From a virus (lineage: Duplodnaviria; Heunggongvirae; Uroviricota; Caudoviricetes), in the IMG/VR virus record IMGVR_UViG_2778261505_000002: a stretch of DNA of 64,000 nucleotides. One strand, given 5' to 3'. Below are positions 1-64,000 of the stretch, piece after piece. The notes under the pieces were generated by a model. That model was not told where the DNA came from. It did no database searches and saw only the letters and a list, made by a program, of their open reading frames with translations. A program made the position numbers and the translations under genes. Within the stretch, counting starts at the first letter, position 1; every line of letters begins with the position of its first letter.

Positions 1-8
1 TTCCGTGG

Positions 9-500
9 ATGATTCTGGCTATTCGCAAGAATGTTGAGGGAGATGCCCCTTTCCATTTTAGCGAGATGAATGTGATCACACCTGATGGTTTCGAAATGCC
101 ATACCTGGGTAGACCGTATGTATTTGGCGTATTCGATTGCTGGATGTTGTGTCGGGACTATTTGAAGCGTGAGTTTAACGTCGAACTAAACCCGAACGCA
201 CACCTGCATATTCCATCGTGGTACACCGGCGATAACGACATTCTCGATCAGAACTACCGTAACGAGGGATTGGTACGGCTTGCACCCGGAACAGAGCCTC
301 AACGTGGGGACGTATTCTTTATCCAATACGGGAAAATGCCTGACCACTGCGCGGTTTATATCGGCGATGGAATGATTCTTCATCACCAGATCGACCGCCT
401 AAGTTGTCGTGCTTATTACGGCGGAATGTATCAGAAACATACGACGCATCACTTGCGTCACAGAGACTTGCTCAAGGGAGATGAGACGTGTCTGAGTTAG
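9..500 (+). CDS. Tail tip assembly protein, lambda gpK-like (NlpC/P60-type); probably 5'-truncated by the window edge
   Basis: NlpC/P60-like Cys motif (FDCWMLCRDY) and a His-containing C-terminal half; reading frame is open to position 1; sits directly upstream of gpI-like and gpJ-like genes. Confidence 0.65.
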   Translation: MILAIRKNVEGDAPFHFSEMNVITPDGFEMPYLGRPYVFGVFDCWMLCRDYLKREFNVELNPNAHLHIPSWYTGDNDILDQNYRNEGLVRLAPGTEPQRGDVFFIQYGKMPDHCAVYIGDGMILHHQIDRLSCRAYYGGMYQKHTTHHLRHRDLLKGDETCLS

Positions 501-1078
501 TTCATGTGCAGCTTGGCGGCCCTATGGCCAAACATTTTGGCCGCCACTGGCATCTAAAGGTGCGTAATACAAAACAAGCTCTGGATTTAATTGAGGCCAA
601 CAAGCCTGGGTTTAAAGCATGGATGAAGCGCAATATCAAAACCTATGACAGATACCACATCCAGATCACCAATAAACAGGGCCACAAGTGGTCTGTGGAC
701 GAGAGTGAATATCAGATGATGGGGCAGTCTGACAATATTGCAAAAATCCGCATTACACCTGTTCCGCGAGGAAGCGGTGGATCTGCTTTTGGATGGTTTC
801 AGACGGTTGTTGGAGCAGTATTAATGGTTGCCTCGATATGGGTGCCCGCTCTTGCGCCTCTCGGTTTGTCACTGATGATGGGCGGTATAGCGCAAATCAT
901 ATCTCCGCAAGCCACTAACGAAAGTGTGAGGCAGGCGGATAACTCGAACTCTTATTACTTTGATGGACCTCAAAACACAACAAACCAGGGGAACCCTGTA
1001 CAGCTTATCTATGGCGAGGAAATTTTAGTTGGCTCACAGGTCGTGAGTTCTTCTATCACCATCGACCAGCTTATGTAA
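488..1078 (+). CDS. Tail assembly protein, lambda gpI-like
   Basis: Position between K-like and J-like genes, 13-bp overlap with the upstream gene, Gly-rich hydrophobic C-terminal half typical of gpI. Confidence 0.6.
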   Translation: MSELVHVQLGGPMAKHFGRHWHLKVRNTKQALDLIEANKPGFKAWMKRNIKTYDRYHIQITNKQGHKWSVDESEYQMMGQSDNIAKIRITPVPRGSGGSAFGWFQTVVGAVLMVASIWVPALAPLGLSLMMGGIAQIISPQATNESVRQADNSNSYYFDGPQNTTNQGNPVQLIYGEEILVGSQVVSSSITIDQLM

Positions 1079-1089
1079 TCAAGGATTTT

Positions 1090-4000
1090 TTGGACATGGA
1101 ACAGTTCAAGAAGAAAAAATTACCGCTTCTTATTGCCGGTGCTGGTGGCAAGAAAAGTAAAAGCTCCAGCCGTACCCCGGTTGAAGCTGATGATACTGTC
1201 AATTCTCGTGCTATGGCAGCCATCCTCGACCTTCTTGGCGAGGGGGTTATCGGTGGCCTGGTAAATGGCGCAAAGTCGATCTTCATCGACGATTTACCGA
1301 TCTTGAATGAAGATGGCTCTTCCAACTTCAGCGGTATTACATGGGATTTTCGTGACGGCTCACAAGACCAGACGCCAATGGCTGGTTTTGATTTTGTTGA
1401 AACGCCTAAGTCCGTAAATATTCAGCTTAAAAAAACACACGACGTTACGGTTTCAATCGATAACGATGAAGCTGATCGCGTTCGTGTCATCATGAAATTC
1501 CCCTCTTTACGTAGCGTTGATAAAAGCTCTGGCGATACAAATGGCACTACGGTGAAGTACAAATTCCAGATCGCCAACGCAGACGCAACATTTTCTGATG
1601 TAGTGGCAGAAGGTGAGAAAAGCGTTGATATCACGCTAACGGCAAAGAAAACCGGCGTGTATTACCGTAGCTATGAGCTGAAACTGCCTAAGCCTGGTCG
1701 TGCATACAAGGTTAGGGTGATTCGTCTTACAGATGATAATAGTAGCCAGTACCTCTACAACGACACATGGGTTGATTCCATCGGTGAGATTGTCGACACG
1801 CCAATGAACTACCCTAACTCTGCTCTTGTTGGCTTGAAGGTCAATTCAGAGCAGTTTGGTAGCACAATGCCTTCCCGTTCGTATTTGGTGCGCGGTATCA
1901 AAATCCGAGTACCGTCAAACTACAACGAATACACCAATACTTATGTCGGCGTATGGGACGGTACTTTTAAGCTGTTGTCTTCTTCAAACCCTGCGTGGAT
2001 TCTCTACGATTTGCTTACCAATACTCGGTATGGTCTTGGGCAATTTGTGTCGGAATCCATGATTGACCTCGGCCAGCTCTACCAGATTGGTCGATATTGT
2101 GACGAAGAGGTCGATGATGGCTTTGGGGGTAAAGAGAAACGCTTTGCAATCAATACGCAGATCACCAGTCGACAAGACGCATACCGATTAATTCAGGATA
2201 TTGCCGGTGCATTCCGCGGCATGGTGTTTTGGGCTGGTGGCATGGTTAACATCATGCAGGATAGCCCATCAGATCCGGTAATGATGTTTACCAACTCCAA
2301 CGTCAAAGATGGACTGTTTACCTATAAAGGTTCTGCGCGTAAAGATCGCCCATCCGTTGCGCTCGTAACCTACAACAACAAGGAGGACGGTTATAAGCAA
2401 AATATCGAGTACGTTGAAGATCAGGACGCAATGCGCCGTTATGGTGAGCGTAAAACAGAAGTCGTAGCATTTGGATGTACAAGCCGAGGCCAGGCTCACC
2501 GAGTTGGTTTGTGGCTGTTGTATACCGCCAGAATGGAGTCGGATGTAATTACATTTACTGCCGGCTTAGACGCCTCATTTCTGATGCCTGGTGAAACCGT
2601 TCTGATTCAGAACAAATATCGTGCAGGTAAACGTAACTCCGGTCGAATTGTGGAGTTTACCAAAAACAGCATCACTCTCGATGCGCCTGTGTCGTTAGCT
2701 AAAAGCGGCAGCTTTATTCGGATATTGAATCAGGAAGGCAAAATCGTTGAACGCGATGTTCTTGAAACTGGCGAAAACATAACAAAGGTTACGTTTTCAA
2801 AAGCCCTGTCGTCAGCGGAAACGCCTGTTTTGAACGGTGTCTGGACAATTACAGAACCAGATCTCGAACCTATGCGCGTTCGCATCGTTAACATCGCACA
2901 GGGGGAAACGTCGGGTAGCTTTGACATCACCGCTGTTGAGAACAATCCGTCTAAATATGAGGCAATCGACAATGGTGCAACGCTGATCCCGCAGAATACG
3001 ACGGTATTGGACCCAACTTACTCCAAGCCATCTAATCTGCAAATCACTGAAGGGACTTATCTCTCAAGCCCGGGCAACCTGTCAGTAAAACTGACTGCAA
3101 CATGGGAAGGGAAATCTCCAGAGTATTGGATCAGTTGGCGACGTTCTGATGAAAACAATGTATCGAACTGGCAATCGGCGCGTGTAACCGAAGAGCAATA
3201 CGAAATCGTTAATGTCGCGGAGAATGGACGCTACGACTTCCAGCTGTATGCGGTTTCATTCAACGGTAAAAAAACAGAGATTATCAGTACCGTTTATCAG
3301 GTGTTGGGCACAATGACACCGCCTGATGCCCCAACGTCATTAACGGCCGTTGGAGACTATCGTAATGTGATACTGAATTGGGTTAATCCAGATTCGGTAG
3401 ACCTTGATCACATTAATGTTTACGCATCCCAGACCAACAATCTGGATACGGCGAAACTGATCGCAGAGTCTGCAAGCACCACCTTTACACATGCTGGTCT
3501 TGGGGATAGCGAAACGTGGTATTACTGGGTTCGAGCATCGAACAAGCGAGGTATGTTAAGTCCTCCGAACTCAAACTTGGGTACAGAGGCGACAACTCGC
3601 GATGTACTGTCGTTCCTGACTGGCAAAATTACATCTTCCGAGCTTGGTCAGGCTCTGCTTGAGGACATCAACAGCAAAGTCTCTCAAGAAGCAGTTGACG
3701 AGTTAAATGAGCATATCAACCAGAGCGTCGAATCTTTAGAGGGGGCGGTAAACGACGTTAAGGAAGATATAGCTGAATTAGATAAGCAGTTCAGCGATAA
3801 CCTCGCGGGTTTTGAAATAAAATTCAACGAGCGTAGCGATGCTTTGGAGAACGCACAAACCGAGCTTAAAGGTGAGGTTTCGGCAACGATTAACAAGGTC
3901 AATGAAGCGTTTGAAAAAATTGATGCTACTGATGCTGCAATTGTTGAAATCGAAAACACCGTATCTGAACACGATAAAGCTCTCGCTAATACAGTCGAGG

Positions 4001-5820
4001 CAATAAAGGCTGCAAGAGATGAAGCGGCGGCTCTTATTGCTAAGGAAAGCGAGGCTCGTGTTGAAGGTGATGCTGCAAACGCTAAACAACTGGAAGTGTT
4101 GCAGTCAACGGTAGAGGAAAGCTCCGCTGCCGTTGAAGAAATGAAAAAGACGGTTGCAGAGGTCGATCGTGCCAGTGCAGAACTGACTACGAACATTGAG
4201 GCTTTGGCCAAAACAAATATTGACCTGGCTCTTCGTCAAGATGAAGACCAGCACAAGCAGATGGTCAATAACGCGAAGATCGCAACAACACAGAAAACCT
4301 TTGCTGATGATATGTCTGCAATGGCCACGAAGGTTGAGGAAATTCGCGTAGAAATTGGCGAAGATATTAAGGCCAGTATTCTGGAAGAGTCCACCGCTCG
4401 TGCCGATGGCGATGAAGCGTTGGCAAAGCGTGTCACTCAGCTGCAATCTAAGTTTGAAGGAGATATCAGCGCGGCGATTAGTACAGAGCAGGAGGCTCGT
4501 ACATCTGCCGATGAAGCTCTGACGACACAAATCACTCAGCTTGAGTCGAAAGTAAGCAACGATATCGTCGCAGCTATTAAGGAAGAGCAAGAAGCCCGAG
4601 CAACGGAAGATTCGGCTCTGGCAAGCCAGATCACCCAACTTCAGGCAAAGGTTGATGATGATATTTCTGCTGCAATACGCAGTGAGCAGGAGGCCCGAGC
4701 AAGCGGGGACTCTGCGTTAGCCAAACAAATAAACCAGCTTCAGTCAAAGGTTGACGGTGATATATCCGCTGCCATCACTCAGGAGCAGGAGGCCAGAGCA
4801 AGTGCTGACCAGGCGCTCTCACGAGAAATTAACAGCCTGCGAGCACAAACCGGAACTGATATTGCCGCAGCGGTTGCTGTAGAGACAAAAGCAAGGACTG
4901 ATGCCGATAGTGCATTGTCTACCCAGATTACGTCTCTTACAGCAAAAGCTAATGATCTCAAGGCGTCTCTTGCCAGAGAAACAACGGCTCGTGCAGATGG
5001 TGATACCGCTTTAACAAAAGAGGTTTCAAGTTTAAAAGCACAGACAGCGAAAGATATTAGTGCGGCCGTTGCAGTTGAAACGCAGGCTCGAACTGATGCT
5101 GACTCGGCGTTGTCGTCTCAGATCACCAAGCTGACCTCTCAATACAAAGAGGATATTAAAGCGGCTGTAGCAACCGAAACGAAAACGCGTACAGAGCAAG
5201 ATGCTGCATTGGCGACTCAAATCACAAACTTAGAGTCTCAAACGGCAGCCAACATTTCCGCGGCGGTCACAACTGAAACGAAAGCGAGAACGCAGGCAGA
5301 TAATGCTCTGAGTGGGCGAATCGATACTCTGAAAGCAGAGGTGAATGGAAATACCGCGACAATTCAACAGCAGGCAACAGCTATTGCTGATACCAACAAA
5401 AAAGTGTCAACCGCGTGGACGTTGAAAATGGAGACTTCAACGAGCGGAGGGCAGAAGTATGTTGCCGGTATTGCGCTTGGTATTGACACCACTGGGCTAT
5501 CTCAGTTTTTGGTTCAGGCGGACAGGTTTGGTTTGGTCAACTCTGTTAACGGGAAGATCACAACGCCATTTGTTATCGAAAACAGTATCGCCTATATGAA
5601 TGGAGCGTATATCAAGGATGGCACAATCACCAATGCAAAAGTAGGCGATCTGCAATCTACCAATTTTGTTAGCGGTAGATCTGGATGGCGGTTCGGCAAA
5701 AATGGAACGCTTGAGATCAACGGTAATAGCGGCGGCAATGGGCGATTGGTTATAAATGGTCAGCGGATTGACGTTTATGACGATAACAACGTCTTACGAG
5801 TAAGAATTGGCCGTCTGTGA
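1090..5820 (+). CDS. Tail tip / host specificity protein, lambda gpJ-like (central tail fibre), with a coiled-coil tandem-repeat domain
   Basis: 1576 aa; N-terminus resembles lambda J; FN3-like middle section; about ten tandem ~33-aa repeats (EQEARxxxDxALxxQIxxLxSKVxxDIxAAI) between ~4380 and 5340. Confidence 0.8.
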   Translation: MDMEQFKKKKLPLLIAGAGGKKSKSSSRTPVEADDTVNSRAMAAILDLLGEGVIGGLVNGAKSIFIDDLPILNEDGSSNFSGITWDFRDGSQDQTPMAGFDFVETPKSVNIQLKKTHDVTVSIDNDEADRVRVIMKFPSLRSVDKSSGDTNGTTVKYKFQIANADATFSDVVAEGEKSVDITLTAKKTGVYYRSYELKLPKPGRAYKVRVIRLTDDNSSQYLYNDTWVDSIGEIVDTPMNYPNSALVGLKVNSEQFGSTMPSRSYLVRGIKIRVPSNYNEYTNTYVGVWDGTFKLLSSSNPAWILYDLLTNTRYGLGQFVSESMIDLGQLYQIGRYCDEEVDDGFGGKEKRFAINTQITSRQDAYRLIQDIAGAFRGMVFWAGGMVNIMQDSPSDPVMMFTNSNVKDGLFTYKGSARKDRPSVALVTYNNKEDGYKQNIEYVEDQDAMRRYGERKTEVVAFGCTSRGQAHRVGLWLLYTARMESDVITFTAGLDASFLMPGETVLIQNKYRAGKRNSGRIVEFTKNSITLDAPVSLAKSGSFIRILNQEGKIVERDVLETGENITKVTFSKALSSAETPVLNGVWTITEPDLEPMRVRIVNIAQGETSGSFDITAVENNPSKYEAIDNGATLIPQNTTVLDPTYSKPSNLQITEGTYLSSPGNLSVKLTATWEGKSPEYWISWRRSDENNVSNWQSARVTEEQYEIVNVAENGRYDFQLYAVSFNGKKTEIISTVYQVLGTMTPPDAPTSLTAVGDYRNVILNWVNPDSVDLDHINVYASQTNNLDTAKLIAESASTTFTHAGLGDSETWYYWVRASNKRGMLSPPNSNLGTEATTRDVLSFLTGKITSSELGQALLEDINSKVSQEAVDELNEHINQSVESLEGAVNDVKEDIAELDKQFSDNLAGFEIKFNERSDALENAQTELKGEVSATINKVNEAFEKIDATDAAIVEIENTVSEHDKALANTVEAIKAARDEAAALIAKESEARVEGDAANAKQLEVLQSTVEESSAAVEEMKKTVAEVDRASAELTTNIEALAKTNIDLALRQDEDQHKQMVNNAKIATTQKTFADDMSAMATKVEEIRVEIGEDIKASILEESTARADGDEALAKRVTQLQSKFEGDISAAISTEQEARTSADEALTTQITQLESKVSNDIVAAIKEEQEARATEDSALASQITQLQAKVDDDISAAIRSEQEARASGDSALAKQINQLQSKVDGDISAAITQEQEARASADQALSREINSLRAQTGTDIAAAVAVETKARTDADSALSTQITSLTAKANDLKASLARETTARADGDTALTKEVSSLKAQTAKDISAAVAVETQARTDADSALSSQITKLTSQYKEDIKAAVATETKTRTEQDAALATQITNLESQTAANISAAVTTETKARTQADNALSGRIDTLKAEVNGNTATIQQQATAIADTNKKVSTAWTLKMETSTSGGQKYVAGIALGIDTTGLSQFLVQADRFGLVNSVNGKITTPFVIENSIAYMNGAYIKDGTITNAKVGDLQSTNFVSGRSGWRFGKNGTLEINGNSGGNGRLVINGQRIDVYDDNNVLRVRIGRL

Positions 5821-5913
5821 TGGTGGAAAAAAAATTTTATATCGGTAAAAATAGGTAAGTATCTACTTAATGGCGGGCAAGGATAGCCCGCCAAATCAAG
5901 GAGCATATTCAAC

Positions 5914-8900
5914 ATGTGGTACAGGGAAGGTACTATCACATTTACACAGGGCAGCAATACTCTGGTTGGGGCAGGGACAGCCTGGAACGTAACAGCTAAT
6001 GGTGTGTTGCCGGGGATGATCGTCATTGGCCCCGACAATAAGCTGTATGAGATCAAGCGCGTAACCAGTGATACGAACATTGTTCTCTCAGAACCTTATA
6101 CCGGCGAAACTCAGTCTGAAGTTCCGTGCCGAATCATTACGACCTATGAAGGCGACTTAACACAGTTTAGCGCGCGCTTTACTGCGCTAATGTCGCGTAT
6201 ATCGGCTGATTCCAAGTCCATACGCAGTTGGTTGACTGCGCTGGATGAGGTGACAATCGAGCGTGAAGACGGTACAGAAGTGACCGTTAAGCCGCTAATG
6301 CAGATCGTCAACGAGCACAACGAAAACGTTGAGTGGTATAAAAATAACACTGACGCGATTGATGCTGCTGGCGACAAAGCTCGTGAGGCGGCGGCCAGTG
6401 CTGCCGCAGCAGCAAAAAGCGCCAATGCCGCTGGAGAAAAAGCCTCTCAAGCGTCTCAAAGTGCATCCGCTGCGGCATCCTCACAAAGTGCCGCAAGTGC
6501 GAGTGCAACTGCTGCGAAAAAATCTGAAACGAATGCTGCAGCGTCACAAAAATCTGCAGCCACTTCTGCATCCACCGCGACCACGAAGGCGTCAGAAGCT
6601 GCCACCTCAGCCCGGGATGCGGCGGCCTCAAAAGAGGCAGCGAAATCATCAGAAACGAGCGCAGCCTCGAGCGCCAGTAATGCCGCTTCCTCGGCAACGG
6701 CGGCAGGAAATTCCGCGAAGGCGGCAAAAACGTCCGAGACGAACGCCAGGTCTTCTGAAACGGCAGCGGGACAGAGCGCCTCGGCTGCGGCAGGCTCAAA
6801 AACAGCGGCTGCGTCGTCTGCCAGTGCCGCGTCAACAAGTGCCGGGCAGGCCTCAGCCAGTGCCACCGCCGCCGGAAAATCGGCAGAAAGTGCCGCATCG
6901 TCTGCTTCAACTGCCACAACGAAGGCTGGCCAAGCCACTGAACAGGCCAGCGCAGCAGCGAGGTCTGCTTCCGCAGCGAAGACATCCGAAACGAACGCGA
7001 AAGCGTCGGAAACCCGTGCAGAATCCTCAAAAACGGCAGCCGCATCGTCCGCCAGTTCGGCGGCGTCATCGGCATCATCGGCGTCTGCTTCAAAAGATGA
7101 GGCGACCAGACAGGCGTCAGCAGCGAAGGGCAGCGCCACGACGGCATCCACGAAAGCAACAGAGGCGGCAGGCAGTGCGACGGCAGCATCTCAGAGCAAA
7201 ACTGCTGCTGAATCCGCTGCGACCCGTGCGGAAGCTGCTGCTGATCGTGCTGAAGAGATTGCCGGTGCAGTTGCGATGGAAGACGCAAGCCTTACAACTA
7301 AAGGTGTTGTGAAACTTAGCAGTGCTGTCGACAGCACCAGTGAATCGCTGGCCGCAACGCCAAAAGCAGTTAAAGCAGCCAATGACAATGCGAATAGCAG
7401 GGTGCCATCTAACCGAAAAGTTAACGGTAAAGCACTGACTGCGGATATCAAATTAACGCCGAAAGATATTGGTACTTTAAATTCAGTAACGATGTCTTTC
7501 TCTGGCGGGGCAGGGTGGTTCAAACTGGCTACGGTTACCATGCCACAAGCGAGTTCCATCGTTTACATCGCATTGATTGGTGGCGCTGGTTACAACGTCG
7601 GCTCCCCACATCAGGCAGGCATTTCAGAACTGGTTCTACGAGCAGGCAATGGAAACCCCAAAGGGATTACAGGTGCTTTGTGGAAGCGTACAGCTGTCGG
7701 ATTAACGAATTTCGCCTGGATCAACACATCCGGCGATACATATGATATTTACGTTGAGATTGGCAATTATGCGACTCGTGTAAATATCCATTGGGATTGT
7801 ACTGCAAATGCGACAGTTTCTATTTATACCTCGCCAACATATTCAGCGAGTAAGCCTTCCAGCGTTACCGATGGTGTTGTTTATACGATGTATAGCACAC
7901 ATCAGAAACCGACGCCGTTAGATATTGGAGCACTGCCAACAACCGGAGGAACAGTTTCAGGTCCGTTGTCTGTTACAGGTGGATTAACTGGTTCATTGAA
8001 TGGTAATGCAAGTACAGCCACGAAATTGCAGACGGCAAGATCTATCGGTGGAGTTGTTTTCGACGGTTCTGCAAATATTAACCTTCCAGGTGTAAACACT
8101 ACGGGTAATCAGAACACCACTGGTAATGCTGCAACTGCTACAAAACTTCAGACGGCAAGAACTATCGGCGGCGTGAGCTTTGATGGTACTGCGAATATTA
8201 ATTTGCCAGGTGTTAATACGACTGGTAATCAGAACACAACGGGCAACGCGGCTACTGCTACGAAGTTGCAGACTGCGCGTACTATCAATGGGGTGTCGTT
8301 TGACGGCTCGGCAAATATTGCCTTGTCGCCAGCAAATATAGGTTGCCCGGCATCTCCTACTGGTTGGTTAACTACAGGAAGTAATGGAGGAGCAATAACG
8401 ACAGCCCAGTTAGTTACTTTGTTGCAAAATAACGGGGCATTCAGTACGAAAGCATGGATCGCTCGTTGTGCATGGGCGTATGCGAATAGTGCATCCATAC
8501 CAGACAGTGAAACTGGTTGTGGCATTATTCCACTGGCGGGTGCTGTGATAGAAGTATTCAGCAATAATACCAACAATTACACCATTCGAATAACAACGGC
8601 CACTACGACAAATGTCTCTGGTGCACTCACTAATGCGGAGTTTATCTATGTGTCTAATGGCTCAAGTTATTCACCTGGATGGCGCAGAGCGTATAACACT
8701 AGAAACAAACCAACAGCTTCTGATGTAGGAGCATTACCGCTTTCAGGTGGCACATTATCTGGAGGGTTAACGTCTTCTGGTGAGATCGTTTCAAAATATG
8801 CAAATGGTTTCCGCATTGCTTACGGTAACTTTGGGTTCTTTATCCGTAATGATGGGGCGAACACATATTTCCTGCTAACAGCATCAGGAGACACATTAGG

Positions 8901-10065
8901 TTCATGGAACGGTTTGCGACCTATTACAATTAATAATACCAGCGGTGCTGTATCAATTGGTAATGGACTAAATGTGACTGGTGGCGTAAATGGTAGTTTG
9001 AACGGTAATGCTTCAACAGCTACGAAGTTGCAAACAGCGAGAAACATCAATGGTGTTAAGTTTGATGGTTCAGGCGATATCAATATTAATACATTGGTAT
9101 CTCGTGGCCGAGTTACGGCGTTAAGCGGCTCTACTCAAGGCACTGCTGGCATTCAAATGTATGAGGTGTACAACAATAGCTACCCGACCACGTATGGCAA
9201 CGTATTGCACATGAAAGGTGCGAGTGCTGCTGGTGAGGGCGAGTTGCTTATTGGCTGGAGTGGTACGAGCGGTGCACATGCGCCGGTTTTCATTCGCTCC
9301 CGAAGAGATTACACAGGTGCGGCATGGTCAGCGTGGGCGCAGGTATATACATCAAGGGACTCCATTCCTGGTGTGAATGCCACTGGTAATCAGAACACTA
9401 CTGGTAATGCCGCAACCGCCACAAAATTGCAGACAGCAAGGAAAATTGCTGGTGTGGCGTTTGATGGCTCTGCCGATATAACTTTGACTGCGGCTAACCT
9501 TAATGCTTACACGAAAACAGAGGTAGCAAACCTTCTAAGTTCCTATGCAAGCAGATCATCACTGACAGGCTATAGTGGCAACCTGGATATTGTTGCTGAA
9601 ACACTGGTTGTCAAATCAGGCGGTAGTGGAGGGTTTGCTATATGGGATATTGGCACAACTACTAGCGGTGCCAATATGTACATTGATCCAAACCCAGGTA
9701 TCAATACAGTTTGGCGTTCAACGTCTTCAAGGCGCTATAAAAAGGATATTGAAACATTACAAGATCGATATGCTGATGAACTTTTGTCATTAAGACCTGT
9801 TTGGTATCGTTCAATTTGTCGAGGTGACCGAAAGGATTGGGGGTATTACGGCCTTATTGCTGAAGAGGTTGGTGAGATTGCCCCGCAATATGTCCATTGG
9901 CGTGAACCAACAAATAATGATTCTCCAGAAGATATTTCCTCAAATGGTATGGTCGCTGAAGGAGTGATGTATGAGCGTTTGGTTGTACCACTCATTCATC
10001 ATATTCAGCAATTGACCAAAAGGGTTGAGGAGCTTGAAACGAAGTTAAATTCACCTAAAGAATAA
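5914..10065 (+). CDS. Tail fibre protein with C-terminal intramolecular chaperone (peptidase S74-like) domain
   Basis: 1383 aa; Ala/Ser-rich repeats (SETNA...); repeated NTTGNAATATKLQTARxIGGVxFDGxANI modules; C-terminal segment (YKKDIETL...GLIAEEV...ELETKLN) typical of the auto-cleaving chaperone domain of endosialidase/T5 pb1-type fibres. Confidence 0.8.
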   Translation: MWYREGTITFTQGSNTLVGAGTAWNVTANGVLPGMIVIGPDNKLYEIKRVTSDTNIVLSEPYTGETQSEVPCRIITTYEGDLTQFSARFTALMSRISADSKSIRSWLTALDEVTIEREDGTEVTVKPLMQIVNEHNENVEWYKNNTDAIDAAGDKAREAAASAAAAAKSANAAGEKASQASQSASAAASSQSAASASATAAKKSETNAAASQKSAATSASTATTKASEAATSARDAAASKEAAKSSETSAASSASNAASSATAAGNSAKAAKTSETNARSSETAAGQSASAAAGSKTAAASSASAASTSAGQASASATAAGKSAESAASSASTATTKAGQATEQASAAARSASAAKTSETNAKASETRAESSKTAAASSASSAASSASSASASKDEATRQASAAKGSATTASTKATEAAGSATAASQSKTAAESAATRAEAAADRAEEIAGAVAMEDASLTTKGVVKLSSAVDSTSESLAATPKAVKAANDNANSRVPSNRKVNGKALTADIKLTPKDIGTLNSVTMSFSGGAGWFKLATVTMPQASSIVYIALIGGAGYNVGSPHQAGISELVLRAGNGNPKGITGALWKRTAVGLTNFAWINTSGDTYDIYVEIGNYATRVNIHWDCTANATVSIYTSPTYSASKPSSVTDGVVYTMYSTHQKPTPLDIGALPTTGGTVSGPLSVTGGLTGSLNGNASTATKLQTARSIGGVVFDGSANINLPGVNTTGNQNTTGNAATATKLQTARTIGGVSFDGTANINLPGVNTTGNQNTTGNAATATKLQTARTINGVSFDGSANIALSPANIGCPASPTGWLTTGSNGGAITTAQLVTLLQNNGAFSTKAWIARCAWAYANSASIPDSETGCGIIPLAGAVIEVFSNNTNNYTIRITTATTTNVSGALTNAEFIYVSNGSSYSPGWRRAYNTRNKPTASDVGALPLSGGTLSGGLTSSGEIVSKYANGFRIAYGNFGFFIRNDGANTYFLLTASGDTLGSWNGLRPITINNTSGAVSIGNGLNVTGGVNGSLNGNASTATKLQTARNINGVKFDGSGDININTLVSRGRVTALSGSTQGTAGIQMYEVYNNSYPTTYGNVLHMKGASAAGEGELLIGWSGTSGAHAPVFIRSRRDYTGAAWSAWAQVYTSRDSIPGVNATGNQNTTGNAATATKLQTARKIAGVAFDGSADITLTAANLNAYTKTEVANLLSSYASRSSLTGYSGNLDIVAETLVVKSGGSGGFAIWDIGTTTSGANMYIDPNPGINTVWRSTSSRRYKKDIETLQDRYADELLSLRPVWYRSICRGDRKDWGYYGLIAEEVGEIAPQYVHWREPTNNDSPEDISSNGMVAEGVMYERLVVPLIHHIQQLTKRVEELETKLNSPKE

Positions 10066-10077
10066 ACAACTTCAATC

Positions 10078-10105
10078 GGGGCTGGAGCTAAACCAGCCCC
10101 TGCTT
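10078..10105 (+). terminator. Candidate terminator hairpin after the tail fibre gene
   Basis: GGGGCTGG-(7 nt)-CCAGCCCC stem-loop directly after the stop codon; T-tract is weak. Confidence 0.4.
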
Positions 10106-10125
10106 AAAAGTATAAGGATATATTT

Positions 10126-10380
10126 ATGAGCTATGGTGCACAGGTTTGGTCGCCATCAAGACAGGAGATGGTCAATGCGTTGGCCCCTGTTTATTACCTC
10201 GATTATTTTACTCCCTCTGGTTCAGGAAGTAGAACATATGAGGTTGAGGCGGGATTGGGAATCGACTATTACATAATGGACGTAACCAATGGAAAGTACA
10301 CAAGTCTTACGGTTTCTGGAAATACCATTTCGTGGTCTGGAGCTAGTGGTAATTTAAACATATTGGTTTTTCAAAAATAA
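10126..10380 (+). CDS. Hypothetical protein (tail-fibre-adjacent)
   Basis: ORF with upstream AAGGA RBS; no recognisable motif. Confidence 0.4.
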   Translation: MSYGAQVWSPSRQEMVNALAPVYYLDYFTPSGSGSRTYEVEAGLGIDYYIMDVTNGKYTSLTVSGNTISWSGASGNLNILVFQK

Positions 10381-10988
10381 TGTACGGAAGCAAGATATAT
10401 CGATCTGACGGGAAGGTCTGGATGTCTCCTTCTTTGTCTCCTATCGTTTTTCAGAGAAAGCAGGTTGTTTCTTTGTCCGGCGGAACAGAGTTTAACACCA
10501 AAATATCTCCAGATCGTTCACCGATTATTTTTGTTGCCTATTCGAAAGCTGTTTCATTAATAGCCAACAGAATAGTGCGTAACAACCAGGTGATTTACAG
10601 TTTCGGAGGTCAGGGTAGCGACTCTAGTGCCACGATATACGTATTTTCGAAAGGTATAGCCAAAAAAGAAACTTGGGGCATGAGTTTTTTCAATGCACAA
10701 GGGGAGGAAATCTATAATACGGCAAATATCCCACTTTCATTTACCTTTCTTAATAATACAGAGTGGAACAGCTCTGGAGGGCATGTTTTTGATTACCCTC
10801 CAGCGATAATCCCAACATATGCGAATGTGTTCGCTGTTCCAGTACCGGGCGGAGCCATGACAATGGTTTATGGATATGCGGCATATGGAAATACTGTTAG
10901 CTCGATATTCGTAAACCAACTTAATGGCGGCCATAGTTTTAGCGTAAATGGCAGAGTACCGGTAATAAATAGAAATCTGTATAACTGA
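10380..10988 (+). CDS. Hypothetical protein (tail-fibre-adjacent, possible fibre accessory or assembly protein)
   Basis: 202-aa ORF whose start abuts the upstream stop; Gly/Ser/Asn/Tyr-rich composition. Confidence 0.4.
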   Translation: MYGSKIYRSDGKVWMSPSLSPIVFQRKQVVSLSGGTEFNTKISPDRSPIIFVAYSKAVSLIANRIVRNNQVIYSFGGQGSDSSATIYVFSKGIAKKETWGMSFFNAQGEEIYNTANIPLSFTFLNNTEWNSSGGHVFDYPPAIIPTYANVFAVPVPGGAMTMVYGYAAYGNTVSSIFVNQLNGGHSFSVNGRVPVINRNLYN

Positions 10989-10995
10989 TGAGTAA

Positions 10996-11229
10996 ATGAT
11001 GAAAAGATTATTTCTAACAATAGCTGTTGTTCTCTCTCTTACTGGCTGCCAGAAATTGCCGACACCTATATGTTATGGTGAAGCTATCATTGGTGGACAG
11101 GAGACAGTCATACCCATATATGCTGTTAAAAAAGTGAACGACTATACCTTATACAAAGCGGGTAGCATCTATAACTGGCGATGGGTTGGAGTAGGTGCTT
11201 TCTCATCAATCGGTTGCAATGCTGAATGA
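10996..11229 (+). CDS. Small lipoprotein; candidate Cor/Llp-like superinfection-exclusion protein
   Basis: Signal peptide with lipobox (LSLTG|C); 77 aa; located immediately downstream of the tail fibre genes. Confidence 0.5.
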   Translation: MMKRLFLTIAVVLSLTGCQKLPTPICYGEAIIGGQETVIPIYAVKKVNDYTLYKAGSIYNWRWVGVGAFSSIGCNAE

Positions 11230-11298
11230 TAGGTAAGTACACACCTACAACAAAAGGGTGAAATGTGATATAAATCCGCCATCCCGATTTGACTTTTC

Positions 11299-11634
11299 AT
11301 GGAGGAAAACATGTCGAACGAGATGGCGGGCGTTACAACAGAGCAAGTTGAGCGTATTGCCGCGATCGTTGCTCGGGAGGTTGTTGGCAAATTAGGTAAA
11401 GAGCTACGTGAAGAAATTGGCCAGGAGGTCAATGATCAGCTGAAAACCTACTTTGGTGATATGACCCCGGCGCAACATAGTATTCAACACTCCAATCTGG
11501 ACAAACTCCTTAACCGGTTAGATTCCATCTCAAGTGGGTTCTTTGGCGGCATTGTTTCTAAAATAACGTCGTTCATTATTACCGCACTGCTTTTGGGGTT
11601 AGCCGCGTATGGCGTAAAAAGTGGACTGCAATAA
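11299..11634 (+). CDS. Hypothetical membrane protein; candidate holin
   Basis: 111 aa, soluble N-terminal part and one C-terminal TM helix; first gene of the putative lysis cassette. Confidence 0.35.
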   Translation: MEENMSNEMAGVTTEQVERIAAIVAREVVGKLGKELREEIGQEVNDQLKTYFGDMTPAQHSIQHSNLDKLLNRLDSISSGFFGGIVSKITSFIITALLLGLAAYGVKSGLQ

Positions 11635-11647
11635 CAGGAGATCAAGG

Positions 11648-12340
11648 ATGAAGACTCCGAGAGGCATTCGTAATAATAACCCCGGTAATCTTGATAAAGG
11701 ATCACCGTGGCAAGGTCTGGTTGCGAATCCAGACGAACCGCGCTTTTGCACGTTTAAAGACCCTGTTTGGGGGATTCGTGCGCTGGCGGTGACTCTAATT
11801 ACCTACCACGACAAACGTCGCGCAAAAGACGGCTCAAGTATCGATACCATTCGTGAAGTTATTGAACGTTGGGCACCGCCGAATGAAAACAATACTGACG
11901 CCTACATTAATGAGGTGTCTAAAGCCGTTGGTGTAACCGCAGACATGATCATCGATCTGCATGATTACGACATCCTTCGACCTTTGGTTGAGGCAATCAT
12001 TCGCCACGAGAATGGCCGAGGCCCGCTAAAAACGCTGAACACCTGGTATGCGGCAGAAGTTATTGAGGAAGGTCTGCGTCGAGCTGGCGTTGTTAAGCCG
12101 GTGAAAACCGTGAAGGCTGTTCCTGTAACTAAAGAAACCGCAGGCGCAACTGTTACAGCAGGTATTGGTCTGGCGCAGCTGGCCGATGTTATGCCGCAGG
12201 TTTCCGCTGCTATGGATAAAGCACAAGGTCATATCTCTAGCGGGGATACAGTACGCATCATCTTCGGTATTGCCACTATTGTTGTGGCAGGATTCATTGC
12301 CTGGTCGCAGGTAAGAAAACACCAGAAAGGGATGGTCTAA
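11648..12340 (+). CDS. Hypothetical protein with C-terminal TM anchor; candidate endolysin by position only
   Basis: Start chosen at the ATG preceded by AGGAG (the track ORF begins 27 nt earlier at 11621); conserved-looking N-terminal RNNNPGN motif; lies between the holin candidate and Rz/Rz1. Confidence 0.4.
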   Translation: MKTPRGIRNNNPGNLDKGSPWQGLVANPDEPRFCTFKDPVWGIRALAVTLITYHDKRRAKDGSSIDTIREVIERWAPPNENNTDAYINEVSKAVGVTADMIIDLHDYDILRPLVEAIIRHENGRGPLKTLNTWYAAEVIEEGLRRAGVVKPVKTVKAVPVTKETAGATVTAGIGLAQLADVMPQVSAAMDKAQGHISSGDTVRIIFGIATIVVAGFIAWSQVRKHQKGMV

Positions 12341-12341
12341 T

Positions 12342-12593
12342 ATGCTAGGCAGCCTGATGACAAAGCTAAAAGTTGCTTTGATTACGCTGGCTGCCGTTCT
12401 TTTCGTTCTTGTCGGCGCTTACACGATGGGCGGGAATGCGGCGCGACGAGCAATGGAAGAGAAGGCAAAACAGGAAGACAGAAAACGACTTCAAAGCACA
12501 GTGGAAGTGGTGAATGAGACGAGCAATAAAATACGTCAGAAAGATGCTTCTGCCGTTCATCGTGAGTTGTATGATAAGTGGGTGCGTCATTAA
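12342..12593 (+). CDS. i-spanin (Rz-like)
   Basis: N-terminal TM helix followed by a charged coiled-coil region; a +1-frame lipoprotein ORF overlaps its 3' end. Confidence 0.7.
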   Translation: MLGSLMTKLKVALITLAAVLFVLVGAYTMGGNAARRAMEEKAKQEDRKRLQSTVEVVNETSNKIRQKDASAVHRELYDKWVRH

Positions 12594-12729
12594 ACCACAA
12601 ACCGCCAGCGTATTGTTCTGCGATGGAGCTGGGCCTATCTATATCAGCAATAATGATGTGATGACCGAAGAAACCGAACGCCAAATCCTTTTTCACAATA
12701 CGATGGGAGAGAGAGTTTGCGGTTGGTGA
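12544..12729 (+). CDS. o-spanin (Rz1-like outer-membrane lipoprotein)
   Basis: Lipobox (MISG|C) in an ORF overlapping the 3' end of the Rz-like gene in another frame; start set at the internal Met before the signal peptide (track ORF begins at 12514). Confidence 0.65.
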   Translation: MLLPFIVSCMISGCVIKPQTASVLFCDGAGPIYISNNDVMTEETERQILFHNTMGERVCGW

Positions 12730-12738
12730 TGCGAAGTT

Positions 12739-12754
12739 CCCCTCACTTGAGGGG
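12739..12754. terminator. Hairpin between convergent genes (candidate bidirectional terminator)
   Basis: CCCCTC-ACTT-GAGGGG stem-loop between the Rz1 stop and the stop of the minus-strand GNAT gene. Confidence 0.4.
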
Positions 12755-12760
12755 AGTACA

Positions 12761-13282
12761 TTATTCTTCGAACAATTTTTCGATAGATTTTGTAGGATAG
12801 AACAAAGAACGCTCGTTGTTACCAACCAGCTGGATAAAGTCTAAACTTTTATAAAACGCCTTGGCTTTGTCATTTAACGCCTCAACGAAAAGTCCATGAA
12901 TGCCTACAGCAAGAGATGCATTGTACACAACGCGCATTGCATGTGTTACAAGCATTGAGCCAAATCCTTGACCTTGAAGGGACTTGTCCAAAGCCAGCCT
13001 ACCCAAAGTAACACTTGGAACATTCCGATAAGGTACCTTCTTTTGCTGGCTTCTTGAAGGTAAGGACTCCTTTTCAAAGCAGCTACCTGACAAAGTGTAA
13101 TACCCTAACACTTTTGGTCTGCCTTCTTTCGTGCAAAGCACATAAGCGCGAAGAATTTTTCCCTCATGCTGCCTTTTTAAGTGGTTGGTTAAAAAGGCAT
13201 TTAGTGATTCTTCACCGCAATCAAAACCATTCAAATCATAATCTTTCTCTCCAGAGAAAATTTCTATCTTTATATTATCCAC
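12761..13282 (-). CDS. GNAT-family acetyltransferase toxin (TacT/AtaT/KacT-like)
   Basis: GNAT fold motifs (QGQGFGSML, acetyl-CoA binding region); 173 aa; immediately downstream of a DUF1778-type RHH antitoxin gene. Confidence 0.8.
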   Translation of the reverse strand: MDNIKIEIFSGEKDYDLNGFDCGEESLNAFLTNHLKRQHEGKILRAYVLCTKEGRPKVLGYYTLSGSCFEKESLPSRSQQKKVPYRNVPSVTLGRLALDKSLQGQGFGSMLVTHAMRVVYNASLAVGIHGLFVEALNDKAKAFYKSLDFIQLVGNNERSLFYPTKSIEKLFEE

Positions 13283-13289
13283 GAGTAAA

Positions 13290-13559
13290 CTACTCCATGC
13301 TTTTCAGACGATCAGCAGCTCGTTTCAGCTTGTCGTTCGGTGCCGGAGGATTGCTTATAGCGTCCATAACCAGATTCCAGGATTCTTCATTCAGAACTAG
13401 TCTACGGTGTTGCTCTATAACTTTCACGGCACGTTCAGATGCACTGCTAACCATAAACTGAGTAATGCTCTGGTTAGACATTGCGGCAGCTTCCTCGATG
13501 ATGCTTTTATCGTCATCGGTTAATCTCAAATCGATGCGCTGCTTTTTTAGTGCTGACAT
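13290..13559 (-). CDS. RHH antitoxin (TacA/DUF1778-like) of the GNAT toxin
   Basis: About 90 aa; start set at the ATG preceded by AGGAGG (track ORF extends to 13598); operonic with and upstream of the GNAT gene. Confidence 0.75.
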   Translation of the reverse strand: MSALKKQRIDLRLTDDDKSIIEEAAAMSNQSITQFMVSSASERAVKVIEQHRRLVLNEESWNLVMDAISNPPAPNDKLKRAADRLKSME

Positions 13560-13877
13560 GTATTCCTCCTGATGGCCGTGATGTAGGAAGGCCATCAATC
13601 TCCTCTGTTCAAACTGAGTTTTCGACTCAAAAATTACTTTAAAAGGCTATAGCCCATTACGTGTGCATTATCAAATTGTGTACGGCATATCACCGTACTT
13701 GTAATATAGAGGTCATTGTTACTTTTTTCAACAGACAAATACAAGCTATGTTTGCCAATTGTTAATCACAACCTACCATTTAACCTTTACACCGCAGCCG
13801 TAGGCATTTAGGCTATATCACATATAAGAAAACAAGTTGTTTCAGACGATAATTATATACGCAAAGGGAACTCTCCA

Positions 13878-14546
13878 ATGACCAAGATCTTTGTGGTTGG
13901 CGGCACAAAGGGCGGGCCTGGCAAATCCACCGTTGCCCAGCAAATTGCCGTTTGCCTGAAAGTCAAAAAGAAGAAGAAGGTTTATATTACCGATATAGAT
14001 ATTCAGCGCACGACAACGAGCTGGTGTGAAGACCGTCGACAGAACGAAGACCTTGAGCTGATTCCTTTTGCATACGTTCAGGATGACATCATTAAGCACC
14101 TAAAATCGCTTCAGGGTAGAGCTGAGTTTGTAGTGGTAGATGCTGGTGGCTTCGACTCCGAAATTCAGCGACAAGCGATGCTGATGGCTGACGTTATCAT
14201 TATCCCGCTGCGTCCTAAGCGTCGTGATTTGAAATCTTTACGTGACATCGATCCTATTATCGACAATGTTCGCAATGTAAACGATAAAGTGAAGGTCCGC
14301 GCGGTCATGAACCAGTGCCCGGCTTTGCCATCACAAGTGTCTCGCATTCTGGCGGCTAAAGAGATTGTTGAGACGTTTGGAATCGAGTCTGCGCCAGTCA
14401 ATCTATATAACCGCAACGTCTATGATGATGCGGAAGAGTCTGGTCGTTCTATCTTTGAAATGACCGGTAGCGAGCGCGACAAAAAGGCGGAAGCCGAGTT
14501 TGAAGAATTTGTAGATTATCTGTTGAGTCTGGAGGAAGAAGAATAA
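13878..14546 (+). CDS. parA: ParA-family partition ATPase
   Basis: Deviant Walker A (GGTKGGPGKST); 222 aa; followed by a small basic ParB/ParG-like gene whose start overlaps the parA stop. Confidence 0.85.
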   Translation: MTKIFVVGGTKGGPGKSTVAQQIAVCLKVKKKKKVYITDIDIQRTTTSWCEDRRQNEDLELIPFAYVQDDIIKHLKSLQGRAEFVVVDAGGFDSEIQRQAMLMADVIIIPLRPKRRDLKSLRDIDPIIDNVRNVNDKVKVRAVMNQCPALPSQVSRILAAKEIVETFGIESAPVNLYNRNVYDDAEESGRSIFEMTGSERDKKAEAEFEEFVDYLLSLEEEE

Positions 14547-14905
14547 TGTCCATGAAAATGGGTGACCTAGCAAAGCGCAAAGAGCCTGATGCACCGGCTA
14601 AGAACACAACTCCTTTGCGCCAACCAGTCAGACCACAGGGACGCCCGACTCGTGGCAAAGAGAAAATTAAAAGCCGCACAATGTCACTGGAGGACGAATA
14701 CTTCGAACTGCTGGAGATGATGAAGTTCATCCCTCGCTTCGAGAAGTTCACTCGTTCTGACGTGATTCGAGCAGCCATTTTCCATCTGGCAGAGAAGTCA
14801 CCGCAGGAAATCGAGGACATCGTGAAATTGAATGAGGCGATCACCGCTGCCGATGTCACGATGCGTACCGATGAAATCAAACGAGAGTTGATGAAGAAAG
14901 GTTAA
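14546..14905 (+). CDS. Small centromere-binding partition protein (ParG/ParB-like, type Ib)
   Basis: 119 aa, basic N-terminal tail, operonic with parA (overlapping start/stop). Confidence 0.6.
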   Translation: MSMKMGDLAKRKEPDAPAKNTTPLRQPVRPQGRPTRGKEKIKSRTMSLEDEYFELLEMMKFIPRFEKFTRSDVIRAAIFHLAEKSPQEIEDIVKLNEAITAADVTMRTDEIKRELMKKG

Positions 14906-14910
14906 AAATC

Positions 14911-14941
14911 ATGCATTGGCGCGTACATTGCGCCAATGCAT
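14911..14941. terminator. 12-bp perfect hairpin between convergent genes (terminator or protein-binding site)
   Basis: ATGCATTGGCGC-GTACATT-GCGCCAATGCAT; a T-run follows on the minus strand. Confidence 0.5.
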
Positions 14942-14957
14942 AACTACAGTGTCAGCT

Positions 14958-15725
14958 TTATGCCGCGCTAACACTATGTTCAGTCCTAACCACCCCAACC
15001 TTCACAAAAGGGCTACCGTAGCTTGGTGGCTTCTTGATTAATTTGCCTACATACAGTTTTCTAATATGCTCATCGGCTATTCTGCCAACAAATTCATAAC
15101 GTTTTGTGTCGGGGCCAAGAGCTATATCCCTTGTAAAGTACTGCTGAGAACCGGCTTTGACCCAGCATTCAATCTGATAAACTTCCATTATCAGCCCACC
15201 ATATGTAGCGTAGGCATATTTGAGATTCTCGTCTCTTGGAACCTTTGCCCATACGCCACGCGTAGCTTCATATAATGCCAGAGCGGACATTCCTGACTTG
15301 TAGGTGCTGTTTAGCAGGAAGGCAAGACCGGCGTGCTCAGGAGCAATTTCAGTTTCCTCTTGCAGCACTAAGTGATGGTAGGCGTCTAGTGATATTCTGC
15401 CCATCATGGAACCACTTCCTCGTACCTTATTCGTAAGCTCTCCGACCCCCATAAGGTCGATGCATGTCGCCTCAACAAGTTTGGCTGTGGTTTCATCCAT
15501 ACCATGACGAAGTATATCTATGCCTAATTTTTTATTAGCCAAAAGTTCTTTGATCCGCATGGATTTGGGAGAGTCATCGGGATACTTGATGTGATCGAGA
15601 CAACGAGTCGATTTGCCTTTTCCTATGTAAAACGGTCTTTTCATCTTGTCTTCTGTATCATAGAGACAGTAAACATAGTATTTAGCCTTATCCAATGATC
15701 TCGCGTATACCGATAAATCGTCCAT
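14958..15725 (-). CDS. GIY-YIG nuclease-domain protein
   Basis: N-terminal YVYCLYD...PFYIGKGK motif (GIY-YIG); 255 aa; isolated on the minus strand. Confidence 0.6.
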   Translation of the reverse strand: MDDLSVYARSLDKAKYYVYCLYDTEDKMKRPFYIGKGKSTRCLDHIKYPDDSPKSMRIKELLANKKLGIDILRHGMDETTAKLVEATCIDLMGVGELTNKVRGSGSMMGRISLDAYHHLVLQEETEIAPEHAGLAFLLNSTYKSGMSALALYEATRGVWAKVPRDENLKYAYATYGGLIMEVYQIECWVKAGSQQYFTRDIALGPDTKRYEFVGRIADEHIRKLYVGKLIKKPPSYGSPFVKVGVVRTEHSVSAA

Positions 15726-15837
15726 TATTGCATCTCTTTGCTACTGACTAATGCGTTCTATTTTACACATAAGTTTTTAATCAATTTAACAGGCTCAAAG
15801 TGTAGAGCTTCTGGGCGTCTAAGACGACAAGTTATGC

Positions 15838-15892
15838 CTGCTTCCGTATATATAAATAATAAGTAACTTATTAAATATATACGGAAGCAGGT
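15838..15892. repeat. Large palindrome (17-bp inverted arms around an AT-rich palindromic core)
   Basis: CCTGCTTCCGTATATAT ... ATATATACGGAAGCAGG; a near-identical element recurs at 61770-61825. Confidence 0.7.
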
Positions 15893-15998
15893 CTTTTAAA
15901 AGACACCACCAGAACAACTCCCTTCCGTTTCCACTTCCAAAAACTGCCACCAGTCGCTATCATCCGCTCATTGTGATAAGTAAGTAACTACCTACCAG

Positions 15999-16748
15999 GT
16001 GAGCCACATGAGCCAAATCTTTTTCGATACCATCGACAACGACCAGTACGACTTCATGACAGAGTGGAATACCGCTGTTATGGACAAGTGGGTCGCTGAA
16101 AACATTGGTTTGTCGCGCTGTAAAGACGAGGCTGAACTCTTCGAGACGAAGTGGTTTGATTACCGCGACATGCATCCTCTCATGGCCACCTGTCTTTTTA
16201 CGGAGGCATACAAACGTCAGTACTCAAATATCATGCTGACGCACGGTCGCGAACACTTTGAAACAGCTCCGTTCACCACCGGGTTAAAACGTCTGCCTTA
16301 TCAGGAGTTGTCGACTGCCAATAAAACGTCGCTATGGAAAGCACGCCAGTTTGCGGATCGCTATTGCTGCTCATACGACTACTTTATCTCCACCGTTCTT
16401 TCCGCAGCTGCACGACGGCTGTGGGACAAGCTGCCGCGCCCACAGCATTTATGGCAGCCAGAACTGATTGAGATATTTGAAGAGAAATTAGCCAGACGCG
16501 CAACAACCCGTCTGGATGACTCTCTGGTTAGCTTTAAGCATATGGGAGACATGCAGTTCAACCCGATTCAGGAAAGCTATTTTGAGTGGATTCTGGAGCG
16601 TTTGCGCACCATCCCTCGCAGCAAGCGCATACGCGCAATTTTCTCCGCTATCTGGCTAATGGAAATCGTTCCAGAGCGCCTTATTTCCGCCCACTTTCCA
16701 GAAGAACTGGAAGAAGCACGGCGGTTTATTGATCCCCTATCTAATTAA
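15999..16748 (+). CDS. Hypothetical protein (first gene of the replication block; possible helicase loader)
   Basis: 249-aa ORF directly upstream of the DnaB-like helicase; no motif recognised. Confidence 0.4.
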   Translation: MSHMSQIFFDTIDNDQYDFMTEWNTAVMDKWVAENIGLSRCKDEAELFETKWFDYRDMHPLMATCLFTEAYKRQYSNIMLTHGREHFETAPFTTGLKRLPYQELSTANKTSLWKARQFADRYCCSYDYFISTVLSAAARRLWDKLPRPQHLWQPELIEIFEEKLARRATTRLDDSLVSFKHMGDMQFNPIQESYFEWILERLRTIPRSKRIRAIFSAIWLMEIVPERLISAHFPEELEEARRFIDPLSN

Positions 16749-16791
16749 CTAATACTAGAAAACAATTTGTTTAAAAAACAAAGGAAAGCAC

Positions 16792-18132
16792 ATGACCGAA
16801 CTTTGCCATACAGGACGCGGGCTGTCCGAAGAATTTGATGAAGATTTCCAGAACAGACTGACGGCATATTTTTGTCGTGATCACGAGTTTCTTACTCGTG
16901 CGGGAGATCTGGTTGTGCCTAGCCAGTTTGCCAATGCGGCCAATGCCATATTGGTTAATATGGTTTCGGGCTATTACCGTATGTACAAGAGCGCGCCCTC
17001 TTCATCTGCAATTCTGGATATGCTTAAGCGTGCGAAACGCGATAAGACTATCCGTGAGGAACTATTCGCCGATGTTGTTGCTGCGTTTAAGCGCATCCTT
17101 GCAGAAAAATTGTCCGATACCTCGTACATGGTTGACCAGGTATCAACCTTCGCAAAAAGTGTAGCGTTTGATGATGCTCTGATTAAGGCTGCTGAACTGA
17201 AAGAGAAAGGCGACTTTCAGGGGGCGATGGCAATCATGGCCAAGGTTCAGCAGATTGGATCGAACGAAGCGACCGGAATCTATGACTACTACACCTCCGC
17301 AAGTGAGCGATTGAAAGCGCGTGAATATGAGGCTTCAGAGGAGTATGTACCAAACAGTATTACAACTGGACTCCCTCTTCTCGATAGGTTGCTGTACCAA
17401 AAAGGCTGGGCAAAGCGCGAAATGGTGCTCTTCATGGGGTTCGCTAAATCCGGTAAATCGACCGCAATGGGGGAGTTTTCCATAAACGCAACACTTGCTG
17501 GCTACAATGTTCTGTATCTCTCGCTGGAGGTTCACACCACCATTTTATCCGACCGTTTTGATGCAAGATTGTCGGAGACGGAAATGTCCAAGTTGGTGGA
17601 ACGGCGCGATGAAGTTCATCGTAAGTTGGCAGAGTTGGGAGCCTCTAAGGGGATTGGTAGTTTGTGGGTTGTTGAGCGTCCGTCAGGAAGTATGTCACCG
17701 GCAGATCTGGACCGTATGCTTAACAGTATGAAAGCCAATGGCATGGTGCCTGACATGGTTGTTGTCGACTACGCAGATTTGATGCGTGCCAGTTATGACC
17801 TTCGTGATGATCGCGCCAACATTCGTAGTATCTACACCGATTTACGTGCTCTTTATGACAAGCATAACGTTGCTGGGATCACGGCATCGCAGACAAACCG
17901 TGAAGGTGGCGCGTCAGAAGTTGCCACAATGATGCACGCTGCCGACAACATCGAAAAAGTACGTATTGCTGACCTGGTAATAACGATCAACAAAACCGAA
18001 GAAGAAGAAGCGAAAGGAGAGGCTCGTCTCTACTTTGCTGGTTCACGTAACCAGCAGGGAGGGATCAGCATTCGCGTTAAACAAAACCTCGAACAAATGC
18101 GCTTCATTGAGCGAATCTTAGACGTTACCTAA
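16792..18132 (+). CDS. Replicative DNA helicase (DnaB-like, RecA-fold C-terminal domain)
   Basis: Walker A GFAKSGKST, Walker B VVVDYADLM, and arginine-finger region (ASQTNREG). Confidence 0.8.
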   Translation: MTELCHTGRGLSEEFDEDFQNRLTAYFCRDHEFLTRAGDLVVPSQFANAANAILVNMVSGYYRMYKSAPSSSAILDMLKRAKRDKTIREELFADVVAAFKRILAEKLSDTSYMVDQVSTFAKSVAFDDALIKAAELKEKGDFQGAMAIMAKVQQIGSNEATGIYDYYTSASERLKAREYEASEEYVPNSITTGLPLLDRLLYQKGWAKREMVLFMGFAKSGKSTAMGEFSINATLAGYNVLYLSLEVHTTILSDRFDARLSETEMSKLVERRDEVHRKLAELGASKGIGSLWVVERPSGSMSPADLDRMLNSMKANGMVPDMVVVDYADLMRASYDLRDDRANIRSIYTDLRALYDKHNVAGITASQTNREGGASEVATMMHAADNIEKVRIADLVITINKTEEEEAKGEARLYFAGSRNQQGGISIRVKQNLEQMRFIERILDVT

Positions 18133-18213
18133 AAAATAAGCGTGGAGAACACCTCCACGCTTGATTCATTGGTGAAACAACTTTTCTTTTGCCAAACCAC
18201 AAAAGAAAAACAC

Positions 18214-19395
18214 ATGAGCCTTTATGTTATATCAACATTTAGGTTGGTCACAATATTGCCTGTTAAAAGTGGAATTATCGTGAGCGAGCTGAAAGAGCTA
18301 ATTACCGAATTAGATTTTGAACAATGGTTGGATACTGAAGGTATCGTTTATCGACGTGGAGGCGTGAGTGCTCGCGGTCGTGAAGTGAATATCAAGGAGT
18401 GTCCGGTATGCGGCAGCTCCAACTGGAAGGTATATTTCAATCTGACCAGTGGCGTCGGTAAATGCTTCGCTGGTGATCATCCCGAAGAGATTCAGTTCAA
18501 TAAGCTGGTCTTCCTCAAGCACTACAGCGGCAAATCACGACGACAGTTCGAGGAATATGTGCAGAACGCCCTTCTTTCCCAGGGGTGGGCACCAAAGAAA
18601 GAAGAGCTAGTGCTTGCAAGCACAGTCGAGTTAGAGGGGCCAGTTGCACTCCCTCGTCATTACGAGCTTCCTATAGATGGTCGTCTTCCAGACTATCTGG
18701 TTGAACGAAACATATCGCCTGAAATGGCAAAGTATTTTGACCTACGATACTGCGTCGAAGGCAAGCACGCCTATGTAGATCCGTATACAGATCAGGTTAA
18801 AGGACAGATATTCGATATGCGAATACTGATACCGGTTTACGATCTGGATGGGGTAATGAAGACATTTCAGGGACGAGACATTACCGGTACAGCAGAACGC
18901 CGCTACCTCTTTCCTATGCAGCTTCCAGCTTCAGGTAAATTTCTCTACAACGGCCATAATGCAGTCGGCAAACAGACTGTAGTTGTCTGTGAGGGTGCGT
19001 TCGATGTTATGGGGGTCAAACGAGCTATTTTCGACGAAGAAACATTACGTGATTACGTGGAGCCAATAGGAACGTTCGGGATGCATCTATCTGGCAACAC
19101 CACTCAGGATGCAGAAGATCAGTTGGGCGCGTTCCTGACGCTCAAGGCGCGTGGATTACGTAATGTGATCATGATGTGGGATAGTGAAAAGCAAGCTATA
19201 CGCAACACGATGGCCGCAGCCAGGCGACTGACCAGTATTGGTCTTAATGTCAAAGTGGCGTGTTTGGGCGAGGAAGGACTCGACCCGGGCGATGCAACGC
19301 CAGAGCAAATCATCAAAGCCTATTATCGGGCAAAACCGTATACCAAGCAGTTGGAGTTGCAAAGCAAGGTTTTGGGCATTAAGGCTCTATCATAA
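18214..19395 (+). CDS. DNA primase (zinc-binding + TOPRIM)
   Basis: CPVCGSS...CFAGDH zinc-ribbon-like motif and TOPRIM-like VVVCEGAFDVMG; start ambiguous (track ORF starts at 18142; 18214 carries the conserved AAAGAAAAACACATG context). Confidence 0.7.
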   Translation: MSLYVISTFRLVTILPVKSGIIVSELKELITELDFEQWLDTEGIVYRRGGVSARGREVNIKECPVCGSSNWKVYFNLTSGVGKCFAGDHPEEIQFNKLVFLKHYSGKSRRQFEEYVQNALLSQGWAPKKEELVLASTVELEGPVALPRHYELPIDGRLPDYLVERNISPEMAKYFDLRYCVEGKHAYVDPYTDQVKGQIFDMRILIPVYDLDGVMKTFQGRDITGTAERRYLFPMQLPASGKFLYNGHNAVGKQTVVVCEGAFDVMGVKRAIFDEETLRDYVEPIGTFGMHLSGNTTQDAEDQLGAFLTLKARGLRNVIMMWDSEKQAIRNTMAAARRLTSIGLNVKVACLGEEGLDPGDATPEQIIKAYYRAKPYTKQLELQSKVLGIKALS

Positions 19396-19470
19396 CAATC
19401 ACCTTCAAAATAAGTAGATGATTACTTATCTTTCTGTGAGAATACTTTCATCTGTTAGCTAGGAGTTGGT

Positions 19471-20253
19471 ATGAAAGACGAAATTCAGAAATTAGCCTGC
19501 GACATCATTGATAAAACTGGTTTAGAAATCAGCGAGAGCAATCGGCTAGACATCATTGAAAAAGCCGTAAAAACAGCAATGGATCATATCGCCACTCGTT
19601 TGGTCGAGATCCCGCTACCGGGGCTACCTTATCTGAAGGTTAAGTTACACGTATGGGGTGAACCTTCTTGTGCACGGCGTTCTGCATTAGTTGTTTTTAT
19701 TAGCAAAGAAAACCCGATCAGTCTTAAAGTGCAGGTTGGGGCATGGATGGATGGCAAAGTGATCTACACAAATACCGTTTTTTGTGCGTCAAATGACAGT
19801 ATTATTGAAGAGGCTATTCAAGAATCACTTCTAACTATGCATAGCTTATTTTTGCTGGAAGACAAGCAAAACTACGAAGAGTACTTACGGTCGATAAAAG
19901 GTGAGAGAACATTGTCACTTAAAGCCGATTTCGTTACCCCGACAAACCTGTTGGAAGTCTTGCTTAATAAAGGGGCTAATGATGCCGTAAATGTAATCAG
20001 AGAGAGTGAGTATGCGTCTCTTTGCGACATGTGCAAAAGCCAGTTGGATCTGGTGCATATCGTTATTGATGCTGGGAAGGCATGTGATGGCGTAATGGCG
20101 GAGTTTGCTGGGAAGATGGTCAGGATTGCTAACGAATTACCGATGATAGAGCAAGAGGCTAAATCATACGCCACCAATCATGTCACAGAGCTTCTTGTCC
20201 CCTATCGCTTAGAAAGCGATCAGCGCAAGATGATTAGCTGGGGAAGTTGGTAA
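19471..20253 (+). CDS. Hypothetical protein
   Basis: 260-aa ORF with upstream palindromic motif and GGAG RBS. Confidence 0.45.
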   Translation: MKDEIQKLACDIIDKTGLEISESNRLDIIEKAVKTAMDHIATRLVEIPLPGLPYLKVKLHVWGEPSCARRSALVVFISKENPISLKVQVGAWMDGKVIYTNTVFCASNDSIIEEAIQESLLTMHSLFLLEDKQNYEEYLRSIKGERTLSLKADFVTPTNLLEVLLNKGANDAVNVIRESEYASLCDMCKSQLDLVHIVIDAGKACDGVMAEFAGKMVRIANELPMIEQEAKSYATNHVTELLVPYRLESDQRKMISWGSW

Positions 20254-20308
20254 GCTCTCAGTGTGTCGTTTTTTACGCAAATAATGATAGGTAAGCACAA
20301 GATTATTT

Positions 20309-20791
20309 TTGGCGGTAATTGTGAAAGCTGATTTGTCAAAAATCCCCTCTATTTCAGGAAATAATGGTTATTCACTTCGTTGTGAGGAAGTAAAGATAAA
20401 CGGTGAGTCGGCATATTGCAGCTACTCCGTTTGCCAGCACACCATTCTTGCCTTCAAAGAAAACCGTCTTCCTCGAACTTCATTCCAGTCGTGCGCAACC
20501 GCTATCAAAGCAGGCAAATGCAAGGCGTTAAAAATGATGGTTGAAGAGATTCGTAAAGGAGAATCTCTGTATTTCGAAGATATGACCGCGCTCATTAAGG
20601 AGGTTGAAGAACGGAATAAACAAGCCAGAACTTTAAAACGAAAACGTGACAGTGTAACGATTAATAGCATGGTTAAGAAGAGCGCCACATCACAAACAGC
20701 GATCACTGACGTGTATGCGGCGTTGCTTGAAGAAACAACAAAAGAAACACATGAGCAAATCGATCAACATATGGAGGTAAAACAACAATGA
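20309..20791 (+). CDS. Hypothetical Cys-rich protein
   Basis: 160-aa ORF; several Cys in the N-terminal half; 3' end overlaps the ligase start. Confidence 0.4.
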   Translation: MAVIVKADLSKIPSISGNNGYSLRCEEVKINGESAYCSYSVCQHTILAFKENRLPRTSFQSCATAIKAGKCKALKMMVEEIRKGESLYFEDMTALIKEVEERNKQARTLKRKRDSVTINSMVKKSATSQTAITDVYAALLEETTKETHEQIDQHMEVKQQ

Positions 20792-22110
20792 AAAAGTTGA
20801 TCGCACTTAAGCATAAGCTGGACGAAATGAAAGTTATGGGCACCAATGCAAAAAAAGAGGCATTGGCCAACATGGATGACTTTGAACAAAGCATGGTTTC
20901 ATTGATGCTCAACCCTTTCATCCGTTTTGGGGTAAAGAAATACAAAGTGGCAGAGCCGCTTAGTGAGTCCATCCCAAGTGACGAAAAAGCCATTGATGTA
21001 CTGAATAAGCTGGCCTCTCGCGAGCTAACGGGGAACGCAGCAATAGCAGCTGTTGAGTCTATCGTGGCGTCAATGTGCGCCGATGGGCAGGACGTGTTCC
21101 GTCGTTTCCTCTTAAAAGACCCGAAAGCTGGCGTTGGGATTAGCCTATGCAACAAGGTTTTTGAAAATCCCATTCCGAAATTCGAGGTGCAGCTGGCGTC
21201 ACCGTATAAAGAAAAAGGCGACAAATACCCCTTCAAGCCAAATCCTAAAGCAAAATGGCCGATGATTGGCAGTCTTAAGCTCGATGGTTTGCGAGTAATT
21301 TGCGAGGTTATTGTTGACGAGGAAGAGGTTAACTTCCTTTCTCGTACTGGTAATCCAATCACGTCTCTCGATCACCTAAAGCCAGCCATGCTCGAATTAG
21401 GCAAACTTTCAGGCCACAAACACATCTTCTTCGATGGTGAAGGAACTGCCGGTTCATTTAACCAGTCCGTATCTGCATTGCGCAAAAAGAACGTGCAGGC
21501 AATTGGCGCTATTTATCATGTTTTCGACTTCTTCCTACCGGAATGGCGAGCACAGGCTAAATCCAAAGAGTATGCAAAGACAGGTATGAAGCTGAAAGAG
21601 CGCCTGGCTATGCTGGTGGCGTTGTTCAAAAACGATCGCAGTGAAGGCTACACACAAGACATTCACCTGCATCCGTTCTATATCATCCATAGCCACGAAG
21701 ACTTCATCGAACGCTTCATGAAACGCCTGGACGATAACGAAGAAGGGGAGATGGGCAAAGATCCGAACTCTGTTTACGAGTTTAAACGTACCCGCAGCTG
21801 GTGGAAGTTAAAAGACGAAGATTCAGAAGATGGTGAAATTATCGACTTTGAGCCGGGCGACCCGGACTCTGGTTTTGCCAACACACTTGGAAAAATTGTT
21901 ATTCGTCTTGAAAACGGCGTCATCGTTCGTGCGAGCGGCATTAAGCATAAATATCTGGATGAGATCTGGAACAACAAAGAGAAGTACCGTGGTCGTATTG
22001 TCGAGGTTCATTGTCACGAGAAAACACCGGACGGCAGCTTACGCCACCCACGACTGAAATGGCCGCGTTGCTTACGCGATACAGAAGATCGAATCGGAGA
22101 TAAAGAATGA
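20788..22110 (+). CDS. ATP-dependent DNA ligase
   Basis: Adenylation motif I (KLDGLR) and downstream nucleotidyltransferase motifs; 440 aa. Confidence 0.8.
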   Translation: MKKLIALKHKLDEMKVMGTNAKKEALANMDDFEQSMVSLMLNPFIRFGVKKYKVAEPLSESIPSDEKAIDVLNKLASRELTGNAAIAAVESIVASMCADGQDVFRRFLLKDPKAGVGISLCNKVFENPIPKFEVQLASPYKEKGDKYPFKPNPKAKWPMIGSLKLDGLRVICEVIVDEEEVNFLSRTGNPITSLDHLKPAMLELGKLSGHKHIFFDGEGTAGSFNQSVSALRKKNVQAIGAIYHVFDFFLPEWRAQAKSKEYAKTGMKLKERLAMLVALFKNDRSEGYTQDIHLHPFYIIHSHEDFIERFMKRLDDNEEGEMGKDPNSVYEFKRTRSWWKLKDEDSEDGEIIDFEPGDPDSGFANTLGKIVIRLENGVIVRASGIKHKYLDEIWNNKEKYRGRIVEVHCHEKTPDGSLRHPRLKWPRCLRDTEDRIGDKE

Positions 22111-22269
22111 TGCTCGGCTGGATGATTGCATTTTTAGCAGTTGGTTTTTTCATAGGTATTGTGGTGATGTCCAGTTGCATCAATGACTACATTAAAAGCG
22201 GTGTTATAGAAAGACGCGGTCGTATTTATCGCATTGTAGAAATAACCAACACCCTGAAGGAGATTAAGG

Positions 22270-22485
22270 ATGATCGTATTAAGTAAACGGGAGAAGGAAA
22301 CGCTTCATGAAATCAGTAAGTGGCCGGAGTTCCCTGAGTACTGGAAGCCTAAAACGCGAGCTAAGTTAGAGCGTTTAGGGTTGGTTGCAAACGTTTCTGA
22401 AACGTGGTGTTCGGCCAACTACCAGTTAACTGATAAAGGGAAAGTATTGCTACAGCAATTAGTAGAATCAGGAGCGTTAAAATGA
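22270..22485 (+). CDS. Hypothetical small protein
   Basis: 71-aa ORF with AAGGAG RBS. Confidence 0.4.
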   Translation: MIVLSKREKETLHEISKWPEFPEYWKPKTRAKLERLGLVANVSETWCSANYQLTDKGKVLLQQLVESGALK

Positions 22486-22630
22486 TTCCATACATCTCAT
22501 TAGCTTTTATGGGTGGCTTCCTTATCGGCTTCGGCATCTGTCGTGATTTAATTAAGCAGGAACTTAAAACCAAAACACTGTGCATCGGAAAGCGTGTGTA
22601 TCGGGTAGTTCATGAAACAAAGGTGAAAAT

Positions 22631-22921
22631 ATGAGCAATTTAACTTCTTGGGAATGGTGGTTGGCCACCTATTTCTTAGCGGCCGGAGTCGCATTCGCCT
22701 TTTACGTAGGTCAGTTAGTCGTAAAACTGTTGCTGATTAAATTTGCTAGTCATAAACGTATCGATGATGGTCTGTGGCGTCTTGGCACCCTGGTGGAAAC
22801 TCGCTACGGGCAACTTAAGGAGAACGAAACCATTACTATCCAAGCGAAACGATTCACTGCCACCATTACAAGAACACCTAGTCGTAGAGTGGCCTTGATC
22901 AAAAAAGTCACAACCGAATAA
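22631..22921 (+). CDS. Hypothetical membrane protein
   Basis: 96-aa ORF with an N-terminal TM helix. Confidence 0.4.
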   Translation: MSNLTSWEWWLATYFLAAGVAFAFYVGQLVVKLLLIKFASHKRIDDGLWRLGTLVETRYGQLKENETITIQAKRFTATITRTPSRRVALIKKVTTE

Positions 22922-23699
22922 AAACATATTGATAAGTATTTACTTACTTATCTTTTATGTATAAGATGACTTTGTTTTCGTTGAGACGCGACTGTTTGAA
23001 CTTAAATACAAGTGCAAACGAAGAAGTCTATCTGGCAGTAGCCTAATAAGCCAAACACCAGCGAGGTCAGTTTCCAGCCTCGTTACCGAAATGGGACACA
23101 CTGAGCGAGTGTGATTGCAGAACGCAGGAGGGAACATTCATGTTCCCTCCGATGAAGTAACAGAATGGGCGGTTGGTATATTTTCAACTCCATATGACTC
23201 CCGGATTCTTAGCCACTGACCGCCCATCCTGTTACGTCATTTTGTTCAATTATGTCGTTTATACTGGGTTAAAAAGCGGCGACGTAGCCCGGCTGGTATG
23301 GTTAGCCAGCACACAACGTTGAGGCCATTACATTTTTATCAATTCTAAGGTTCTATTCACAGAGATACCGGCGAGCGTTGATATGTAACATGTTGGGCAA
23401 ACATTCAATCGGAGTAGTGGCCTCAACGTTGTGAAGACAGGATTGTTGTGTAGGTTTAACCACTGTTGCCATTGGTGCCTGTTTTCACAACAAATGATTC
23501 CATACATCACATTGTATAAATTACAAAGTAGGTGCTGTCCTCAGAAACATCATCTACTTAAAGATTTTGCCTTCTACTATTGAGCGAAGTCGAAAGCGTC
23601 TGGCACTAACGAAAAGTGCAAGTAGCGGTGCGTTTCCTGGCAGAAACTAAACCGTCGCGATTGGCACTGTTGAGTAATAAATACTGGCAGTGCTGAATT

Positions 23700-23774
23700 G
23701 ATGGTGTAGCTCAGCGGTAGAGCAGTTGGCTGTTAACCAACTGGTCGGTGGTTCGAATCCACCCACCATCGCCA
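23700..23774 (+). tRNA. tRNA-Asn (anticodon GTT)
   Basis: Cloverleaf folded by hand: 7-bp acceptor stem GATGGTG/CACCATC, anticodon loop CTGTTAA, GGTTCGAATCC T-arm, encoded CCA. Confidence 0.85.
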
Positions 23775-23779
23775 ATTTA

Positions 23780-23866
23780 GGGGAGTTAGTCCGTAGAGGT
23801 AGCGGTGTAGACTGTAAATCTACTGTCATTGCGACTCGGGTGGTTCGACTCCATCACTCCCCACCA
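23780..23866 (+). tRNA. tRNA-Tyr (anticodon GTA), long variable arm
   Basis: Acceptor GGGGAGT/ACTCCCC, anticodon stem-loop GTAGA-CTGTAAA-TCTAC, long variable arm, T-loop TTCGACT, CCA; D-arm pairing is atypical. Confidence 0.75.
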
Positions 23867-23870
23867 AATT

Positions 23871-23946
23871 GCCGGTTTAGCTCAGTTGGTAGAGCGCCTG
23901 CCTTGTAAGCAGGATGTCAGCGGTTCGAGTCCGTTAACCGGCACCA
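23871..23946 (+). tRNA. tRNA-Thr (anticodon TGT)
   Basis: Acceptor GCCGGTT/AACCGGC, D-arm GCTCAGTTGGTAGAGC, anticodon loop CTTGTAA, T-loop TTCGAGT, CCA. Confidence 0.85.
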
Positions 23947-24163
23947 ACACAACAGGAAAGAGCATTGAAAACCGCCGAGACTGCCCTGTTTTAAGCGTAA
24001 GTCCGTGCAAACGTCATACAGTGCTCTTTTCGTTGTGGTTGATGCGCAGACTGATGCGCGGAAAGAAATGCCCCAGCGACACACGAGGCGAGTTCACACA
24101 CTGCAATGCAGTCAGTAGCCGGGGTCGCTAAGCCGGAGATCAGTACCGGTAACCACAACAATT

Positions 24164-24250
24164 GGAGAGTAGGGAGCATGGTGCTCAAGCGGTCTTGAAA
24201 ACCGTCCCATTGTGCAAGCGATGATGGTTCGATTCCATTACTCTCCGCCA
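24164..24250 (+). tRNA. tRNA-Ser (anticodon TGA), type II with long variable arm
   Basis: Acceptor GGAGAGT/ACTCTCC, anticodon loop CTTGAAA, 17-nt variable arm, T-loop TTCGATT, CCA. Confidence 0.75.
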
Positions 24251-24405
24251 GACACAGCGTTGAGCGGTTTGGCCTTTTAATCACCCAGATTAAGACTCCG
24301 CTAACATAAACCAGACCGCTCAACGCTGTGATAGACAATTACGGCAGACGTTCTTAACCATAGCTTGCTAACATCCTAGCAACACTTTTTTTCAGCGCAA
24401 AATTC

Positions 24406-24428
24406 AAAGGGGCTTCGGCCCCTTTTTT
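24406..24428 (+). terminator. Rho-independent terminator
   Basis: AAAGGGGC-TTCG-GCCCCTTTTTT: GC stem, tetraloop, T-tract; closes the tRNA cluster. Confidence 0.85.
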
Positions 24429-24471
24429 GCAACTGAAAGAGTCAAGTCTACGAACTTTGTAGGAAGAAATA

Positions 24472-24822
24472 ATGACCAGCAAAGAGAACACACCACTAAA
24501 AGTCACCCCTGAACACATTGAACAACTCATTCAAAGTGAACATTATTTCACTGCATATGATGCCAGCCACGGGGATAACTTCATCTCTGTTTACAATTCA
24601 AAAACAGATATCGACAAAGGTCATGAGTCGTTAAAACTCTTAACGTTCTGCGTTATGGTTCTCAAAAATGGATATACCGTAACGGGAAAATCTGCGTGCG
24701 TAAGACCAGAAATCTTCAACTTTGATGTTGGTCGCGAGTACGCTCGAAAAGATGCTATCGATCAAATCTGGCCCCTGGAAGGCTATCTCCTGAAGCAAAA
24801 GTGGCATGAGGCAAAGCAATGA
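24472..24822 (+). CDS. Hypothetical protein
   Basis: 116-aa ORF; stop overlaps the glutaredoxin start. Confidence 0.45.
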   Translation: MTSKENTPLKVTPEHIEQLIQSEHYFTAYDASHGDNFISVYNSKTDIDKGHESLKLLTFCVMVLKNGYTVTGKSACVRPEIFNFDVGREYARKDAIDQIWPLEGYLLKQKWHEAKQ

Positions 24823-25064
24823 CGATCACTATCTACGGACGAGATAACTGCTCATACTGCAAACGTGCGGTCGAGCTGGCGAAGCAACTAAAGGGACATG
24901 GCTACGGTGATTATGAGTACATCGACATCACCACTGCCGGTATCGACAAGGAAAAACTAAGTGAAATTGTTGGTAAACCGGTAGAGACTATCCCCCAAGT
25001 GCTGATCGATGGCCAACCGATTGGCGGATACACTGAACTGGCTGCATACGTCAGCACCCTCTGA
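24819..25064 (+). CDS. Glutaredoxin (NrdH/NrdC-like redoxin)
   Basis: 81 aa with CSYC redox motif near the N-terminus and TIPQV...G motif; thioredoxin-fold size. Confidence 0.8.
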   Translation: MTITIYGRDNCSYCKRAVELAKQLKGHGYGDYEYIDITTAGIDKEKLSEIVGKPVETIPQVLIDGQPIGGYTELAAYVSTL

Positions 25065-25066
25065 TT

Positions 25067-25095
25067 TTAACGGCTCACAGGAGCCGTTTTTATTC
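25067..25095 (+). terminator. Rho-independent terminator
   Basis: AACGGCTC-ACAG-GAGCCGTT followed by TTTTATT. Confidence 0.75.
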
Positions 25096-25274
25096 CCACC
25101 AAACTCACTCCCGTTTCCCTTAAAATTCAAAAAACAACGTCAAAATGATTCCATACCTACTATGTATGGAATCATTACTGAAAATGAGTTACTTTTACTC
25201 TTGATCCTATAAGAATCTATGCCTAATATACTGTTTACTTATACAGTGAATCGGCGTAACTCGGTGATTGTCAT

Positions 25275-26378
25275 ATGAAAAATAGCTTTGACAGAGCACG
25301 CGCTGCGGAGAACACCTCAAAAGAGGCGATTGAGTATCTCGAAAGAGCATCTCAAATGCAGGCCGTTATGATCTCGCAGGTTAGCAATGATATGAGATTC
25401 TCGGACGCATTCATGTTATTTACTCGCTTATCTCTGCTGATAACCAGACGTCGGCCAGAGATCGCTGTTCATTGTATTTTGATACATGTTTTGCCGCACA
25501 TTGCCGATGTAAAAGTAAGTGACATTAATAGGTTCATGGTGAACCAACTGGTCAACCCACTAATACTGGATGGCAAAATTGTTATGGGCCGCCGCGTTTT
25601 CTCTCTGATGAAGCAGTTCCTTAGCTGGTGCGCCTTCCAGGGGATGATAGACGTGTCACCGTTAAACGATATGTCACTTAACAAAGTTGCCGGTGGCGCA
25701 AAGCCCACACCTCGCGAGCGGAAGCTGACCGACGCAGAGGTATGGGTGTTCTGGAATATATGGGACTACTTCAATGTGTGCGCTGGTACAAAATGGGCGG
25801 CCAGGCTGTGTCTTGTATCCGCAAGACGACCTGACGAAGTACTGCGGGCTAAAAAAAGTGAGTTCAATCTTAAGCGTGGGGTTTGGAATCAAGGCAAGAG
25901 GAACAAATCTGCCCGTGAGCATTCGCTGCCTTTAAGCACATTAATGCGCACATGTATTGAAGAGTTGTTCGAATACGGTAAAGGCAGCCAGTGGCTCGTG
26001 CCTTCGAATAAAAAAATCGGGAAAGACCTTCCTATGTCTAAAGTGGCAATAGCCCAGGCATTACGTCGTATTCTGGAACGACCAGAACTGATGGAGCTTG
26101 AGCCATTTACACCCCGAGACTTGCGCCGTACTGCGCGTAGTTACTTCCCAGCATTAGGCATAAGCCAGGAGGTATCACGTAAAATCATGAACCACAGTCT
26201 TGAGGGGATAGATCGAGTCTACGACCGGCACGATTATATGGACGAGATGCGAGACGCCTTAGAAAGTTTCTCGACGTACATCGCATCAATCGTAGAGCAA
26301 CCGGATTTAGACGAAATTGACCACAAATTCAAGGGAGATCGTCTATCAACAGAGCTTATTCGTGTAAATTTTTCATAG
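25275..26378 (+). CDS. Tyrosine site-specific recombinase (integrase or resolvase)
   Basis: C-terminal catalytic-domain pattern (…RRPDEV…, FTPRDLRRTARSY, MNHSLEGIDRVYDRHDY) consistent with the R-H-R-Y signature. Confidence 0.7.
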   Translation: MKNSFDRARAAENTSKEAIEYLERASQMQAVMISQVSNDMRFSDAFMLFTRLSLLITRRRPEIAVHCILIHVLPHIADVKVSDINRFMVNQLVNPLILDGKIVMGRRVFSLMKQFLSWCAFQGMIDVSPLNDMSLNKVAGGAKPTPRERKLTDAEVWVFWNIWDYFNVCAGTKWAARLCLVSARRPDEVLRAKKSEFNLKRGVWNQGKRNKSAREHSLPLSTLMRTCIEELFEYGKGSQWLVPSNKKIGKDLPMSKVAIAQALRRILERPELMELEPFTPRDLRRTARSYFPALGISQEVSRKIMNHSLEGIDRVYDRHDYMDEMRDALESFSTYIASIVEQPDLDEIDHKFKGDRLSTELIRVNFS

Positions 26379-26759
26379 AGACTTTATGGCCTCAACAACC
26401 TTTTGTGATGCGCCTTTCTCTTTACCGAATCGCTCGTTATATGCAGCAAGAACCTGTTTTTCGTCCTCGTTAAGAGGAGCGGTGCCTTCTTTGTATAAAA
26501 ATGCTGCGAGTTCAGGTTGGCGTTCTTCCAGCACCATCATCATAAGACGACTTGGCTCAATACCCAGCGCCAGCGCCAACGGACGAACCTTATCGATAGG
26601 CAAAGGAATTTTGCCACTTTTAATTAAAGAAAGGTTGTTGGCATTTTTATAACCAATAAGTCTGGCTATTTGGGCCTGACTCATAGGTGAGGATTCAATC
26701 AGCCCTGCGATAAAAGCAGCATAGCGACTTTCTATAAATTCAATCTTGTTGTCAGACAT
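26373..26759 (-). CDS. XRE-family helix-turn-helix transcriptional regulator
   Basis: HTH segment (MSQAQIARLIGYKNANNLSLIKSGK); start set at internal ATG (track ORF extends to 26789); divergent from the downstream AT-rich region. Confidence 0.65.
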   Translation of the reverse strand: MSDNKIEFIESRYAAFIAGLIESSPMSQAQIARLIGYKNANNLSLIKSGKIPLPIDKVRPLALALGIEPSRLMMMVLEERQPELAAFLYKEGTAPLNEDEKQVLAAYNERFGKEKGASQKVVEAIKSL

Positions 26760-27010
26760 TGTTACAACCTTTGCGCGTTCAATTCTCACTGGTAAGTGCT
26801 TACCGATATTACATCAAAGGTTAGGGTTGTAAAGCTATTATCATTTTTTTCGATAGGCACTTAAAAGACCGGTTAAAGGCCATTGCACGGAGAAAAATTA
26901 GCCCAAAACAGGTAAGAAAATTAACTTGTATATGATATGAATGTATTCAGTATTGATATAAATTTTAGTAGTATTCCTTACCATAGTATAAGTTAGAATG
27001 GATTGATTGA

Positions 27011-27223
27011 ATGAACACCACTATTTCCAGCCTAATCGCTCTTGAGATCGGACACGTACAGAAATTAGCTGATGAGTGTGTAGCTGACATCCTCACCGAT
27101 CTACCGAATGAGCAGATTCAGGTTGGTGTGAATGACACAACTGGCTTTATATTCGAATTTAACAACAAACGCTTCACGCTTCTCAATACCGGCTCCGGGT
27201 CTTTAGCCGTCAGAATCTGTTAA
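27011..27223 (+). CDS. Hypothetical small protein
   Basis: 70-aa ORF followed by an inverted repeat (CTGCGCGAA...TTCGCGCAG). Confidence 0.35.
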   Translation: MNTTISSLIALEIGHVQKLADECVADILTDLPNEQIQVGVNDTTGFIFEFNNKRFTLLNTGSGSLAVRIC

Positions 27224-27321
27224 CCCCTCTTCTCCCTGCGCGAATGGCTTAGTTCCCTGTTCGCGCAGTGCTACATTAAACACACTAGTAAATAATTTGT
27301 TTTCATAACAAAGGATTAGCC

Positions 27322-29430
27322 ATGTCTAAAAAACGTTCCATCAAAGAGGTTCAGGACTTCCGTGACAGTGTAAAACGAGTAGTCGCTCTCCTTTCAGGTA
27401 AAAACATCCCTGTTGCAGAACGAGGGGACGACGCTTATGTTCGCTATAACGATGATGGAGAGCCAATTCTCGTAAACATCCCATCAATCCCGGATAACGC
27501 AACACCGGCATTGATGAATGCTGTGCGCGGATTTCTCGATCATGAGGTTGCTCACATTTTGTTTACCGATATTCGTGTGTCCAACAAAATGAGAGAAAAA
27601 GGACGCGTTCCTTCCTGGTCGCTATGGAATGCCTTAGAAGACGTGTTCATCGAGCGAAAAATGGGTCAGGTCTTTAACGGAACAAGACGTAATCTGATGG
27701 CAACTCAGCGCCTTATAATCGAAAAAGTCTTTAAACCAAAGGCTTCAGAGGCTATTGCTTATTGTGGCAAAGATCAGCGCGCGCTTTTTCTAAACTTCTT
27801 TCTCTGTCCGGTTGTAAGAGCCTGGGATGGCCAAGCACCGTTCGTAGATTTCATGGATGAATATTGGCCTGTCATTGAGAAACCAATTTCATTATTAAAA
27901 GAACATGGTATCGATGTGGCCGTGCGTAACATGTCTTGCACCGAGGATTGTGTAAAGGTGGCTGCGACCATAGCTAAGATCCTCAAAGACACTGAAAGTG
28001 AAAGCAAAGGTAAGGAGTCAGCTCCGGGAAAAACTTCCGATCCTTCAGACGCTGACCAGACGGATGCCTCTGGAGAAAACAGTGAAGACAACGAAGATCA
28101 TGAGACACCCTCAGTGTTAGATAATCACAAATCTATCAAATCAGAATCACACAGTAAGCACAAACATGATAATAACGACAGTGATGATTCAGATAATTCT
28201 GAATCATCAGAAACAATATTCGATGATACAGAAAATGATAAAGAGGTATCAGATTCTGATGCTTCTGATAACGCGGCGTCAGAATCATTAACCGCTGACC
28301 ACGAAAAAAGAAAAACGACAGAAGACGGCTCTTCAGATATCCCAACTCCGTCAAAAATGAGTCTGGAAGAGGCTTTAGAGGAGTTGGATAGCATGGAAGA
28401 TGAAGTCGGAGGCATGACAGAAGATGCGCTATCCGAAACGATTAAAAGCGAGTTAACAGAAAGCTCGAAAAGCGAATACAGGCCATACAATCGCTCATAC
28501 GACTTCATCGGCTCGATTGATCAGGCAGAAGCCCATATCAAACGGCTTATTAAAACATTCTCCGATATTGATTTGGGAGGATATCCAATCAGCCGCTATC
28601 GCATCGTTCCTGAAGGCAACCAGCTCTTCGACAAATATATTGAAAAGCATCTTTCGTCAGGTGTTTCGTCGACGCTGGCAAAAGACCTGGAGCGAGCAAT
28701 AGCAAGCAGAAACAGAGTTCAGTTTATACCGGGCCAGCGTCGGGGGCGCATTCATGGTTCTAGTATCTACAGATTAGCAATGAATGATGCTCGCGTGTTT
28801 CGTAAAAAAGAAGAATCTAAAGCCGTTAACGCCTGTGTTCAACAAGTGATTGATTTATCAGGTTCAATGAGTGGTATAACGATACAATTGGCTCTTGCAA
28901 GTGCATATACCATCGCCGATGCCCTTGATCGAATAAATGTTCCCAACATTATCACCGGCTTCACTACATTTGGTAGTCATATGGCGGCAGGAGAACTTAA
29001 GGCTGTCAAGTATGAGTTCTCTCGCTTTGAATCTTTAATGCTACCTATCATCAAAAATTGGAATGAAAAGGTAAATTCTCGCGAAGTTCGCTCACGTATG
29101 GGGTGCGTAGGCTACACATTCCCACTTCTTAATAACGTGGATGGTGAAAGCATAGCCAGCCTTGCATCGTTATTTTCCGGTCGCTTGGAGGACAGGAAGA
29201 TCATGCTTGTTCTGAGTGATGGCGCGCCGTGGGCTGTTGGGAGAGGTTTTGACGCTCATTTGCGTTCAGTTGCGAAGCAAATTGAAACGCAGACTGATAT
29301 TGATTTGATGGCAATTGGCATCATGACTGACGCACCGGAGAGATTTTACTCAAATCATGCCCTGGTAACGAGCGTTGATAGTCTTGGTTCATCTGTAGTT
29401 ACTGAACTATCTCGTATCATTTTAAAGTGA
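27322..29430 (+). CDS. vWA-domain protein with acidic Ser/Asp-rich linker (CobT-like partner of an AAA+ ATPase)
   Basis: C-terminal MIDAS-type motif (VIDLSGSMSG ... LVLSDGAP); ~130-aa low-complexity acidic stretch (SDDSDNSESSE...); directly upstream of a MoxR/CobS-like AAA+ gene. Confidence 0.65.
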   Translation: MSKKRSIKEVQDFRDSVKRVVALLSGKNIPVAERGDDAYVRYNDDGEPILVNIPSIPDNATPALMNAVRGFLDHEVAHILFTDIRVSNKMREKGRVPSWSLWNALEDVFIERKMGQVFNGTRRNLMATQRLIIEKVFKPKASEAIAYCGKDQRALFLNFFLCPVVRAWDGQAPFVDFMDEYWPVIEKPISLLKEHGIDVAVRNMSCTEDCVKVAATIAKILKDTESESKGKESAPGKTSDPSDADQTDASGENSEDNEDHETPSVLDNHKSIKSESHSKHKHDNNDSDDSDNSESSETIFDDTENDKEVSDSDASDNAASESLTADHEKRKTTEDGSSDIPTPSKMSLEEALEELDSMEDEVGGMTEDALSETIKSELTESSKSEYRPYNRSYDFIGSIDQAEAHIKRLIKTFSDIDLGGYPISRYRIVPEGNQLFDKYIEKHLSSGVSSTLAKDLERAIASRNRVQFIPGQRRGRIHGSSIYRLAMNDARVFRKKEESKAVNACVQQVIDLSGSMSGITIQLALASAYTIADALDRINVPNIITGFTTFGSHMAAGELKAVKYEFSRFESLMLPIIKNWNEKVNSREVRSRMGCVGYTFPLLNNVDGESIASLASLFSGRLEDRKIMLVLSDGAPWAVGRGFDAHLRSVAKQIETQTDIDLMAIGIMTDAPERFYSNHALVTSVDSLGSSVVTELSRIILK

Positions 29431-29525
29431 ACAAAACAGCCTTAATGATAAGTAACCACTTACGATAGATGATGATATATTTATATAAGAAGTTGAACGC
29501 TCATTAGAGAACAAAGGAAAAACGC

Positions 29526-30761
29526 ATGACGACTACTGCACTGCAAAATGAAAAAAATCCTTCTGATTACCTTGTTTGCAAGTGGTGCGGCAAATCATTT
29601 CACTATTTTAAGTCCCATGTAGCCAATGGTAATTGCGAGGGCATTCCTGAGTCAGTAAAAGATGCCGATCCTGACACCGTACTGAAAATGTACACAACGC
29701 AGTTTCCAGATGAACCAACGCTATCGAAAAAGGCACTTGATGCAATTCAAGCTAAACGTGCCGAGCAAAAAAGCGAAATGGCCAAATCTTCTGGCTTGAC
29801 CAGTAGCCCTGGCTACACAGGCACAGTTGAGTACAAGACAGATCTGGTCGCAGCTCACGAACTGCTAAACGTAACGGTGGAAGAACTCGGAACAAAACGT
29901 GGGACGCCGCTCATGGTTAGCGTCAACGTCAATACGCCGTATCCAGAGTTCGTTCCCGAAGTGAAGAAAGGCTACGTATATGGCGACTTCGAACTGATCA
30001 AAGATATTTTCATGATGCTTGAACTTGGCATACCTGGCTATTTGTGGGGTCATGCAGGAACAGGCAAATCGTCATTGCCTACACAGCTATGTGCTTTGCT
30101 CAATCGTCCGTTGATCCGTGCCCAACATACAGCATCAATGGAAGAGGCACATGTTACGGGGCAAATTCTGGCGCGTGATGGCTCTACGTATTTCGAACCT
30201 GGCTTGCTTGCGCTCGCAATGAAGCATGGCTGGGTTTACCTCGCGGATGAATACGACTTTGCGTTTCCACAAATTCTTGGCGTGTATCAGCCAGTGCTGG
30301 AAGGTGAAGCGTTGGTCATCAAAGAGGCAACTCCAGAATGGCGTCGCATTACTCCGCATGAACGGTTTGCTTTCATTGGCACTGGCAACACGAACGGATC
30401 TGGTGATGAAACCGGCTTGTACCAGGGTACAAACATCCAGAACGCCGCGAACTTTTCGCGTTTTGGCATCGTTTCGAATGTGAAATACATGAGCAAAGAC
30501 GCAGAGATCAACATGCTGACAAATGCAGGCATCGTGGATGAATACGCTGAAAAGATGGTTAAGTTTGCCGGTATCGTTCGCGATGGATACGAAGAACACC
30601 TCATTAGTCAGCCAATTGGCCCTCGTGAACTTTTGTTGTCGGCCAAGATTGGAATGATGCGAGGCGACTTTGTGACAGGTATTGAGCGTTCTTTCATTAA
30701 CAAACTCCCTTCAGCTTCTGCACAAGCGGCTCGTGAAGTTGTTCAAAAAATATTTGGTTAA
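29526..30761 (+). CDS. AAA+ ATPase, MoxR/CobS-like
   Basis: Walker A GHAGTGKSS, Walker B (WVYLADEYD), sensor region; N-terminal Cys/His cluster (CKWCGKSFHYFKSH). Confidence 0.7.
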   Translation: MTTTALQNEKNPSDYLVCKWCGKSFHYFKSHVANGNCEGIPESVKDADPDTVLKMYTTQFPDEPTLSKKALDAIQAKRAEQKSEMAKSSGLTSSPGYTGTVEYKTDLVAAHELLNVTVEELGTKRGTPLMVSVNVNTPYPEFVPEVKKGYVYGDFELIKDIFMMLELGIPGYLWGHAGTGKSSLPTQLCALLNRPLIRAQHTASMEEAHVTGQILARDGSTYFEPGLLALAMKHGWVYLADEYDFAFPQILGVYQPVLEGEALVIKEATPEWRRITPHERFAFIGTGNTNGSGDETGLYQGTNIQNAANFSRFGIVSNVKYMSKDAEINMLTNAGIVDEYAEKMVKFAGIVRDGYEEHLISQPIGPRELLLSAKIGMMRGDFVTGIERSFINKLPSASAQAAREVVQKIFG

Positions 30762-30941
30762 TCGTGCGTAAAGGATGTTTCGGCTCTCTTATCGCTGCTT
30801 CTGAAACTGGTAAGGCTTGTCTGGTGTGTCCAGACAAGCCCGATTGTCACCAATCAGCAAAAGAAGTTGCGATTTCGATGCATGGGAAGTTCGTAGGCTT
30901 CCCCAATGACAAAATCAAAAAAACCAGAAAGGTAAAAACAC

Positions 30942-33900
30942 ATGAAGGCACTGATGGTTCGAACTGACTTCTCACTTGGGGAGTCGGCTCTAAAAGCAGA
31001 AAACGCGGTGAAGATTGCCAGAGAAGCTGGCTACACCGCTGTAATTTCAGCAGATAGCATGAATATTGCGAGCGTTATTCCACTACAACGTGCCGCTGGT
31101 GACGACATGGCGGTTATTTGTGGTGTGAAACTAAACATTGTTGATGATCCCACATACGAGCACCGGGCTAAACTTGCTAAAGAATCTATGAGATGTATGG
31201 AATCATTAGAGCGAGGACGTAACTACTCGTTTACCGCTCTAATTAAAAATGAGAAAGGATATCGCGACATCTGCGAACTAATGACGGCGGCCAACACACG
31301 AGAACAGTTCTACTTTGTACCGCGTCTCTCGCTCGAACAGTTGGTTTCTACATATGCCAAAGGCAACATCATCCTGCTTACTTCCGACATCGGTAGCGTG
31401 TTCCAACGCAACGATTTTGCAAAAATCATAAGCACACTGATTACAGCGGGTGGAAAAGACAACTTCTATAGTGTGGTTTATCCGCACCCTACCCCATTCT
31501 ACGACCAGATTAACGTCCGGGCGATGAAAGTCGCCAGCGCATTGAAAATAGAGCCAGTGGCGTTCTATCCCGCTTATTACGAATCGATCGACGATGCAGA
31601 CATTAAAGACATTGCGCACATGGTTACGAACAACATCAAAATCGACCAGCCGCATCGTCTGCGTATCCCCCACCAGCGAGATAACGCCGTCAATGGTCGC
31701 CGCCATCTCCTTGAGGCGCTTAAAGCCTTCTCCGTTCGCATGGATGTGCCGGTAACAGCTGCAATGGCCTCAACAACGCAGGATACCATTATCGATGCCT
31801 GCACATGGCGCTGGCATGAATTGCCGCCAGCACTGCCAAAGATGGCAGACGACGAGCCTGCAACGCTGATGAAACTGGCTGTTGCAGGGCTGCGTAAACG
31901 TCTTACCACAAAAGAGTTTGGATACACACCACCTGCTTCTGAGAACAGGGTTTATGTTGAGCGGCTAAAGTACGAAATGGACACGCTGACTCGCCTGGGA
32001 TTCTGTGGTTACTTCCTGATGGTACGCGATCTGATGAATCACAGCCGTGAAACTGGCATTCCTGTCGGGCCTGGTCGTGGTTCCTCCGCTGGATCTCTGG
32101 TGGCATGGTGCATAGGCATAACCAACGTCGACCCAATCCGTCACGGTCTTCTGTTTGAGCGTTTCATCAACCCTGAGCGTCTCGACTTGCCAGATGCGGA
32201 TTTGGACTTCAGCCAGGCACGTCGCCATGAGGTGATCGAGTATCTGAATGAACGATACGGCGAAGATTACGTTGCAGGTATTCCTAACTTCACATATCTG
32301 GGCGCAGCCTCTGCACTACGTGACACCGCTCGTATTTATGGTGTGGAGTCCGCAGATATGGCGGTATCAAAAGAGCTGAGGAACGTCGAGGATGATAGCC
32401 TTCCATTGGAAGAGCTGCGCGAACAACTGGCAAGTCTCGACAAATACGCGACAAAATACCCTGATGCATTCAATGCAGCCTGCAAGTTACAAAGCCTTAT
32501 GCGTGGCTTTGGTAGACATGCGGCAGGGATGATTGTAGCAGGTGTTCCTCTGACAGAACGTACACCGGTTGAACGACGTGGTGACGCGCGTTGTATCGCA
32601 TTTGACAAGCGTTACTGCGAGGCTATGGGCCTAATTAAGCTGGACGTGCTTGGCCTGGCAACTCTCGATTTGCTCGATAGTGCAAAACGCTACATAAAAG
32701 AGAACACAGGTGAAGATATCAATCTTGATGCCATTTCTCTTGAAGATCGCAAGGTGCTGGATGGTTTTGCTGCTGGGTACACTCAAGGTGTTTTCCAGCT
32801 TGAATCAGGCCCAATGCGCAAGCTGCTTAAAGATTTAGGTGGTGGAATTGAGCCAATGAGCTTTAAAACGGTCGTTGCTACGACTGCGCTCTTCCGGCCG
32901 GGGCCAATTCAGTCAGGCATGTTGGATGATTATGTTTCTGTCGCCAAAGGCTTTATGACGCCGGAATCATTACACCCCGTTCTTGATGAACTTACCGCAG
33001 AAACAAATGGCGTGATTCTTTATCAGGAACAGACGATGAACGCGACTCGATTGCTTGCTGGCTTCACAATGGCTGAAGCTGACGGCGTTCGTAAAGCGAT
33101 CGGCAAAAAAGACATGGAGAAAATGAAGAGCATGGGTGAGAAGTTCATCGTTCAGGCTCAAGCTGGCTGGATAGACGTTGAGCTGGAAGATGGCACTACA
33201 CAGCGCATTCACCGTGCGGAACATTTTAAATGCGAAGACGGAACACTGAAAACTGTCGAAGAGGCACTTGAGTACGGCGCAAAACTACCTATAAACGCAG
33301 TACGCGTTACAGCGTCACATCCAGGGCTATCAGAGATGAAAGCGAAGGAGATCTGGACCGCATTCGAAAAGAATGGTGCCTACCAGTTCAACAAATCACA
33401 CTCTGTTGCTTACTCCTTAATCAGTTATCAATCTATGTGGTTGAAAACTCATTATCCCGCAGAGTTTTTCGCTGCTGCTCTCACTATTCTTGGCGAAGAT
33501 AAACACCAGGGGCTGGTTAAAGATGCGCTGACCTATGGTATTCGCGTATTGCCACCAGACGTTAACGTGTCATCTAACCGAATCGAGATCCGCACGCTTG
33601 AAGATGGCAGCCAGGTGCTGTATGCGCCCTTCTCTGCTGTGAAAGGGTGTTCTGAGAATGGCTGCCAAGCCATCATGAGAGCGCGAGAAAAAGTTGGCGG
33701 CAAATTCGAGTCACTGGCGCAATTCGAAGAAGCTGTCGAGAAACGTGCCTGTAATAGTCGAGTGCGCGAATCACTGCAAAAAGTAGGTGCGTTTGCATCC
33801 ATCGAGCCAGGTAGTCTGCCAGCAACTGATCCAGAGCGTCTCCGCGACCAGGCTGAATTGATGGGAAACCTTGTCATAGACGCAGTTAAAGCCTCACGTC

Positions 33901-34460
33901 CGTTTGAGATGAACCCCAAACGTTCGGCTGAAATTAACGCACTCATGACACGGATGGCGGCTGAAATGGGCTTAGGTGATGAACTAATCCGCCCCAGCAT
34001 TGGTATTAAGCCGAAAATCATGATCATTCTGGACAATGCGAACGGCAATGATGCTCGAACCGGTTACTTCATGGAGAACGGATACGACGACTTTAAGGCC
34101 AAGCTATTGACGGCTGGAGATTTACGCATGGGCGATCTCTATGTCACAGGCGTTTGCAAGAAGGTTAAAGACAAAGAAAAAGACTACACCAAAGACGAGA
34201 TCGGCCAGTTCACCGACTTTATACGTGAAGAGATCAATCTGGTGCGTCCGACCTATGTGCTGACGTGTGGCAGCCGGGCAACGGCATTGTTTAACAACAA
34301 AAACAAGCCATCCGATTTGGTCGGCAGGAAGGAGTATCTTCCAGACCTTGACGTTACTGTCTTTTACGGGTTTAACCCCAACATTCTTTACTTCAGACCT
34401 GAAGAGGGAGAACGACTAGAAGCGATATTAGCCGACGTAGCAGAAACTATTAAGACGTGA
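30942..34460 (+). CDS. dnaE: DNA polymerase III alpha subunit (DnaE-type, with PHP domain)
   Basis: 1172 aa; N-terminal PHP-like start, polymerase core motifs GPGRGSSAGSLVAWCIGITNVDP and FERFINPER...DADLDF, downstream HhH-like segment. Confidence 0.9.
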   Translation: MKALMVRTDFSLGESALKAENAVKIAREAGYTAVISADSMNIASVIPLQRAAGDDMAVICGVKLNIVDDPTYEHRAKLAKESMRCMESLERGRNYSFTALIKNEKGYRDICELMTAANTREQFYFVPRLSLEQLVSTYAKGNIILLTSDIGSVFQRNDFAKIISTLITAGGKDNFYSVVYPHPTPFYDQINVRAMKVASALKIEPVAFYPAYYESIDDADIKDIAHMVTNNIKIDQPHRLRIPHQRDNAVNGRRHLLEALKAFSVRMDVPVTAAMASTTQDTIIDACTWRWHELPPALPKMADDEPATLMKLAVAGLRKRLTTKEFGYTPPASENRVYVERLKYEMDTLTRLGFCGYFLMVRDLMNHSRETGIPVGPGRGSSAGSLVAWCIGITNVDPIRHGLLFERFINPERLDLPDADLDFSQARRHEVIEYLNERYGEDYVAGIPNFTYLGAASALRDTARIYGVESADMAVSKELRNVEDDSLPLEELREQLASLDKYATKYPDAFNAACKLQSLMRGFGRHAAGMIVAGVPLTERTPVERRGDARCIAFDKRYCEAMGLIKLDVLGLATLDLLDSAKRYIKENTGEDINLDAISLEDRKVLDGFAAGYTQGVFQLESGPMRKLLKDLGGGIEPMSFKTVVATTALFRPGPIQSGMLDDYVSVAKGFMTPESLHPVLDELTAETNGVILYQEQTMNATRLLAGFTMAEADGVRKAIGKKDMEKMKSMGEKFIVQAQAGWIDVELEDGTTQRIHRAEHFKCEDGTLKTVEEALEYGAKLPINAVRVTASHPGLSEMKAKEIWTAFEKNGAYQFNKSHSVAYSLISYQSMWLKTHYPAEFFAAALTILGEDKHQGLVKDALTYGIRVLPPDVNVSSNRIEIRTLEDGSQVLYAPFSAVKGCSENGCQAIMRAREKVGGKFESLAQFEEAVEKRACNSRVRESLQKVGAFASIEPGSLPATDPERLRDQAELMGNLVIDAVKASRPFEMNPKRSAEINALMTRMAAEMGLGDELIRPSIGIKPKIMIILDNANGNDARTGYFMENGYDDFKAKLLTAGDLRMGDLYVTGVCKKVKDKEKDYTKDEIGQFTDFIREEINLVRPTYVLTCGSRATALFNNKNKPSDLVGRKEYLPDLDVTVFYGFNPNILYFRPEEGERLEAILADVAETIKT

Positions 34461-34468
34461 TCCCATAA

Positions 34469-34495
34469 ACATGGCCTCTATGGCCATGTTTTCCC
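34469..34495 (+). terminator. Rho-independent terminator
   Basis: AACATGGCC-TCTAT-GGCCATGTT followed by TT run. Confidence 0.6.
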
Positions 34496-34585
34496 TTATC
34501 CCCTCATATCCCCTATCCTCGAACTCCTTGCCTTATCATCACAATGATATAATCAATATAAGATGATAAGTAAAAAGGAAAGCAC

Positions 34586-35017
34586 ATGATCACCGATATT
34601 TACGAGAAAATAATGTCTGATCTCGAGTTTGACCGAGACAATCTGGAGGAAGTCTGGCGTAGACAACCCCGCCTTTTAATGGAGTATGGCTCAAAACTCG
34701 CTCATGCAGAAAGAAGTGTCGCAGAGGCAAAACTTAACCTTGAAGCTGTTGAAGCAAAGCTATACGACACAGAGCGTAAGAACTTGAGTATGAACGGCAT
34801 TAAGTTCAACGAATCTGTACTGGACGCTAAGGTTAAAACAAACCCACAGTATCTGTCTAAACGGCAGAAGTTGGATGAAGCACGGCACATCGCAGACATA
34901 TACAAACATGCTGTCGCCGCCTTTTCGCATCGCCGAGACATGATCGTTCAGGCGTCAAAGATGGCCATCGTTGAATTAGAGCGATTAGGCTCTGAACGCT
35001 TTATTACTCCCCGTTGA
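34586..35017 (+). CDS. Hypothetical protein; possible recombination mediator (UvsY-like)
   Basis: 143-aa mostly helical ORF directly upstream of the gp32-like SSB; UvsY-like size and charge pattern only. Confidence 0.3.
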   Translation: MITDIYEKIMSDLEFDRDNLEEVWRRQPRLLMEYGSKLAHAERSVAEAKLNLEAVEAKLYDTERKNLSMNGIKFNESVLDAKVKTNPQYLSKRQKLDEARHIADIYKHAVAAFSHRRDMIVQASKMAIVELERLGSERFITPR

Positions 35018-35134
35018 TTTTTGATAGATAATAAGTAAGTACTGATCTATCATTTAACAGCTCGAAAGAGCCACGAATGAACGAAAGCCCAACGCGCATA
35101 GCGCCATCGGCCAAATCACAACAAGGAGAAACAC

Positions 35135-36163
35135 ATGTCTAAGACATTACTTGATTTGCTTAACAAAACTCGTGAAGACATTGCCGCCAAACGTGGTAAC
35201 AACGTTGATCTGACTCGCTTAAAAGACGGCGTCAACTATATTCGCATCTTCCCGAATAAAGACGACCCAAACGGTAAGTTCTTCCAGACTTTCGGTATGC
35301 ACTACGTTAAGTATCAGAACGAGGAAGGTAAAGAAGCAACCAACGCTTATATTTGTGAGCAACATACTCACGGTCGCGCTTGTCAGCTATGCGAAATGGT
35401 GATGGAAGGTCGCGCTCGTCACAAGGGTAACAAAGCAATGGAAGAACGCATCGGTCAAATGCGTGCCACTCCTCGCTACCTGGTCAACGGCATTCTTTCT
35501 GCTCGTGAGGATTTCGCAGATGCTGAGAAATGCCAGTTAATCGAGCTGCCGTCTACTGTATTCGATGATATCTGCAAAGCAATCACCGAAGACATCGCTG
35601 ATGATATCGGCAATCCACTGAGCAAAGAGGAAGGCTACGCATTCCTGATTAAACGTACTGGCTCTGGTCGCGATACCAAATATGACGTCTCGCCTAAGCG
35701 TAAAGTCTACAAAGGCGATATCGAAGATAAATTCTGGAATACCCAGCATGATCTGATCGCATACGCAAATCAGGCTGATGAAACTCGTCTTCTGTCGACA
35801 GTTCGCACTATGGGTCGTCTGATTGGCATCGCTGCACCAACTGCCGCAGCATCTGCACCAGCAATTTCCTCAACCGCGAAAACATCGGCTGCGGCACTAC
35901 CTGGATTTGGCTCTGTCACTGGTCATACGGAGGGTGCGACTGCTGTAGCTACCGCTCATACCCCAGCTTCTGAACCAACCAGTCTGGTTGATGAAGAAAT
36001 CCTCCGTGCCGTTGAAACTGAATTTAAACCAGAAGCAAGTCCCGCTGCCGTTGCAGTATCAGTCAAAGAGTCTGAAGCAGTCGCAGCGACATCTGTAGCA
36101 GCCGCATCTGCGACGGAAGATGAAGGTCTGGATGACCTACTGAGAGAGCTGGACTCTCTGTAA
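35135..36163 (+). CDS. Single-stranded DNA-binding protein, T4 gp32-like
   Basis: IRIFPNKDD motif and His/Cys cluster (CEQHTHGRACQLC) matching the gp32 zinc-binding subdomain; acidic C-terminal tail (EDEGLDDLLRELDSL). Confidence 0.75.
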   Translation: MSKTLLDLLNKTREDIAAKRGNNVDLTRLKDGVNYIRIFPNKDDPNGKFFQTFGMHYVKYQNEEGKEATNAYICEQHTHGRACQLCEMVMEGRARHKGNKAMEERIGQMRATPRYLVNGILSAREDFADAEKCQLIELPSTVFDDICKAITEDIADDIGNPLSKEEGYAFLIKRTGSGRDTKYDVSPKRKVYKGDIEDKFWNTQHDLIAYANQADETRLLSTVRTMGRLIGIAAPTAAASAPAISSTAKTSAAALPGFGSVTGHTEGATAVATAHTPASEPTSLVDEEILRAVETEFKPEASPAAVAVSVKESEAVAATSVAAASATEDEGLDDLLRELDSL

Positions 36164-36177
36164 TCCCATTACGTGAC

Positions 36178-36208
36178 CAGTAAGGCGTCTACGGACGCCT
36201 TACTTTTT
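36178..36208 (+). terminator. Rho-independent terminator (GGCGTC hairpin family)
   Basis: TAAGGCGTC-TACG-GACGCCTTA followed by CTTTTT. Confidence 0.85.
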
Positions 36209-36223
36209 GGAAGGAATGTACCG

Positions 36224-37168
36224 GTGAATTATCTCTTCGTAGATGGCAATAGCCTGGGTTATTACCACCAACAATCTGACAAATTGCACAACGGCGAAAT
36301 GGAAGTACAGGCTGCTTTCGGCTTTGTTAAGAACGTCCGTCGTTATGCCTCCATCCTTCATGCCCGACCTATGATTCTTTGGGATGGATTTAGTGACAAG
36401 CGTCGCGACTTTTACCCGGACTACAAAGCAAATCGCGACGACGATCCTGATATGAAAAAGATGAAGGAAGGCTTTGCTATCCAGAAGCCATACATCCTCA
36501 AAATGATGACCGCGCTTGGAGTTACCCAACTCATTGCAAAAGATGCAGAAGCGGATGATCTGGCCGGGCTGCTGGTAGCCAGCATTGCACCGCAGCCAAT
36601 CGTTGAACACATCTATCTGTTAACAGGCGATAGCGACTGGCTTCAGTTAGTTCGCGAAAACGTAAGCTGGGTAAGCCTGCGCGAAGACGCCAAAAACAAG
36701 CAGGTTAATTTTGAGCAATTTGCGGAACTGACAGGATTCGCTACTCCTCGCGCATTTTTGGAAGCAAAAGCATTACAAGGCGATAACTCGGACAACATTA
36801 GCGGTGTTGGTGGCATTGGTGCTGGCGGTGCGAAAGAGCTGCTGCATGAATGGGGAAGTGTCGCAACGATGGTACGCGGCATCAACGACGGCTCAATCGT
36901 GGTTAATAAAGGGCGTCATAAGACCGCCTTCAACAAACTAGCGAAGAATGCCTTCAACGAGAAAACAGGCTGTCGAATGCTCGAAGCGTTCAAGAGAAAC
37001 ATCACGCTAATGAACCTGATTGAGACGAAGTTTCCGCCTACCGAAATCGAAACAATCAAAGGCAATCGTGACGTGAAAGCATTCGAGCAACTGTGCTACG
37101 AGCTGAATTTCCGTTCGTTCCTTGAAGACCTTGAAGTGTTTGTTCTTCCATTCGAAAGGTATTGCTAA
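36224..37168 (+). CDS. 5'-3' exonuclease / flap endonuclease (FEN, RNase H-like)
   Basis: LFVDGNSL, AKDAEADD and LLTGDSDWLQL acidic motifs; start set at GTG after GGAAGGAA RBS because the track ATG at 36173 lies inside the upstream terminator. Confidence 0.75.
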   Translation: MNYLFVDGNSLGYYHQQSDKLHNGEMEVQAAFGFVKNVRRYASILHARPMILWDGFSDKRRDFYPDYKANRDDDPDMKKMKEGFAIQKPYILKMMTALGVTQLIAKDAEADDLAGLLVASIAPQPIVEHIYLLTGDSDWLQLVRENVSWVSLREDAKNKQVNFEQFAELTGFATPRAFLEAKALQGDNSDNISGVGGIGAGGAKELLHEWGSVATMVRGINDGSIVVNKGRHKTAFNKLAKNAFNEKTGCRMLEAFKRNITLMNLIETKFPPTEIETIKGNRDVKAFEQLCYELNFRSFLEDLEVFVLPFERYC

Positions 37169-37434
37169 TGCTTAAATCGATTATCAATGGCGCTACAACC
37201 ACCCCTGCCCAACTGGCAAAAGAGATTGTCTTTTATCACGGTGAGTACGCTGTCATCGCACTGCCGTCAATTCTAGGCGCTGCCGGAATGAAAGCGACAG
37301 ATCGCGAGTTTGGATTAGTCAGCGAGCAGGTCGTAAAAATCCTCGCTCGTGTATCCAGACTCCTTAACCACGATGCGATTGTATTCGATGAATCCGCCGC
37401 TTTAAAACGAATCAACGAAACAAAAGGAGCCTGA
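37162..37434 (+). CDS. Hypothetical protein
   Basis: 90-aa ORF overlapping the FEN stop; AAAGGAG RBS precedes the following gene. Confidence 0.4.
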   Translation: MLMLKSIINGATTTPAQLAKEIVFYHGEYAVIALPSILGAAGMKATDREFGLVSEQVVKILARVSRLLNHDAIVFDESAALKRINETKGA

Positions 37435-37436
37435 TC

Positions 37437-38510
37437 ATGGCAAAAGGAAAATCCGCACTGGCACTTGCTCTGAAAAAGAAAATCGGTAGCAACGACGAAA
37501 TTCAGAAAGTAACTCATTGGATTGATACAGGCTTTCCACCGTTAAACAAAGCTATTTCTGGTCGTTACGATGGCGGCTTCCCATGTGGTCGTATCGTCGA
37601 AGTATTCGGTCCTCCAAGTGCAGGGAAAACGTTCCTTGCAACAGCAGCGATGATCTCCGCTCAAAAACAAGATGGTCTGGCGGTATTCCTCGATCATGAA
37701 AACAGTTTTGACGTTGGCCTGGCTGTCGCCAATGGCCTGAACGCAGATGAGGATGACGGTCAGTGGGTATACAAGCAGCCTGACACCTTCGAAGACTCTG
37801 TAGAGTTGATCGGCACAATACTTAAATTGGTACGTGATGAAGAGCTTATCCCTGAATCAGCACCTATCTGTATCGTGGCTGACTCACTTGCGTCTATGGT
37901 TCCGAACTCCAAAGCCGAGAAGTTCGAAAAGATGGCTGAAGGCACTGCCAAAGACAAAGATCAGCTAAACATGAACGACAATACGGCACTGGCTCGTGCG
38001 ACAAGTGCGAACTTCCCTACTCTGGCTTTGTGGGCACGCAAATACAACGCCTGCATCATCTTCTTGAATCAGGTTCGCACAAAAATCGGTGTAATGTTTG
38101 GCGACCCTACTACGTCGCCAGGTGGAGATTCACCGAAGTTCTACGCTTCTGTACGTATCCGTCTTGGTGCATCGGTGATGAAGGATGGTAAAGAGAAGAT
38201 CGGCCAGGACGTAGGCGCAGAATGCATCAAAAACAAAGTTGCACCACCGTATGGCAAATGCACCTGGAAATTCTACTTCGATCCTACTCGTGGCCTCGAC
38301 GTTATCGAATCGCTCGTCGAGTACATGCTGGAAGAAGGATACCTGCCAAAGAACGCCAGCGGGCGAGTTGAAATTGGTGACAAGAAATACACCAAATCAC
38401 AGATCGTCGAGATGTATCGGGAGAAGCCACTGGCTGAAATCATTGCGGCTTTGCAGGCAATCGACGACCGAAGAGCAAAAGACAACCCCACCGAGTCAGT
38501 AGAAGAGTAA
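37437..38510 (+). CDS. RecA/UvsX-like recombinase
   Basis: Walker A (FGPPSAGKT), Walker B-like IIFLNQVR, and RecA-signature GGDSPKFYASVRIRL. Confidence 0.8.
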   Translation: MAKGKSALALALKKKIGSNDEIQKVTHWIDTGFPPLNKAISGRYDGGFPCGRIVEVFGPPSAGKTFLATAAMISAQKQDGLAVFLDHENSFDVGLAVANGLNADEDDGQWVYKQPDTFEDSVELIGTILKLVRDEELIPESAPICIVADSLASMVPNSKAEKFEKMAEGTAKDKDQLNMNDNTALARATSANFPTLALWARKYNACIIFLNQVRTKIGVMFGDPTTSPGGDSPKFYASVRIRLGASVMKDGKEKIGQDVGAECIKNKVAPPYGKCTWKFYFDPTRGLDVIESLVEYMLEEGYLPKNASGRVEIGDKKYTKSQIVEMYREKPLAEIIAALQAIDDRRAKDNPTESVEE

Positions 38511-38514
38511 ACAC

Positions 38515-38541
38515 AAGGCGTCCACAGGACGCCTTTTTTAT
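38515..38541 (+). terminator. Rho-independent terminator (GGCGTC hairpin family)
   Basis: AAGGCGTCC-ACAG-GACGCCTT followed by TTTTATC. Confidence 0.85.
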
Positions 38542-38602
38542 CTCTTGAAAATATATAAGTACTTACTTATTATTTTCGCATAACAACCACATAGGAAAAC
38601 AC

Positions 38603-38803
38603 ATGATCAAAATCTATCTATTGGCAGTAGCCACAGGCGTTTCAGTGGCTCTCATCTACGGTTTACTGGTTCCGTCGCTGATTTCTACCAAGAGTGATTT
38701 AGCCGTCATGTTTGGAGTTATCGTTGGTTTTGGTGCTCCTGTAATCGGTCTTATTGCTGGTCGTAAGTTTATCAACTCATTAATCAAAGCAAAGGGGAAA
38801 TAA
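38603..38803 (+). CDS. Small membrane protein
   Basis: 66 aa, two predicted TM helices; AGGAAAACACATG start context. Confidence 0.5.
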   Translation: MIKIYLLAVATGVSVALIYGLLVPSLISTKSDLAVMFGVIVGFGAPVIGLIAGRKFINSLIKAKGK

Positions 38804-38806
38804 GTA

Positions 38807-39637
38807 ATGAAGAAAGGTTTACTTGCAGTTGCTCTGGCGGCTATTTGCACAATGGGTCTTACTGGCTGTGATCGCGTGGAGCCTGGATACGTTGGCATCA
38901 AAGTAAACAAATTAGGTGAAGACAAAGGGATCGGTGAAGTGGTTGGCGTTGGGCGCCAATGGACAGGTCTTAACACCGAACTTTACGTATTCCCGACCTT
39001 CAAACAAATGAAGACCTACGACGAACCGTTCACATTCCAGATGAGTGACGGTACTGCTATTGGTCACAAAATTGGCGTTGCGTATCTGGTTAATCGTGAC
39101 AAGGTAACGACGGTGTTCCAGACCTATCGCAAAGGCGTAGACGATATCACCGAATCAGATCTGCGTCAGAAAATTGCCGACTCTCTAAACCGTTTGGCCA
39201 GCCGTATGACCACTGACTCATTTATCGACGGTGGTAAGGCGCAATTGCTGGACAACGCACTGAAAGATATTCAGAAAGAGATGTCTCCGGTTGGTATTGA
39301 GGTACTGAGCCTGTCATGGGTTGGAAAGCCTGATTACCCAAAAACCGTCATTGAATCTATCAACGCCAAAGTAACGGCTAACCAGCGTACTCTGCAACGT
39401 CAGCAGGAAGTTGAACAACGTAAAGCTGAGGCGAATATGCTACGTGAACAGGCTAATGGTGAAGCTGATGCTATCCGTGCTCGCGCGCAAGCAGAAGCCG
39501 ACGCCATTCGTCTGCGCGGTGAAGCTCTGCGTCAAAACCCGAACGTTATGGAGCTGGAAGCCATCAATAAATGGAATGGCCAGTTACCGCAGTACATGAC
39601 TCAAGGGGCTAACACTCCTTTCATTACAGTGAAATAA
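38807..39637 (+). CDS. SPFH/band-7 domain lipoprotein
   Basis: Lipobox (GLTG|C) then a prohibitin/HflK-like core and a C-terminal coiled coil (EADAIRARAQAEADAIRLRGEA). Confidence 0.6.
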   Translation: MKKGLLAVALAAICTMGLTGCDRVEPGYVGIKVNKLGEDKGIGEVVGVGRQWTGLNTELYVFPTFKQMKTYDEPFTFQMSDGTAIGHKIGVAYLVNRDKVTTVFQTYRKGVDDITESDLRQKIADSLNRLASRMTTDSFIDGGKAQLLDNALKDIQKEMSPVGIEVLSLSWVGKPDYPKTVIESINAKVTANQRTLQRQQEVEQRKAEANMLREQANGEADAIRARAQAEADAIRLRGEALRQNPNVMELEAINKWNGQLPQYMTQGANTPFITVK

Positions 39638-39653
39638 CTCTCATTAAGAAGAT

Positions 39654-39682
39654 CAGGCGTCCAGTTGGACGCCGTTTTATTC
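39654..39682 (+). terminator. Rho-independent terminator (GGCGTC hairpin family)
   Basis: CAGGCGTCC-AGTT-GGACGCC followed by GTTTTATT. Confidence 0.85.
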
Positions 39683-39732
39683 TCGTTATTATCACACACA
39701 AGAAAACAATTTGTTAAAAGGTTAAGTTAATT

Positions 39733-40557
39733 ATGCCCAACCACATTACAAACGAAATCCGAGTCATAGGTGGTACAAATAAACAACGCTTAGATTTCAT
39801 ACGTGCCATAACTAACAAAAAAGGTCTAATTGACTTTAATACCATTTGCAGACGTCCGAAAAGTATAGAAATGGAAGAAAACAATCATATCAGGCGCATG
39901 GCCTCTGCAATGGCGGGCGAAACAGTTTACGACCACATGTTCGGTGAATTAAAAACTCCAGAACAGGTCGAATTAGCTATGCGTGAATCAGGAATGACAC
40001 GCAAGGAAATTCGCAAAATCAAAGAGCAGGCTCTTATGCGGCTTGAGAATTATCGTCGCTATGGCTATTACTCATGGTTTGACTGGTCGCGAGCTAATTG
40101 GGGAACAAAATGGAATGCCTACAACATCGAAATGCCCGTAAAACGTATCCCTACACGTATTAAGTACGGCCATAATTTCCGCCATACACACGTTCGAGCA
40201 TATGCAAAACGAATCTATAAAAAACGTCTTGCAAGACATGCCGCAACTGGTGGTGAGTTGGTGATTCGCTTTGAAACAGCATGGTCTATGCCAAAACCAA
40301 TTTATCAGGCGATGGCTAGAAAGTTCCCGCACCTTGAGTTTGTAATACGTTATGCAGACGAAGACTTCGGCAATAACTGCGGATTCATTTTACTTCGCAA
40401 CGGCAAATGGGAATATGACTACATTGCACCGGCGAATAACGAACAATCGTCAGAAGAAAAAATCAAATGGTGCAAGTTCGCCTTTGAGTTATGTTGTCCT
40501 GGTATCACTCCACAAGAATACGGTCTAAATGAAAAATACGAATACGCCGGATATTAA
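39733..40557 (+). CDS. Hypothetical protein (Trp-rich SWFDWSRANWGTKWNA motif)
   Basis: 274-aa ORF preceded by the AAAACAATTTGTT palindrome; family not recognised. Confidence 0.45.
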   Translation: MPNHITNEIRVIGGTNKQRLDFIRAITNKKGLIDFNTICRRPKSIEMEENNHIRRMASAMAGETVYDHMFGELKTPEQVELAMRESGMTRKEIRKIKEQALMRLENYRRYGYYSWFDWSRANWGTKWNAYNIEMPVKRIPTRIKYGHNFRHTHVRAYAKRIYKKRLARHAATGGELVIRFETAWSMPKPIYQAMARKFPHLEFVIRYADEDFGNNCGFILLRNGKWEYDYIAPANNEQSSEEKIKWCKFAFELCCPGITPQEYGLNEKYEYAGY

Positions 40558-40589
40558 TGCTTTACGCACGAAGCATAGAGGTTAAGAAG

Positions 40590-41330
40590 ATGAAAAGAAA
40601 AATTGAAGAACCAAAAACGACCCTTAATAAACATGGGGAAAAAATTCAAACACACCCAGCGTTCGGTCTTGTGAAAACAAGCCGTGTTAGCACGACTGGC
40701 ATTCGTCTATTTGATTCAGAACTGGAACATAGAGACTATATTGAAATAGGCGTTTACGAGGCTGAACTATCCTTGGATAATGAACGAACCCGGCCACAAA
40801 GGAGTAGCAATAGACGGCCTTTAGTTGAAATTAGACTTAGCCAGGCACAATGGGCTGCTATGGTTAGCAGTTTTGGTGTGGGCGAAGGTGTGCCATGCAC
40901 TATTTCATATAAAACCATTGGCGACTCAATTAGAGTTCATGATATTGCCGAGCAAAAAAGTATTCGACAAAAATTCAACGATCAAATAAAGGCAGCTACG
41001 AATAGTGAGATTGATCGACTTAATCAGCAAGTATCAGAGCTAGGTGAGCTTGTGAAAAAAGGAAGAGCTGGAAAACGTGACCTTGAAGAACTATATAGAA
41101 AACTTGCATCTGCTGTAGCTAACCTTCCTGAAAATCTGTGCTTTGCTACCGAATTAATGCAGGAGCAAATGGATGAAATTGTCTCATCTGGAAAGGCGGA
41201 GATTGAGGCGTATGTTGCAGGCACTGTTATGCGTAAAGGGTTAGCAGCATTAGGCACAGAATCATGCATTAACGATGCTCCTACTGTCTCTATCACCAAA
41301 ATGGAAAGCGGTAAAGAATTACTGCCATAA
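40590..41330 (+). CDS. Hypothetical protein with central coiled coil
   Basis: Start set at ATG after GAGG RBS (track ORF begins at 40557); no motif recognised. Confidence 0.4.
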   Translation: MKRKIEEPKTTLNKHGEKIQTHPAFGLVKTSRVSTTGIRLFDSELEHRDYIEIGVYEAELSLDNERTRPQRSSNRRPLVEIRLSQAQWAAMVSSFGVGEGVPCTISYKTIGDSIRVHDIAEQKSIRQKFNDQIKAATNSEIDRLNQQVSELGELVKKGRAGKRDLEELYRKLASAVANLPENLCFATELMQEQMDEIVSSGKAEIEAYVAGTVMRKGLAALGTESCINDAPTVSITKMESGKELLP

Positions 41331-41398
41331 ATGTATCTGAGGTACTGACAATGCTTTTAATTCAACCTGGGTTCGGTTTAAAGATAAAAAAAGGACAT

Positions 41399-41740
41399 AT
41401 GTTCGGTTTCAAAGAATCGAAACGAAAAATTCTGTCCATTAGATTGCCGTTTATCACCATTCATTGGTTAAACAGAGAGTCAACCGATTATTGGTATAAA
41501 TGTGCTCTGGCCGCATTTAACGACCCTGACTGGTTTATAGAAAACCACCATGCTGTTCGTCAGGCAAAGAGAAAAGCTAATACGACATACATGAAGGCGT
41601 ATCGGAAGGCATGGAAAGAACACCGCGATCGATACCAAAAAGACATGGAGAAACTTGAATTGGAAAATATGGATCTAAGAAGGAAGCTCGGTGAAGCACG
41701 GCGAGATATTGAAGCATATAAACGTCTTGTATCGGAGTGA
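41399..41740 (+). CDS. Hypothetical basic protein with C-terminal coiled coil
   Basis: Start at ATG after AAGGA (track ORF begins at 41351). Confidence 0.35.
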   Translation: MFGFKESKRKILSIRLPFITIHWLNRESTDYWYKCALAAFNDPDWFIENHHAVRQAKRKANTTYMKAYRKAWKEHRDRYQKDMEKLELENMDLRRKLGEARRDIEAYKRLVSE

Positions 41741-41873
41741 ATATGACTTTACATTGTTTTTTCAAAGGGCATTGCTTTTCACTATACAGAAACAGAAATA
41801 ATAATGGGGCATTCTACATATGTAGTAAATGTGGGAGGACAAAATATCTTCCAGATGTCAAATTTGAAGGTCC

Positions 41874-42320
41874 TTGAATGTTTGCATTAAATGGGCAATA
41901 CAGATGATCACAACAGACTTTTCTAAATTAAGTGATTTTGAAATTAACAGACGAGTATGTGAGGCTTTAGATATGGAGGAGTATTTCTTCATACCTGATG
42001 ACGAAGCAGATTTCGATTCGGAGATCCCCACTGACGAAAGAGGTCCTGTTTGGCAGACGTCAAAAAGGGATATTAATGGCTTCCGTGCTTCAAACGGAAA
42101 TTGCTTCAATCCTTGCAACAACCCGGCGGACGCAAAGCCCATTATCGTAGAGAACAGAATTGGCATTATTCCTGCGCCAGAAAATGGATTATGGAAGGCA
42201 GCGCATAGAAAGATTGGTAACGATAATACTCCATACCATATGACTCAAAATGTAAATCCACTCCGCGCCGCCATGATTGTCTTTCTGATGATGAAAGAAA
42301 GTGAGAGTTGTACCGATTAA
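41874..42320 (+). CDS. Hypothetical protein
   Basis: 148-aa ORF; no motif recognised. Confidence 0.35.
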   Translation: MNVCIKWAIQMITTDFSKLSDFEINRRVCEALDMEEYFFIPDDEADFDSEIPTDERGPVWQTSKRDINGFRASNGNCFNPCNNPADAKPIIVENRIGIIPAPENGLWKAAHRKIGNDNTPYHMTQNVNPLRAAMIVFLMMKESESCTD

Positions 42321-42619
42321 TGAATATATACGATTTTTTTAAAAAACCTAACACATGTGTCAGAAAAGGGTATAAACCGTCAGTCATCGATTGCTGGTCG
42401 CTATCAGCAAATAATCTCAACAATGTATTCAAAATGCATTGGGAGTTTCTTTGTGAAGCGCGCGGCGTTCTCGACATGACAGTCAGAGAAGCAATTATCT
42501 GGATTCTTTGGTTTCCGGTAAGAACATTTATGACTCTGACGTACCCATTTACCTTCTGGATTTGGGGAACCGTCCTTTATTTCATATTAAAAGGAGAAGT
42601 AAAACATGGCAGCAATTAA
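42308..42619 (+). CDS. Hypothetical membrane protein
   Basis: 103 aa; Trp/Phe-rich predicted TM segments. Confidence 0.35.
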   Translation: MYRLMNIYDFFKKPNTCVRKGYKPSVIDCWSLSANNLNNVFKMHWEFLCEARGVLDMTVREAIIWILWFPVRTFMTLTYPFTFWIWGTVLYFILKGEVKHGSN

Positions 42620-43031
42620 GAAACTCTACGATGCCGCAAACGCGGCTCTGGATGTTATTGATGATGAAGTATCAAAAGGCTTTCCTGAACCTGATTGGGC
42701 GCATCAGCTACGAAACGCTATCGCCGAAATGAATCCACCAGATCCGACCACCGACGAGACAGACTGGCAGCGATTTATCCGTATGTACGCTCAGGAAATA
42801 GGTCCAACGCCAACGGCAGAGCAAGCAATGCTGCTGAAATACTTCAAAGAGGCGGGAGAGGATTTACCAATTGATGACTCAGCATATTGGTTCCACTGCG
42901 CATGGCGTAAGTATGACGTGATATTCACACAAGGCATGGGAAGCAAAGATATGGTTGTGTGGCATCTACTCCATATAGACACAGCCGTTGACAGAGTTAT
43001 TGAACAGTTTTTCCCTAACCAAGAAGATTGA
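42606..43031 (+). CDS. Hypothetical protein
   Basis: 141-aa ORF with GGAG RBS. Confidence 0.4.
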   Translation: MAAIKKLYDAANAALDVIDDEVSKGFPEPDWAHQLRNAIAEMNPPDPTTDETDWQRFIRMYAQEIGPTPTAEQAMLLKYFKEAGEDLPIDDSAYWFHCAWRKYDVIFTQGMGSKDMVVWHLLHIDTAVDRVIEQFFPNQED

Positions 43032-43086
43032 TCGCCTATTCATAACTAACAAAATAAGTAAACACTAACCACAAAAGGAAAAACAC

Positions 43087-43362
43087 ATGAGAGTTTTAGT
43101 TCGAATCGTTACCAGCACTGTCTATGACGTGTTTCCGCTTTTTATGGTCAAAGTCGATGGCCTTAACGATGAAGAAACTGACGCGCTGATCCAGCGTACT
43201 CTTGTTGAATATACAGGTCATGACGCTGATTCAGTGATGGTTGATGATGATGGTGTTTGTTGGCATAACGGCAACTGTTGGTACGTAGAAGAGACTCAAC
43301 AAATCAGTAATGAAGATGCTGAACATCTTGAGCGTATTTTAAGCATCAGCACTTTTGAGTGA
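43087..43362 (+). CDS. Hypothetical protein
   Basis: 91-aa ORF with the conserved AAAGGAAAAACACATG start context. Confidence 0.45.
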   Translation: MRVLVRIVTSTVYDVFPLFMVKVDGLNDEETDALIQRTLVEYTGHDADSVMVDDDGVCWHNGNCWYVEETQQISNEDAEHLERILSISTFE

Positions 43363-43577
43363 GTTTACAGTAAAGTTTATATAAGTTAGTATCTACCTAT
43401 CATGAAGATTTTTATTGAATACTTGTTACTCATCGTTTCAATAGCTTTTGTCATCGACTGCATTTTCACTGGTGTCATTCGTAAAGTCTTTTCCCCGGTG
43501 CACGACGTAGTCATAAACGCTTTGGCTATCGTGCTCGTATTTAATTCAGCATTTGATGTAATCAAAGAGGTGGCAGC

Positions 43578-43913
43578 ATGAAGACCATCCCATTCGCGCT
43601 GTTGTTTCTTTCTTCGATCGTTGTGGCCGACACCACTGTTTATCAGTGTGAAATGTCTGTAGCCGACGTTAAGAATGGCACTCTTACCGACGTCATAAAA
43701 GCACCATATGGAGCGATGGTCGTAGACAGCGGCGACCAGTTCTATGTTGTGCGTGACGATCGAGTGTTGTCATCCCCATATCTCACAAATCGTAATGGCA
43801 AATTAACCGGCGTCGGAGAAGACCACTTCGTATACAACAAATACAAGGGCTTCTATGGCGTTCACGCTTCTCAGCAAAGCTACCTTTTCGATGACTGCAA
43901 GGAGGTTGGGTAA
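43578..43913 (+). CDS. Hypothetical secreted protein
   Basis: N-terminal signal peptide (MKTIPFALLFLSSIVVA); 111 aa. Confidence 0.45.
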   Translation: MKTIPFALLFLSSIVVADTTVYQCEMSVADVKNGTLTDVIKAPYGAMVVDSGDQFYVVRDDRVLSSPYLTNRNGKLTGVGEDHFVYNKYKGFYGVHASQQSYLFDDCKEVG

Positions 43914-44125
43914 TGGCATTAACACTGGCAGGTCTGGAAATCGAGAAAACAAGCGGCTACTGGCGTGCTAAGGGTTTCAAGCAGCCTGGCATTCTTGAGC
44001 GTCTGGAACGTGAAGATGGGTATATCGTCCACCAGCGGCGTGAATGGCGTATGTACGATCCAGAAACAGGAAAACTGACTACAAAAGCCGGAACACTTTG
44101 GGGTCTGTTAAAGAAAATACACTAA
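43913..44125 (+). CDS. Hypothetical small protein
   Basis: 70-aa ORF whose start overlaps the upstream stop. Confidence 0.35.
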   Translation: MALTLAGLEIEKTSGYWRAKGFKQPGILERLEREDGYIVHQRREWRMYDPETGKLTTKAGTLWGLLKKIH

Positions 44126-44172
44126 ATGCAAACTGACTGCGGAACGTGCCGCAGTCATATTTCATAGTCGTC

Positions 44173-44705
44173 ACCGCTGACAGCATACACAATCAACTAC
44201 CGCTGATAGCATATCGAGAGTCTATCTCACCGCTCACAGCATACATTACTCGATTTTTTACCGCTGACAGCATACTTAAGAAATTGCATGAATAATGTGT
44301 CCCGGTATGGGTATAACCAGAACAAAATTACCGCTGGCAGCATACGAATGTCTGACATATACCATTAATTACCGCTGATAGCATATCCAAACAAAAATTC
44401 CTCAATAAAACACCGCTGACAGCATACATTCTATCAGAGAGTAGCAGGCAATAAATGCCTTTCACTACAAGCAATCAGCGCAATAGCAATAGAATGTTAG
44501 TGAGCGCAAACCTATATGGAATGCACTCTTCGAGGTTAGTAACCACTGGGGAGGTATGACAGAGCATTGAGTGGTGATAGATGATTTACCGCTCACAGCA
44601 TACGTTCATCTCACTATACCGCTGGTAGCATATCTTTAACCGTTCACAGCATACTTTTCAGAAAAATAGCCGCTGATAGCATACATTTCACCGCTGACAG
44701 CATAT
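44173..44705. repeat. Iteron array downstream of repA (incA-like), about 12 copies of a 16-bp repeat
   Basis: ACCGCTGACAGCATAC and close variants at about 44173, 44199, 44228, 44259, 44329, 44370, 44411, 44587, 44618, 44639, 44668, 44690; variable spacing; ends at the rep stop codon. Confidence 0.85.
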
Positions 44706-45799
44706 CAAAGCAGTTTGAGACTATTGGAAAGGATCTCAATCATCTTGATATTTTCAGGCGTCAAATTCTGCGAAAGTTCGGTTATCTTGTTGATAATGTT
44801 CTGTTTGGCATCAATTTCCCCAGCTTTCTCATCTGGTTTTTTGGGTTCGATGTCTTCAGGTTTTGGCGGTGCGACTTTGAGTTTTGGATTGCGGCTGTGA
44901 ATCTGGATATAGATCGACCGCCCACGCTTAATCTCGCTGTATTCGAGATAGCCCAAATCTTGGAGAGCTTTTAAGCCGTTACGTATAGTCTGATTCTGCG
45001 AGCTGACATTCCTGCTACTCAAATTGAGTCGCGCACGCAATCGAGCAAGCGATACCGGCGCAGGCTTGGTTGGAAGACTTTCGATGAAGGTGTACAGAGC
45101 CTGTGCTGTTTCTTTGCGTGGTAGCTTATTGATAACCTTTAACTGCAAAAGAACCTTATGGTCAAAGCGATATAGTTCGGCCAGCTTCGGTTCTGCATAG
45201 AACACCACCGTATCTTTCTGCTCGTTGTAGTCCACGCTATTGATGAGGTGCACCATCAGAAGCGAGATCTTGTTAGAGCCGTCGACGTTCTTTTCTTCAT
45301 ACGTTCTCTGGAAAGACAGAGTTGTACGCATGATCTTCAAAAGACTGTTTGTAAGCCGGTCGCGGAGTGTTTTGCGGATCTGTGACGATGGATAGCCACA
45401 AAACTTAGCAAATTTCGTGATACTTAACTCGACACGACCGTTAGGTTCGCCGTATTCTGCCAGCGAACGCACAACGCCCACCCACGTTTTGAAATCATGA
45501 TCCATGTCGAGACGAGGACCGGTTATCTTGATATCGGAATAGCCTTCAGAACGGGCTACTTCGAGCTGGACAAGCTCCTTTGAAGCATCGATCTCATTTG
45601 GCTTGTTACGTTTACTGTATTTTGTTCCCTTAAGCGTGGGGACGAACAACCCCAGTCGCATCAACGCAATTGGTTGGACTGTATTGTTGCTATTAGGGAC
45701 AAGTTCCCCTGTGTACAATTCAAGGGAACCTTCTTCAAAGTTGTCGATGTTATCTTCTACTTCTTTGTTATTTTTACCTTTTTTATTTTTTGTGGACAT
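44705..45799 (-). CDS. repA: Plasmid-type replication initiator (RepA-like, iteron-binding)
   Basis: Flanked on both sides by arrays of the same 16-bp iteron; start set at ATG after AAAGG RBS (track ORF extends to 45919 across the upstream iterons); basic protein of RepA-like size. Confidence 0.7.
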   Translation of the reverse strand: MSTKNKKGKNNKEVEDNIDNFEEGSLELYTGELVPNSNNTVQPIALMRLGLFVPTLKGTKYSKRNKPNEIDASKELVQLEVARSEGYSDIKITGPRLDMDHDFKTWVGVVRSLAEYGEPNGRVELSITKFAKFCGYPSSQIRKTLRDRLTNSLLKIMRTTLSFQRTYEEKNVDGSNKISLLMVHLINSVDYNEQKDTVVFYAEPKLAELYRFDHKVLLQLKVINKLPRKETAQALYTFIESLPTKPAPVSLARLRARLNLSSRNVSSQNQTIRNGLKALQDLGYLEYSEIKRGRSIYIQIHSRNPKLKVAPPKPEDIEPKKPDEKAGEIDAKQNIINKITELSQNLTPENIKMIEILSNSLKLL

Positions 45800-45819
45800 G
45801 TGGACACCTTTGTCATTCA

Positions 45820-45921
45820 ACCGCTGACAGCATACTTGATTTGCCGCTGACAGAATACCAAAAACAGTTGGCAGCATACGGTGAACCGCTGACAGACTAT
45901 CAATTACCGCTGACAGCATAC
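45820..45921. repeat. Iteron array upstream of repA (incC/origin-like), 5 copies at ~21-23 bp spacing
   Basis: ACCGCTGACAGCATAC-type repeats at 45820, 45843, ~45864, 45885, 45906, overlapping the presumed rep promoter. Confidence 0.85.
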
Positions 45922-45959
45922 ATGAACATGACTTCAGACCAGTCGTGGCGCGGCTTACA

Positions 45960-46040
45960 GCGATCGGGGATCTTATTTGATCTATATAAGGATCTATCTA
46001 TGGATCTCTTTATTAGGATCTATCCTGTGGATATGTGAAT
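45960..46040. promoter_or_regulatory. Candidate replication origin core: GATC cluster in AT-rich DNA plus DnaA-box-like site
   Basis: Six GATC sites within ~60 bp (45962-46020) and TGTGGATAT (46026-46034, 8/9 match to the DnaA box complement) immediately beyond the upstream iterons. Confidence 0.65.
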
Positions 46041-46120
46041 AATTAAAACAGGCATTTACTACCTTCGGCGCACCTGGTGGGTTATCGTTGCCTCGGCTAA
46101 CAATCACAGAAAAATGACAT

Positions 46121-46765
46121 ATGGATCTAAAACGCACGCGCTGGGTTCGTCGTCTTGAAGACGGCTCCTACACTATCGAATCAAATTCCAACCTGAATAA
46201 GCAGAAGTTGCTTTGTGACATCTGCGGTATAGCGGCGAAGTGCCCGATCTACGAAACCAGAATTAAACTTGATAAGGCTGGTGTGAATTTTCATTTAAAC
46301 AGTTGCATCAGGTACGTTCCATTACTCGCATTTCGTAAACCGATCATCGGATTGGATGCCCCCTACTTCAACACACTCCGTTCAGGTGTGACGTGGCGAG
46401 ATCGTTTATCACCAGACAAGCTGATTTGCCTCGTATCCGCAGACACAGGGAAAATCATCCGTTTTGGGAAAGTAGACAAGGTTTACTCAGGCCCAGTAGA
46501 CGAAATGTTGCGGAAACACAGCCGGTTTAATCATCTCTGTATGGGTGGTGAGAAAATCGAGAAGGTAGAAGAAGTGATCCGCAAATCCTACGGACACTTT
46601 CTGACCAAAGATAGCCTGCTCACCGCAATCTACATCAGACATGTAAAACGTGAGTTCGACCTCGAATACCACAGCGAAGAAGAGCTTAACCTTGTTGACC
46701 CACGTCCAAAAGCTGGCGTCATAAGCATAAACGCAGCGCGTAAAAAGCCCACTGACGCGCTGTAA
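46121..46765 (+). CDS. Hypothetical protein
   Basis: 214-aa ORF adjacent to the origin region. Confidence 0.45.
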   Translation: MDLKRTRWVRRLEDGSYTIESNSNLNKQKLLCDICGIAAKCPIYETRIKLDKAGVNFHLNSCIRYVPLLAFRKPIIGLDAPYFNTLRSGVTWRDRLSPDKLICLVSADTGKIIRFGKVDKVYSGPVDEMLRKHSRFNHLCMGGEKIEKVEEVIRKSYGHFLTKDSLLTAIYIRHVKREFDLEYHSEEELNLVDPRPKAGVISINAARKKPTDAL

Positions 46766-47019
46766 CCCTCCAGATCGTATATTGGCGTAGATAGAATCTA
46801 CGCCTCCTCAAAATAGCTCTCATAGCGTTCTACAGTGATCCTGTCTTATTTTTAGTCATACAGACAAGCAAAGTTGCGCCACAATAAATAGGTATATACT
46901 TACTTATAAATTTTGTATATTAAGACGCTCGTTTCATTCCTAACATACCGTTATGCATAGTTGTTTACCTTCTCATTGCTCTTAAAATTTGTATCAAAAT
47001 AACCACAAAGGAAAAACAC

Positions 47020-48105
47020 ATGACTTTGCCATACGGCGTCATTTCTGACTGCCACTACCACAAATGGGATGCGTTCTCCACGACGAACGCAGAGGGGCTT
47101 AACTCCAGACTTGAAATACAGTTGGAAGCAACGAAAGAAGCAGCCATCGCCATGAAGAAGGCCGGTTGTAAGTACATGTTGGTTGCCGGTGATACATTTC
47201 ACGTCCGAGGAACTGTGTCCCCTTCTGTTTTGCATTACGTAACTGAAACGTACAAGTGGATTATCAACGAGCTTGATCTGACAGTAGTAATGCTGGCCGG
47301 TAATCACGATCTTGAAACCAACGATTCAGTATATAGCGCCAACGCAGCAGCATCGCTGAGTTCTATCGGCGTGGTAATCGTATGTGGCAAACGCCCACAC
47401 TCAATAAAAATTGGTGATGTGACTGTCCACCTGATTAGCTGGCGTAACAATCATGCGGAGCTTATCAGCGATCTGAAAGCATTACGTAAGAGCGTAGAAG
47501 GTGATAATCATGACGTTGTTATCCATACATCCATTAACAAAGCCATTCCAACAATGCCTGACGTCGGTATCGATGCGCAGGAGTTAAAGGATATCGGCTT
47601 TCGTCTCGTGCTTAGTGGGCATTACCACAACCACAAAGAGGTCATTCCTGGAGTTATCAGTGTCGGTGCGCTGACCCATCAAAATTGGGGAGATGTTGGA
47701 TCTCTGGCTGGTTACATGATCGTAAACCCGGACGGCAGTTTCAGTCACTACGAAACCAGTGCGCCTAAATTCATTAACCTGGAAGATTATGTTGCCGATG
47801 ACCAAATTCGCGGCAACTACGTGCGTTTCCGCGCCGTAATTGAGAACGATGAAGAAGGCATTAAGTACCAGAACATCCTCAAAACAATGGGTGCAAAAGG
47901 TGTCGTGTGCAACTTCATCCGTAAGTCATCAATGATGGAAGGGACAGCAAGCACAACGGAAACCAGCAAAATCGATAGCCTGGGAGAGTCGGTATCTGCT
48001 TATTGCAAGATTGTCCACGATACTGACGGCGGATTTGATCTGAGCAAGTTGGATATTTTGTGTCAGGAAATCCTCACCGAAGCGGAGAGTTCGGAGGCTG
48101 TGTGA
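47020..48105 (+). CDS. SbcD/Mre11-like nuclease (calcineurin-like phosphoesterase)
   Basis: Metallophosphoesterase motifs (VAGDTFH, LAGNHD, GHYH); followed by an SbcC-like gene. Confidence 0.8.
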   Translation: MTLPYGVISDCHYHKWDAFSTTNAEGLNSRLEIQLEATKEAAIAMKKAGCKYMLVAGDTFHVRGTVSPSVLHYVTETYKWIINELDLTVVMLAGNHDLETNDSVYSANAAASLSSIGVVIVCGKRPHSIKIGDVTVHLISWRNNHAELISDLKALRKSVEGDNHDVVIHTSINKAIPTMPDVGIDAQELKDIGFRLVLSGHYHNHKEVIPGVISVGALTHQNWGDVGSLAGYMIVNPDGSFSHYETSAPKFINLEDYVADDQIRGNYVRFRAVIENDEEGIKYQNILKTMGAKGVVCNFIRKSSMMEGTASTTETSKIDSLGESVSAYCKIVHDTDGGFDLSKLDILCQEILTEAESSEAV

Positions 48106-48334
48106 GGCAAAGTCGTTATGGGAGCTTTCGAGACTTTGCCATCACGATGAAAAGACTTGAACGAGGCCAGACGGTGATGTTTCACAAGCCCTACCCGCCA
48201 CAAGGAAATCCCGTAGCGTTTTATCTTGGAAGGTTAACCAGAAAAGGCGTATTGAGGCGCAGATCCTTCCCGGCGCATACGGAGTTCAGATTGAAAGAAG
48301 GTCAAAAGCTAACACACGGTATCAAAGGTGTTAT

Positions 48335-50251
48335 ATGAAGTTTTTAAAGCTCCAGGTTGAGAATTTTATGGCTATCGCCAGCGCGGAGGTCGAGTTAGAT
48401 CAGCGTGGTTTAGTGCTCATTCAGGGTGTTAATAGTGATGATAGTTCCGCATCAAGTAATGGCTCTGGAAAGTCAACGCTAATGAATAGCCTGATGTGGT
48501 GTCTTTATGGCGAAACAGCTCATGGTGTGAAGGGTGACGATGTGTTGTCTACCGACCATGAAAAGAACTGTCGTGTTGCAGTAACCATCGAGGATGAAGG
48601 CAAGAGATATGCGATCATTCGTCACCGTAAACACAAAGAGTTCAAAAATCGGCTTATCGTTCGTGGTGAAGACGGCGATATGACGAAAGGCAAAGATGCG
48701 CTGACGCAAGAGTTCGTCGAGCGTCTGATCGGTGCATCTAAAGAGGTTTTCATGGCTTCCATCTATGCGAGCCAAGAAGCTATGCCAGATTTACCTGGAA
48801 TGTCCGACAAAAACCTCAAAACCATCGTAGAAGAAGCCGCTGGCGTTGACAGACTGACACGCGCCTACGCTATTGCTCGTGAGCGAGCTAATGCAGCTGC
48901 CGCACGTATGGATGTGGTTAAAACCAAATTGGAGTCGACAATCTCGACCATTGAGGCAACACAGTCAGAAATTGAGTCAGCGAAAGCCTCCTCTGAATCA
49001 TGGGAGCAAGAGCGTTCTAAACGTTATGACGATGCCCTGGCTGGGCTGGCCAGTGCCGAAGTTGAGTTAACGGAAGTTGAACTTGAGATCCGCACTCTTC
49101 CCGAACAGATCCGTGATACCGAGAAGGCAATCGAAAGTGAGCGCAAAAAGTTAGCCTCAAAAGAAGAACATGACGCCAAGTTGCTCAAAGTTCGTGGTGC
49201 GATAACTGATATTCGGGCAAGCATCAAAGCTACAGAAAATAGTCAGGCTGATGCAATGAGCCGCGCGCGTAATTTTAAGACCAAAGCAGAAGAGGTTGGT
49301 ACTAAAGTGGGATCACCATGCCCTACTTGTGGCAAAGCCTACTGCGAAGAAGATCTATCAACGGTGAAGGAGAATTTCATTGAACAAGCACGTCAGGAAA
49401 TTGGTCAGGCGAAGACACTTGCAGAGGCAATGGCTAAACACAAAACGAATCTTGAGAAAGCGTTAAGCATTGAGTCTGCCCTTGTTAAAACGACACCTGA
49501 TGTAACGGCTATCATTGCCCGGATTGAAGAGCTTACGAAACAACTCTCATCTTTGCGTCATCGTGAGAAGGAGGTTGTTGCTATTGAGTCTCTTGTGACT
49601 CGTGCTCGTACTGAGGTCGATCGTATATCAAAAGAGATTAATCCGTTTATTGCTCTTATCGCCAGACACGAAGATAACCTGGTATCCAGTAAGTCTACCT
49701 TCAAGTCCTTAAAAGATGAGTTGAAGGCTATTCAGGAACAAACGTTGCTATTGGAAAAAGCTCGTCAGGTCTACTCTCCTGCCGGGGTGCGTTCTCATAT
49801 TTTGACGTCTGTTACGCCTTTCCTGAATACACGCACTGCCGAGTACCTCAATACGTTGTCTGACGGGAATATTACTGCTGAGTGGTCGACGATGGATGTC
49901 ACCAAAAAAGGTGAGTATCGCGACAAATTCAACATTAGTGTGCAGAAGAAAGGTTCAAGTAAGTCGTTCCAGACCCTCTCTGGTGGTGAGAAGCGGAAGG
50001 TTCGCATTGCGTGTTCTTTGGCATTGCAGGATCTGGTTAGTAACCGGGCGAGTAAAAACATCGATTTGTTTATCGGCGACGAAATTGACGATGCACTCGA
50101 TACAGCCGGTCTTGAACGCCTCATGGGTATTCTGGAGTCCAAAGCTCGCGAGCGAGGTACTGTGCTGATTATCTCCCATAAAGAGATGAAGTCATGGTTC
50201 CGGGAAACTATTACGCTGGAAGTTAAAGAGGGGCGCAGCTATGTCGTTTAA
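48335..50251 (+). CDS. SbcC/Rad50-like ATPase
   Basis: N-terminal Walker A (GSGKSTLMNSL), long coiled coil with CPTCGK zinc hook, C-terminal ABC signature (LSGGEKRKV) and Walker B (LFIGDEID). Confidence 0.85.
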   Translation: MKFLKLQVENFMAIASAEVELDQRGLVLIQGVNSDDSSASSNGSGKSTLMNSLMWCLYGETAHGVKGDDVLSTDHEKNCRVAVTIEDEGKRYAIIRHRKHKEFKNRLIVRGEDGDMTKGKDALTQEFVERLIGASKEVFMASIYASQEAMPDLPGMSDKNLKTIVEEAAGVDRLTRAYAIARERANAAAARMDVVKTKLESTISTIEATQSEIESAKASSESWEQERSKRYDDALAGLASAEVELTEVELEIRTLPEQIRDTEKAIESERKKLASKEEHDAKLLKVRGAITDIRASIKATENSQADAMSRARNFKTKAEEVGTKVGSPCPTCGKAYCEEDLSTVKENFIEQARQEIGQAKTLAEAMAKHKTNLEKALSIESALVKTTPDVTAIIARIEELTKQLSSLRHREKEVVAIESLVTRARTEVDRISKEINPFIALIARHEDNLVSSKSTFKSLKDELKAIQEQTLLLEKARQVYSPAGVRSHILTSVTPFLNTRTAEYLNTLSDGNITAEWSTMDVTKKGEYRDKFNISVQKKGSSKSFQTLSGGEKRKVRIACSLALQDLVSNRASKNIDLFIGDEIDDALDTAGLERLMGILESKARERGTVLIISHKEMKSWFRETITLEVKEGRSYVV

Positions 50252-50984
50252 ATTAAGCCGCTCGCAGTTTTTGCAGGTATTTGCAGTGATGCAGTCGATA
50301 AAACTGATCAATGGGCATACTTCCAATGGTGCGGCTCCACGTATTCTGTGGGGCAGCAACAATATTGACGGAGTACAATTTGCCGCGTTGCTTGGTCTAA
50401 TATCCGAGACGCCATTGATGCAAAGTTTGAAATCACTACCACCTGGATGTATTGCGCCGATCCTGATTAATCCTTTTGTTGAGGGGGGATATCTTCCCAA
50501 CGTCGGGCCTGGGTTTATTGCATCCCATGAAAATGAAGATCTTAACATTAATAGCGAAGGGTTCTTTGGGGGAATGGGTGCGCATCACTGTATGGCTTTC
50601 ACGAACCTTATTCGACTTGCCAATAAGCGGGTGGATAGTTTGGCATCGCCAGGTGATGCTTTTACTGGTTTCCTTATCCAAAGGAGGGATAAAAAGTACA
50701 GTGCGGACAAACTACAGTTTGTTGGTAAGTATGGAGAAATGGTAGAAATCGAACTTCAGCTCCCGCATGTTTTAGCAAACGATAGTGCAGACAGTCGGAG
50801 GCTGTTGGGCATCATGCGTCATTTCATAGCAAGTGGCGTTAAACATGCCGTAGATAAACGTGTCACGCAGGAAAATGAGTATTCAGACTTTGCAAACTCT
50901 CCCCAACCAACGTTGCAAACGGCAATAGTAACCAATTCGTTGGAGGCGAGATTATTGGAAAACCCTATATGGGGAACATGGTAA
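50241..50984 (+). CDS. Hypothetical protein
   Basis: 247-aa ORF overlapping the sbcC stop. Confidence 0.45.
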   Translation: MSFKLSRSQFLQVFAVMQSIKLINGHTSNGAAPRILWGSNNIDGVQFAALLGLISETPLMQSLKSLPPGCIAPILINPFVEGGYLPNVGPGFIASHENEDLNINSEGFFGGMGAHHCMAFTNLIRLANKRVDSLASPGDAFTGFLIQRRDKKYSADKLQFVGKYGEMVEIELQLPHVLANDSADSRRLLGIMRHFIASGVKHAVDKRVTQENEYSDFANSPQPTLQTAIVTNSLEARLLENPIWGTW

Positions 50985-50993
50985 GGAGACTAT

Positions 50994-51563
50994 ATGAGTA
51001 AAAAAATCAGCGTAGTTGGTGTTGATCCCTCAATGAGCAACTTTGGGCTTGCTGTGGGCACTTTAGACCTTGAGACGGACGAACTTGAGATTCACGGCCT
51101 TACTCTTGTTGAGACTAAAGCGGGGAGTAACAAAAAGACCGTTCGTGTGAACAGTGACGATCTGCGCCGAGCCAGTGAAATATGGCGTGTTGCGAAGCCA
51201 ATCATTGATAAGGCAAATATGGTTTTTTGTGAGCTACCGGTTGGGAGCCAAAGCTCTCGTTCGCAGACGTCTTACGGTATTTGTATCGGTGTACTTGCGT
51301 GTGTGGATAAGCCATTGATCCAGGTTACTCCAAACGAAATTAAGCATTTTGTCGGCAATAAACTTACTACATCGAAAGAAGAGATTATCCAGTGGGCTAC
51401 GAAAAAACACCCTAAAGCACCGTGGCTGCGTCGTAAGCAATCTGGACAGGATGTTCTCGTGAACAAAAACGAACATTTGGCTGATGCGGTGGCTGCCATC
51501 CATACCGGTATGCAAACAGATCAGTTCCGCCAGGTGCGCGATGTTCTTAAGTCTCTCATTTGA
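50994..51563 (+). CDS. RuvC-like Holliday junction resolvase
   Basis: N-terminal VVGVDPSMSNFGLAV (RuvC-fold first strand with catalytic Asp) and size ~190 aa. Confidence 0.55.
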   Translation: MSKKISVVGVDPSMSNFGLAVGTLDLETDELEIHGLTLVETKAGSNKKTVRVNSDDLRRASEIWRVAKPIIDKANMVFCELPVGSQSSRSQTSYGICIGVLACVDKPLIQVTPNEIKHFVGNKLTTSKEEIIQWATKKHPKAPWLRRKQSGQDVLVNKNEHLADAVAAIHTGMQTDQFRQVRDVLKSLI

Positions 51564-51636
51564 TTTCATTGATAGGTAAGTACTTATCTATTAACATGGG
51601 CCACTATATTTAGTGGCCCTCTTTATTTGGTGATAC

Positions 51637-53952
51637 ATGATAAGCATCGTAAAACGTAACGGCCAAACAGAGCCGTTATCCGAAGAAAAATACAACCGCG
51701 TCGTAATGTATGGCGTAGAAGGCATTCGTGGTGTAAGCGCATCCGCTGTAGCAATGGGAGCTGCGGCCAGCATTTTTGATGGGATGACCACCAGCCAGTT
51801 GCATGAGGCTTTGGTTAAATCTGCCGCTGATTTGATCTCACCAGAAGCACCAAATTACTCACAGGTGGCTGCCCGCCTGAACATTTTTAAAATCCGCAAA
51901 GATGCCTTCGGTCGTTACGACTATCCGAACTTCTACCAACACATTGTCAAGAACGTTAACAAGGGCGTTTATGACAAGGATTTGCTGACACATTATTCGT
52001 TTGAAGAGATCGAAGAACTCGGCAATTACATTAAGCCTAAACGTGACGATCTTTTTGGCTATGCAGCTACGGTGCAGTTGCAAAGCAAATACCTCGTTCA
52101 AAACCGTGTTACTGGTGAGATTCATGAGGGGCCGCAACATATCTATATGCTGGTAGGCATGTGTCTGTTCCAGAATTGGGAAGACGACTGCGCTGGCAAA
52201 ACACGTATGGAGATGGTCAAAGGTTTCTATGACGTTACAAGTACGTTCAAACTGTCTCTGCCCACACCAATCATGGCCGGCGTCCGTACTCCAACCCGTC
52301 AGTTCTCCAGTTGTGTGCTGATTGAGTCTGGCGATAGTCTGAAAGGGATTAGTGCAGCTTCAGCCGCAATTATCGACTACGTTTCACGTCGTGCTGGAAT
52401 TGGTATTGGTTTTGGCCGTATCCGTGCGCTGGGCAGCGAGATCCGCAATGGTGAAGCCACCCATACCGGAGTTATTCCATTCCTGAAGCATTTCCAGACA
52501 GCTGTTAAATCTTGTTCGCAAGGTGGTGTTCGTGGTGGCGCAGCAACAGCGTTTTACCCGATCTGGCATCTTGAAGTTGAAAGTCTGCTGGTGGTGAAAA
52601 ATAACCGTGGTATTGATGAAAACCGCGTTCGCCATCTTGATTACGGCGTCATGAGTAACCGTCTAATGTACCGTCGACTCGTCAGAAGCGAGAACATCAC
52701 TCTGTTCAGCCCGCATGATGTGCCTGATATGTACGAAGCCTTCTTCACAGACCAGGAGCTGTTTGAAAAGCTGTACCATAAATACGAAGCCGATGATTCA
52801 ATTCGCAAGAAGTCAGTACCTGCCATTGAGCTGTTCTCATCTCTGATGCAGGAACGAGCGTCCACGGGCCGAATTTATATTGCGAACGTCGATCATATTA
52901 ATGAGCATGGCGCTTTCATTCCTGCTCTTGCACCTGTCCGCCAGTCAAACCTGTGTATGGAGATCACCCTACCCACCCGTCCACTGGCATTTACCGACGA
53001 CCCGAACGGTGAGATCGCGCTATGCACTTTATCCGCTTTTAACCTCGGAGCCATCCGTTCACTGGAGTCTCTTAAAGAGGTGGCGTTCTATGCCGTTGCT
53101 GCACTGGATTCGTTACTGGATTATCAAGACTATCCGATGGAGGCAGCCGAAGTGCCTGCCAAAGCTCGTCGTAGCTTGGGAATTGGTGTAACCAACTTTG
53201 CTTATTACCTGGCAAAGAATGGCGTTCGTTATTCTGATACCGCTGGTAATAAACTGGTGCATGAAACATTCGAAGCTATCCAGTATTACCTTCTTGATGC
53301 CAGCTGCCGACTTGCTGAAGCAAAAGGTGAGTGTGACTGGTTTGAGCAGACCAAGTACGCAATTGGTCAGTTGCCGATCGACCATTACCGTTCTTCATTA
53401 GACGAAAGTGGCGAAACCAACTTTGAGTTAAAGATGCCGTGGGAAGAACTGCGTGAACGTATTGCAAAATACGGCCTTCGCAACTCCACACTGACGGCAC
53501 AAATGCCATGCGAGACTTCCAGCCAGATCACTAATTCCACCAACGGCATCGAACCGCCTCGTGGCCCGGTGTCGGTGAAATCTTCTAAGGACGGCATCGT
53601 TAAGATGGTCGTGCCTGAGTTTGAAAAACTGAAGGAACAGTATGAATACCTGTGGGATATGCCGGACAACCGCGGCTATCTGACAAAGGTGGCGATCATC
53701 CAGAAGTTCTTTGACCAGGCTATTTCAGCCAATACCAACTATGACCCTTCTCGCTTTGAAGGCGATAAAGTCCCAATGATGACGCTACTGTCAGATTTGC
53801 TTCTCGCCTACAAGATGGGAGTTAAAACGCTTTACTACCACAACACCAGAGATGGTGCAGGAAAGCGTGATGACGACGAACCGCAGAATCCACTGGCGCA
53901 AGCTGTAGCCGTCGAGCCAGAAGATGAGTGCGACGGAGCCTGCAAAATCTGA
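51637..53952 (+). CDS. nrdA: Ribonucleotide reductase class Ia large subunit
   Basis: N-terminal ATP-cone, active-site regions (SSCVLIE, NLCMEI, ETSSQ), C-terminal redox CxxC-type tail (ECDGACKI); strongly resembles enterobacterial NrdA as I recall it. Confidence 0.9.
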   Translation: MISIVKRNGQTEPLSEEKYNRVVMYGVEGIRGVSASAVAMGAAASIFDGMTTSQLHEALVKSAADLISPEAPNYSQVAARLNIFKIRKDAFGRYDYPNFYQHIVKNVNKGVYDKDLLTHYSFEEIEELGNYIKPKRDDLFGYAATVQLQSKYLVQNRVTGEIHEGPQHIYMLVGMCLFQNWEDDCAGKTRMEMVKGFYDVTSTFKLSLPTPIMAGVRTPTRQFSSCVLIESGDSLKGISAASAAIIDYVSRRAGIGIGFGRIRALGSEIRNGEATHTGVIPFLKHFQTAVKSCSQGGVRGGAATAFYPIWHLEVESLLVVKNNRGIDENRVRHLDYGVMSNRLMYRRLVRSENITLFSPHDVPDMYEAFFTDQELFEKLYHKYEADDSIRKKSVPAIELFSSLMQERASTGRIYIANVDHINEHGAFIPALAPVRQSNLCMEITLPTRPLAFTDDPNGEIALCTLSAFNLGAIRSLESLKEVAFYAVAALDSLLDYQDYPMEAAEVPAKARRSLGIGVTNFAYYLAKNGVRYSDTAGNKLVHETFEAIQYYLLDASCRLAEAKGECDWFEQTKYAIGQLPIDHYRSSLDESGETNFELKMPWEELRERIAKYGLRNSTLTAQMPCETSSQITNSTNGIEPPRGPVSVKSSKDGIVKMVVPEFEKLKEQYEYLWDMPDNRGYLTKVAIIQKFFDQAISANTNYDPSRFEGDKVPMMTLLSDLLLAYKMGVKTLYYHNTRDGAGKRDDDEPQNPLAQAVAVEPEDECDGACKI

Positions 53953-53957
53953 CATAT

Positions 53958-53984
53958 GGTGGGGGATATCCCCACCTTCTCTTT
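53958..53984 (+). terminator. Rho-independent terminator
   Basis: GGTGGGG-GATAT-CCCCACC followed by TTCTCTTT. Confidence 0.7.
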
Positions 53985-54058
53985 GATTTGTAAGCCTTGT
54001 TTAAACACATAAGATAACAACTTGTTTAAACGCACCAAAAAAGAAAAAGGAAAAACAC

Positions 54059-55201
54059 ATGTCATATTCAACGTTCCGTTTGGGTGCTAATGATGCAACC
54101 AAAGAGCCTATGTTCCTCGGACAATCTGTCAACGTGGCACGTTACGATCAGCAAAAATACCGTGATTTTGAAAAGTTGATTGAACGTCAATTGTCTTTCT
54201 TCTGGCGGCCGGAAGAAGTTGATATTTCGAGCGATCGTATCGACTTCAACACGAAGCTGCGGGACCACGAACGTCACATTTTTCTGAGCAATCTCCGTTA
54301 TCAAACGTTACTCGATTCAGTTCAGGGACGTAGTCCAAATGCAACGCTGCTGCCGCTTATCTCTATTCCTGAACTGGAAACGTGGGTTGAAACGTGGTCT
54401 TTCTCTGAGACTATCCATAGCCGCAGCTACACCCACATTATTCGTGGCATGGTGGACGATCCGAGCATTGTTTTTGACGGTATTGTTACGGATGAAGAAA
54501 TCATCAACCGAGCGATCAGTATCTCTGCTGAATATGACAGGCTTTATGGGATGACCTGCGAGCGCCAGTCGTTAGGTGAGAAGGAATTTGAGCGTCTGTA
54601 CGTAAATGAATATGGCTGGGAGCCATACCCTTTGCATCGTCAGCTTTTCCGCACGTTGGTGTCCATTAATGCGCTTGAGGCGATCCGTTTCTACGTAAGT
54701 TTTGCATGTACGTTTGCCTTTGGTGAACGGAAGTTGCTTGAGGGTAACACCAAAATTATGCGCTTTATTGCCCGTGATGAAGCTCTGCATTGCGAAGGAA
54801 CTGAACGCATGATCCGCTTCATGCGTACCGGTCGCGAAGGTTTATTGTGGAAAGAGATTGCTGCTGATGAAGAAAACGTCATTTACGACACCATGAAATC
54901 AGTCGCCGAACAAGAAATGAACTGGGCAGACTATCTCTTCAAAGACGGTTCGATGATTGGTTTAAACGCGGATATTCTCAAAACCTATGTAAAATACCGC
55001 ACCAATCTGGCTATGAATCGTCTTGGCCTGAAGGCTTTATTTCCAGAAGTTACCACTGATCCGCTGGTCTGGATGAACAAGTGGTTGTTAACCGACACAC
55101 TGCAAATTGCGCCACAAGAGGCAGAGCAAAGCACATATCTGGTAGGTCAGATCGATTCTACCGTGGATAAGGCTTCTCTAAGCCAGTTTGCAGACCTGTA
55201 A
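54059..55201 (+). CDS. nrdB: Ribonucleotide reductase class Ia small subunit
   Basis: Di-iron/tyrosyl-radical motifs ([23 protein letters not shown]); N-terminus closely resembles enterobacterial NrdB as I recall it. Confidence 0.9.
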
Positions 55202-55278
55202 ACCGATACAAAGCATTATATGGCCTGGCAACGCTGGGCCACAATGGATCACAAGAATTAAGAAGGAGCAAAACTAGC

Positions 55279-56148
55279 ATGAACTTTACCAAACTGACTG
55301 ACCACCTGAAACTTGCCACCGATCGACTCATTGGATTTAAGCCAGAACCATATGAGTTGCATGAAGGCCATGGTGTAGCCACTGAAAGTATTTACAAGAT
55401 GGTCGATCAGTTTCATGAACTCTTCCAGCATCCGAGACGCGTTATGCCGACACCAGAGCTGCTTCGTCTCCGTGCAAGCCTGATTCATGAAGAAGCTGTA
55501 GTGGAAGGTATTCCAGCCGCAATGAATGGGGATATTGAGCAACTGCTGGATGCAATGGCCGACTTTTTATACGTTGGTGTTGGTACGATGGTCGCCATCA
55601 AAGGTGGTATTTCTACCGGCATGACTTATTACACGCAGGAACAGAGCATTGATCGCTTTATGCAGACAATTTTTGTGCCTGGTAACACTGTTTTCGATGA
55701 TATGGCAATGCCATTTCAGGAAGCTCGTGAGGCGTCATGTATGCTCGAAGAGCTGGCAGATAAACTTGAGAAGAAGACTGTTAAGGATTCTGAGCTGATT
55801 CAGGAACTGCGCCGTGTAATGAACAAAATCTATGTGGCGTGCATGATGACTTATCGACTGGCTGATTTTCTCGGTATCAATGTCGTCGAGCTGGTTGGCG
55901 AAATTCATCGGTCCAACATGACAAAATTATGGCCTGCAGATGCCGAAGAGCGTCGCCATGCTGTGGCCAACTGCAAATACGACTCTTCTGACCTGGGATT
56001 TCGCCATGCTGATGGCACCGATAAGATGATCGGTTTTCGAATTTCCGATGGAAAGATTCTGAAGTCTCCAACCTATAGTGATGTCGATTTATCCTCCTTT
56101 GTTGAGCAAGCTAAAGCCTCAGCAATGTACGGAATGATCAAAAAATAA
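55279..56148 (+). CDS. Hypothetical protein; possibly MazG-like all-alpha NTP pyrophosphohydrolase
   Basis: Helical protein with EExxE...D acidic pattern (LIHEEAVVE...DAMADFLYV); weak assignment. Confidence 0.3.
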   Translation: MNFTKLTDHLKLATDRLIGFKPEPYELHEGHGVATESIYKMVDQFHELFQHPRRVMPTPELLRLRASLIHEEAVVEGIPAAMNGDIEQLLDAMADFLYVGVGTMVAIKGGISTGMTYYTQEQSIDRFMQTIFVPGNTVFDDMAMPFQEAREASCMLEELADKLEKKTVKDSELIQELRRVMNKIYVACMMTYRLADFLGINVVELVGEIHRSNMTKLWPADAEERRHAVANCKYDSSDLGFRHADGTDKMIGFRISDGKILKSPTYSDVDLSSFVEQAKASAMYGMIKK

Positions 56149-56292
56149 TTGTAGGTAGTTATCTATCTGTGTATATTGCGCTGGCGCGTTAAATTTCTGA
56201 AACAACTATTCGTTTTTGGTGGCCTATGGCCACCATTTTTTTATCTGTCTGGTCTTGTTCTCTCAATAAATGTAAACTCACGCAATGAATAA

Positions 56293-57423
56293 GTGGTTAC
56301 TTATCTTTGTGAGGTTTTTGTGTCACTCCTTTTGAATCGTGAGCATACGAACGGTCAGGTAACAAACGCATCGTATGCAAAAGTTATTGAGACGGTGCTT
56401 AAAAGCGGCGTGCAGGCTGATGATCGCACAGGCACTGGTACTTTAAGCACCTGCTACGTTCCCTCTTACTACATGCTTACTGGTGGGACTGTGCCGCTTA
56501 TTTCTGGAAAGGCGGTAAATCTTAAGCCACTGCTTGTCGAACTTGAGTGGTATCTGAAAGGCACGGGCAACATCCAATTTCTCAAGGATAACGGCGTTAA
56601 GATTTGGGATGCATGGGCCGATGAGAATGGCGATTTGGGGCCGGTTTACGGTAAGCAGTGGCGTCGATGGGAAGATACCCGCATCGTGAGCCATAGTGAA
56701 TATCTGAGCAAGATCGCTACTTTCCGTGAACGCGGGTACAAAGTCGAGGGATACCTGGGTATCAGTGAAGATCGCGTAGTGCTGTCCCGTGAAATCGATC
56801 AGCTACAGCGTATTGTCGATACACTGCGCACGAACCCTACCGATCGTCGCATCATGCTTAACGCATGGAACGTAGGCGAGCTTGAGGATATGAAACTGCC
56901 ACCTTGCCACTTTGTCTTCTCTTTGTGGAGTCGTGAACTGGATTTTGAAACCCGTTTAACGATGGCAACTGACATTGGTCTTCAACACAGTCGCCTCGGT
57001 TACGAGTCTATCTACACCAAGATGCTATACGATCTGGAGATGGACGGCAGTGTTACTGAAACTGAACTGGATGAACTTGGAATCCCCAAACGCATCCTCA
57101 ACTCCTGCCTCGTACAGCGTAGCGTAGACACTTTTGTTGGTATGCCATTCAATATTGCTGGCTATGGCATTCTCACTCATTTTCTCGCGAAGATTACGGG
57201 TCACATGGCCGGTGCATTTGTGCATTTTGGCTTTGACGTGCATTTGTACAACAACCACATGGAAGGTGTGTGTGAGCTAATGCAACGACAGGCTCCAGAG
57301 CATTCAGATCCGGTCGTTATATTCCCTAATGAATGGTCTGAGCTGGATGATTTCAAATGGGACGAGATTCTTATTCTTGGCTATGCCCCTCTACCGTGGA
57401 TCAAGGTTCCAGTGGCGGTGTGA
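56293..57423 (+). CDS. thyA: Thymidylate synthase (ThyA family) with internal insertions
   Basis: DRTGTGTLS, IWDAWADENGDLGPVYGKQWRRW, RRIMLNAWNVGEL, LPPCH, PFNIAGY motifs; ~45-aa insertion after the PCH active-site segment; start may be the GTG at 56320. Confidence 0.8.
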   Translation: MVTYLCEVFVSLLLNREHTNGQVTNASYAKVIETVLKSGVQADDRTGTGTLSTCYVPSYYMLTGGTVPLISGKAVNLKPLLVELEWYLKGTGNIQFLKDNGVKIWDAWADENGDLGPVYGKQWRRWEDTRIVSHSEYLSKIATFRERGYKVEGYLGISEDRVVLSREIDQLQRIVDTLRTNPTDRRIMLNAWNVGELEDMKLPPCHFVFSLWSRELDFETRLTMATDIGLQHSRLGYESIYTKMLYDLEMDGSVTETELDELGIPKRILNSCLVQRSVDTFVGMPFNIAGYGILTHFLAKITGHMAGAFVHFGFDVHLYNNHMEGVCELMQRQAPEHSDPVVIFPNEWSELDDFKWDEILILGYAPLPWIKVPVAV

Positions 57424-57424
57424 T

Positions 57425-57838
57425 ATGGCAAGAGGTATGTATGTCTTATGCGAAATTGAAGGTGTGCTGGCAAATACCAGCCATCGTAAATCTGTATCTG
57501 ACTCGGATGCAGGCCAATTCATTGCCGGTGATGAACTCATTTTCCCCACCAGCCGTATGTTGCGTGGTTTTGCTCGCTCAGGGGCTGAAGTGGTGCTTAT
57601 CAGTAGCCGCTCTGAAACTCTTGAAGCGCCCACTAAACGATGGCTGAAAGATTTTGGTGTTGATTACGACTGGCTTCACCTCGTACCGAATAGCACTAGT
57701 TATGAGAAGCATATTAAGCGCACATTAGCGGAGCATAAAGGCGATCTGCTTATCGCTGCGCTGGTGCACGATCCTCGACTCCGTGCCGCTTTAGCTGACT
57801 CTCATCATAGACCGGTCATCTATGAGGTGAGCAAATGA
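57425..57838 (+). CDS. Hypothetical protein
   Basis: Start set at ATG overlapping the thyA stop (track ORF begins at 57329 inside thyA); 3' end overlaps the DHFR start. Confidence 0.4.
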   Translation: MARGMYVLCEIEGVLANTSHRKSVSDSDAGQFIAGDELIFPTSRMLRGFARSGAEVVLISSRSETLEAPTKRWLKDFGVDYDWLHLVPNSTSYEKHIKRTLAEHKGDLLIAALVHDPRLRAALADSHHRPVIYEVSK

Positions 57839-58311
57839 AGATGATAGCTGCTGTTGGCCGTAACTATGAGATCGGCATAGCGAACGAACTGCCCTGGCGT
57901 TGTTCTACCGATCTGAAGCTATTTAAGAGACTCACCAAAAACGCCACTGTCGTTATGGGGCGTAAAACGATGGAAAGTCTCAAACGCCCTCTTCCAGAGC
58001 GTCATAACCTCGTTTTGACGCGCTCTCATGGCTTTGTACCAAATGGATTCTACCCTGCTGGTGTGGATGATGTGTTGCGATTACCAGAGCCTGTGTGGGT
58101 GATTGGCGGGGAACAAATTTACTCGCTATTCATGCCGCATGTTGAAGAGATTTGGCTCTCCCACATCGGCGTTGATGTGCCAAACGCCGATGCATTCTTC
58201 CCGGCAAGCATGATGCGTAATTTAGGCTTTGTGCCTGTTGAAACAGCTTATACCCAACGAGCCAGCGAGGAAGAGCCTGGCTTTTCGCAGATCGTATACA
58301 GAAGGTCGTAA
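57835..58311 (+). CDS. Dihydrofolate reductase
   Basis: DHFR motifs (IAAVGRN...LPW, VVMGRKTMESL, VWVIGGEQIY); 158 aa. Confidence 0.85.
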   Translation: MKMIAAVGRNYEIGIANELPWRCSTDLKLFKRLTKNATVVMGRKTMESLKRPLPERHNLVLTRSHGFVPNGFYPAGVDDVLRLPEPVWVIGGEQIYSLFMPHVEEIWLSHIGVDVPNADAFFPASMMRNLGFVPVETAYTQRASEEEPGFSQIVYRRS

Positions 58312-58955
58312 TGGATTACCGGATTGGGATCACTGGTGCTCAGGGCAGTGGGAAAACAACCCTGGCTAAATATATCGACAAACATTACGGAATCCCTTAC
58401 GTGGATGCTGGTGTCGGAAGTTTGATGAGCCGCCTCGGTGTTCGAGTAAGTGATTCTATGCCTCTATATGAGCGGCTTCAGATTCAAATGGAAATAGCAA
58501 AGCATATAGAGCTACTTACGCGTGGTGCTGAAGGCTTTGTTATCGATCGCACACCTGCTGATGTTATGGCCTACACGTTGGATTTGGTCGGCCATACAAA
58601 TGAAGATCGGTGTATTGAGTTAGCCCTCGATATCGAAAAGTTTTGCCACAAAACTGCTATTTCAAACTTTAACGCCATTGCTGGCCTACGCCCGGGGGTC
58701 GCTCTCTCAGAGCGAGATTACTTGCGGTCACAACGAGCATCATTAGACCGTCTGTATGTCGCTCGTATTGATGCGTTGATGTGCGGGGAACTGACAAAAA
58801 TTCACCTGCATCCGCAAAGGGGAGATCTGCAAACCTTCGTCGTTTCCAACCGGTATCGCACAGTTGAAGCAAGAGCCAGATCAGTGATGAGAATGCTAGA
58901 TAACGCTGTAGAAAAGATAGAAAACCGGTTCTGTGGCCGAGTGACCGTTCATTAG
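58311..58955 (+). CDS. P-loop kinase (putative nucleoside/nucleotide kinase)
   Basis: N-terminal Walker A (GITGAQGSGKTTLA); size and context within the nucleotide-metabolism cluster. Confidence 0.5.
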   Translation: MDYRIGITGAQGSGKTTLAKYIDKHYGIPYVDAGVGSLMSRLGVRVSDSMPLYERLQIQMEIAKHIELLTRGAEGFVIDRTPADVMAYTLDLVGHTNEDRCIELALDIEKFCHKTAISNFNAIAGLRPGVALSERDYLRSQRASLDRLYVARIDALMCGELTKIHLHPQRGDLQTFVVSNRYRTVEARARSVMRMLDNAVEKIENRFCGRVTVH

Positions 58956-59016
58956 AAATTGTTCGCCTCTTCGACATTGCGACAATAAAACTCTCAAAAT
59001 GGGTTAAGGATAAAAA

Positions 59017-59436
59017 ATGTTTAGTGAAATGTTGCTTGAAGATGAACTGGATCGGAAAACAACAGAGGCTTTGATTCGTGTAGCGGACGAACATTCCCGG
59101 TCGCTTATGAGCGATCGAGAGGCTCGTCTGGCTATTCGTGCCATATTCGAAACTGCGCAGGGGCTTGTTGGTACACAAGTGGGTGAAGCCATTAACATCG
59201 CCATGTCTCAGTTCAGTGAAGGCAGTAAAAAGCCTCTGTTTCCTATGCATTTGATGCTGGCTGGTGGCACGGTGCTTTATATCTCTGTTTGTCTGGATAG
59301 CAACCAAATCAATATTCTCAACACTGTGTCAGGTAAGTGGAAAGATCCGATTGTCTGTGAAACCAGTGAAGAAACTTTGAAAAAAGCGGCTCAATTTGTA
59401 CGTAGCGCACTACTTAAGGGCGCTAAGAAGTTGTAA
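59017..59436 (+). CDS. Hypothetical protein
   Basis: 139-aa ORF. Confidence 0.4.
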   Translation: MFSEMLLEDELDRKTTEALIRVADEHSRSLMSDREARLAIRAIFETAQGLVGTQVGEAINIAMSQFSEGSKKPLFPMHLMLAGGTVLYISVCLDSNQINILNTVSGKWKDPIVCETSEETLKKAAQFVRSALLKGAKKL

Positions 59437-59445
59437 GGAGTTCTG

Positions 59446-60003
59446 ATGACAACGATTGTTGCAGGCATCGATATCGAGTCTACGGGACTGGATTTCCTTG
59501 CTGGTCATAAAATTATTGAAATCGCAATTACCCGCTATGAACTGGAGACACAGAGACATATTGATAGTCTGGAGATGCGTTTTAACCCTCGCAGAAACAT
59601 AGATCCGAAAGCTCAAGCCGTTCATGGCATTTCATTGGAACAGCTCGCAGCTGAACCTTTGTTGTCAAATCATGCCAGCGAAATTGGCGCTTATATGGGG
59701 GCATGTAGTGTGTGGGTTGCTCATAACGGCGAAGCATTTGATATACCATTTATTCGACACGAGTTTTCAGGGTATGGAGTAAGACTGCCAGAAGTTCCTG
59801 TTATAGATACTATGTTATCGGGATTTTGGGCCACAGAAGACGGTAAACGTCCCCGCCTTGAAGAGTTGGCCTTCTCTCTTGGCTTTATATACGATCATGC
59901 CAAAGCACATAGTGCCTTATATGACACAAACTTAATGATGCAATGCTTCTTTAAGGCACGTAATAAGTACGGATTTTTTAAATTACCCTCTGAAATTGTG
60001 TAA
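59446..60003 (+). CDS. DnaQ-like 3'-5' exonuclease (DEDDh family)
   Basis: Exo I (GIDIESTGL), Exo II (VAHNGEAFDIPFI), Exo III (HSALYDT) motifs. Confidence 0.8.
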   Translation: MTTIVAGIDIESTGLDFLAGHKIIEIAITRYELETQRHIDSLEMRFNPRRNIDPKAQAVHGISLEQLAAEPLLSNHASEIGAYMGACSVWVAHNGEAFDIPFIRHEFSGYGVRLPEVPVIDTMLSGFWATEDGKRPRLEELAFSLGFIYDHAKAHSALYDTNLMMQCFFKARNKYGFFKLPSEIV

Positions 60004-60007
60004 AACA

Positions 60008-60046
60008 AAAGCCTACTTTAAAAAGTTTAAAGTAGGCTTTCTTTTA
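60008..60046 (+). terminator. Rho-independent terminator
   Basis: AAAGCCTACTTTAAA-AAG-TTTAAAGTAGGCTTT followed by CTTTT. Confidence 0.8.
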
Positions 60047-60161
60047 AAGAACAGTCGCCTTTCAATCATTTCCTGCCTGTATTTAATACTTTTCCGCCTG
60101 ATAGGTTTAGTCAAAATGCAGCCATCGAAACGCAAATGTAACCAAACAGAAGGAGACTTAC

Positions 60162-60971
60162 ATGAGTTCGGTTGAAAATGTAATGACAAATGATGATCTG
60201 GACGAGCTGACAGCCATGTTGCAATCACTTGATGAACCAGTAAAAAAAGCTGCACAGGTTGAAAATACTGATGATATTGACGATCTGCTGCTCGGCCTAG
60301 ATGCTGGCGTAGCCATGAGTTCTGATGATGTTGCCGAAGAACTGTTCAATGAAGAAAAAGCAGGTGATTTCAGCTCTGCTTTAAATGAGTTGGAGTTAGC
60401 GCATGAGCCTATAAACGTAATTAACGCTGAAAGTGTTGAAGCTGCCGAAAACGAGCCAGAACAATTGGGATTTATTGAGGTTGAAGAGTGTGTTGAGGTT
60501 AATGATGAATTAAAAGTTCAACAGTCAAATGATAGCAATACAAATAAAAAAGCTCGTACTGCAAGAGGTCCTCGTTTTACTTTAAGTGATAAAGATGATT
60601 CGTTTTTCAATAAAGCGGGCTTAGAAAAAGATATTTTCTTAGACGCTTACGATAACGCGCCTGTCAAAGCAAAGGATAAGATATTAAACCTTCTTAATTG
60701 GTTTAGCGGAGGTCCAGATATTAGTGTTTACACGGTAATTTCCATGAGACACCTTCTCACAGAAAAGAAGGCTACAAGTAATAGTATTAAGATTGCTTTA
60801 ATGAGCAATCCAGAAAAACCGTATCCGCTTAATACTGCGTCAACTCAGGCTGGGCAAATGATGGCTGTATTTCCAGCGACAGGAATTGCCGTTAGAGACG
60901 GTGGAAATCTAACATTGAACGAAGAATCACCGATCGTTAAGAAGTTTGTCGCGGAGTACACTATTGGATGA
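60162..60971 (+). CDS. Hypothetical protein with strongly acidic N-terminal half
   Basis: 269 aa; D/E-rich N-terminal ~110 aa; immediately upstream of the Dam-family MTase gene. Confidence 0.45.
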   Translation: MSSVENVMTNDDLDELTAMLQSLDEPVKKAAQVENTDDIDDLLLGLDAGVAMSSDDVAEELFNEEKAGDFSSALNELELAHEPINVINAESVEAAENEPEQLGFIEVEECVEVNDELKVQQSNDSNTNKKARTARGPRFTLSDKDDSFFNKAGLEKDIFLDAYDNAPVKAKDKILNLLNWFSGGPDISVYTVISMRHLLTEKKATSNSIKIALMSNPEKPYPLNTASTQAGQMMAVFPATGIAVRDGGNLTLNEESPIVKKFVAEYTIG

Positions 60972-61154
60972 CGTTCCCCTACTTAAAATAAAGCCCATAG
61001 AGAGCTTTATAGTACTGGGTAAGCCAATCACATACCCAGCACCACAAAAACGCGCTAGAGAGCTTCTCGTTTGCATTTCTGGCGCGTTTTATTTGATTGC
61101 CAGACATAAAATCAAATGCAAAAATAGGTATATACTTACCTATCGAGAAAGAAG

Positions 61155-61748
61155 ATGATTGCAGCCGAAAAAATCAAACAGCGAAAGCGCGACAACTCTC
61201 TTCGTGACCTCTGGAGAACACCTGACTGGCTGTTTTCTGCCATTCAACGTTATCTTGGAGTGACATTTGATGTTGACGTTGCCTGCAACAAGGACAATGC
61301 AAAGCTGCCTAATTTCATAGGCGTTGAGCGTGATGCTTTGAAATCTGAATGGGGACAGCCAGGTACAATTGCCTTCCTCAATCCACCCTACTCCAAAATC
61401 TACCCCTGGATTGATGCGGCTATACGTGAGCAGGCTCGCGGAGTTACAACAGTGATGCTAATTCCTCAATCCCTAGATACAAAGTGGTATGAGCGTGCAA
61501 CAGAGTGTGCGAATGAGACGATTATTCTGTCTGGTGGCCGCGTAGCGTTTGTCGAGCCTGACGTAAATCTGGGGCAGGTAGAAGTAAACATCAACCCAGG
61601 TGGCAGTATGCTCGTTGTTTTTCGAGGATTCTGTCAGGACGCTGGGCACTCTATAAGCAAGATCCCTTTGGACGTCATGAAAAGTCTGGGAGGGTATGAT
61701 CCTGCGAATGTGATCAGGAAAAAAAGACCATCAAAGAAGGCTGCTTAG
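61155..61748 (+). CDS. DNA N6-adenine methyltransferase (phage Dam family)
   Basis: Catalytic NPPY motif (IAFLNPPYSKIYPW) and T1-Dam-like architecture; 197 aa. Confidence 0.8.
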   Translation: MIAAEKIKQRKRDNSLRDLWRTPDWLFSAIQRYLGVTFDVDVACNKDNAKLPNFIGVERDALKSEWGQPGTIAFLNPPYSKIYPWIDAAIREQARGVTTVMLIPQSLDTKWYERATECANETIILSGGRVAFVEPDVNLGQVEVNINPGGSMLVVFRGFCQDAGHSISKIPLDVMKSLGGYDPANVIRKKRPSKKAA

Positions 61749-61769
61749 TTTGTTCTGGCGTCTGTAATT

Positions 61770-61825
61770 AGCCTGCTTCTGTATATATAAATAACTACAT
61801 ATTAATTATTAATATACGGAAGAAG
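61770..61825. repeat. Second copy of the large palindrome (CTTCTGTATATAT ... ATATACGGAAG)
   Basis: Near-identical in arms and AT-rich core to the element at 15838-15892. Confidence 0.65.
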
Positions 61826-61933
61826 GCTGTTTTGTATCAGAGACTCCAGACCTGAACATCACTACAGAATCCACTAGAACCCCTTCCCAGACGCTTTAAA
61901 ATCGATTTTATGAACCACTTTAAGGAAACCAAC

Positions 61934-62164
61934 ATGTCATACCCGACTAATGTCGTTGCGCTCGTAGAGAGCGATTTTCTGGCCCAGGCTCGTGAAATGA
62001 TGAAAGATCGTGAGCAGGCTTTCAACTTGTACGAATGGGCAATTAAGTGCTTGCATCTTGGCGAGCATCGCGAACTTGTTGAACAGCTTTTAGGTGAGTT
62101 GATCAATGAGGTGTTTGCCTTGAATGTTCAACTACATGGTAGAGAAAATAATCAATCACAATGA
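61934..62164 (+). CDS. Hypothetical small protein
   Basis: Start at ATG after AAGGAAAC (track ORF begins at 61910). Confidence 0.4.
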   Translation: MSYPTNVVALVESDFLAQAREMMKDREQAFNLYEWAIKCLHLGEHRELVEQLLGELINEVFALNVQLHGRENNQSQ

Positions 62165-62747
62165 TAGATAAGTACAAACTATTCATAAAGTGAATTGTAA
62201 GTGCTAAGATCTGATAGTTTCCAGTCGTAGACTGGAGACTCGACCTGATGGGTGGGGGTAAGCGTCACTGGCGTCAGGTTTAAAAAAAGCTCACTACCAG
62301 CGTAGAACTGGTGCCGTTTAGGTGTCGGGGAAGGGGGAACCAAAGTGAGCAGAGACAAGGGTCACTTTATGATTGTCGAGTCTGGGGTGTTTCGAGAGGT
62401 TGAATCCAGTACTCCCCTTCATAAAGTGTGGGAAGATCTCGGTTCTGGGGTGCTGTCATCCATAACTTCCCAAGTCTAAGCTGGCAGTAGACTTAGACCA
62501 TAACTTTTCAGGTTATGAAACGACCAGGTTGGTGAGAGATTTTTATACTCACCTCCCTGGGAGAGTATTACCTGAAAAGACAACCTCTCACTTCGTTCGA
62601 GGTGAACTTCACTCACTTCGTTCGTTCAGTTCAGGTTTATAAAAACCTGTTCTGGGAAGTAATTTGTTTATTTTAATAATTATTAACACGCACGCGTGTG
62701 CGCACGCGCGAGGAAAAATCGGCGCGGCGCTTGATTCAGGAGTTTAT

Positions 62748-63338
62748 ATGACGACGAAGACACCAGCCCGATCGCAAGCAAAAACTCGCAAAAAAGCCAA
62801 AAACAAAAATTCCCCCCGCACCAATCCCACAACGCCTGTCGTAGAGTTCAATCCCCAGCTTAAAACCGTGAAAATCTTTAGTGATGGCTCTTGCCTTAAA
62901 AATCCGGGTGGCCCGGGCGGTTACGGTATCGTTCTCCAGTATCGTGGTGAGGAACGCGAGTTCTCAGATGGTTTTCATAGCACCACCAATAACCGCATGG
63001 AGATGATGGGGGCACTTATCGGGCTGGAGCGTTTGAAATATCCATGCAACGTTATTTTGCACTCTGATAGCCAGTATCTGAAAAACGGCATGACACAGTG
63101 GATGAAATGGTGGAAACGCAATGGATGGATGACTTCTGACAAAAAACCAGTAAAGAATGTTGATCTGTGGAAGCGTCTGGATGAGGCCGCAAGTCGACAT
63201 AATGTTCGCTGGAAGTGGGTTAAAGGTCACGCCGGGCATCGTGAAAATGAAATATGTGATCGACTCGCGAAGATCGCAGCTTTTTCAGCAGCAGATATGC
63301 CTCACAAGAAAGATATTGGTTTTGTTTATAATAAATAG
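62748..63338 (+). CDS. rnhA: Ribonuclease HI with a basic N-terminal extension
   Basis: [60 protein letters not shown] closely match the enterobacterial RnhA motifs as I recall them; start set at ATG after GGAG (track ORF begins at 62664). Confidence 0.85.
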
Positions 63339-63486
63339 TAAGTAAGTGTTTACCTATCATTTTAAATCATGTATCTTATCGGCGTCAGGATGACAATGTG
63401 TCGGTAAGACACAGTTCCAGGATGGAACGAGAAAGGCGGCTGGCAATCGCCAGCCGCAACTCTTTCTGACACTGGATGGAGTCCAC

Positions 63487-63981
63487 ATGGCACGTCAAAC
63501 CTATTTCACTTCTGTAACTAAACGTCCTCGTTCTTTACGTCAAATTTTGGCCGAATTATTTAGCGGTCGGGTTATGTCACGCCTTGATGAACTAGAGACT
63601 ACCGTTCGGTTGCTGAATGAACGTTTAGATAATCAAGCGTCAGTTGTTGCGAACGTGGGGGCGATTGTTGCCTCTGGTTCTTCACGCGAAGCGAAAAATG
63701 CACGGCCTTTAGTGAAGGAGAAAAACAACAAGGACAGTTCGAATGGAAAATTTTCAAAGAAAGAGGCTGAAACCAATGGCCTACGTTCTCATTATAGTTT
63801 CACTGGCGACGGTAGCCGTTCCAGCCGGTCAGAGCCTTTTGATGCCGGATTCATCCATCACCACACCTTCGTCGACGACAATTACCACCACTCCAGTGGA
63901 GCGTCCTGTCACTCTGGATGGGATGGCGGTGGATGCGATACCTCAAGTTCATCCAGTTACTCAGGATCATGCTGTGACTAA
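63487..63981 (+). CDS. Hypothetical protein with Ser/Cys-rich C-terminus
   Basis: 164-aa ORF near the window edge; an alternative-frame ORF (63743-63994) with a TM helix overlaps it, so the true frame is uncertain. Confidence 0.3.
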   Translation: MARQTYFTSVTKRPRSLRQILAELFSGRVMSRLDELETTVRLLNERLDNQASVVANVGAIVASGSSREAKNARPLVKEKNNKDSSNGKFSKKEAETNGLRSHYSFTGDGSRSSRSEPFDAGFIHHHTFVDDNYHHSSGASCHSGWDGGGCDTSSSSSYSGSCCD

Positions 63982-64000
63982 GGCGGTTGTATGAACTGGT

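Follow-up and report, generated by a model that had tools for sequence, protein, structure and literature searches.

Positions 62165-62747 of the window harbour a hitherto unannotated gene, whose product is an intricately folded RNA of ~450 nt and which has a promoter of its own. The window is the whole stretch of 64,000 nucleotides analysed here (virus record IMGVR_UViG_2778261505_000002), and it is an SSU5-like phage-plasmid. We consider it probable that this RNA gene, free-standing and highly structured, is a core component of the SSU5-like phage-plasmids of Enterobacteriaceae. A preliminary description of the sequence had proposed that the region could encode a small RNA; an RNA gene is indeed present, but its scale is that of a large structured RNA. 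The region lies between the stop codon of a 76-aa ORF and the ATG of rnhA, which is at 62748 and not at 62749. The features of the locus are as follows.

61934-62164, plus strand: small ORF of 76 aa, PHROG 5343, of unknown function, constantly just upstream of the RNA gene.
62165-62184, no strand: degenerate copy of a 20-bp dispersed palindrome (ATAGGTAAGT/ACTTACCTAT in consensus), directly adjoining the -35 hexamer.
62182-62210, plus strand: sigma70-type promoter, from lineage comparison, with -35 TTCATA (62182-62187), a 17-nt spacer and extended -10 TGcTAAGAT.
62217-62662, plus strand: noncoding RNA gene, from conservation, structure, covariation and RNA-seq of the relative Cyrano.
62663-62685, no strand: A+T-rich spacer whose sequence is poorly conserved and whose length varies; no canonical terminator or promoter was found in it.
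62686-62710, no strand: alternating purine-pyrimidine G+C-rich tract of 25 nt, ACACGCACGCGTGTGCGCACGCGCG, the longest such run in the window.
62722, no strand: approximate left boundary of an exchangeable cargo slot, ~26 nt before the rnhA ATG.
62748-63338, plus strand: rnhA, whose RNase HI product has a basic N-terminal extension of 37 aa; several other cargo genes can take its place.

The region had been described as ORF-free, and this is real: 62165-62747 contains nothing but ORFs of at most 59 aa, none of which is conserved. Of 45 distinct relatives, only 29 have the 44-aa one (62345-62479) intact. No ORF is common to the lineages within the RNA region and the variable columns show no 3-nt periodicity (74/61/57), and on these two grounds a protein-coding reading was rejected. 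The tRNA/tmRNA scan gave no match in the region; four tRNA genes lie at 23700-24250, ~38 kb from the RNA. A DNA-metabolism block (DHFR, kinase, epsilon-like exonuclease and dam) ends at the RNA, and the synteny of the small ORF and the RNA is kept in all lineages, divergent group B included. The AlphaFold model of the 76-aa protein consists of three helices and has no fold match. A Rom/Rop-like role for this neighbour was rejected because the protein has no Pfam match and its three-helix model has no PDB match at E<=0.001.

The 580-bp region is the most conserved stretch of its neighbourhood. Its core (62239-62665) is 90.6% identical in Klebsiella relatives, 94.6% in SSU5 and 89.5% in L076 relatives. 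In the same pairs, identity is 74-76% for dam, 74-77% for the small ORF and 76-80% for the rnhA core, and 57-61% and 72-83% for the immediate flanks. Far from being absent or unconserved in relatives, which the preliminary description had considered, the region thus keeps 90-95% identity across genera, and its structure covaries. Homologues were found in 687 PLSDB plasmids from at least 10 genera, and PLSDB types the carrier plasmids as IncFIB (RepA) replicons. Among 5,426 complete E. coli genomes, 232 have the gene, and 232 of the 234 places are on plasmids; in all 12 E. coli records listed, no annotated feature lies under the match. Members of the family include pHCM2 of S. Typhi, SSU5, Klebsiella IncFIB phage-plasmids and Cyrano of AIEC LF82. 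Groups A and B of the RNA are ~69% identical, lineage L232 is 82% identical, and the Buttiauxella copy is lineage L233.

Pattern scans of IMG/VR and of a metagenome collection for divergent homologues recovered groups A and B only. Three extra IMG/VR matches (L101, L110 and L137) had only the 22-nt pattern and were set aside as chance; in L110, the sole one of the three looked at, the pattern is inside a 442-aa ORF on an apparently unrelated contig. A scan of the genome collection with the small protein yielded two Kluyvera contigs of group A. Covariance model R1 (P4-P8) found the known copies only, with no paralogue elsewhere in the genome, and the corresponding region of lineage L229 did not match R1 even with filters off, nor did it match in nhmmer. 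The Rfam/Infernal scan that the preliminary description had suggested placed the region in no family: none of the 4,227 models of Rfam 15 (including RNAI, ROOL, GOLLD, group I/II introns, 6S, tmRNA, RNase P and HEARO) was reached, and at gathering thresholds the window matches only tRNAs at 23.7-23.9 kb. At E<=10, the region gives only miRNA-like or HCV-like hairpin matches of 15-26 bits against cut-offs of at least 47. Rfam searches with the group B copy and with L229 likewise gave nothing meaningful, and no description of the RNA was found in the literature searched. A MITE was also considered and dropped, as no terminal inverted repeats were seen by eye at the ends of the block.

The promoter was recognised by comparison of lineages. 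All ~76 distinct upstream sequences (groups A and B, L232 and L233) have TT[TC]A.., exactly 17 nt and then TGn-TA..AT; the spacer is fixed at 17 nt and its sequence is variable. In the window, the extended -10 has TG at 62202-62203 and its hexamer at 62205-62210. This is the pattern of a sigma70 promoter, taken here as -35 and -10 elements at 16-18-nt spacing whose position is conserved while the spacer sequence drifts; the window promoter itself scores 8/12, which is below the threshold of the promoter scan. Transcription would start near 62217. The 5' end of the RNA is thus predicted from the promoter, and its 3' end was placed where conservation stops, possibly up to ~62690. The dispersed palindrome is centred at about -42.5 relative to the predicted start and is near-perfect in other lineages (cGGTAAGTACTTACCa). 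It may be an operator that controls the RNA promoter; the predicted repressor, the CYRAN_45 homologue, would be a candidate to bind the palindromes, of which there are 13.

Expression of the region is seen in published RNA-seq of Cyrano. CYRAN_81, which is a spurious ORF inside the RNA (window ~62344-62478), was reported at 12-fold above local background (PMC9928086, Table 1). In five conditions, log2(fpkm+5) is 6.8-10.35 for CYRAN_81, 3.1-5.8 for CYRAN_80 and 2.6-5.0 for CYRAN_82 (PMC9928086, S1 Table). From these data, the RNA region in Cyrano lysogenic cells is ~10-60 times above both neighbour genes; RNA-seq was a check that the preliminary description had suggested. Expression is moderate (log2 fpkm 7-10) and below the level of housekeeping RNAs. 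In the same data, an ORF on the minus strand opposite the plus-strand tRNA cluster scores 723-fold, so that the counts are apparently unstranded; the strand of the RNA was therefore assigned from the comparative evidence. The promoter/terminator scan found no canonical terminator, and read-through into downstream genes is therefore possible.

The preliminary description had called the region structured with hairpins, and the structure is both stable and conserved. The folding energy of the plus strand is -165.5 kcal/mol, with z = -4.2 relative to dinucleotide shuffles. The structure from the alignment has 97 pairs, 31 of them compensatory, with 99.4% of cells paired, and its covariation score is 0.255 against 0.037-0.066 in slid controls and was matched by 0/500 shuffles. 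After curation and with extra lineages added, the structure has 101 pairs and 30 compensatory ones against 3-10 in its controls (2-10 in slid controls overall), with a score of 0.272 against 0.043-0.085. The alignments on which the pairs were scored had also contributed to the derivation of the structure, and the compensatory changes come mostly from a few deep splits (A/B, L232 and the Klebsiella lineage). Furthermore, groups A and B folded separately gave the same helices, and L232 has paired deletions and insertions in P3, P9 and P10. RNAalifold gave -101.5 for the plus strand and -66.2 for the minus strand, and the paired columns contain 171 G·U cells against 25 A·C cells. This excess of G·U indicates that the plus strand is the RNA strand. 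There are ~13 helices, and loops and junctions are conserved as much as stems. The elements are listed below.

62216-62240, plus strand: P1, 5'-terminal hairpin, with 11 different sequences that all fold to a 6-11-bp hairpin.
62243-62279, plus strand: P2, hairpin of 13 pairs, 4-5 of them compensatory, 99.6-100% of cells paired.
62290-62349, plus strand: P3 domain, closing helix GCUCAC/GUGAGC (3 of 5 closing pairs compensatory), two inner hairpins and G-rich GGGGAAGGGGG.
62363-62428, plus strand: P4 (62363-71/62420-28; 3-5 compensatory pairs) around P5 (62382-86/62405-09).
62394-62402, plus strand: GAGAGGUUG, part of the P5 loop, with perfect 9-nt complementarity to 62581-62589 and a candidate for the 5' strand of a pseudoknot.
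62429-62472, plus strand: P6 (62429-35/62466-72; 3 compensatory pairs) around P7 (62448-52/62457-61; 1 compensatory pair), 100% of cells paired.
62474-62498, plus strand: P8, hairpin with 4 compensatory pairs, 100% of cells paired.
62504-62579, plus strand: long arm, P9 (62504-12/62571-79) around P10, recovered from groups A and B separately.
62581-62589, plus strand: CAACCUCUC, candidate 3' strand of the pseudoknot, by its complementarity to 62394-62402.
62603-62647, plus strand: 3' domain, P12 (62603-08/62628-33) followed by P13 (62634-38/62643-47), from covariation.

P1 keeps its shape and not its sequence, its versions ranging from -5 to -17 kcal/mol. The hairpin TCCAGTC-GTA-GACTGGA that the preliminary description had pointed out is at 62220-62236 and is part of P1, where it extends to an 11-bp stem (62216-62240). 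This hairpin would shield the transcript from decay. In L232, P3 has lost one pair from both sides, P9 lacks a C-G pair through deletions on either side, and P10, which consists of 62524-28/62556-60 and 62531-36/62548-53, has gained an A-U pair by insertion. Three of the compensatory pairs of P4 are in the Buttiauxella copy. The internal loop of P6/P7 has a conserved GAUCU, which is self-complementary as (A/G)GAUCU and might be a lead towards a homo-oligomeric, RNA-only assembly of the ROOL/GOLLD kind. In P12, 3 pairs are compensatory and the L232 version covaries throughout; P13 covaries within group A. A direct repeat, CUCACUUCGUUCG, is present at 62587-62599, 5' of P12, and at 62612-62624, in the loop of P12. 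The pseudoknot between 62394-62402 and 62581-62589 is weakly supported by the alignment: six of its pairs are invariant, one is compensatory (L232) and one is a mismatch (L233), and 62581-62589 has two other possible partners, 62351-55 and 62599-602. A 3-bp alifold helix (62358-60/62571-73) was dropped as an alignment artefact conflicting with P9. H15 (CCUC/GAGG) and the small P14 are in competition with the pseudoknot and P13 and for this reason were not taken into the curated structure.

The rnhA gene and the GC tract are neighbours of the RNA and not parts of it. The rnhA product matches Pfam PF00075 (E 9.8e-45, residues 40-178; 152.6 bits against a cut-off of 25.8) and the E. coli RNase HI chains of the 1rch/2rn2 group (E 1e-62, residues 38-180). 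The catalytic carboxylates of RNase HI are D10, E48, D70 and D134 in E. coli numbering. They are conserved here: in the alignment with the solved chain, ifsDgs, nnrmEmm, hsDsqy and eneicDrla face identical residues. Thus, both the RNase HI core and the basic extension that had been noticed are confirmed, although the extension is ~37 aa and not ~30 aa; the gene had also been called host-like and host-derived, and while its homology to RNase HI is clear, its family, PHROG 531, is one of phages, and no sign of a recent capture from a host was seen. It follows the RNA in most relatives and is replaced by other genes in L004, L009-L012 and L233. A link between the RNA and rnhA had been implied; where rnhA is absent, the RNA remains beside the upstream small ORF, which speaks against it. 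RNase H genes nevertheless follow a structured region in two unrelated versions of the locus, the window type and L229, which has two RNase_H genes after a different structured region. This is a hint at a functional link that our main explanation does not use.

The GC tract was reported at 62688-62712. Its length of 25 nt and the ACGCGT palindrome inside it (62692-62697) are as described, and its coordinates were off by 1-2 nt. It holds CGCACGCG twice, 12 nt apart. It may be Z-DNA-prone, as had been suggested, by the criterion of a long G+C-rich alternating run, since the next-longest alternating run in the window has 14 nt; among 200 mononucleotide shuffles, the maximal run had a mean of 16.3 nt and went up to 26 nt. 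The tract is kept in relatives with another downstream gene and is indel-prone, with deletions in pHCM2, L009 and L012. Homology with relatives that lack rnhA ends at 62674 (L009 and L012), 62718 (L011) and 62721 (L010). Beyond this point, rnhA, two GNATs, BetT, hypotheticals and a Gabija-like pair replace one another. L009 has the GNATs on the opposite strand, L012 has BetT, and L004, L010 and L011 have hypotheticals; L233 has an OLD-family ATPase and a UvrD helicase, the Gabija-like pair, also on the opposite strand. A recombination junction had been proposed, and exchangeable cargo does exist, but the region itself is not the junction, which lies 3' of the RNA at ~62674-62722.

Several known RNAs resemble this one in part. 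Like ROOL, GOLLD, OLE and raiA (Rfam; PMC5737381, PMC12286853), it has several hundred nt, many covarying helices and conserved unpaired nucleotides, and it was found on a phage-type element by comparative analysis and has no obvious function. Unlike them, it is confined to one Enterobacteriaceae phage-plasmid family and matches none of their covariance models, and the tRNA cluster is 38 kb off and not adjacent. ColE1 RNA II is also a structured, G-rich plasmid transcript of ~0.5 kb with an A+T-rich stretch after it, and the RNase HI gene that adjoins our RNA in most members recalls the role of RNase H there. However, there is no homology, no promoter for an RNA I-like antisense and no Rom-like fold in the small neighbour protein; the plasmids here have an IncFIB RepA replicon, and the RNA is kept without rnhA. 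P1 c4, N15 CA RNA and P4 CI RNA, the immunity RNAs of phage-plasmids and satellites, are likewise noncoding RNAs of the lysogenic state, but they are ~70-200 nt and antisense to nearby targets, whereas the RNA here is ~450 nt and has no target longer than 12 nt in the genome. 6S RNA and CsrB/CsrC, which are free-standing, stable and folded, sequester a protein in trans. If our RNA binds protein, it would be comparable to them, being stand-alone, folded and conserved in sequence beyond its stems; unlike them, it has no Rfam match, and no array of GGA hairpin loops or 6S-like mimic of an open promoter is evident.

Our best guess is that the product is a trans-acting folded RNA of the plasmid or lysogenic state. 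The RNA would be freed near 62662-62690 by processing or non-canonical termination and would act in trans, as a folded molecule, during that state. Loops and junctions are conserved like stems, and nowhere else in the phage-plasmid genome is complementarity to the RNA longer than 12 nt (E ~1). By exclusion, this suggests that the RNA most likely binds one or more proteins. Tentatively, it might even represent a new class of large ornate RNA, expressed in lysogeny from the phage-plasmid core and with a dedicated role; this role might be RNP- or ribozyme-like, or might be in an R-loop with RNase HI in replication or copy-number control, and the slot could be taken by an unrelated structured RNA, as in L229.

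Other explanations were weighed against this trans-acting folded RNA. A trans-acting regulator or sponge that pairs through short single-stranded motifs (the CUCACUUCGUUCG repeat and GAGAGGUUG/CAACCUCUC) and tunes lysis-lysogeny or host physiology, modelled on P1 c4, P4 CI and prophage sponge RNAs, seems rather unlikely. Its lysogenic expression parallels that of the repressor and integrase mRNAs, unpaired motifs and the direct repeat are conserved, and 11 nt of the repeat are complementary to the ribosome-binding region of a small PhiR41_1 gene. However, an 11-nt match of this kind is expected by chance (E ~4), the phage-plasmid genome offers no complementarity above 12 nt, and 450 nt with 13 helices far exceeds the structure that known base-pairing RNAs need. 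It is also unlikely that the gene makes a primer or R-loop RNA of a replication origin, like ColE1 RNA II or the T4 oriF/oriG transcripts, in which the G-rich transcript would hybridise near 62663-62685 and RNase HI, of the phage or the host, would trim it to a primer for the phage-plasmid's polymerase. Such a primer would fit the position of the RNA at the end of the DNA-metabolism block, its transcription in the plasmid state and its size, near the roughly 550 nt of ColE1 RNA II. It would also fit rnhA after the RNA in most relatives and the two RNase_H genes after the other structured region in L229, the GC skew of +0.38 to +0.48 at 62250-62400 with conserved G runs, and the A+T-rich stretch and unusual GC tract that follow. 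Several results disagree with it: Rfam RNAI or another family is not matched even at E<=10, beyond the hairpin matches above; no antisense promoter is conserved, the sole minus-strand promoter-like site being in unconserved 62194-62223; and the plasmids are typed IncFIB (RepA) in PLSDB. Moreover, the A+T-rich "origin" part is the least conserved, cumulative GC skew rises monotonically with no turning point here, and relatives with another gene in place of rnhA still have the RNA, though host RnhA could stand in there.

A cis-acting leader of the downstream mRNA, working by attenuation, by processive antitermination as in HK022 put or by mRNA stabilisation, is still less probable. The RNA has the orientation of rnhA and the following plus-strand genes, no canonical terminator separates it from rnhA, and the scan gave no plus-strand promoter-like site for rnhA. 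But relatives differ in the gene that follows the RNA, which in L009 (GNATs) and L233 (Gabija-like pair) is even encoded on the other strand, the RNA-seq signal falls ~10- to 60-fold from the RNA to rnhA in 5/5 conditions, and conservation stops ~85 nt before the rnhA ATG. Finally, an element recognised as DNA, with the hairpins as by-products, is very improbable; such an element could be an origin, a cluster of protein-binding sites or a place of frequent recombination that is prone to form cruciforms or Z-DNA. Both strands do fold better than shuffles (z -4.2 and -4.8), the window's longest alternating tract and the cargo junction are on the 3' side, and the dispersed palindrome is on the 5' side. 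Nevertheless, the bias to G·U over A·C (171 against 25) and the better alifold energy of the plus strand, by 35 kcal/mol, point to selection on one RNA strand, the long-range helices P3, P4 and P9 covary, and transcription is far above that of the neighbours.

The best-conserved non-coding stretch of SSU5-like phage-plasmids is an unannotated RNA gene transcribed in lysogeny. Such elements, which bear resistance and defence cargo, are frequent in clinical E. coli (found here in 4% of complete genomes) as well as in Klebsiella, Enterobacter and Salmonella Typhi; the RNA delimits a cargo hot spot on its left side. Current annotation pipelines give either no feature at the locus or spurious ORFs: CYRAN_81 had been scored as a "moron" protein gene, and the RNase H start of SSU5 was extended into the RNA. 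Large bacterial RNAs that are so conserved and structured are few, and most proved biochemically unusual. The RNA is tractable, as E. coli K-12 lysogens exist (PhiR41_1) and its size fits probing and cryo-EM. It is a candidate regulator of plasmid maintenance, the lysis-lysogeny decision or replication in this family.

The stretch ahead of rnhA (62165-62747, the target) contains a gene, transcribed independently, for a structured noncoding RNA of about 450 nt. It lies in an SSU5-like phage-plasmid; window 61700-63500 shares 99.5% identity with Escherichia phage CMS-2020a, 98% with phages Cyrano and PhiR41_1, 81% with Salmonella phage SSU5 and about 78% with Klebsiella phage-plasmids. The target lies at the end of a + strand DNA-metabolism block (DHFR, kinase-like ATPase, epsilon-like exonuclease, dam). 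The features named in the preliminary description were all found in the sequence, with coordinates differing by at most 1-2 nt, and the target indeed contains only short ORFs, none conserved.

61934-62164, 76-aa ORF (small ORF), left neighbour of the target
~62217-62662, + strand, proposed RNA gene
62220-62236, hairpin TCCAGTC-GTA-GACTGGA
62239-62665, conserved noncoding block
62686-62710, alternating purine-pyrimidine (GC) tract, 25 nt
62748-63338, rnhA, right neighbour of the target

The rnhA product matches Pfam PF00075 (E 9.8e-45) and E. coli RNase HI chains (E 1e-62, catalytic residues aligned) and, as had been described, carries a basic extension, here 37 aa; judged by these matches it is a bona fide RNase HI. 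The SSU5 RNase H gene (SSU5_090, L002:3844-4608) is annotated as 765 bp versus 588-609 bp in relatives, and the additional 5' sequence extends back across the GC tract and the 3' portion of the RNA gene, which points to a probably mis-called start. Downstream of rnhA, before the next ORF begins, positions 63436-63457 form a perfect 9-bp G+C-rich hairpin (GCGGCTGGCAATCGCCAGCCGC); with its T-rich flanks on both strands it looks like a bidirectional terminator.

A 611-nt query across the target region matched 687 PLSDB plasmids (Klebsiella 310, Escherichia 195, Enterobacter 88, Salmonella 49, Citrobacter 24, Cronobacter 10, and others). Across Klebsiella, Salmonella and other relatives, identity in the block is 90-95%; for these same pairs it falls to 74-80% in the flanking genes, 57-61% in the 74 nt immediately upstream and 72-83% in the 83 nt downstream. 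This indicates a discrete 427-nt noncoding block that is far more tightly constrained than the proteins around it. Group B, a divergent set (Cronobacter sp. JZ38 plasmid plus IMG/VR and metagenome contigs), has about 69% identity to the window block; L232 (82%) and L233, a Buttiauxella plasmid (89%), were found via relatives of the small protein. Pattern scans of IMG/VR and of the metagenome collection gave no copies beyond the phage-plasmid family. Among complete E. coli genomes, 232 of 5,426 carry the block; 232 of its 234 places are on plasmids, and none of the 12 records listed has an annotated feature beneath the match.

The block is not tied to rnhA. The small ORF is always present upstream in relatives, and the gene 3' of the block varies: it is rnhA in most and another gene elsewhere.

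L009 (Enterobacter plasmid), L009:2172-3220, strand opposite to the block, two GNAT acetyltransferases
L012 (Enterobacter plasmid), L012:2265 onward, BetT
L004, L010, L011 (other relatives), hypothetical protein
L233 (Buttiauxella plasmid CP110081), L233:3395-5231, opposite strand, OLD-family TOPRIM/AAA ATPase and UvrD-like helicase, Gabija-like

Homology to relatives with other cargo stops at window 62674-62721, so an exchangeable slot opens just 3' of the GC tract, about 26 nt short of the rnhA ATG. This slot directly 3' of the RNA is a cargo hot spot. The recombination junction proposed earlier applies to the cargo edge, but not to the target itself, which is the best-conserved part of this neighbourhood. 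The GC tract, next to this junction and outside the conserved RNA core, exceeds the next longest alternating run in the window (14 nt) and the mean longest run in shuffles (16.3). It is conserved in relatives with differing cargo and is indel-prone (deletions in pHCM2, L009 and L012); group B retains only ...GCGCGAGG.AAAA, and CGCACGCG occurs twice in the tract at 12-nt spacing. The tract may serve as a protein site, form part of an rnhA 5' UTR hairpin, or be prone to recombination.

Comparative folding supports a conserved RNA structure. RNAalifold on 45 distinct sequences gave 97 pairs, with 99.4% of cells paired and 31 pairs changed on both sides, versus 2-7 in slid registers; the covariation score was 0.255 versus 0.037-0.066 in slid controls and was reached by 0 of 500 shuffles. 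The main lineage set (group A) and group B, folded separately, gave the same helices. A curated structure of 101 pairs, with the long-range helix P9 and a pseudoknot, was 95.1% paired on 18 sequences, L232 and L233 among them, with 30 compensatory pairs versus 3-10 and a score of 0.272 versus 0.043-0.085. In these comparisons the alignments used were in part those from which the structures had been derived, and a few deep splits account for many of the compensatory cells. L232 is a particularly telling case: P3 and P9 have each lost one base pair on both sides, P10 has gained an A-U pair, and P12 reads AGAGCU/AGCUCU in place of UGAACU/AGUUCA. The pseudoknot (+ strand, GAGAGGUUG 62394-402 with CAACCUCUC 62581-89) remains a proposal: L232 shows one compensatory event in it, L233 one mismatch. 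The alifold energy is -101.5 on the + strand versus -66.2 on the - strand, the single-sequence MFE -165.5 versus -138.1, and paired columns hold 171 G·U cells versus 25 A·C cells. The variable sites lack codon periodicity, and the lineages have no ORF in common. The P6/P7 internal loop contains self-complementary AGAUCU (62433-62438), conserved in all lineages; the group B form, GGAUCU, retains self-pairing via G·U. The hexamer could be an RNA-RNA kissing site, and at the DNA level it is also a Dam GATC site.

The RNA has its own predicted promoter. In about 76 distinct upstream sequences, all lineages show TT[TC]A.., exactly 17 variable nt, then TGn-TA..AT.

Window promoter: -35 TTCATA, -10 TAAGAT
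Klebsiella promoter: -35 TTTACA, -10 TAGAAT
SSU5-type promoter: -35 TTTAAA, -10 TAAAAT
Group B promoter: -35 TTTACC, -10 TAACAT

The window promoter was missed by a consensus scan because it scores 8/12. In every lineage a hairpin, the one seen in the preliminary description, lies 5-7 nt downstream of the -10; its 11 different sequences all fold (11/11, -5 to -17 kcal/mol). With the fold kept and the sequence free, this 5'-terminal stem-loop would be protective. A copy of a 20-bp palindrome, ATAGGTAAGT|ACTTACCTAT, abuts the -35 (62165-62184, centre about -42.5), degenerate in the window lineage and near-perfect in others. The palindrome has 13 matches in the window versus 1.2 expected (0 of 100 shuffles).

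14-nt palindrome cores: 5854, 11232, 15979/15983, 22931, 26791, 35034, 35273, 38554, 46891, 51575, 61127, 63341

Nearly all are intergenic, upstream of + strand genes, except 35273, inside ORF 35135-36163. Often a -35 and a TATnAT -10 flank the palindrome, which then fills their spacer (centre near -19.5). By analogy with P1, of which dispersed C1 operators are a feature, it may serve as an operator for the phage-plasmid repressor.

Expression is seen in published RNA-seq of Cyrano, a phage-plasmid of E. coli LF82, whose re-annotation calls a 44-aa ORF, CYRAN_81, inside the block (PMC9928086; Cyrano 78657-78791, window ~62344-62478).

Table. Expression as log2(fpkm+5), two replicates per condition (Misson et al., S1 Table, PMC9928086)
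Condition: CYRAN_81; CYRAN_80 (small ORF); CYRAN_82 (RNase H)
BLB (LB overnight): 6.8 / 6.9; 3.36 / 3.13; 2.59 / 3.44
B1: 9.3 / 9.0; 4.62 / 4.2; 3.87 / 3.83
B6: 6.9 / 6.9; 4.1 / 4.07; 4.42 / 4.27
MB1: 9.0 / 8.2; 5.81 / 5.14; 4.7 / 4.01
MB6: 10.35 / 10.3; 5.22 / 5.01; 5.02 / 4.78

These values indicate a discrete RNA, about 10-60x both neighbours, that accumulates in the plasmid state. The upstream gene is not its source, and this abundance does not carry on into rnhA. The table identifies BLB alone as LB overnight; the other codes are assigned to DMEM and macrophage samples of the study, and the high values in B1, MB1 and MB6 are interpreted on this assignment. The CYRAN_81 profile parallels those of the repressor (CYRAN_45) and integrase (CYRAN_44) (PMC9928086). 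The "hypothetical protein" CYRAN_43, reported as the strongest Cyrano moron at 723-fold above background (PMC9928086), is a minus-strand ORF (Cyrano 40268-40822, about window 23955-24509 by coordinate offset).

23700-24250, + strand, tRNA cluster (Asn, Tyr, Thr, Ser), adjoining and in part underlying CYRAN_43

Because of this overlap, tRNA most likely accounts for its signal, and the published counting was probably unstranded; the strand of the block RNA therefore rests on comparative evidence.

What the RNA does can be weighed against several readings. A DNA-level element is contradicted by the G·U bias in paired columns, and a cis leader or antiterminator by the RNA-seq drop past the RNA and by downstream genes that vary and are sometimes inverted. 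An R-loop or primer RNA working with RNase HI is attractive: the gene neighbourhood fits, the 5' half of the RNA is G-rich, and RNase_H genes also lie 3' of a different structured region in L229. Against it, an RNA I-type antisense promoter is absent, these plasmids carry an IncFIB RepA replicon, and the RNA is retained without rnhA. In L229 (Logan SRR28417476; same in L230), a 713-bp intergenic region (L229:2726-3437) occupies the same slot, beside a 69% identical small-ORF homologue and followed by two RNase_H genes. Its 0.5-kb sequence shows no similarity to the RNA by nhmmer or covariance model, and no Rfam or PLSDB similarity links the two. It folds with z = -6.4 and has only AGGUGUCGGGGAA in common with the RNA; by this predicted fold, a different structured RNA may fill the slot.

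A base-pairing regulator or sponge of host RNAs is a further rival. Both copies of the repeat CUCACUUCGUU (62587-62597, 62612-62622) have 11-nt complementarity to AACGAAGUGAG in PhiR41_1 (L228:16103-16113; 32102-32112), where a small gene (ATG L228:16123) has its ribosome-binding region; this possible pairing is within chance (E about 4) and a lead only. No complementarity longer than 12 nt was found between the RNA and the rest of the phage-plasmid genome, loops and junctions are conserved to the same degree as stems, and the downstream gene is exchangeable; together these favour a trans-acting folded RNA. It would act in trans, most likely protein-bound, in the plasmid or lysogenic state. 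The earlier suggestion of a small RNA was right about RNA coding but not about scale, since the gene spans about 450 nt with its own promoter. We found no description of this RNA in the literature searched. Unannotated and with no family match in Rfam 15, the ~450-nt RNA gene is a core feature of the SSU5-like phage-plasmid family.
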